A DNA stretch of 29,016 nucleotides from an uncultured Alphaproteobacteria bacterium (GCA_944391365.1 CALXTH010000099.1:1-29016), one strand, 5' to 3'. Positions 1 through 29,016 are shown, counted from the stretch's first letter. The notes: generated from the sequence alone by a model not told the origin. Made by a program: numbers and translations.

Positions 1-806
1 TGCATTTCAAAAACACCGATTTCATCCGTCGCACCATTACGGTTTTTTACTGCGCGGAGAATGCGGAAGTGATGGCCGCGTTCACCTTCAAAATAAAGCA
101 CCGTATCAACCATGTGCTCCAAGACCCGGGGGCCGGCAATGGCTCCCTGTTTGGTGACATGGCCGACAAGAAACAGTGTGAAGCCTTTGCGTTTGGCCAG
201 TTTAATCAGTTCATAGGCACAAGCTCTAACCTGAGCCACACTGCCGGGGGTGGACTCGACCTCGTCGAGATACATGGTCTGAATGGAATCAATAATAACA
301 ACCGCGGCATGTGATTTTTCAAGACTGGCGATGATGTCTTTTATTTCCGTCGCGCTGGCCAGGTTGACGGGCGTTTGCTCCAGTTTGAGCCTTTTGGCGC
401 GAATCCGGACCTGATCAATCGCCTCCTCACCGGAAATATAATAACATTCCGGTTTTTCCGGCAAAGATGCTATACTGGCACAAACTTGCAACAGCAGAGT
501 TGATTTACCTATGCCGGGATCGCCGCCAACCAAAATGACGGAACCGGGCACAAGCCCGCCTCCGCAGACACGGTCCAGTTCTTTGATATTGGTATGTAGG
601 CGGGTTAAGGCTGTTTCTTCACCGGAGAGGGCTACAAATTCTATTTGTTTTCCTTTCTTTTTCGGGGCAATATTGGAAAAACCTTCACCACCGACGTGTT
701 CTTCGACAATGGTGTTCCATTCGCCGCAGGCATCGCATTTTCCCTGCCATTTGGGATAAACAGCGCCACAGTTCTGACAGGCAAATTCCGTTGTTTTTTT
801 AGCCAA
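1..806 (-). CDS. radA: DNA repair protein RadA/Sms (5' part; runs off the left edge)
   Basis: Not in the ORF track (open at the edge). Manual reverse translation from TTG at 806 gives LAKKTTEFACQNCGAVYPKWQGKCDACGEWNTIVEE (C4 zinc finger) and later LVGHVTKQGAIAGPRVLEHMVDTVLYFEGERGHHFRILRAVKNRNGATDEIGVFEM (KNRxG RadA motif). Confidence 0.95.
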   Translation of the reverse strand, partial: MAKKTTEFACQNCGAVYPKWQGKCDACGEWNTIVEEHVGGEGFSNIAPKKKGKQIEFVALSGEETALTRLHTNIKELDRVCGGGLVPGSVILVGGDPGIGKSTLLLQVCASIASLPEKPECYYISGEEAIDQVRIRAKRLKLEQTPVNLASATEIKDIIASLEKSHAAVVIIDSIQTMYLDEVESTPGSVAQVRACAYELIKLAKRKGFTLFLVGHVTKQGAIAGPRVLEHMVDTVLYFEGERGHHFRILRAVKNRNGATDEIGVFEM

Positions 807-808
807 GG

Positions 809-1573
809 CTAAATCTCCACCTTAATCGGCCCCTGTGAGCTGCCATTGATGAACTGGCGAACATACGGATTGTCCGTTTTATCAAGTTCTTTAACCGTCC
901 CCTGCCAAATGATTTTGCCGTGATAAAGCATGGCTATACGGTGAGCAATTTTGCGCGCCGAAGCCATGTCATGGGTGATGGTCAATGCCGTTGCGCCCAG
1001 GCCTTTGGCCGACTCAATAATCAGATCATTAATTACATCAGCCATTATCGGGTCAAGTCCGGTGGTCGGTTCATCAAAAAAGATTATTTCCGGTTTTGTG
1101 GCAATGGCCCGCGCCAAGCTGACACGTTTTTGCATACCGCCGGAAAGTTCACTCGGGTAAAGGTCTGCCACATCCGGCGCCAGACCAACCTGGCGCAAAA
1201 CGCGAATGGCCTCGGTTTTGGCCTTTTTACGTTCCATTTTTTTGTTTTCAATCAGGCCAAACGCAACGTTTTCCCAAACCGTCAGGCTGTCAAACAAAGC
1301 TCCGCCCTGAAAGAGCATGCCCATTTTGGCATGCAGGGTATCTTGTCTTTTGCGATCAGCCCCGATGGTTTCTTCCCCGTCAATTTCTATTGAACCGCTG
1401 TCCGGTATCAATAATCCCTGAATACATTTAATCAGAACGGATTTTCCGGTTCCCGACCCGCCGATGACAACAAGGGATTCCCCTTTGTTCAGTTCAAGGT
1501 TAATGCCGTCAAGAACCACTTTTTTGCCAAAGGCTTTATGAAGATCGGTTATTTTTATTTTTGTTTCAGTCAT
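809..1573 (-). CDS. mlaF: ABC transporter ATP-binding protein, MlaF/Ttg2A family
   Basis: Walker A GGSGTGKS, signature LSGGMQKRVSLARA, Walker B IIFFDEPTTGLDP, H-loop ITHD; follows an MlaE permease. Confidence 0.88.
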   Translation of the reverse strand: MTETKIKITDLHKAFGKKVVLDGINLELNKGESLVVIGGSGTGKSVLIKCIQGLLIPDSGSIEIDGEETIGADRKRQDTLHAKMGMLFQGGALFDSLTVWENVAFGLIENKKMERKKAKTEAIRVLRQVGLAPDVADLYPSELSGGMQKRVSLARAIATKPEIIFFDEPTTGLDPIMADVINDLIIESAKGLGATALTITHDMASARKIAHRIAMLYHGKIIWQGTVKELDKTDNPYVRQFINGSSQGPIKVEI

Positions 1574-1591
1574 TTTAAGTATCTCCGAAAA

Positions 1592-2380
1592 CTATTGGGC
1601 AAAGAAGAGTTCTGTCAGGATATAGTTGAAGACCAGAATGAGGATTGAGGCCGAAACAACTGCATTTGTGGTTGCTTCACCCACACCCTGAGCTCCGCCT
1701 TTTGATTTGTATCCGTTATAGCATCCCATCAATGTAATGATAAACCCGAAAACAGAGGCTTTAACAAGGCCGGAAATGATGTCTATGGCTTCCATATTCT
1801 GTAAGGTGGAATTGATGTAGTTGGCCGGGTTGAAGCCGAGCTTATAAACACAGATAACATAACCGCCGAAGATGCCGATGATATCTCCGATGAAAACCAG
1901 TAACGGCAGGACAATAATCCCGGCAATGATGCGCGGGGCAACCAGATATTTGAACGGATTGGTTGACAGGGTTACCAAAGCGTCAATCTGTTCAGTAACA
2001 CGCATGGTTCCGATTTCTGCCGCCATTGCCGCACCGATACGTCCGGCAACCATCAAACCGGAAAGAACCGGCGCCAGCTCACGGGTTACGGAAATCAGCA
2101 CAACGGAAGCCACAGAACTTTCCGCGCCAAAACGGGCAAAACCGGTATAACTTTGCAGGGCGATGACCATTCCCGCAAAAATGGTTGTCAATCCGACAAC
2201 GGGCAGAGAATAAAAACCGATATCAAGCAGTTGTCTTCCTAATAATTTGAGGTAGAACGGCGGTGTTATGCAGTTGTATAAAGACCGGGCGACAAACAAC
2301 GTCAAATCGCCAAAGCGGGAAATGAACTTAACCAAAGGTTTTCCCAAAGCTCTCAAAAAATCCTGAATACGGTTTATCAT
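1592..2380 (-). CDS. mlaE: ABC transporter permease, MlaE family
   Basis: RELAPVLSGLMVAGRIGAAMAAEIGTMRVTEQIDAL and GGAQGVGEATTNAVV are MlaE hallmarks; multiple hydrophobic segments. Confidence 0.92.
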   Translation of the reverse strand: MINRIQDFLRALGKPLVKFISRFGDLTLFVARSLYNCITPPFYLKLLGRQLLDIGFYSLPVVGLTTIFAGMVIALQSYTGFARFGAESSVASVVLISVTRELAPVLSGLMVAGRIGAAMAAEIGTMRVTEQIDALVTLSTNPFKYLVAPRIIAGIIVLPLLVFIGDIIGIFGGYVICVYKLGFNPANYINSTLQNMEAIDIISGLVKASVFGFIITLMGCYNGYKSKGGAQGVGEATTNAVVSASILILVFNYILTELFFAQ

Positions 2381-2441
2381 GAGGTTATCTCTCTGTTAAA
2401 TTGTCATAAAAATCAGGTGTATTATATGCAGACACCAAAAA

Positions 2442-2864
2442 TTAATCAAGAAAACTCTCAGCTTTGATCACAATCTTATCGCCGGCACTGGCCTCAAACG
2501 GATAAAGTTTCATCAGAGGAATTTTGACTCCGCCCAGGTCATAAAATTCCGGACGGGGAAGGCGTTCTACTTCTTTTGGCGTTTTGACCAGTTCAACAAC
2601 CAGAGAAACCTTTATGCTCTCAAGATGGGAAAATTCACAAATGCCTACCCCCCTCACCTCAAGTTTTCCGGCAATGCTGCGCGGACAAGAGGCTTCGGCT
2701 TTTTCAGATGAAATATCTATGTTAGTCCGGTCATCAGCGACAAGCATTGCGCCATATTGCCTGATGAGCCGCAAAGCCAAATCGGATTTTCCGGAACCGG
2801 GAGGCCCCATCAGCAGGATGCCTTTTCCGTTTAACTCAATACATGTGGTGTGAATATTCATCAT
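2442..2864 (-). CDS. hprK: HPr kinase/phosphorylase, short alphaproteobacterial form (C-terminal domain only)
   Basis: GILLMGPPGSGKSDLALRLI, LVADDR and GKLEVRGVGI motifs; ATGA overlap with the tsaE stop. Confidence 0.85.
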   Translation of the reverse strand: MMNIHTTCIELNGKGILLMGPPGSGKSDLALRLIRQYGAMLVADDRTNIDISSEKAEASCPRSIAGKLEVRGVGICEFSHLESIKVSLVVELVKTPKEVERLPRPEFYDLGGVKIPLMKLYPFEASAGDKIVIKAESFLD

Positions 2865-3322
2865 GCGCCGAAAACCTTTTGCAATTGTTGCATTTTTTCA
2901 TCAGAGGCGGATGATATGGTGAGTTGTCGTTCATTTCCGGCAGCGGTAAAGGTTATACGGAAACAATTCCGAGGAAGATAGCAGCTCATTTTATCCGGCC
3001 ATTCAATCAGACTGACCCCTTCATAAAGCGCTTCTTCCATCCCCAGTTCAAAAATTTCTTCTGCCGATTTCAAACGATATAAGTCAAAATGATAAATGGT
3101 AAAATCCGGTGCATCATAAAGCTGCACTAAAGTAAAAGTCGGACTGGGAACGTCGATTTTTCCGCATAAAGCATGGATAAAGGCCCTTGCAAGGACGCTT
3201 TTTCCCATTCCCAAAGTTCCGAACAAAGCAAAGCAATCTCCTCGGCCGGCAAGCTGAGCCAGTTTTTTGCCGACTTCGGCGGTTTCTTCTTCAGAAGTTG
3301 TACGGATAATGATTTCAGACAT
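2861..3322 (-). CDS. tsaE: tRNA threonylcarbamoyladenosine biosynthesis ATPase TsaE
   Basis: GTLGMGKS, VPSPTFTLVQLY, HFDLYRL, IEWPD. ATG at 3322 chosen over the TTG at 3325. Confidence 0.93.
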   Translation of the reverse strand: MSEIIIRTTSEEETAEVGKKLAQLAGRGDCFALFGTLGMGKSVLARAFIHALCGKIDVPSPTFTLVQLYDAPDFTIYHFDLYRLKSAEEIFELGMEEALYEGVSLIEWPDKMSCYLPRNCFRITFTAAGNERQLTISSASDEKMQQLQKVFGA

Positions 3323-4244
3323 CAAGCAAACTCTTCTTTTTGCGACTGGGTGCTTTGATAATTTTTATAGACGGAGTTTGTGCCTGTTGTGCCCGCCAGT
3401 CCCATGGCATATAAAACTTTCCTTCCCAAAGACCGCGTCGTTGCAAACGGGCTTCTTCTTCATAAGGGTAATAAATATCGGTATATTTCAGATAAGCCAC
3501 GGCCCAGCCGGCATTAACCAGTGCGGCACCAAGGTCATATTGTCCGAGTGCGCAGGTTCCGACCATATTGCCATGATTATCCTGCTGCATTATCCGACAT
3601 TCAAGCGTATATCCGTTAATCCAGCTGCGCAACCAGTCACCGGCCACTTGTCCGCAGCGATAGGCCCTTCCCTGCCCGTTGGCACAGGTTTGATTAGTTT
3701 CAGGGGCATCTATTCCATATAGACGGAGATATTTGCCGTTGATTTTCAGTGTATCGCCGTTAATGACTTTTGCCTCGCCATAAATGACCGGAAAATCAGT
3801 CGGATTGATTTCTGCCGGTTCACCCGAAACATTAAAATAATTCATTAACTGACTGACTGTACTTTCTTCTTCGGGAACAATATTGTCTCCGAAATTTTCT
3901 GTTGTCCGGGCGTGAGTCTCAAACGGATTGGCATGGCGGGGTTCGCCGGTATTTTGTCCCATAAAGCTGCGGAGATTGCCGCTGATATTGCCTATGCCTC
4001 CCCTAAAGCCACCGATGGCGTAAATAATAAAAAGAATTATTCCCGCAACCAGCAGCATGGACGGAACACATCCCATTGCCCGCCAAGCCATTTTGGTAAA
4101 AATATAGAGGATAATCAGGCCGGCAATCAGTCCGACAAAGCCTCCGCCCTGCAGCAAAAGGCTGTTGCTCTGGGTTCCGGCTCCACCCCACAAAATAAGA
4201 ACAAAGGCGGCTATTCCCAGCAAAACTTTTTTCAGAAACATCAT
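3315..4244 (-). CDS. Membrane-anchored thermonuclease (SNase-like) domain protein
   Basis: Three N-terminal hydrophobic segments, then VINGDTLKINGKYLRLYGIDAPETNQTC...YRCGQVA...LVNAGWAVAY...ARLQRRGLWEGKFYMPWDWR, typical of alphaproteobacterial SNase-like proteins. Confidence 0.8.
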   Translation of the reverse strand: MMFLKKVLLGIAAFVLILWGGAGTQSNSLLLQGGGFVGLIAGLIILYIFTKMAWRAMGCVPSMLLVAGIILFIIYAIGGFRGGIGNISGNLRSFMGQNTGEPRHANPFETHARTTENFGDNIVPEEESTVSQLMNYFNVSGEPAEINPTDFPVIYGEAKVINGDTLKINGKYLRLYGIDAPETNQTCANGQGRAYRCGQVAGDWLRSWINGYTLECRIMQQDNHGNMVGTCALGQYDLGAALVNAGWAVAYLKYTDIYYPYEEEARLQRRGLWEGKFYMPWDWRAQQAQTPSIKIIKAPSRKKKSLLDV

Positions 4245-4306
4245 GACCTTTATATCCTCAATATTGTTCTTTGTGTTCAGGGTAGTCCTATTTTGTAAAG
4301 ATATGG

Positions 4307-4906
4307 TTACTCAAGATATTTTTTGTATCCGTCCAGGGTTTTTAAGGTTATCGGCGAATCAAAAATATAGCTTTTTCCGGCTTTATGCAGTTTTTCATAT
4401 TCGTCTTTATCTCTCCAGCCGATGATTTTTGCCGGGTTGCCGCCGACAATTGCACATTTCGGGACAGATTTGGTTACAACAGAACCGGCAGCGATAATTG
4501 CACCGTCATCAATGCGAACACCTCCCAGAATAATGCAGTTTGAAGCTATCCAGACATGTTTGCCGATATGGACTTTTTGTTTATATCCGGTTTGATCAAA
4601 AGGAAGCATATCTGCGCCTTTATAATTATGACTGGTTGTGATAATGGTTGTTCCCCAGCCGATCCCGGAATCATCATCGAGAAAAAGACCTCCTTCGGCA
4701 TAAATCTGAACTTTTTCACCGATGTAGATGTTTTTTCCCATTCGGATGTTTTCCCGGTTATGAATCATTGCTCCGCGGCAGATTTTCTGATCCGGAGAAA
4801 ATCCGGGTTGATAAATAAATTCATGGCGATATTTTTCCCGTAGTTTTTTTCGTATGGTTTTGACCGGTATCAGATTGATTAAAAATTTTTTGAGTTTTAT
4901 TGGCAT
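4307..4906 (-). CDS. Hexapeptide-repeat O-acyltransferase (LacA/NodL/CysE superfamily)
   Basis: Left-handed beta-helix repeats [38 protein letters not shown]...VGGNPAKII. Confidence 0.85.
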
Positions 4907-4928
4907 TTTTTTATTTTTTCCTTTAAGC

Positions 4929-5882
4929 TTATTTAATCCATTTTCTGATTTTTTTGCGCAGGGAGCGCGGATATGTTACCCAAAGAAGGATTTTGACAAA
5001 CGGGCGCAAAATTCCCTTGAAAACTCGAATCATCCGGCGGCGGGTAAATTCTCCCGTAAAACCGGCTTTTTTTATGAAATAAATATAATTTTTGTCCGGA
5101 AAAATCCGGTTCCAGATTTTGACAACCCGGCCGGCATAATGGATAATTGCCGGATTTTTGACGGCCGCAAAAAGTTCATCATCTGAATAGACTAAAGATA
5201 ACCATTTGTATTCCGGTGATTTTTTTCCATCATAGTATAATCCCTCAAGGACGCAATATGTAAAAGGAACCGCGCCGATTTTATCACAACCAAGATTCAA
5301 GACATCAAGATCATAGGTTTTTATTCTCGGTCGGAAGTCTTTGATTATCTGTAAAAATTTTTCGGTCAGTTGTTGTTTTCGCATTTTTTGCAGATTAACC
5401 AGCATAAATCCCGGCATAAAAATAAATTCATTTTTGTTTTCGGGAAAATGTTCGTGAATCTGTTTCGGAGCGGCACTGCGTTCGGCAATAATTCCCATCC
5501 AGTAATAATCTTTAATGTCCGTCTTATAAATATCGGACATATCCCGTTTAAAGACAACATCTACATCAGACCAGATAACTTTGTCATAATCTTTGACAAA
5601 GTCCTGAATAATCAACCGGTAATAAGTGGCAATTCCGCTCCAGCCGGTCGGCGCGTCTTTAAAATAATCTTCAGGGATATGCACCCAGCGGAGTTCAAAA
5701 CCGGTGTAAATATTTTTCAAATTTTCAATTTTGGCGATTGTTTGCGGCTTTAGTCCGGAATTAAAAATAAAAATATCATAAAAGGTATTTTTGTCGCGAT
5801 ATTCCAGCAATGAGCTTATGGCAACACCGGCAGGAAGCGCATAATTGTCATCAAAAGCAAAAACAACGGGAATTTTCTGCAT
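4929..5882 (-). CDS. Glycosyltransferase family 8 (RfaJ/LgtC-like)
   Basis: [25 protein letters not shown] (DxD), DxDVLN, IIHYAGxxKIW. Confidence 0.85.
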
Positions 5883-5884
5883 TT

Positions 5885-7078
5885 TTAATCCTTTGTTATT
5901 TGTTCAATGGTTTGACGCAATGTTTGGGCTGATTTATGGTAAACTTTTTCAGCATGTTTTTCGAGAGCCGAAAGTTTTCCGGCATATTCATTTTCTTTCA
6001 TGGCTATGGCCTGTTTCATCGCCTCACAAAGATTGTTTCCATGATACAAAATGCTGTCTTCAGCTGTAAAACCGTAGATTTTGGCAAAGGTTTCTTCAAG
6101 AAGCATCGGTTTGTTCAGCCCCAAAGACAATTGTTTGGAACCAGTTGTTGTTCCTTTTTTATAAGCTTCCTGTACCGGGCTTTCAGGATCAAGCAGAGCC
6201 AGGAGAAAATCGCTTTCCATACAGCTTTTGTACATATCAGGGAAATTCAGCCGTCCGAGTTTTTTGAGATGATTTTGCAAGTGTGACGGAATTTCCATGC
6301 CGCCGGAGCCGATTACCACAACTTCAAAATCAGAAAGGCCTTCTTTTATCAGGGTTTCAACAGCGTCCAAAAGCTGGGTACAATTTCGGGTGTTCGGTGA
6401 CAAACGGCCGATCATGACAAATCTGGTTTTGGCATTTTTCCGATGTTTGGGAATCGGACCAAAATAAATCGGGCACAACAGGCCGGCTTTGTTTTCGGCC
6501 AGAGGAAATTCATTCAACACAAACAGGCGTTTGTTTAAATAATGATTGTTTTCTTTATACGCCGTCAGATTTTGACAATTATGGTAAATGCACAAAGATC
6601 CGTAAACCGACTGAGGTTCAAATCCGAGATAATCATAATATCTTTCTTTGGTTTCCTGATAATCAAAGGAAGAAATAAACACAAAATCATAATTTTTAAT
6701 GATTTTGTGTTTTAACAGGGACTTTATCCGCCATTTTTGCACGGGGAAAATATCCGGTTTTTCATTATCAGCAAACAAAGCAAAGGGATTTTCTTCATAA
6801 TTTCCGATCCGCATAAGAACATCAACGTGATATCCCAAATCCTGCCAATATTTGACGAATCCCGGCACAACTTCGCCGTGATAGTTGTTCGGCTCAACGA
6901 CCAAAACACTTTTCTTTTTGACTTTATGTTGCAAAAAATCAACATAAAAATGGTTATATTTTTTATAGTTGTTCCATATTTTTCCACAGTCCAATTCCTT
7001 AAGGGAAGCGATGGCTTTTTTGCGCAGTCTTTTAACCGGAATCCAGCAGCACAAGGCTTGGGCGAGATGTTTTTTCAT
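5885..7078 (-). CDS. Putative GT-B fold glycosyltransferase (divergent GT4-like)
   Basis: C-terminal half RFVMIGRL...FEVVVIGSG...LGRLNFPDMYKSCMESDF...LGLNKPMLL resembles a GT-B nucleotide-binding domain; lies next to GT8 and the acyltransferase. The usual Ex7E motif is not evident. Confidence 0.5.
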   Translation of the reverse strand: MKKHLAQALCCWIPVKRLRKKAIASLKELDCGKIWNNYKKYNHFYVDFLQHKVKKKSVLVVEPNNYHGEVVPGFVKYWQDLGYHVDVLMRIGNYEENPFALFADNEKPDIFPVQKWRIKSLLKHKIIKNYDFVFISSFDYQETKERYYDYLGFEPQSVYGSLCIYHNCQNLTAYKENNHYLNKRLFVLNEFPLAENKAGLLCPIYFGPIPKHRKNAKTRFVMIGRLSPNTRNCTQLLDAVETLIKEGLSDFEVVVIGSGGMEIPSHLQNHLKKLGRLNFPDMYKSCMESDFLLALLDPESPVQEAYKKGTTTGSKQLSLGLNKPMLLEETFAKIYGFTAEDSILYHGNNLCEAMKQAIAMKENEYAGKLSALEKHAEKVYHKSAQTLRQTIEQITKD

Positions 7079-7170
7079 CGGAAGACCTCTTTAAAATTGT
7101 TGTATTGTTTTTTATTTGTATCAAATAAAAAGCTTAAGGTCAACCAACTAAACAAAAAGACGGTATAAGA

Positions 7171-7198
7171 AAAAGACCGCTCATCAAAGCGGCCTTTT
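7171..7198 (-). terminator. Rho-independent terminator after the FTR-like gene
   Basis: Minus strand AAAAGGCCGCT-TTGATG-AGCGGTCTTTT(T): stem with one G-U pair followed by a U-tract, 19 nt after the stop at 7217. Confidence 0.65.
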
Positions 7199-7216
7199 GT
7201 TCTTTGAATATCCTGA

Positions 7217-7447
7217 TTATTTTTTGCTGTAACAATGGCAATGGCAGATACCATCCCGCTCAATGTCGCTGCGGCAAAGCTCGGAGATGCAATAACGTGC
7301 GGCATTGCTGCTGTCACAAGGGCAGCGCTGCCATTCACTTTCGCCAAACATTTTGCTTTTTGCCCGGGCAACTTTTTCAATGTTTTCGGTCGGGATATAA
7401 CCGGCTTCTTTACAGTTGGCCATCATTTTATCTAAAATATCTGTCAT
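7217..7447 (-). CDS. Ferredoxin-thioredoxin reductase catalytic-subunit-like Fe-S protein
   Basis: 76 aa with CPC (42-44), C53-x4-C58 and G-I-CHC-HC-Y (68-73); RBS AAAGGA upstream; 12 nt after the parB stop. Confidence 0.65.
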   Translation of the reverse strand: MTDILDKMMANCKEAGYIPTENIEKVARAKSKMFGESEWQRCPCDSSNAARYCISELCRSDIERDGICHCHCYSKK

Positions 7448-7459
7448 ATTAAATTTCCT

Positions 7460-8479
7460 TTAGTCTATTATTTTCATTGTAAATTTTTCATTGCCGACAG
7501 CGGTCAGGTTTTCTGTTTCAACCGGAGCGGAAAGTCCTTGGAATGTGTTATTATTACGCTTTTGTTCAAGGATGTCAATTATCATGTCAAGTTCGGCAAC
7601 CGAAGCATATTGCAAAACGACTTTTCCACCGCCCTGTTTATTCGGTGAAATGCTGATCCGCAGGCCGAGTGATTTTTTCAAATCTTTTTCAAGATCTGCA
7701 ATATCATCATCTTTTTGCGCTTTTGCTTTTTTGGAAGAGACTGTTCCGGATTTTATTTTATTGACCAGCTCTTCAACCTGACGGACGTTTAAATCTTTTT
7801 TGATAATCAGTTGAGCCAGTTCTTCGGCATTATCCAAACCAACCAAATTTCTGGCATGTCCGGCAGAAAGTTTTCCTTCTTTAATCAGGTTCTGCACACT
7901 TTCGGGCAAGCTCAGAAGTCTTAATGTATTGGCAATATGACTGCGAGATTTTCCAATGATTTGAGACAGAGCCTCCTGTGTATGAGAAAATTCATCAATC
8001 AGACGCTGCAGTCCTTCGGCTTCTTCTATGGCGGAGAGGTTTTCGCGCAGAAGATTTTCAACCAGCGCAACTTCCAGAACCTCTTTATCATTCATTTCTT
8101 TTATAATCACCGGAACTTCGGTCAATCCGGCAAGTTTGGAAGCACGAAGGCGCCTTTCTCCGGCAATCAGTTCATAGCCGTCGGATGTTTTGCGAACCAA
8201 TAGAGGTTGAAGAACGCCCTTTTCCTTGATGGAGGCAGCCAGAGCTTTTAAGGCTTCTTCGTCAAATTCTGTTCGCGGTTGATAGGGACTCGGCACGATA
8301 CTGTTGATATTAACCTTATCAGAGGGAGTTACAGGATGTGCTGTTGAATGAGCCGAAGCATGTGCCGGAACATCTCCTAAAGCATCACTCAGATCCAGGT
8401 CATCATCTCCCAAAAGAGCACCTAATCCGCGGCCAAGGCTTTTGCGTTTACCATGATTATGAGTTTCAATATCGGCCAT
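7460..8479 (-). CDS. parB: Chromosome partitioning CTPase ParB
   Basis: LGRGLGALLG N-terminal motif, PYQPR, GVLQPLLVR, LIAGERRLRA (CTP motif), ALVENLLRENL, HTH GKSRSHIANTLRLL. Start placed at ATG 8479 (GGAGG upstream) rather than 8581. Confidence 0.95.
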   Translation of the reverse strand: MADIETHNHGKRKSLGRGLGALLGDDDLDLSDALGDVPAHASAHSTAHPVTPSDKVNINSIVPSPYQPRTEFDEEALKALAASIKEKGVLQPLLVRKTSDGYELIAGERRLRASKLAGLTEVPVIIKEMNDKEVLEVALVENLLRENLSAIEEAEGLQRLIDEFSHTQEALSQIIGKSRSHIANTLRLLSLPESVQNLIKEGKLSAGHARNLVGLDNAEELAQLIIKKDLNVRQVEELVNKIKSGTVSSKKAKAQKDDDIADLEKDLKKSLGLRISISPNKQGGGKVVLQYASVAELDMIIDILEQKRNNNTFQGLSAPVETENLTAVGNEKFTMKIID

Positions 8480-8505
8480 TTTATCCAACTCCTCCAAAGT
8501 GTTTT

Positions 8506-9285
8506 CTAACATGCGATCAATTCCTTTTCTCTTTTCAGGACTTCTCCGGTCAGACTGATATAGGCCTGAGATCCGGGACATTTGAAGTCATAAAGCAAAA
8601 CGGGTTTGCCATGAGACGGAGCTTCAGAAATGCGGACATTCCGTGGAATTACCGTTTGATAAACTTTTTTACCAAAAAAGCTGCGGACATCATCTTCGAC
8701 CATCTGGCTTAAATTGTTGCGCTTATCGTACATGGTCAGGACAACCCCCTGCAAATCAAGCGCGGGGTTAAATTTCTTTTTAATAATATTGATATTGCGA
8801 ATCAGATCGGTTACACCTTCCAAAGCCAAAAATTCACACTGCAGCGGAACAATTACCGCGTTGGCCGCGACCAAAGCATTAATAGTCACCAGACTCAGTG
8901 ACGGCGGGCAGTCTATTAAAATATAATCATAATTGACGGCATAATTGCTTATTGCTTTCTTCAGGGCGAATTCACGTTCCGGCATATCGACCAATTCGAC
9001 TTCGGCCCCGGCTAAATCTGCCGAAGCGGGAATAATTGAAAAATCAGGAATTTCGGTCCAGACAATCGCTTCTGTCAGTTTACAGGCTCCGACAAGAACC
9101 TCATAAGAAGAAACCATGCGTCCTTTTTTTTCTATTCCCATGGAAGTGGTGGCATTACCTTGCGGGTCAAGATCAATAACCAGAACTTTTTTGCCGGCGG
9201 CAGCCATGGCTGTTGCAACGTTTACGGTTGTCGTTGTTTTTCCGACACCGCCTTTGCGATTGGCTATTGCAATTATTCTAGGCAT
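8506..9285 (-). CDS. parA: Chromosome partitioning ATPase ParA/Soj
   Basis: NRKGGVGKTTT deviant Walker A, DLDPQGNAT, IDCPPSL, PLQCEFLALEG, IPRNVRISEAPSHGKP. Confidence 0.96.
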   Translation of the reverse strand: MPRIIAIANRKGGVGKTTTTVNVATAMAAAGKKVLVIDLDPQGNATTSMGIEKKGRMVSSYEVLVGACKLTEAIVWTEIPDFSIIPASADLAGAEVELVDMPEREFALKKAISNYAVNYDYILIDCPPSLSLVTINALVAANAVIVPLQCEFLALEGVTDLIRNINIIKKKFNPALDLQGVVLTMYDKRNNLSQMVEDDVRSFFGKKVYQTVIPRNVRISEAPSHGKPVLLYDFKCPGSQAYISLTGEVLKREKELIAC

Positions 9286-9911
9286 TATTTTCTCCTTTTC
9301 TCTGATAAACCGGTTATAATTAAAACCATGCCGTCGTCACTGGATTCGCTCGGAACGGCTTTATAATCAAAATTCCAGTGTTGTTCGGCAACAGATAATT
9401 CTTCCTGATATTTTTTTCCTTTTGGAAAAATACATTTTGTTTTTTGTGAACAAAAAGCAGAAGCATATTGAAATAACTTATCAAGGGAACACATAGCCCG
9501 AGATGTGATAACATCGACTTTTTCAACCGGGATATTTTCTATCCTGCTATTGATGACTTCGACATTATGCAGTCCAAGCTGTTTGACAACCGCGTTTAAA
9601 TACAGTGTTTTCTTTTTAATACTTTCTATTAATTTTATTTTTAAATACGGTGTTTTTTCTTGTAGAACAGTAGCCAAGACTAATCCCGGAAACCCGGCTC
9701 CAGAGCCAAAATCATATAACAGTTTGGTATCATCAGGAATAAAATTAAGCAACTGAAGAGAGTCTAAAAAATGGCGATTCCAGGCGTCTTCCAGAGAGGC
9801 TTTGCTTACGAGATTAAACTTTTGCTGCCACTCATGTAAAAGTGCTTCATACGTTTTTAATTTTGAAATTGTTTCACGTGAAACAGAATATTTTTCCATT
9901 ATATTTTTCAT
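9285..9911 (-). CDS. rsmG: 16S rRNA m7G527 methyltransferase RsmG (GidB)
   Basis: WQQKFNLVS, RHFLDS, YDFGSGAGFPG (SAM motif), ITSRA, FPKGK. Start uncertain (ATG 9911 or 9899; the track uses GTG 9935). Confidence 0.93.
   Translation of the reverse strand: MKNIMEKYSVSRETISKLKTYEALLHEWQQKFNLVSKASLEDAWNRHFLDSLQLLNFIPDDTKLLYDFGSGAGFPGLVLATVLQEKTPYLKIKLIESIKKKTLYLNAVVKQLGLHNVEVINSRIENIPVEKVDVITSRAMCSLDKLFQYASAFCSQKTKCIFPKGKKYQEELSVAEQHWNFDYKAVPSESSDDGMVLIITGLSEKRRK
9870..9885. promoter_or_regulatory. parS: parS centromere site (inside rsmG)
   Basis: Perfect 16-bp palindrome TGTTTCACGTGAAACA matching the widely conserved parS consensus; encodes VSRET in RsmG. Confidence 0.92.
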
Positions 9912-10115
9912 GAAAATATTTATATAAATTTTCACGAAAATTTAAAACATATTTTATTGAGTTATGAACACCTAAAAAACATTATTTTTGAAATATTTTA
10001 AAATCAATGCGTTAAACAATGTTTCTCTATTCTAAATCAGAAGATTTTACAGACTCGATATTTTTTATCCCGTTTGCAGAAAGACAGCTGCTAAATATTT
10101 ATATGAAAAAAAGAT

Positions 10116-10739
10116 CTATGCAGAAATTCTTAAAATTTTATAGATATCGTTCTGGCATTTTTCATCAAAAAAAGTTTTAAGATCATAAAGCTGTGCTTTA
10201 ATATGTTCTTGAGATTCGGGCGTTGTTCTATATCGTTTGGCGATATCGGCCAGGCGCTCTTCAAAAGAACAAATCCGTCCCCGGTCATTTAACATATCAA
10301 CCATAGCTATGAGTTTGTCATAATCATTATATTCAAAATTTTTCATAATCTCCCGGCTTTCGGAAAGATAATCTTTATAATGAGGATAATCTTCATCTTT
10401 AAAATCCGGGGTATAAAAACTATGAGTCAGACAGACCTGGGCAATTTCATCATATCCCAGAGACTGCATATATTTATAGCCGACAATACCATGGAAAATA
10501 TGTTCGTTCCATTCATCGATAATTCTTCCGCAGTCATGTAGAAGCCCCATGACATAGGCTTTCCGCCATTCAAGGTATTTTGTTTTTTTGGCGATGACTT
10601 CGCCGATTTTGGCTGAAAGACGACTATGAGCCCGAAAAGATGTCTCCATATCTCCAGTAAAGGGATATTGGGTTGAGTTGCGTATATAAACAACTCTTTC
10701 AAAAAGCTCTTCGGCTTCTGCCGGCGTGGGACAAGTCAT
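10116..10739 (-). CDS. HD-domain metal-dependent phosphohydrolase (copy 1)
   Basis: RAHS...GLLHDCGR...FHG...CLTHSF...YDKLIAMVD. ATG 10739 with GAGGTG RBS preferred over GTG 10748. Confidence 0.82.
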   Translation of the reverse strand: MTCPTPAEAEELFERVVYIRNSTQYPFTGDMETSFRAHSRLSAKIGEVIAKKTKYLEWRKAYVMGLLHDCGRIIDEWNEHIFHGIVGYKYMQSLGYDEIAQVCLTHSFYTPDFKDEDYPHYKDYLSESREIMKNFEYNDYDKLIAMVDMLNDRGRICSFEERLADIAKRYRTTPESQEHIKAQLYDLKTFFDEKCQNDIYKILRISA

Positions 10740-10774
10740 CACTAACACCTCATAAAAAAGTTTAAATACACTGT

Positions 10775-11392
10775 TTATTTTATTTCTAAAAGTTCATAAA
10801 CATCTGTTCCGCATTTGCGGCTGAAATATTCTTTGAGTTTTATGGCATTATGATATGAATTTTCCAAAACATTCCAGTTCAAGTCATATCTTTTTTGAAT
10901 GCCAGCAAAGCGTTTTTCGATGGACACAACAGCTGTTCCTTCAAAAAACATATCACACAGCTGGACAATTTTATCATAATCATCAAAGATCATTTCCTGC
11001 ATTTGTTTTTTTGCCCACACTAAACCATCGTACGGATAAGAAGTAAAATGAGAAAAATCAAAATCCGGAGCGTAGAATGTATGCGTCAAACAAATTCTTG
11101 CTATTTGAGGATAGCCAAGTTCCGTTAATTTTTCGTAACCAATTTGCCCATGAAAAAAATATTTTTGATTTTTAAGAAAACATTTTCCATAGTCATGCAG
11201 TAAACCGGAAACATAGGTTCGATCAGAATCTAAATCTGTTGTCAGGACAGCTATTTTCTGACAGCAAGCGGCTATCCCTTTGGTATGAAAAATATATTCT
11301 TTACAGGCCTGTTCAGTCCAGAGGCTACGAGCGTTATCCAGCCCTTTTTGCCAGATTTTTTCAGCCTTTTGTTTTGTCAGATATTGATTCAT
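10775..11392 (-). CDS. HD-domain metal-dependent phosphohydrolase (copy 2)
   Basis: IFHT...GLLHDYGK...FHGQIGY...CLTHTF...YDKIVQLCD; visibly paralogous to 10116-10739. Confidence 0.82.
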   Translation of the reverse strand: MNQYLTKQKAEKIWQKGLDNARSLWTEQACKEYIFHTKGIAACCQKIAVLTTDLDSDRTYVSGLLHDYGKCFLKNQKYFFHGQIGYEKLTELGYPQIARICLTHTFYAPDFDFSHFTSYPYDGLVWAKKQMQEMIFDDYDKIVQLCDMFFEGTAVVSIEKRFAGIQKRYDLNWNVLENSYHNAIKLKEYFSRKCGTDVYELLEIK

Positions 11393-11424
11393 TTCGACTT
11401 GCGCAAAGTTTAAATACAGTGTTA

Positions 11425-13275
11425 CTATCTTTTAATATATCCAAGAACAGCTGTAATTGCTGCCGGGGTTACTCCAGGAATGCGAGAGGCTTCTCCGATG
11501 GTCGACGGACGGACTTTGGAAAGTTTTTGAACCATTTCCCGAGAGAGTCCGCCGATTTGTTCATAATTGATATCGTCATGAATTTTTAGTTGCTCGTCTT
11601 TTTTAAATACTTCTATATCAGCTTCCTGTCTTTTTATATATCCCGCATAACGAGCTTCAATTTCTATTTGATCATAGATATCATTTGGAATATAAGCCAG
11701 TTCAGGCCATAGTGTATTAATTGTTTCACGTGAAACAGTATCATAAGACATCAGATTATAAGCCGTCCTTCGTGTTCCGTCCTGTTTGACTTTTATATTT
11801 AATTTGTTTAGATCGGCATTCCTGGCGGTTAGTTTTTCAACCAAAGACCGACAAGTATTCAGTTGTTCTTTTTTCGCTTTAAATACAGTGTATCGTTTAT
11901 CTCCGACAAGGCCTATTTCATGACCTTTTTCTGTCAGACGAAGGTCTGCATTGTCAGCCCGGAGCAAAAGGCGATATTCAGAACGGGAGGTAAACATCCG
12001 ATAGGGTTCATCAACACCTTTGGTTATGAGATCATCTATCATAACCCCTATATAACCTTCACTGCGGTCAATTGTGAATTTTCTTCCGTCATTCAGAGCT
12101 GTAAGAGCAGCATTTGTTCCGGCAATCAGTCCCTGTGCAGCGGCTTCTTCATAACCGGTTGTTCCATTAATTTGTCCGGCTAAGAAAAGGCCCGGAACTT
12201 TTTTGACTTCGAGGCGGTTATTTAATTCCTGCGGATCAACAAAATCATATTCAATGGCATAAGCATAACGCAGAATTTCAACGTTTTCCAGTCCGTCCAT
12301 TGTATGAATAAAGGCTTCCTGTACATCTGCAGGAAGAGAAGTTGAAATACCATTCGGATAAACGACATCAGTTTTATACCCCTCAGGTTCAAGAAAAATC
12401 TGGTGACTATCGCGGTCCGGAAATTTGACCAGTTTGTCTTCAATACTCGGGCAATACCGGGGACCTATCCCTTTTATCAAGCCAGAGAAGAGGGCGCATT
12501 TTTCAAAATTATCCCGAATAATTTTATGTGTTTGTTCATTTGTTCTGGAAATAGCACACTGAATTTGTTTTTGAGGCAGATTTTCGGTTAAAAAAGAAAA
12601 AGGAATGGGATGGATGTCACCGTCTTGTTTCGGAAGTTTATCCCAATTAATGGTTTTACCATTTAAACGGGCAGGGGTTCCGGTTTTCAAACGTCCCAAA
12701 TTCAAGCCGAAATGTTTTAAATACGGTGTTATACCTGTACAACTGACATCATTGACCCGACCGCCAATTGTTGTCTGATGACCGGTAAACATAACACCAT
12801 TTAAAAAAGTCCCGGAAGTCAGAATGACAGCCCGAGCATGAATCTCCGTATTATCGGCTAAAATAACGCCGGCAATTTTATCTTTTTCAGCCAGAAGACC
12901 TTCAACGGCGGCTTCAATAATTGTCAAATTTTTTTGTTTTTGTAAAGCGTCAAGCATATATTTTTTGTAAAGTTCACGGTCAGCCTGGGCTCTGGGACCC
13001 CGGACAGCCGGTCCTTTAGAAGCATTAAGCATGCGGAACTGAATGCCGGCTTTATCAATGACTCGTGCCATCAATCCATCAAGAGCATCAATTTCACGGA
13101 CAAGATGTCCTTTTCCCAAACCACCGATAGCCGGGTTGCACGACATTTCGCCAATTGTTGCAATTTTATGTGTAATCAAGGCGGTTTTGGCACCCAAGCG
13201 CGCTGCTGCCGCACAAGCTTCACATCCGGCATGGCCTCCACCAATAACAATAACATCAAAATCTGTTTTATTCAT
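11425..13275 (-). CDS. mnmG: tRNA uridine-5-carboxymethylaminomethyl modification enzyme MnmG (GidA)
   Basis: [76 protein letters not shown]. Confidence 0.98.
11722..11737. promoter_or_regulatory. parS: parS centromere site (inside mnmG)
   Basis: Second perfect TGTTTCACGTGAAACA palindrome; encodes VSRET in the MnmG C-terminal region. Confidence 0.92.
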
Positions 13276-13398
13276 TTTTTGTGCCTAAATTTAATTTTTG
13301 TAAAGGTTTACAACAGCTTATTTCTTTTGGCAAGAGATTAATGTATCTCAAACTGTTTTTTTGAAGACAAGAAGAGAGAAATAAGTTTAAATACAGTG

Positions 13399-14742
13399 TT
13401 ATTTACCAATACAAAAGCTACCAAAAATTTTATCAAGAATTTCATCAACTTCTATACGCCCGGTAATTTTGCCAATTTCACGGGCAGCGAGGCGGATATC
13501 TTCAGCGGAAAGTTCAATTTCTTTATCCAAGTTGAAAAGCCGAAGAGAAGAAAGTGCATTTGACAAAGCTTCCCGATAACGTGTCCGGGTAATCAGCAAA
13601 TTAGAATTCACCGTAAACTTATCCTGAATAATTTGTCCTATAGCGTCAAGCAAAACTTCTATTCCCTGCTGATGTTTTGCTGAAATGACTATATTGCCAT
13701 TGGCCGCCAAAATTGAACATTGTTCAGAACTTAAAGTATCACATTTGTTTGCAATATATAAAATTTTGTTTTTAAATGTTTTTTTTATATTTTCAAATAC
13801 TTGAACACTGTCTTGCGATGCATCAAACAAACAAAGCAGCAAATCAGCCGAATTGATCTTTTGATAAGCAATTTCAACACCTTGTTTCTCAATGGCCTCT
13901 TCAGTTTCCCGGATACCGGCCGTATCGGTTACGATAACCGGATAACCGTTAAGGTCAAGGTGAATATCAACAGCGTCTCTTGTTGTTCCGGCTATATCGG
14001 AAACGATAACGACGTCACGTTTGGCTATTGCATTTAATAAACTTGATTTGCCGGCATTTGGTTTGCCGACAATAACAACTCTGAAGCCTTCTCTCAGCCT
14101 TTCACCAATATTATCAGCAGACAGATGTTTTTCTATGCTTTCGCGCAGTTTAAATACAGTGTTATTTATGTTATCTACAACATTTTCAGGAATTTCTTCA
14201 TCGGGAAAATCAATATAAGCCTCAAGATGAGCCAGCAGGGTTACCAGTTGTTCTCGCCAAGTTTCATATAAATTTTTGAGGTTTCCTTCCATTTGGCGCA
14301 ATGCATATTTTCGTTGAGCCTCGGTTTCAGCATCTATTAAATCAGCCATTCCCTCAGCTTCGGTCAAATCCATTTTGTTATTATAAAATGCTCTTTTTGA
14401 AAATTCTCCGGGTTCAGCCATACGAAAATCGGGAATCCGGCTCAAATTATCAAGGACAGTGGAAATAACCGCCCGTGATCCGTGGGTATGCAATTCAACA
14501 ATATCTTCTCCGGTGAATGAGTTTGGTGCCTTAAAATACAGCAAAAGACATTTATCCAAGGTTTGTTTTCCGGAAATGTCTTTTAAATCAACAAAATAAG
14601 CATAACGTGTTTTGAATTTTGTTTTTATCAAAGATGTCATCCGGCGAACAACTTCCAAAGCGTTTATTCCGGAAATGCGGATAACAGCAACTCCTGATTT
14701 TCCCAAAACAGTCGAAAGTGCATAAATTGTTTTATTATCCAT
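13399..14742 (-). CDS. mnmE: tRNA modification GTPase MnmE (TrmE)
   Basis: TIYALST...GVAVIRISG, FTGEDIVELHTHG, GKPNAGKSSLLN, GTTRD, DTAGIR, FGSFCIGK C-terminus. ATG 14742 has an AAAGGA RBS. Confidence 0.98.
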   Translation of the reverse strand: MDNKTIYALSTVLGKSGVAVIRISGINALEVVRRMTSLIKTKFKTRYAYFVDLKDISGKQTLDKCLLLYFKAPNSFTGEDIVELHTHGSRAVISTVLDNLSRIPDFRMAEPGEFSKRAFYNNKMDLTEAEGMADLIDAETEAQRKYALRQMEGNLKNLYETWREQLVTLLAHLEAYIDFPDEEIPENVVDNINNTVFKLRESIEKHLSADNIGERLREGFRVVIVGKPNAGKSSLLNAIAKRDVVIVSDIAGTTRDAVDIHLDLNGYPVIVTDTAGIRETEEAIEKQGVEIAYQKINSADLLLCLFDASQDSVQVFENIKKTFKNKILYIANKCDTLSSEQCSILAANGNIVISAKHQQGIEVLLDAIGQIIQDKFTVNSNLLITRTRYREALSNALSSLRLFNLDKEIELSAEDIRLAAREIGKITGRIEVDEILDKIFGSFCIGK

Positions 14743-14935
14743 CAGTTGATCCTTTCTTTTTACTGATTTAGATATATTAAAGTTCTGAATTTTATGCAAG
14801 TCTTTAAAAAGGCGTTTTTTTGGACTCTACAGCGTTTGTTTAAGCAAAGTTAACCAAAACATCATAGAATGTTTGAAATTGCTTTGTATGGGCTTTATAC
14901 GGACTCATTATTTTTTCTATCTGAGGTTGCTTTAA

Positions 14936-15610
14936 ATGAATAAAACAAATTATAAATTAATTATCTGGGATTTTGATGGTGTCATTGCGGATTCCGAAAA
15001 GGTATGGATAGAGAATCGTAAAATTTTTTTTCATGACCGTTTGGGTGTTGACTGGGATTTTAACGAGGTCAACCGTTTGTTTGGCGGGCAAGCTGATAAA
15101 ACCAAAAGAGAGACCCTGGCAACAATGGGATATCCAACGGATGATCAGTTTTGGGAAGATGCTTTGGCCATGGATATGGCTTATATGGTCCAAAACGGGC
15201 TTGAAGTTATGCCCGGCGTTCTGGAGCTTATTAAAAGCAATAAAATAAAACAATGCATTGCAACCGGCGGCGTATTGAGCAAAACTTTGATGAAACTGGA
15301 GGCTATTAAATTTGGCAATCTTATTCCCGAGGAACATATTTTTACTGTTGACTTGGTGAAAAAAGGCAAGCCGGAACCGGATTTGTTTTTATATGCCGCC
15401 AAGATTATGGATGAAAAACCGGCACAGACCGTTGTTATTGAAGACTCCATAGCCGGAATGACGGCCGGGCTAAAAGCCGGAATGACGGTTGTTGCTTTTT
15501 TGGGCAGCAAAATTTATCAAAATATGGCTTACATTGATAAAGTAAAGGCCTTGGGAGTTAATAAAATATGTTATGATATGGCAGAAGTAAAAGCTTTTTT
15601 GAATATTTAA
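14936..15610 (+). CDS. HAD-IA family hydrolase (beta-PGM/CbbY-like phosphatase)
   Basis: WDFDGVIADSE (DxD), ATGG, GKPEPDLF, VIEDSIAG motifs I-IV. Confidence 0.88.
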   Translation: MNKTNYKLIIWDFDGVIADSEKVWIENRKIFFHDRLGVDWDFNEVNRLFGGQADKTKRETLATMGYPTDDQFWEDALAMDMAYMVQNGLEVMPGVLELIKSNKIKQCIATGGVLSKTLMKLEAIKFGNLIPEEHIFTVDLVKKGKPEPDLFLYAAKIMDEKPAQTVVIEDSIAGMTAGLKAGMTVVAFLGSKIYQNMAYIDKVKALGVNKICYDMAEVKAFLNI

Positions 15611-15613
15611 ATA

Positions 15614-15642
15614 TTGACAAAAATATCAGCAACTCCTATTAT
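15614..15642 (+). promoter_or_regulatory. Sigma70-type promoter for the orphan gene 15690-16325
   Basis: TTGACA (15614-15619), 17 nt, TATTAT (15637-15642). Confidence 0.6.
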
Positions 15643-15689
15643 CCGTTCTGTTTTTTTCTATTTTTATAAATTATAATTCTTTATATATT

Positions 15690-16325
15690 ATGATGGATAC
15701 AAAAAAAATCGCGTCTTTTTATAAAAATGGCGCACAGATTCTGGCTGATGCCCGTGAACTTTGCAGTCGTTTTACGGAACAAGAAAAGAGCAGTCTTTAT
15801 TTTTGCAACTGTCAGCATATTTATGAAGCCGGCAGAGTTATAACCGAAGAAGCTCATGAAATTTTCAGAAGAAGTTTTCCGCCAAGTTTTTCTTCAGTTA
15901 TCAATGATCAGAATTTTGATATTGCCAGTTTTTATCAGTTGATTGAGCAATATCCGGAAATTCTGGCTGGTTGTGAAGATGCCTTTTTTTCTTTTGTACA
16001 ACAACATGTTGAAACAAATATGCAGGGATTTCATCAAAAGCTGATGTTCAACTGGAGTTGGAATGCCGTCTACGGTGTTTTGAGCAGTGAATATATCAAA
16101 CATTTTGTGGCTGAGAATAAGCCGGTTTCATTTGAAAAAATGGTTTTATCTTTGGCCCGGTATATGGATCCGGTACAGGCTCTTGGTCAGGAAAGAAGTT
16201 TTTTGTTTTTTTCAGCCGCAGCCAAATTAGATTATGTTCAATTTAAAGAGCGGCTTGTTTGTAATCTGAGAAAAAATCAGGCATTTGAACCTTGGATAAA
16301 AAAGGTTTTGGATGAATTACAGTGA
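15690..16325 (+). CDS. Hypothetical protein (no family recognised)
   Basis: 211-aa ORF with its own consensus promoter and a downstream terminator; no motif recognised. Confidence 0.7.
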   Translation: MMDTKKIASFYKNGAQILADARELCSRFTEQEKSSLYFCNCQHIYEAGRVITEEAHEIFRRSFPPSFSSVINDQNFDIASFYQLIEQYPEILAGCEDAFFSFVQQHVETNMQGFHQKLMFNWSWNAVYGVLSSEYIKHFVAENKPVSFEKMVLSLARYMDPVQALGQERSFLFFSAAAKLDYVQFKERLVCNLRKNQAFEPWIKKVLDELQ

Positions 16326-16328
16326 ATC

Positions 16329-16362
16329 AAAAGGAGAAGTTTTTTTGGCTTCTCCTTTTTTT
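16329..16362. terminator. Bidirectional intrinsic terminator between the orphan gene and rho
   Basis: AAAAGGAGAAG-N9-CTTCTCCTTTT hairpin with A/T tracts on both sides, between convergent stops. Confidence 0.75.
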
Positions 16363-16368
16363 GTTTTA

Positions 16369-17622
16369 TTAACTGTTCATATTGTTGAAAAAATCGTGAT
16401 TGTTTTTGGATATTTTGAGTTTATCGAGCAAAAATTCCATGCCGTCGGTCATTCCCATCTGCATCAGAACACGGCGCAGAACCCACATTTTTGATAAAGT
16501 CTGACGATCCACCAGAAGTTCTTCTTTACGGGTGCCGGAACGTGTTATGTCAATGGTTGGGAATAAGCGTTTGTCAACCAGTTTTCTATCCAGGATAATT
16601 TCAGAATTTCCGGTCCCTTTAAATTCTTCAAAAATAACTTCATCCATGCGGGAACCGGTATCTATCAGCGCGGTTGCAATAATTGTCAGCGAACCACCTT
16701 CCTCAACATTACGGGCAGCTCCCAGCAATCTTTTCGGACGTTGAAGAGCATTGGCATCAACACCGCCGGTCAAAACCTTTCCGGAAGAAGGAATCACCGC
16801 ATTATACGCTCGTCCCAAACGGGTAATGGAATCAAGCAAAATTACAACGTCTTTTTTGGTTTCCACCAAACGTTTAGCCTTTTCGACCACCATTTCAGCA
16901 ACCTGAACATGGCGAGCTGCCGGTTCATCAAATGTTGAGGAAATAACCTCTCCTTTAACAGAACGGGTCATGTCGGTTACTTCTTCAGGGCGCTCGTCAA
17001 TCAGCAAAACCATCAGGTAAACTTCCGGGTGATTGGCGGCAATTGCATGAGCAATATTTTGCAGCATAACGGTTTTTCCCGTACGGGGCGGGGCAACAAT
17101 CAGACCGCGTTGTCCTTTTCCCTGAGGTGCCACCAAATCAATTACGCGGGTTGTATAGTCTTTTTCACCGCAGATAATATCAAAATTGAGTTTTTCCGTC
17201 GGATAGAGCGGGGTCAGATTATCAAAATTGACACGAAGTTTTGATTTTTCCGGGTCTTCAAAGTTTATTTTATTTATTTTAGTCAAAGCAAAGTAGCGCT
17301 CATTTTCTTTCGGAGCGCGAATTTCACCTTCAACAGTGTCTCCGGTACGCAGACCGTATTTTTTTACCTGAGCCGGTGAGACATAAATATCATCGGGACT
17401 GGCCAGATAGTTGGATTCCGTAGAACGCAGAAAACCGAAACCATCAGGCAGGACTTCTATTGTTCCGTCACCGTAAATAATTTCATCATCGGAGGCAACT
17501 TTTTTCAGAATTGCAAAAATAAGATCCTGAACCCGCATTGAAGAAGCATCTTCAATGCTCAGTTCTTCCGCCTGAGTCAGAAGCTCTTTCGGGGACTTTT
17601 GCTTAAGCTCTTGTAGATACAT
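16369..17622 (-). CDS. rho: Transcription termination factor Rho
   Basis: [70 protein letters not shown]. Confidence 0.98.
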
Positions 17623-18150
17623 TAATAAAACCTTGTAAATTTGTTGATTATTTTAATTGAGAATTTGAAATTTTATTTGGGCAATTGAAGAAAGAGCCCG
17701 TTGTTGAGTTGTTTATATGATTTAAATCGGAAAAAGTCAATTGTTTGTTTTAGAGAAAGGTTATGCACAGACTGATTTGCCCAATCATTTAAATTTTAAA
17801 ATTTATGTAGTTATTTGTGTATCCCTGTGAGTTGTGTGGATAAGTTTTGGAGCGGGGGAACAAAGGCTTGTTAATATTTTTTTAACGAATCGATGTCTAA
17901 ATTTAAAGAAATTAACAAAAAGTAAATTTTTCTGTCGAGTCAGCCCCTGTAAAGTCCTAAAATCAGAGACTCCAGAAAAAAAATTTTTAAAGCGGAAAAC
18001 GAATCTGAGCAAGGGTTGTGGGTAAGTTTGTAGAATAAATTTTACATTGTGTGGATTAATTTGTATAAATGTCTAAAAAGGAGGGGTTATACACAGTAAA
18101 TAGTCTTTTTGTGTATAAGTCGGTTAACTCTTTGTTTCTAGGATAAATTT
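17623..18150. other. oriC: Putative chromosomal replication origin (oriC)
   Basis: Consensus TTWTNCACA DnaA boxes at 17761-17769 (+), 17835-17843 (-, perfect TTATCCACA), 18087-18095 (+), 18110-18118 (-); one-mismatch boxes at 18017, 18050, 18060; AT-rich tracts near 17787-17812 and 17870-17930; rho/coaE/dnaQ/parAB context. Minus-strand genes to the right stay G-rich on the + strand in hand-counted lines (19 G/5 C at 19981-20040). Confidence 0.85.
17712..17740 (-). promoter_or_regulatory. Sigma70-type promoter for rho
   Basis: Minus strand TTGACT, 17 nt, TATAAA, about 90 nt upstream of the rho ATG. Confidence 0.6.
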
Positions 18151-18729
18151 ATGAAGCTTGTTGCGATTACCGGGTCTATCGGATGTGGAAAAACAACTTT
18201 GGCCGATGAGGTCAGGTTGCTGGGTTTTCCCGTTTATGATGCTGACGGGTGGGTGCGTCGTTTGTATCGTAAAAAAAATTTTATCCGGGTTCTTTTGGCT
18301 GCTTTTCCCGCAGTGGAGGCAAAAGGTGTTGTTGATAAGCGGAAACTGCGAAACATTGTGTTTGAGAATCCGATTGAATTAAGAAAACTGGAAGGATTAA
18401 CGCATCCGTTTTTGAAAGATAATCTGCGTTGTCTTATTCGGAAAAATGCCGGGCGGCAGGGGGTGTTTTTTTTGGATGCGGCGCTTTTGTTTGAAATGTC
18501 CTGGGATCGGTATTGCGATTATGTTATTGTTGCCGATGTGGCCTATGATATTCAGAAAAAGAGAGTTATGGAACGTGATCATATATCTGCCGAGGATTTT
18601 GAAAAAATCAACAGAGTTCAGATGAGTAATGAGTTGAAGAAGGAAAAGGCCGATATTGTGATTGATACAAACAGGCCGCGGAATGTTTTGCGTGCCGAGA
18701 TGGCTTTGCTGTGTGAGGAGTTGAGATAA
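18151..18729 (+). CDS. coaE: Dephospho-CoA kinase
   Basis: ITGSIGCGKTT, YDAD, LRNIVF, LEGLTHP, DAALLFE, ADIVIDTN. Confidence 0.92.
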   Translation: MKLVAITGSIGCGKTTLADEVRLLGFPVYDADGWVRRLYRKKNFIRVLLAAFPAVEAKGVVDKRKLRNIVFENPIELRKLEGLTHPFLKDNLRCLIRKNAGRQGVFFLDAALLFEMSWDRYCDYVIVADVAYDIQKKRVMERDHISAEDFEKINRVQMSNELKKEKADIVIDTNRPRNVLRAEMALLCEELR

Positions 18730-18732
18730 GTT

Positions 18733-19431
18733 ATGGCGAATTTAATCAGAGAAATTGTTTTTGATACGGAGACAACGGGTTTTCATCCGGAAGAGGGGGA
18801 CAAGCTTGTTGAAATCGGAGCCGTGGAGCTTATTAATCATATTCCGACCGGAGAGACTTATCATCAATATATAAATCCGGAAAGAGAGGTGCCGGAAGAT
18901 GCTTTTAAAATTCACGGATTGAGTTATGATTATTTGAAAGCTTTTCCGACGTTTAAGGAAATTGCCAAGAGCTGGGTTGATTTTGTCGGCGATGGTATTT
19001 TGGTTGCTCATAATGCTTCTTTTGATATGAAGTTTATTAATTTTGAGCTTAAAGGGCAGGGGTTTGATGAATATCCCTGGGACAGGGTTGTTGATACGCT
19101 GGAGATTGCCCGAAAAAAGTTTCCCGGTGCCAGAGTTAATCTTGATGCTTTGTGTAAACGGTTTGGTGTGGATAATACGGCGCGTACATTACACGGAGCG
19201 TTGCTTGATGCCCAGTTGTTGGCCGAGGTTTATCTGGAGTTGCTCGGCGGGCAGGAACCGACGATGCTGATGGAGGAAAAGGCCGAAGTTCATCATGCCG
19301 TTTTGGCCGATGAAACCATTGTGGAACGCAAGTTCCGGGCTCCCCGCAATTTTCCCCTGTCGGAGGAGGAAATTGCGGCTCATGAGGCTTTTATTACGGA
19401 TAAAATCAGTAATGCGCTTTGGAAAATTTAG
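18733..19431 (+). CDS. dnaQ: DNA polymerase III epsilon subunit
   Basis: Exo I FDTETTG, Exo II AHNASFD, Exo III HGALLDAQLLAEVY. Confidence 0.96.
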   Translation: MANLIREIVFDTETTGFHPEEGDKLVEIGAVELINHIPTGETYHQYINPEREVPEDAFKIHGLSYDYLKAFPTFKEIAKSWVDFVGDGILVAHNASFDMKFINFELKGQGFDEYPWDRVVDTLEIARKKFPGARVNLDALCKRFGVDNTARTLHGALLDAQLLAEVYLELLGGQEPTMLMEEKAEVHHAVLADETIVERKFRAPRNFPLSEEEIAAHEAFITDKISNALWKI

Positions 19432-19982
19432 TCACGGTGACGGCGGAGTAAAATGTACAAGGCCCCATTACCGCCTTTGTTTTCTGCCGGGTGTTTGTAT
19501 GCGAGAATCAGGGGTCTGATTTCCGCGGTGTTCAGCCAGTTGGGGACGGCATTTTTCAGGATGCCGCGGGTGGCAAAAATATCATCATCTCCCTGTTTGT
19601 TCAGGCCTTTTCCGGTTATGATCAGAATGCAGCGTTTGTGGCTGATATATGCCTGTTTGATAAAGTTTTGAACCAGATTGAAGGCTTCTTTTTCCGTTTT
19701 GCCGTGAAGATCCAGAATGGCTTCGATTTTGAATTCTTCTTTTTTGAATTTTTTGGCGGTCTTGTTATCAATACCGTCAGTGGTGTTAATTTGAAGTTCT
19801 TCATTAGATTGAGGAAGTGTGTTATAGGCAATGTGTCGGTTTGTTTCAAGATTTATAACCAGTGGCGGCATTTCCGGTTCAGGATAATCCCGGGAAAGTT
19901 TTTTGACATCTTTGACGGCTTCCTGCCATTCATTGTCGTCAAGTTCAGGCTGATTTACTTGTAGTTTCTTCAGGTTTGTCAT
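19428..19982 (-). CDS. Smr/MutS2 C-terminal domain protein
   Basis: LDLHGKT, ILIITGKG, GILKNAVPNWL, GGNGALYILLRR. Confidence 0.9.
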   Translation of the reverse strand: MTNLKKLQVNQPELDDNEWQEAVKDVKKLSRDYPEPEMPPLVINLETNRHIAYNTLPQSNEELQINTTDGIDNKTAKKFKKEEFKIEAILDLHGKTEKEAFNLVQNFIKQAYISHKRCILIITGKGLNKQGDDDIFATRGILKNAVPNWLNTAEIRPLILAYKHPAENKGGNGALYILLRRHRD

Positions 19983-20484
19983 TGGTTTTTTTGTTGGTGA
20001 ATGTTTCGGTTTTGTGGTTGTTGTTGTCGGTCATGTCGTCGGCGAAATGTTGGATAATGAATTCTTTCCAGTCGTTGTCGGGGGAAACACAGCCGTATTT
20101 TTTGTTGTTGGCGTTAACTAAAACAATGCCGCCAAAGTTCCATATGTTTTGGCAATTTTGGTAGTTTGAAGTCATATATGCTTTGGTTCTTTCAAGCAAA
20201 CGATGGCCAAGTTTTTTTTTGAAGCAGGAGGTATAAATTATCAATGCAGCGATGATAAACAGCAGGCCGAAGATGACTCCTGTTGTCATGATGAGAATCA
20301 ATCCGAGAATGATCGGTGTTAAAACCGGCAGAAGGTTTTCCCAGGGGTTGTAAACGGGAGAACCCGGTCTGTTTATTCTGCCGTAGTCAAGGTACAAAAG
20401 CAGGCGGTTGTCGGCGATTGCCCGGGTGAGCGCTTTGTAGGTCAGTTGTTCAGCTTTATTGGGTTTTTTTATTTTATTGTCCAT
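19945..20484 (-). CDS. Hypothetical membrane protein
   Basis: 179 aa, hydrophobic hairpin LLPVLTPIILGLILIMTTGVIFGLLFIIAALIIY; overlaps both neighbours on the same strand. Confidence 0.65.
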   Translation of the reverse strand: MDNKIKKPNKAEQLTYKALTRAIADNRLLLYLDYGRINRPGSPVYNPWENLLPVLTPIILGLILIMTTGVIFGLLFIIAALIIYTSCFKKKLGHRLLERTKAYMTSNYQNCQNIWNFGGIVLVNANNKKYGCVSPDNDWKEFIIQHFADDMTDNNNHKTETFTNKKTNDKPEETTSKSA

Positions 20485-21640
20485 GTGTTTTCTCCGGGAT
20501 TTTGGGCAAGAAAATGTAATAGTGTCCTGTTGCGTTCATTTTTCCGGCTTTTTCGAGGACATCGTCGGCACCGGAACCCCAAAAATAGTCGCCGCGGACG
20601 CAGCCTTTTATGGCACTGCCGATATCCTGAGCTACGACGAGTTTTTGTATTTTTTCGGAATCCGGACCGGTTGTTTCAAGCCAGAGTAATGCTCCAAGCG
20701 GGATGATTGAGCGGTCGACCGCCAGACTGCGTCCGGCATGCAGCGGAACACCATGTGCACCTATCGGACCTTCGGTATTCAGAAGACGGTGAAAAATGTA
20801 GCGATCGTTTTCGTGGTAAATTTCATCGGCTTTGTCCGGGTTGTTTTGCAGCCATTTTTTTATATGAGACATAGAGGTTTCACCCGGTTTCAGGAGGCCT
20901 TTGGAGAGGAGAATCGAGCCGATGCCTTTGAACGGGTGGCCGTTGTTGTCGGCATAGCCGATACGGACTTTGCGGCCGTCATCCAGGGTGGCAACGGCGG
21001 ATCCCTGGATTTGCATAATATTTATATCAATATTGCTGTCTCCCCAAAGAATGACCGGAGCATTGATTTTGTTTTCGGATATTTCTTTGCGGGTATAATA
21101 GGGGATGAGTTTTTGGTTTTCAATCCGGCCAACATAACGTTTGTTCGGAGCGGAAGGGTCGAAATCATGCGGATTAAATTCTATCAGGTCGAAAGGTTTG
21201 CCGTATACCGGGTATTGGTAGGGGCCGTGCCGGGTGAGCGATGCATTGAGAGCTGATTCATAATAAGAGGTGAATTTTCCATCGGTACGGCCATTGCAGC
21301 CGACAAGAAAAGGCGTGAAGTTTTGTTCAATAAACCGGCGGAATTCTGTGGTATCTTGTGGTTGATTGTTTATGAATTTCCGGCAGATGTCCTGATAAAC
21401 GGCGGTCGGAATTTTGACTGCTGCATTGGATAAGTATTGCGTTTTTTCGTTCAAGACCCGTACACAGGAATCGTTAAAAGGAGCGATAGCCAGGGATAAG
21501 TTGTCGTTTTTCCAGTTTGGCAGGTCGGCAAAAGAGACCTGTATCAAATCAACCGGTGCTTTTTTTTCCGGTTGGGCGGGGTGGTTGTCGCAGGCTGCCA
21601 AAGCCAGGCACAACAGTATGCTGGTAATTTTTTTTATCAT
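20474..21640 (-). CDS. mltA: Membrane-bound lytic murein transglycosylase MltA (lipoprotein)
   Basis: Lipobox LALAAC, FTSYYE, MQIQGS, GYADNNGHPF, SLAVD, AQDIGSAIKGCVRGDYFWG. Confidence 0.92.
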   Translation of the reverse strand: MIKKITSILLCLALAACDNHPAQPEKKAPVDLIQVSFADLPNWKNDNLSLAIAPFNDSCVRVLNEKTQYLSNAAVKIPTAVYQDICRKFINNQPQDTTEFRRFIEQNFTPFLVGCNGRTDGKFTSYYESALNASLTRHGPYQYPVYGKPFDLIEFNPHDFDPSAPNKRYVGRIENQKLIPYYTRKEISENKINAPVILWGDSNIDINIMQIQGSAVATLDDGRKVRIGYADNNGHPFKGIGSILLSKGLLKPGETSMSHIKKWLQNNPDKADEIYHENDRYIFHRLLNTEGPIGAHGVPLHAGRSLAVDRSIIPLGALLWLETTGPDSEKIQKLVVAQDIGSAIKGCVRGDYFWGSGADDVLEKAGKMNATGHYYIFLPKIPEKTHGQ

Positions 21641-22332
21641 GATTTTTTTGTTGAGGTCAGCAGCCAGTTCGGACTGGTGGAGGTTAATGCTTTTTCAAAG
21701 GTCCAGACATCAGTGATGTTTTGGATGTATTGTTCATCGCCTTCAATAATTTCGCCTTCTTTGTTTTTGAGCAGGTTGACCTGTTCGGAGATGAATTTGA
21801 CGGTGATTGAGATTATGTTTTCTTTGTTTATTTGTGCATGGGTGATTTCAGCCGAATCGAATCCTATTAGATCGGTTTCGGCCGTGATACCGTCGCTGTG
21901 GCGCTGTTCCAGAATATTTTGAAATTTTTTTATCAGGTCTTTTGAGACCAACATTTCAAGTGTTTCAGTGTCGCCTTTGCTGAATGAGGTGATAATCATT
22001 TCAAAGGCTTTTTTGGCATTGTTCAGGAATTTTTCTTTGTTGAAACCGGGGATTTGTGCCAAAACTTTGTCTGTGTCGCCGAGGGTGGTGTTGTCCGCTG
22101 TTTTTTCAACGTCAACGGCGGAAGCTTCAATAACCGGGGCAGGTGATGTGTTTTTTTCTTCAGCCGTTTTAGCTACAATCATATCAAAAATTTTGGCGGC
22201 TTTCTCTTCCGCAATTTTCTTTTCGGTTTCGGTTGGACGGGTACCGAGCAGGCTGCGCAGCTTTTGGAAAAGTAGGATGACGACAAGCAGCAGAATAATG
22301 ATATCAAGATAATGTGTCATAAGGTTCCCCAT
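21637..22332 (-). CDS. Tim44/TimA family adaptor protein
   Basis: N-terminal TM then LRSLLGTR; FNKEKFLNNAKKAFEMIITSFSKGD; ITDVWTFEK...PNWLL; canonical position upstream of mltA. Confidence 0.88.
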   Translation of the reverse strand: MGNLMTHYLDIIILLLVVILLFQKLRSLLGTRPTETEKKIAEEKAAKIFDMIVAKTAEEKNTSPAPVIEASAVDVEKTADNTTLGDTDKVLAQIPGFNKEKFLNNAKKAFEMIITSFSKGDTETLEMLVSKDLIKKFQNILEQRHSDGITAETDLIGFDSAEITHAQINKENIISITVKFISEQVNLLKNKEGEIIEGDEQYIQNITDVWTFEKALTSTSPNWLLTSTKKS

Positions 22333-22398
22333 GTTTTACAATTAAGCAATTCTTTTTATTATATAGCGTTTTTTGCTTTGATTATCAACTATAATTAT

Positions 22399-22426
22399 TT
22401 GACGCGGGCGCTTATTTGGGTATAAT
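22399..22426 (+). promoter_or_regulatory. Sigma70-type promoter for secB
   Basis: TTGACG (22399-22404), 16 nt, TATAAT (22421-22426); RBS AAGGAG at 22445-22450. Confidence 0.6.
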
Positions 22427-22457
22427 GTGCTTAAAATTTAATTTAAGGAGAAATTTT

Positions 22458-22958
22458 ATGACTGAAGAAAATAATAAAAGTGCCAATGATAATCCGGCTC
22501 AGGATAATAATACCCAGCAACAGATGCCGCCGATTGTGATTCATACGCAATATATTAAAGATTTTTCGCTGGAAATTCCGCATGCACCGGAGGTTTTCCG
22601 CAATATGAATCAGGCTCCGGCGGTTAATATCAATGTTGATGTTAACGGTAATCATATGCATGAAAACTTTTTTAATGTGGAATTGCGGATTGCGATGGAT
22701 GGTGATTTGATTGATGAAAAATTGTTTATTCTGGAGTTGAAATATGCGGCGGTTGTTTCGCTTAATGTGCCGAAAGAGCATGTGGAGCCGATTTTGCTGG
22801 TGGAAATTCCGCGGATGTTGTTTCCATTTGCGCGCAGTATTGTAACCAATGCGCTGGTTGACGGCGGGTTGCCTCCGTTTATGCTGAATCCGATTGATTT
22901 TGTGGCAATGTATCAGAATCGGCAGGGGCAGCCGCAGCGGCCGGAACAGCCGAAATAA
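22458..22958 (+). CDS. secB: Protein-export chaperone SecB
   Basis: QYIKDFSLEIPHAP, LFILELKYA, LLVEIPRMLFPFARSIV, GGLPPFMLNPIDF. ATG 22458 follows the RBS. Confidence 0.95.
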   Translation: MTEENNKSANDNPAQDNNTQQQMPPIVIHTQYIKDFSLEIPHAPEVFRNMNQAPAVNINVDVNGNHMHENFFNVELRIAMDGDLIDEKLFILELKYAAVVSLNVPKEHVEPILLVEIPRMLFPFARSIVTNALVDGGLPPFMLNPIDFVAMYQNRQGQPQRPEQPK

Positions 22959-22980
22959 ATTTTTCTTTCGGAAAGTTATG

Positions 22981-23008
22981 AAAAGAGGAGCTGGTCAGCT
23001 CCTCTTTT
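22981..23008. terminator. Bidirectional intrinsic terminator between secB and xerD
   Basis: AAAAGAGGAGCTG-GT-CAGCTCCTCTTTT perfect inverted repeat; the xerD stop codon (22995-22997) lies inside it. Confidence 0.8.
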
Positions 23009-23897
23009 GATTGTTTAACGGATGGTTTTTTAAAACGGTGTTGATGAGTTTATCGTTGATGATGTGGGTGTAGATTTCCGTTGTGGCGATGCTGGAATGT
23101 CCCAGCATTTGCTGGACGCTTCTCAGGTCGGCACCGTTGTTCAGCAGATGGGTGGCAAAAGAGTGACGCAGGGTGTGCGGCGATATTTTTGCCGGTGAAA
23201 TTCCACAACGGGCAGCGAGCTCCTTGAGGTCTTTATAGAAGGCGTCGCGGGTCAGGTGTCCGGATGAGGATCGAGAGGGGAATAGCCATTGTGAGCGGCG
23301 GCCGTTTTTGAGAAATCTGTCCCGGAGTTCAATGTATTTTGAAATATTATTTATTGTATTTGCAGCAATGGGAATCAGGCGTTCTTTGCTGCCTTTGCCG
23401 CGGATGAGAATCTGTTTTTTATCAGCATTTATGCAGTTTTCGGGAAGGGATATGAGCTCGGAAACGCGGAGGCCGCAGGCGTACATCAGTTCAGTCATGA
23501 CGGCCATGCGCTGCCAACGGATGTCGTTTGTGTTCTGAGCTGTGGAGATCAGTTTTTTTATTTCTTCGACGGTGAGGTATTTGGGCAGCGGTTTGGTTTG
23601 TTTCGGCGCAGAAAGGTTGTCTGTCGGCAGTGTTTTGATTTCTTTTTCCGTATAAAGGAATTTGAAATATTCCCGCAGGGTGGAGAGTTTTCTGGCGATG
23701 GTTTTCGGAGCGAAGTTTTGCAATGAGCCGATGAAGGTTGAAATATCTTCCGGTGTGATTGAAGCGGGCGGACGGTTGCCAGTGTATGACCAGAACTGTT
23801 CAAGGTCGCGGCGGTAGGCCTCAAGGGTGTTTTGTGCCGCGCCCCGTTCAGCCGACATCATTTCCAGAAAGTTTTCAATTAATGTGTCGGCCGACAT
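22995..23897 (-). CDS. xerD: Tyrosine recombinase XerD
   Basis: ERGAAQNTLEAYRRDL, LMYACGLRVSEL, RGKGSKERLIP, SPHTLRHSFATHLLNNGADLRSVQQMLGHSSIATTEIYTH; position beside aroK is the usual alphaproteobacterial xerD locus. Confidence 0.88.
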   Translation of the reverse strand: MSADTLIENFLEMMSAERGAAQNTLEAYRRDLEQFWSYTGNRPPASITPEDISTFIGSLQNFAPKTIARKLSTLREYFKFLYTEKEIKTLPTDNLSAPKQTKPLPKYLTVEEIKKLISTAQNTNDIRWQRMAVMTELMYACGLRVSELISLPENCINADKKQILIRGKGSKERLIPIAANTINNISKYIELRDRFLKNGRRSQWLFPSRSSSGHLTRDAFYKDLKELAARCGISPAKISPHTLRHSFATHLLNNGADLRSVQQMLGHSSIATTEIYTHIINDKLINTVLKNHPLNNQKRS

Positions 23898-24040
23898 TAT
23901 TTATCCAGAAAAGTGTTGTCCAACGGCTGTTCGACATGTTCCTGTTTTATCGGGGCTTCCTGAGCGGCAACAAACAAAATCAGTGCCAGAAAAGCAATTA
24001 GGCCGATGTATATCCATAAATTTGATTTTTTCTGTCTCAT
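23897..24040 (-). CDS. Small single-pass membrane protein (47 aa) upstream of xerD
   Basis: Manual translation MRQKKSNLWIYIGLIAFLALILFVAAQEAPIKQEHVEQPLDNTFLDK*; its TAA overlaps the xerD ATG (TAATG). Below the ORF-track cutoff. Confidence 0.7.
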   Translation of the reverse strand: MRQKKSNLWIYIGLIAFLALILFVAAQEAPIKQEHVEQPLDNTFLDK

Positions 24041-24138
24041 GTTTAAAACCTTTTTAAAAAAGTGTATTGATAAAAAAACAATCTGTTTATATATTTAGCA
24101 TAAATATTTTGAAAGAACTATTAAAAAATAATAAAACG

Positions 24139-24681
24139 ATGATAAAAAAAACAGGAAAAATCATTTTGCTGGTGGGGCTGATGGGCAGCGGCAAGACCAG
24201 TGTGGGAAAACGGCTGGCGAAAAAGCTTAATCTGCCTTTTGTGGATGGAGACCAGGAAATTGAAAAAGCGGCAGGGTTGTCGCTGATTGATGTTTTGAAA
24301 TGTTTTGGTGAAGAAGAGTACCGTGCCGGAGAAGCCCGGGTTATGAAACGTCTGTTGCAGGGAGAGCCCTGTGTGCTGGCTTCAGGCGGCGGATCTTTTG
24401 TCGCAGAGCAGACACGGCGGCTGGCTAAGGAACATGCGATTACGGTCTGGCTGAAGGCTGATGTCAATGTGTTGTACAGCCGGACGGCCGGGCGGCGGCA
24501 TCGGCCGTTTTTGGAGGGGGATGACTCTCATTTGCGCAATAAACTGGAAGAGTATATCCGGGAGGAATATCCTTATTATTCCGAGGCAGATATTGTTGTC
24601 GAAACCAAGGAAGAGGCTGTGGATAATACCGTGGCACGTGTGTTGGAGGCTCTTGACGAGGTTTGTCCGGCGAGGGGATAG
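24139..24681 (+). CDS. aroK: Shikimate kinase
   Basis: LVGLMGSGKTSVGKRLA, FVDGDQEIE, FGEEEYRAGE, GGG, RPFL. ATG 24139 preferred. Confidence 0.9.
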   Translation: MIKKTGKIILLVGLMGSGKTSVGKRLAKKLNLPFVDGDQEIEKAAGLSLIDVLKCFGEEEYRAGEARVMKRLLQGEPCVLASGGGSFVAEQTRRLAKEHAITVWLKADVNVLYSRTAGRRHRPFLEGDDSHLRNKLEEYIREEYPYYSEADIVVETKEEAVDNTVARVLEALDEVCPARG

Positions 24682-24758
24682 CGGCACTATTTTGCTGTTT
24701 GTTCTGTCGAAATTGTTTGATTGAGAATCGACAGCTTGATCATAAGTTTTGAAAATTG

Positions 24759-24784
24759 AAAAAAAAGCCCGCAGAAGCGGGCTT
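24759..24784 (-). terminator. Intrinsic terminator after the ADP-dependent kinase gene
   Basis: AAGCCCGC-AGAA-GCGGGCTT stem with an A8 tract on the left (U-tract on the minus strand). Confidence 0.75.
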
Positions 24785-24805
24785 GGGTGAGATAATCCGG
24801 ATTTT

Positions 24806-26203
24806 TTATCTTGCACCGACGAGAGAGATAGATGAAATTGTATCTCCCATGCCGACAAGGGTGACCGGTTTTTCAACCAGAATGGTCGGGATGGCAATGA
24901 TGTCATATCCTTCGATTTCTGTTATGCCGGAAGAGATAAGTTCTGGTTTATTCAGATGTTGTGCAAGATCTCTTAATTCGTTTAAACCAACATCAGAGAC
25001 AGTCTGGCCTTGTGCCCAGAGCAGATTTTCCGGGTTGTTTATGCTGCCGGTTCCGGCTTTGCCTGCGGCGACGGTGGCGGCCAGCATCATTCCGCGCAGG
25101 TTGGCTTCAGGTGAAATTTTGAAGTTTTTGTCCTGAATGGTGATATAAAGGCCGAACATGTGCAACTGAACACGCGGGGCTTTGATGTGTTTTTTGATGT
25201 TCATCAACGCTTCAAACATATTAACACTGTGAGTGTTTTCGTTGCATTTTTGGGCGAGGTTGTCAAAGTCTGTTACCTCAAGGATGTCAATGGCTTCACG
25301 TTCGTTGATACCAATCGAATCGACAATCGGGGCAATTTTTTTGATAATTGCCTTGCGAACGGCAAGATCCTGAGTGGAGGCGATTTCAAGGTGGATGAGG
25401 TCGCCGTTGTTTTTCCATTGATTGATGATGGGGATGACGTCGTCTTGTAATTTGACTCCATTGTTGCGCTCTGTCAGGGCGTGGAATCCGGAAAGGACGA
25501 TGTATTCAACCGGTTCTTCGGCCATTTGGGCGATGAAATGTTTGTCCATGACCAGATGAAGATTCAACGGGTCGTAGGTGGCAATGAAGCGGTTGGATTT
25601 CGGGCAGGTGAATGTCTGACCGCCGATGGTGACGCTTTCGCCTTTGTCAAATTCGAGCATCCAGTGAATCAGCGGAATATCAAGTTCGCGGTTAATGGTG
25701 TGTGCCGGTTTGGCTTGGCCTTGTTCATCAAAGGACAGAAGGTTGTCAAGTTCCAGGAACTGTTTGGCCTGGAGTTCCGGCAGAGAGTTGGTGTGGGCAT
25801 AAACTTTCTGCACCCCGGTAACGGCCAGAGCATTGGCGACAATTCCTCCTTGTCCGCCCATTTGTAACCGGTCGTAGCCCAGATTTTCAACCATCCAGTC
25901 ATAAACCAGTTTGTCTTCAGTCAACCATTCTTCGGCAATGCCGCGGGAAAAACAGCGGAACAGGCCTTTCAGGACATCTTCCGGGCTTTCCAGTTTTGTA
26001 TGGGTGATGTTTTGCAGATCAGCCAGAGAGAGATTCAATTTTTTTGCCAGTTCGAGAATCCGATTACCTTTGACTTTTAAAACGGCGTCGACGTTGGTAT
26101 TAAAAGCGGTGGCGACTGATTTGACGGTGGCCATTTTCTTCAGGCTTTCAGGAACTGATTTGAATTTTTCAAGCCAGATTTTTTTTAGTTCTTCGTTTGT
26201 CAT
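24806..26203 (-). CDS. ADP-dependent glucokinase/phosphofructokinase (ADP-GK/PFK family, ribokinase superfamily)
   Basis: AFNTNVDA, QMGGQGGIVANAL, NRFI, VLSGFH, HLEIAS, SIGINERE, QLH and C-terminal TLVGMGDTISS (GxGD catalytic base) follow the order seen in archaeal ADP-GK/PFK. Confidence 0.85.
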   Translation of the reverse strand: MTNEELKKIWLEKFKSVPESLKKMATVKSVATAFNTNVDAVLKVKGNRILELAKKLNLSLADLQNITHTKLESPEDVLKGLFRCFSRGIAEEWLTEDKLVYDWMVENLGYDRLQMGGQGGIVANALAVTGVQKVYAHTNSLPELQAKQFLELDNLLSFDEQGQAKPAHTINRELDIPLIHWMLEFDKGESVTIGGQTFTCPKSNRFIATYDPLNLHLVMDKHFIAQMAEEPVEYIVLSGFHALTERNNGVKLQDDVIPIINQWKNNGDLIHLEIASTQDLAVRKAIIKKIAPIVDSIGINEREAIDILEVTDFDNLAQKCNENTHSVNMFEALMNIKKHIKAPRVQLHMFGLYITIQDKNFKISPEANLRGMMLAATVAAGKAGTGSINNPENLLWAQGQTVSDVGLNELRDLAQHLNKPELISSGITEIEGYDIIAIPTILVEKPVTLVGMGDTISSISLVGAR

Positions 26204-26215
26204 TTTTTTTACCTC

Positions 26216-27316
26216 TTATTGATTTGTATCTGCTTTTTGTTTGACATAATTTAGTTTCATCAGCGCCAGGGAATAGGTTGATATTTTGGAAACAGCCTGA
26301 TGAAAGGCGATGTAATCCGATGTTTCGGTTATCCAGTCGCGAAGAGCGGGATATTCGGCTGCCAGGGGTTGGCCTTCCGGCCGGTTCAGTTGTTCAAGCG
26401 CTTTGGCAAAACGGGCGTTGTTGACGTATTCTTTAAGCAGGGACAGTTGGTTGGGGGTTTCTTCTTCAACCGGGCTGCCGTCTTTGTTTGTATGTTTGAC
26501 GGTGACGTATTCTTTGAGTTTCATGTTCAGGCGTTGTTTCCAGTTTTTGCCGGCAATGGCTTTTTCTTTTTCAGCGGCGTCAATATCAACGTAAATTTTA
26601 TTGAAGTCGTTGATCAGGACTGATGAAGACGGAAGTTTGTGATGAGCAAATTTGAGAATTTCCGCGGCAGAGGTTTGCAGTTCAGGTTCGGCCGCGGTGA
26701 GCAGGGACAGAACTTCGGCTTCATAATCAAAGTTATTGCCGCGGGCGGCTGCGTCTTTAATCATCATGACGGTGGTAAGAATCAGGGCGCCCTGGTCAGA
26801 GATTTTGGCCATATTATCAAGACGCTGTTCATTTTTATCAACGCGGTTGATTAATCCCAGAACGGTGGCGGAATCGGCTTTGCTGTCGATAATGGCGGAG
26901 ATTTGTTTTTCCAGATTGTCAAAACGTTCGTTAAGTTTGGCGATGTTTTCCGCGGTTTCGGCGGCAGGGGGTATGGTAGCCGGGGTAACCGGCAGGTGTT
27001 CAATCCGGTTTTGGAGGTCGTTGAGCTGGGTTTGCATCCGGCGGAGGCGGGCGAGGGTTTCAGTCTGCTGTTGTTCCGGTGCCGGTTGTCCGGCTGTGTT
27101 TTTGAAATGCTGCGCCGCATTGTAGATGATTTCAGGATTGAGCCACAGACCCAGCATGACGCCCAGGAAGATCATCCACATCAGGAGGCGGGCGATTATG
27201 CGTCCGGGATGAAAGTGACCGGTTTCCGGTGCCGGGGTTTCCGATGCAGTGGTTTTGAGCTCTTTGGCTTCTTTTTCTCTGGTTTCGGTTTTATCGGCGG
27301 ATTTGTTTTTTGACAT
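26216..27316 (-). CDS. COG4223/mitofilin (alphaproteobacterial Mic60)-like membrane protein
   Basis: Single N-terminal TM (LLMWMIFLGVMLGLWL), coiled coils, C-terminal ARFAKALEQLNR...LRDWI..T...HQAVSKI resembling a mitofilin domain; divergent from tsaD as in other alphaproteobacteria. Confidence 0.65.
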   Translation of the reverse strand: MSKNKSADKTETREKEAKELKTTASETPAPETGHFHPGRIIARLLMWMIFLGVMLGLWLNPEIIYNAAQHFKNTAGQPAPEQQQTETLARLRRMQTQLNDLQNRIEHLPVTPATIPPAAETAENIAKLNERFDNLEKQISAIIDSKADSATVLGLINRVDKNEQRLDNMAKISDQGALILTTVMMIKDAAARGNNFDYEAEVLSLLTAAEPELQTSAAEILKFAHHKLPSSSVLINDFNKIYVDIDAAEKEKAIAGKNWKQRLNMKLKEYVTVKHTNKDGSPVEEETPNQLSLLKEYVNNARFAKALEQLNRPEGQPLAAEYPALRDWITETSDYIAFHQAVSKISTYSLALMKLNYVKQKADTNQ

Positions 27317-27417
27317 TGAAAAATCCTCTATGATATTTACTTGGCATTTGAAAATTTATAGTGTATATAATCTTAAATAATTATAAAAAAAGCAATAAGA
27401 TAATTGGAATAATACCG

Positions 27418-28494
27418 ATGATAGTTTTAGGAATCGAGAGCAGCTGCGATGAAACGGCTGCTGCGCTGGTGAATGATAAACGTGAGATTTTGGGTGAGAG
27501 TGTTTTGTCGCAGGAAGAGCACAAACGCTATGGCGGTGTGGTGCCGGAGATTGCGGCGCGGGCGCATTTGGATCATATTGAGGAGATTATTGAGCTGGCT
27601 TTGAAGAGGGCAGGGGTCAGTTTGCAGGATGTGGATGCGATTGCTGCTGCGGCGGGGCCGGGGCTTATCGGCGGTGTGGTGGTCGGTGTTATGGCGGCCA
27701 AGGCTTTGGCTTTGGCTTTGAACAAACCTTTTGTCGCGGTTAATCATCTGGAAGGGCATGCTTTGACGGCGCGGCTGACGGCCGGCGTGGAATATCCGTA
27801 TTTGTTGTTGCTGGTGTCCGGCGGACATTGTCAGATTTTGATTGTTAAGGGCGTGGGTGATTATCAGCGGTTGGGCACGACGATTGATGATGCGGCCGGT
27901 GAGGCTTTTGACAAGGTGGCAAAAATGCTCGGGCTGGGGTATCCGGGCGGACCGATGATTGAGAAACTGGCGGCGCAAGGAGACGAAAACAGGTTTAGTC
28001 TGCCGCGGCCGCTGCAAAATTCAGGCGACTGCAATTTATCTTTTTCGGGGTTGAAAACGGCGGTGCGAAAGATTATCGAATCTTATGCCCCGGACGGGGT
28101 GGTGGAGCACGCTATTCTGCCCAAGCAGGATGTGGCGGATGTTTGCGCCTGTTTTCAGAAAGCCGTGACGGAATGTTTGTTGATGAAGCTGGAAAGAGCC
28201 CTGAAAATTTTTAAATCCGAATATCCGGAAGCTGATGACCTGGTTGTGGCCGGAGGGGTGGCTGCCAATGGATATTTGCGTGGGGCTTTGGAACGGCTGG
28301 CCAAGCGTTATAAGATGGTTTTTGCCGCGCCGCCGGTGCGTTTTTGTACGGATAACGGGGTTATGATTGCCTGGGCCGGGTTGGAGCGTTTTCAGAACGG
28401 TTATACCAATGATCTGGATTTTAAGCCGCGGCCGCGCTGGCCCTTGGATGAAAATGCGCCTAAAGCCGCCGGTGCGGGAGGTGTAAAAGCCTGA
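27418..28494 (+). CDS. tsaD: tRNA threonylcarbamoyltransferase TsaD
   Basis: [72 protein letters not shown]. Confidence 0.98.
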
Positions 28495-29016
28495 TGAGAA
28501 AGAAAACGGAAATTTTGGAAATTATGCGGGTGTTTGAACAAAATGACCCGAATCCACGTTGCGAACTTGATTTTCATAATGCTTATACACTGCTGGTGGC
28601 GGTGGTTTTGTCGGCTCAGACGACAGATAAAGGGGTTAACCGGGCGACGAAAGAATTGTTCAAAATTGCCGATACGCCCCAGAAAATGCTTGATTTGGGG
28701 GAAGAAAAGCTCAAAGGGTATATCAAGACCATTGGGTTGTATAACAACAAAGCCAGGAATATTATGTTGTTGAGCCGGGAGCTGGTTGATAAGTTTGGCG
28801 GAGAGGTTCCACATGACCGGGAAGCTTTGCAAAGTCTTGCGGGTGTGGGGCGAAAGACGGCTAACGTGGTGTTGAATGTGTGGTTTGGCGAGCCTGCTTT
28901 GGCGGTGGATACGCATGTGTTGCGGCTGGCGCGGCGGCTGGAGCTGAGTGACGGAAAAACGCCGTTGGAGGTGGAGCAGGATTTGCTCCGGGTTTTGCCG
29001 GATGAATATATCAAGC
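28494..29016 (+). CDS. nth: Endonuclease III (runs off the right edge)
   Basis: Not in the ORF track. Manual translation [14 protein letters not shown]...CELDFHNAYTLLVAVVLSAQTTDKGVN...IGLYNNKARN...LAGVGRKTANVV...AVDTHVLR (HhH-GPD); TGATG overlap with tsaD. Confidence 0.95.
   Translation, partial: MRKKTEILEIMRVFEQNDPNPRCELDFHNAYTLLVAVVLSAQTTDKGVNRATKELFKIADTPQKMLDLGEEKLKGYIKTIGLYNNKARNIMLLSRELVDKFGGEVPHDREALQSLAGVGRKTANVVLNVWFGEPALAVDTHVLRLARRLELSDGKTPLEVEQDLLRVLPDEYIK

Follow-up and report, generated by a model that had tools for sequence, protein, structure and literature searches.

A co-oriented array of an asymmetric DNA word beside parS and the probable replication origin in uncultured gut Alphaproteobacteria: putative polar binding sites of an origin-domain factor

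The window, i.e. the whole stretch of 29,016 nucleotides analysed here from an uncultured Alphaproteobacteria bacterium, harbours an array of short asymmetric words, all on one strand and interleaved with parS sites. On balance, this array is probably a polar set of binding sites for a putative factor that binds DNA in the origin domain. That selection acts on the DNA as such is well supported, and the array is independent of transcription and of parABS; that a protein reads the word, and which role the array has, we infer. All genomes compared are uncultured MAGs, and "the family" below is one of uncultured gut Alphaproteobacteria.

A search of the whole window with TTTAAATACRGTGT, allowing at most one mismatch, recovered eight copies on the + strand, exactly those listed in an earlier note on this DNA, whose three exact 18-mers (AGTTTAAATACAGTGTTA at 11407, 13384 and 14147), reading frames and stop-codon positions were confirmed as well:

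9595..9608, + strand: word copy 1, TTTAAATACAGTGT, inside rsmG, read on the minus strand as T-L-Y-L-N
9640..9653, + strand: word copy 2, TTTAAATACGGTGT, inside rsmG, read as T-P-Y-L-K
10761..10774, + strand: word copy 3, TTTAAATACACTGT, one mismatch, between the HD2 stop and HD1 start codons
11409..11422, + strand: word copy 4, in the 18-mer AGTTTAAATACAGTGTTA, between the mnmG stop and HD2 start codons
11878..11891, + strand: word copy 5, inside mnmG, read as Y-T-V-F-K
12716..12729, + strand: word copy 6, inside mnmG, read as T-P-Y-L-K
13386..13399, + strand: word copy 7, in the 18-mer AGTTTAAATACAGTGTTA, abutting the mnmE stop codon
14149..14162, + strand: word copy 8, in the 18-mer AGTTTAAATACAGTGTTA, inside mnmE, read as N-T-V-F-K

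The consensus can be written TTTAAATAC-NNN-GT(T), with a length of about 15 bp (14-17 bp), and the sequence logo displays neither palindromy nor any other symmetry. Copies 1 and 2 form a pair 45 bp apart, a spacing kept in relatives, and copy 3 matches the relaxed consensus. The relaxed pattern TTTAAATACNNNGT, searched on both strands of the window, added zero copies to the eight, in line with the earlier report of none elsewhere in the stretch. Shuffles of the window gave an expectation of 0.04 copies against the eight observed, and 0 of 100 shuffles reached eight.

The surroundings of the array comprise its host genes, the parA and parB genes, two perfect parS sites and a probable origin of replication:

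7460..9285, minus strand: parA-parB block
7460-8581, minus strand: parB, in most family genomes the sole gene of the ParB family
8506-9285, minus strand: parA
9285..14799, minus strand: block of the array's host genes (rsmG, HD1, HD2, mnmG, mnmE)
9285-9935, minus strand: rsmG, host gene
9870..9885: perfect parS, TGTTTCACGTGAAACA, inside rsmG
10116-10748, minus strand: HD1, host gene
10775-11392, minus strand: HD2, host gene
11425-13275, minus strand: mnmG, host gene
11722..11737: perfect parS, inside mnmG at codons V-S-R-E
13399-14799, minus strand: mnmE, host gene
17623..18150: probable oriC in the rho/coaE spacer, with six DnaA-box-like 9-mers and one TTAA-N7-TTAA

The rho/coaE spacer is regarded as the probable oriC on the basis of conserved DnaA boxes and GC skew: its DnaA-box cluster is kept in 9 of 9 genomes checked, the skew switches sign nearby, and the CtrA-type TTAA-N7-TTAA box at 17871 lies within it.

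In all 195 contigs of the genome (1.50 Mb in total), nine matches with at most one mismatch were counted: the eight of the window, which fall within 4.6 kb, and a single one elsewhere (C49:4606), at the 3' terminus of a gene for a CcrM-like methyltransferase, with a degenerate second copy 34 bp away. At two mismatches the genome counts equal those of a reversed-pattern control. Neither an even spread through the genome nor a frequency explained by composition, both of which the earlier note had named as speaking against its proposal, was thus encountered. A DNA uptake sequence (DUS/USS), for which hundreds to thousands of genome-wide copies are needed, was rejected in view of the nine present.

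The array is a property of the family, being present in almost all of 119 sampled genomes and in none of the outgroups sampled. Exact copies occur in 14/14 genomes of the genus and 23/24 of the family, as compared with two of 16 outgroup genomes bearing one exact match each. The relaxed word was present in 118 of 119 sampled family genomes, typically in 6-19 copies that are nearly all one-stranded, against mostly 0-5 matches for a reversed-word control. In 20 fetched loci the copies occupy the same places in rsmG, mnmG and mnmE, and extra copies border variable inserted genes; the word is clustered at the same place in relatives, its absence from which the earlier note had named as refuting the proposal, and its sites turn over while clustering and polarity are retained. 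Eight to thirteen units extend over 5-7 kb that also hold parS, at 3.5-8.5 kb from oriC, and large contigs of relatives display such clusters together with a few outpost copies 16-100 kb off, on either side of oriC. The array was lost three times with parABS retained, and is therefore dispensable and independent of ParB-parS: in G018, G083 and G076 the word is gone and parS in mnmG is kept, and G018, which was fully fetched, also retains parA, parB and the second parS in rsmG.

The earlier suggestion that selection acts on the DNA and not on a protein repeat, to be recognised by conserved synonymous positions in related genomes, was substantiated by the mnmG alignment. Among 376 codons with conserved amino acids in 21 genomes, 3.5% use a single codon throughout, and the only runs of at least three invariant codons are P-Y-L in the word and V-S-R-E in parS. 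Synonymous positions of copies 5 and 6 are frozen in array-bearing genomes; in G018 the same ITPYLK peptide is written with other codons and the word is lost. Purifying selection keeps five copies at constant positions within essential genes. For an AT-rich word in an AT-rich region with several copies within conserved peptides, one could imagine that the copies lack a function and arose through codon usage, mutation bias, gene conversion or hitch-hiking on conserved genes. This reading is strongly disfavoured and extremely improbable, considering the shuffle expectation, two-mismatch counts equal to the control, the restriction of frozen synonymous sites to word and parS, the peptide kept with different codons where the array is gone, the copies in non-coding DNA, and a polarity that survives site turnover.

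This polarity, which the earlier note had called strict, proved real and absolute: 75 of 77 loci with at least three copies are one-stranded, and, summed over loci, the majority strand bears 391 copies as against two on the opposite one. Orientation depends neither on the transcription of the host gene nor on the side of oriC. In six genomes of three genera (G124, G087, G056, G096, G002, G006) copies 16-47 kb beyond oriC share the strand of the main cluster, where oriC was inferred from DnaA boxes and skew and, in genera g8 and g11, also from gene order alone. The replication-linked directional barrier proposed alongside the polarity is unlikely, because the polarity is not mirrored about oriC. 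Short spacings between copies are most frequently 13 bp (38 cases), with a second maximum at 26 bp (18 cases); copies can abut with an exact 13-bp period, and tandem pairs and triplets exist.

A signal at the level of transcription or RNA (promoter, pause element, processing site or sRNA target in the mnmE...parB transcript) would be compatible with the window, where all copies read in the sense of a single operon, those between genes immediately precede the ribosome-binding site or start codon of the following gene, and the sense strand TGTATTTAAA loosely resembles a -10 element. It is nevertheless very improbable. In other genera, as in g11, copies situated after + strand genes run opposite to them, and some sit between convergent genes; an inserted + strand HAD gene is bordered by copies of unchanged polarity; and the three intergenic copies fold worse than shuffles (z +1.4 to +2.0). 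A known structured RNA family was rejected on 0 Rfam matches in the window and on folding, four of five word-bearing stretches folding no better than shuffles (the 111-nt stretch with the rsmG pair reached z = -1.33). Sequence complementary to the word was found nowhere else in the genome.

The proximity to parS raises the question of an accessory ParABS site, read by ParB or ParA or shaping the spreading of ParB around parS. In its favour, the array is interleaved with parS in an operon ending in parA-parB in every genome, and ParB is the sole DNA-binding protein encoded there. Yet the word is non-palindromic and unlike parS, the three genomes devoid of it keep parS in mnmG (one of them the complete set described above), about half of the copies in genus g11 are 16-100 kb away from parS, and ParB, ranging from 290 to 375 aa between genera, possesses no family-wide extra domain, all of which renders such a site improbable. 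The word as parS itself was rejected, since the 16-bp palindrome TGTTnCACGTGAAACA or a near variant is required and a search with up to three mismatches matched only the two true parS sites. A reader of the ParB family or of Noc type was likewise dismissed: most array-bearing genomes have a single ParB_N gene, a canonical ParB, and genomes without the array keep ParB and parS. For the same reasons, namely a second ParB-like protein missing from most genomes and the loss of the array with parABS staying, the second centromere of the earlier note was not upheld.

Attachment or crossover sites for gene cassettes (att-like, integron-like or for repeat-mediated recombination) are suggested by direct copies, often doubled or tripled, which flank every variable gene inserted into the otherwise invariant mnmE-mnmG-rsmG block (HD1, HD2, PHP, an extra HAD, GNAT, alpha/beta hydrolase, methyltransferase and tRNA-binding protein), and by a XerC/D-type recombinase gene 5 kb past oriC. 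Quite improbable they remain, as recombination between the five fixed copies in essential genes would delete essential DNA, no dedicated recombinase lies beside the array, the XerD arm of dif is only loosely like the word, and homologous recombination in conserved flanks can explain the exchange of cassettes. An integron attC or recombinase att site was rejected for want of symmetry in the word and of an integrase in the array, and for the conserved intragenic copies. Recombination may be a side effect at word-flanked cassettes.

Among known systems, a generic array of protein-bound chromosomal sites is the putative class of the word. Such arrays, i.e. parS, matS, ram and NBS, have a similar word length, copy number and restriction to a single domain, and by analogy the word would match them. 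Like parS/ParB, it measures about 16 bp, has few to about ten copies within a few kb beside oriC, and often resides in housekeeping genes with conserved synonymous positions, here physically interleaved with parS; unlike parS, which is an unpolar palindrome with its reader encoded adjacently, it is asymmetric, co-oriented and lost where parABS stays. The sites matS/MatP (E. coli Ter), ram/RacA and NBS/Noc (B. subtilis), SBS/SlmA and maoS/MaoP (E. coli Ori) also have 13-17 bp within one domain and are read by a dedicated protein which organises or anchors that domain. matS, ram, NBS and SBS, unlike the word, are palindromic without an orientation rule, whereas maoS is non-palindromic and origin-proximal as the word is, but a single site beside its reader gene. 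Asymmetric direct units able to abut head to tail are further known from ParR-parC (R1, pSK41), TubR-tubC, omega heptads and Rep iterons, and the 13-bp period of g11 compares with 7-22 bp in plasmid direct-repeat centromeres and iterons. Those, however, span less than 200 bp of non-coding DNA beside the reader gene, in contrast to copies mostly 0.5-1 kb apart and many of them intragenic; this class was rejected because most copies are intragenic and no DNA-binder is found among the neighbours of tandem copies, nor was an adaptor gene adjacent to the array in the fetched loci or in 84 metagenome tandem loci.

In KOPS/FtsK, SRS/SpoIIIE, Chi/RecBCD-AddAB and Ter/Tus the word is asymmetric too, and its orientation is the information. 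KOPS, SRS and Chi have 5-8 bp and hundreds of genome-wide copies mirrored about ori-dif, unlike 14-17 bp, an origin-proximal position and a polarity unchanged from one side of oriC to the other; with nine copies in 1.5 Mb, unmirrored about the probable oriC, a word of this type was rejected. Ter sites form two opposed groups around the terminus, and a Ter/Tus or RTP fork trap was discarded for origin-proximal sites of a single polarity group. CTCF sites of vertebrates, where site orientation decides the outcome, and XDS half-sites of XerD (B. subtilis) are non-palindromic and act on chromosome-folding machinery, a resemblance by analogy only; XDS sites are located at the terminus and are similar to dif arms, to which the word bears only a loose likeness. 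As the earlier note had stated, parS, DnaA, CtrA and LexA boxes do not match: the word has no match to the DnaA box TTATCCACA, canonical DnaA boxes being in the rho/coaE spacer; one TTAA-N7-TTAA is in that spacer, outside the word; and against the alphaproteobacterial LexA box GTTC-N7-GTTC the word aligns by eye as GTTT-N9-GTTA, with the wrong spacing.

Under the preferred reading, a polar binding-site array, each copy would let one unit of an asymmetric, sequence-specific putative factor dock on double-stranded DNA; the factor would read the 9-bp block TTTAAATAC, then three variable bp, then GT(T). Units could sit head to tail every 13 bp, and eight to thirteen of them would decorate the 5-7 kb shared with parS. 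Since gene direction and replichore have no bearing on the common orientation of the copies, the array, once bound, would confer a uniform polarity on the origin/centromere domain, which it might organise, anchor or insulate. The fuller version, that a lineage-specific DNA-binding protein builds this uniformly polarised nucleoprotein array on a non-palindromic word in a lineage which has ParABS and apparently lacks SMC-ScpAB, is possible, if doubtful. If true, bacteria would possess an equivalent of chromosome-domain signals that depend on orientation, as CTCF sites do, and the origin region would gain an inherent direction along which it could be anchored, folded or insulated.

Simple binding does not demand that sites be strictly co-oriented over tens of kb; thus, a tracking process may be involved. 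The corresponding alternative regards the word as a direction signal by which a DNA-tracking machine (translocase, helicase-nuclease or loop extruder) crossing the origin region is loaded, stopped or oriented, for which KOPS/FtsK, SRS/SpoIIIE, Chi/RecBCD and CTCF/cohesin are precedents. Only tracking processes sense orientation over kilobases, and the near-perfect co-orientation extends to the outposts. The word, however, differs from known motor signals in length, in its confinement to one domain and in the missing mirror symmetry about ori/dif, and such a signal would still require a protein that recognises it; SMC-ScpAB is an unlikely motor, as ScpB was found in 0 of 24 family genomes and the SMC hinge was not seen in five. 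This alternative is therefore regarded as unlikely. That ScpB was not found in these genomes also makes the condensin loading envisaged in the earlier note unlikely, and sets the family apart from the CTCF and XDS setting.

Of the earlier view of a protein-binding site acting on the ori/parS domain, selection on the DNA and a role in that domain are well supported; a binding protein was not found. No gene located within the array or next to it encodes a DNA-binding protein that is also universal. Phylogenetic profiling, i.e. a presence/absence test across genomes, led to the rejection of nine candidate readers (the orphan ORF, the HD proteins, a ribbon-helix-helix protein, PolA, PopZ and four proteins of unknown function); the orphan at 15690-16325 and the HD proteins, both among the earlier suggestions, are missing from several array-bearing genomes. 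No viral contig carried a tandem pair of the word. Tandem copies in the 84 metagenome loci had no DNA-binding neighbour, and their recurrent neighbours encode secreted proteins, an outer-membrane-type secreted protein, a lipoprotein, TrkA and RuvAB.

A search of the window with TTTAAATACRGTGT at up to one mismatch recovered the eight copies of the asymmetric word that the earlier note had placed between 9595 and 14162, all on the + strand, and the exact 18-mer AGTTTAAATACAGTGTTA occurs three times as claimed; the reading frames and stop-codon positions assigned to the copies likewise agree with the sequence. Dinucleotide-preserving shuffles of the window gave an expectation of 0.04 copies against the eight seen, and the word is thus far commoner than composition predicts. 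The gene order on the minus strand was confirmed by Pfam:

7460-8581, minus strand, parB
8506-9285, minus strand, parA
9285-9935, minus strand, rsmG
10116-10748, minus strand, HD-domain gene
10775-11392, minus strand, HD-domain gene
11425-13275, minus strand, mnmG
13399-14799, minus strand, mnmE

Beyond mnmE follow a HAD hydrolase gene and a 211-aa orphan, both on the + strand, and then rho (16369-17622). Two perfect parS sites are present, one in rsmG and one in mnmG. The parB ORF (minus strand) overlaps parA by 75 nt, and its first 33 codons lie ahead of the N-terminal motif usual in ParB (KRKSLGRGLGALL), so that Met34 is probably the true start; ParB size differs among genera, from 290 to 375 aa. 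Directly 3' of parB lies a 76-aa Cys-rich gene (7217-7447, minus strand) with a CPC...CHC pattern, kept in relatives and without a Pfam match, whose product looks by eye like a ferredoxin-thioredoxin-reductase catalytic subunit; a 101-aa ORF at 7075-7380 is probably spurious.

An even spread over the genome, which would have pointed to an uptake or Chi-like sequence, was not observed. Within the organism's own assembly (1.50 Mb in 195 contigs, from chicken-gut metagenomes), a tolerance of one mismatch yields nine matches. The window accounts for eight; the ninth, at C49:4606, shares bases with the stop codon of a CcrM-like methyltransferase gene and has a degenerate second copy 34 bp off. At two mismatches, counts drop to the level of a reversed-word control. 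With just nine matches, eight of them in the window, a genome-wide uptake, Chi or KOPS word was rejected, as was identity with parS, the DnaA box or the CtrA box, canonical versions of which occur separately. Nor is the array missing from close relatives, since it was found in the same mnmE-mnmG-rsmG block of 20 fetched loci. Exact copies are present in 14/14 genomes of the genus and in nine of ten other genera of the family, nearly all within one stretch of 5-8 kb and on a single strand, whereas 14 of 16 genomes from other families have no exact copy and the remaining two have one match each. The resulting logo, (G)TTTAAATAC-N3-GT(T)(t/a)(t), has three variable central positions. In this relaxed form the word occurs in 118/119 sampled genomes of the family, which according to public records are uncultured gut and rumen Alphaproteobacteria, typically with 6-19 copies almost all on one strand, against mostly 0-5 per strand for the reversed word in the same genomes; the one genome sampled from the sister family has one copy.

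Some occurrences stand apart. A 391-kb contig (L089) from a record labelled as a Lactobacillaceae MAG bears an array typical of the present alphaproteobacterial family, with the 45-bp pair among its copies, and either this contig or its entire bin has probably been given a wrong label. A genome of genus g11 (G122, contig C1) has copies at 12370, 12685 and 13000, spaced at exactly 315 bp and some 105 kb away from the main cluster, which suggests a tandemly repeated gene or segment carrying the word. In Streptococcus sp. HF-1907 (L086:900-1240), a tandem repeat with a 41-bp unit, about eight units long and adjoining a DpnII-like endonuclease gene, contains the same 16-mer, AACACTGTATTTAAAC; it was judged an unrelated chance match. 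Viral contigs gave only scattered single 16-mers and no tandem pair.

Conservation of synonymous positions at the two mnmG sites, proposed as a check, was borne out: in array-bearing genomes both are kept essentially letter-perfect (ATA ACA CCG TAT TTA AA and TAC ACT GTA TTT AAA), while neighbouring synonymous positions are free to vary. In the array-negative relative G018 the peptide ITPYLK is unchanged but is coded ATT ACC CCT TAT CTG AAA, and the word is gone there. Among the 376 mnmG codons with a conserved amino acid in 21 array-bearing genomes, the mean major-codon frequency is 0.62 and 3.5% use a single codon throughout. Runs of at least three invariant codons occur only twice in the whole gene, at P-Y-L within the word and at V-S-R-E within parS; the word is thus as strictly conserved as the centromere site. 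Judged from these codons, selection acts on the DNA itself, and that the word has no function is hardly credible.

Sites were also found to come and go while remaining clustered in the same block, the turnover that had been asked about. Two relatives (G021 and G017) carry, within the 5' part of mnmE, a copy that is absent from the window's genus, and additional copies border every variable gene inserted in the block, frequently as doublets or triplets spaced at 21-33 bp. The inserted genes code for ordinary enzymes (PHP, GNAT, alpha/beta hydrolase, methyltransferase, a MurA-like protein, a tRNA-binding domain). A recombination or cassette role, to which such borders are relevant, is regarded as very improbable. 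Identity with a dif/XerD arm was rejected, the likeness to the XerD arm of candidate dif sites being only loose. The candidate dif sites themselves, in G000, G018 and G019, are poorly conserved.

The spacer between rho and coaE (17623-18150) contains six DnaA-box-like 9-mers, one of them perfect (TTATCCACA), and, at 17871, a single TTAA-N7-TTAA box; a sign change of the GC skew falls nearby, and three to six boxes are kept in the corresponding spacer of 9/9 relatives checked. On these grounds the spacer is very probably oriC, 3.5-8.5 kb right of the array. Over positions 1-29016 the skew is -0.03 to -0.09 up to about 15 kb and +0.13 to +0.36 thereafter, with minus-strand genes in the majority on both sides, a pattern that fits C-rich coding strands plus replication skew. 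Genes right of oriC are mostly head-on to replication. A XerC/D-type tyrosine recombinase gene (22995-23897, minus strand) adjoins aroK 5 kb right of oriC.

Polarity of the word, transcription and direction of replication all coincide in the window, and relatives were therefore needed to separate them. Polarity is not tied to transcription of the host genes. Tandem copies lie directly 3' of + strand genes (trkA, an outer-membrane-type secreted protein gene, a small secreted protein) in genus g11 and at 84 metagenome loci, with the TAA stop of the gene inside TTTAAA, in the sense opposite to that of the window; some sit between convergent genes, and in three further genomes (G005, G010, G013) an inserted + strand HAD gene is bordered by copies of unchanged polarity. 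The word is not a structured RNA either: Rfam returned no match in the window, and four of five word-bearing stretches folded no better than shuffles: those with the three intergenic copies had z-scores of +1.4 to +2.0 and the one with the mnmE copy -0.6. The fifth, 111 nt long with the rsmG pair, was marginally more stable than shuffles (z = -1.3). A role at the level of RNA or transcription is accordingly given very little credence, less than a cassette role.

Neither is polarity mirrored about oriC. On contig C10 of G124, where the block parB...mnmE-HAD-rho lies at 2.4-12 kb, copies at 28.6, 29.6 and 43.1 kb, past rho and oriC, keep the strand of the cluster, and copies past oriC do likewise in G087, G056 and G096. 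In G002 two copies on the cluster's strand lie in a 383-aa gene, HemW-like by eye, 35 kb past oriC; one of them was also seen in G006, where the side of oriC is not placeable. Altogether 75/77 loci with at least three copies are one-stranded, with 391 copies against two, and polarity is nearly absolute. The two mixed-polarity loci seem to belong to unrelated organisms: one (L017, three copies) is labelled Candidatus Gastranaerophilales, and the origin of the other was deduced from neighbouring proteins. Among close-set copies the commonest distances are 13 bp, with 38 cases, 45 bp, with 32 (the pair in rsmG), and 26 bp, with 18, while minor groups fall at 21 and 31-34 bp; the 13- and 26-bp peaks indicate that units can abut head to tail. 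Tandem copies in the metagenome loci have no DNA-binding neighbour.

The word has a two-part shape, nine bases followed by a three-base gap and GT(T). In our analysis its length, this shape, the copy number and the restriction to a single domain match sites of sequence-specific DNA-binding proteins rather than motor signals, and because of these features and a conservation equal to that of parS we favour, with moderate confidence, a polar array of binding sites in the origin domain. Each copy would be the putative docking site of one asymmetric unit, possibly a monomer with two heads, possibly a dimer bound to an asymmetric site; units could pack head to tail at 13 bp, and the whole array would form a uniformly polarised decoration of the origin/centromere domain that may serve to organise, anchor or insulate it. 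Simple binding leaves an absolute polarity over tens of kb unexplained, which leaves some room for a tracking motor that reads the word; however, length, shape, copy number and domain restriction are unlike motor signals, and this alternative is considered unlikely.

In three array-negative relatives (G018, G083, G076) the word has disappeared from both sites in mnmG without a replacement word, and their relaxed-word copies (one, none and two, respectively) are at control level. All three keep parS in mnmG, and G018, compared over its whole genome, also keeps parA, parB and the second parS in rsmG. Because the word was lost while parS stayed, the array is independent of ParABS and vice versa, and an accessory role in ParABS is improbable, more so than a tracking motor. 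Both parS sites of G018 (L247:742 and L247:1980) show the same central change (TGTTTCACATGAAACA), while the CACGTG centre is retained in all other genomes checked. G018 (1.32 Mb, rated 99% complete) gave no tblastn match for ddl, murC, murF, glmM, ampG, nagZ, polA, hslV, ispG, ispH, coaE, cold-shock proteins and flagellar genes and may represent a lineage that is wall-less or strongly reduced; since the search missed rpsG as well, some of these absences may be assembly gaps.

Condensin loading, suggested earlier as one function of the array, is unlikely. No ScpB was detected in 24 family genomes, bar one broken sub-threshold match, whereas it was detected in 8/16 other alphaproteobacterial families, among larger relatives, and in the Caulobacter control, which makes SMC-related explanations unlikely; the SMC hinge was found in 0/5 family genomes, a weak negative because the search also missed the Caulobacter control. 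From these searches, the lineage may combine ParABS with a lack of SMC-ScpAB condensin.

To our knowledge, all well-studied marks of bacterial chromosome domains (parS, matS, ram, NBS, SBS) are palindromes without direction. The directional words KOPS, Chi and Ter are linked to replication. The array is most like the domain-marking site arrays parS/ParB, matS/MatP, ram/RacA, NBS/Noc and maoS/MaoP, but lacks defining features of every family open to testing: the word is not palindromic, not genome-wide, not mirrored and not beside a reader gene, and most array-bearing genomes have a single ParB-family gene, which excludes a Noc-like paralogue as the reader. We class it as a domain-specific chromosomal site array, distinct by its asymmetry and absolute polarity. 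Among the 25 of 420 matches listed by a full-text search for the word in about 8.4 million papers, titles and abstracts concerned unrelated fields only. Conservation as strict as that of parS over a family of more than 100 species, confinement to the origin domain and absolute direction form a pattern that fits no described system and implies an undescribed reader and function at the bacterial centromere/origin.

The three natural losses and the exact consensus offer concrete handles for finding this reader, for example by comparative genomics of the loss lineages. Nine candidate readers were rejected in total. In or adjoining the array, ParB is the sole product that is both universal and DNA-binding. 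The 15690-16325 orphan and the two HD-domain genes (HD1/HD2), earlier proposed for binding assays, drop out as readers, being absent from array-bearing G011, G017, G019, G020 or G021, and the genes inserted in the array encode enzymes. The Cys-rich gene behind parB was likewise set aside as a reader. Subtraction against the whole of G018 left about 270 plausible G000 genes without a homologue; 41 of these have one in the 61% of G019 that was compared, and none of the 41 is a clear DNA-binder. A broken-gene screen of G018 gave only noise. Further candidates were rejected by their distribution: a 139-aa protein near ccrM is present in array-negative G083 and G076, a PopZ-like protein in G083, PolA is missing from G018 only, and FlhA, as a link to flagella, is missing from all three array-negative relatives but also from array-bearing G019 and G104. 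Three proteins of unknown function, in G000 and G019 and not in G018, all occur in G083; one of them, of 207 aa, was sought more widely and is patchy (34/121 genomes).

A 66-aa ribbon-helix-helix protein was likewise discarded, being found in only 48/121 genomes and in none of the array-bearing genera g11, g8, g3 and g6. It has an invariant C-terminal ER-FF motif, and its gene, which has no toxin partner, is flanked by polA and a PBP1A-like gene:

G000 C14:3630-3830, minus strand, 66-aa ribbon-helix-helix gene, orphan
L157:2876-3073, the same gene
L025:6151-6348, the same gene
L069:7091-7288, the same gene

In seven loci a copy of the word lies about 0.6-1.2 kb from this gene.
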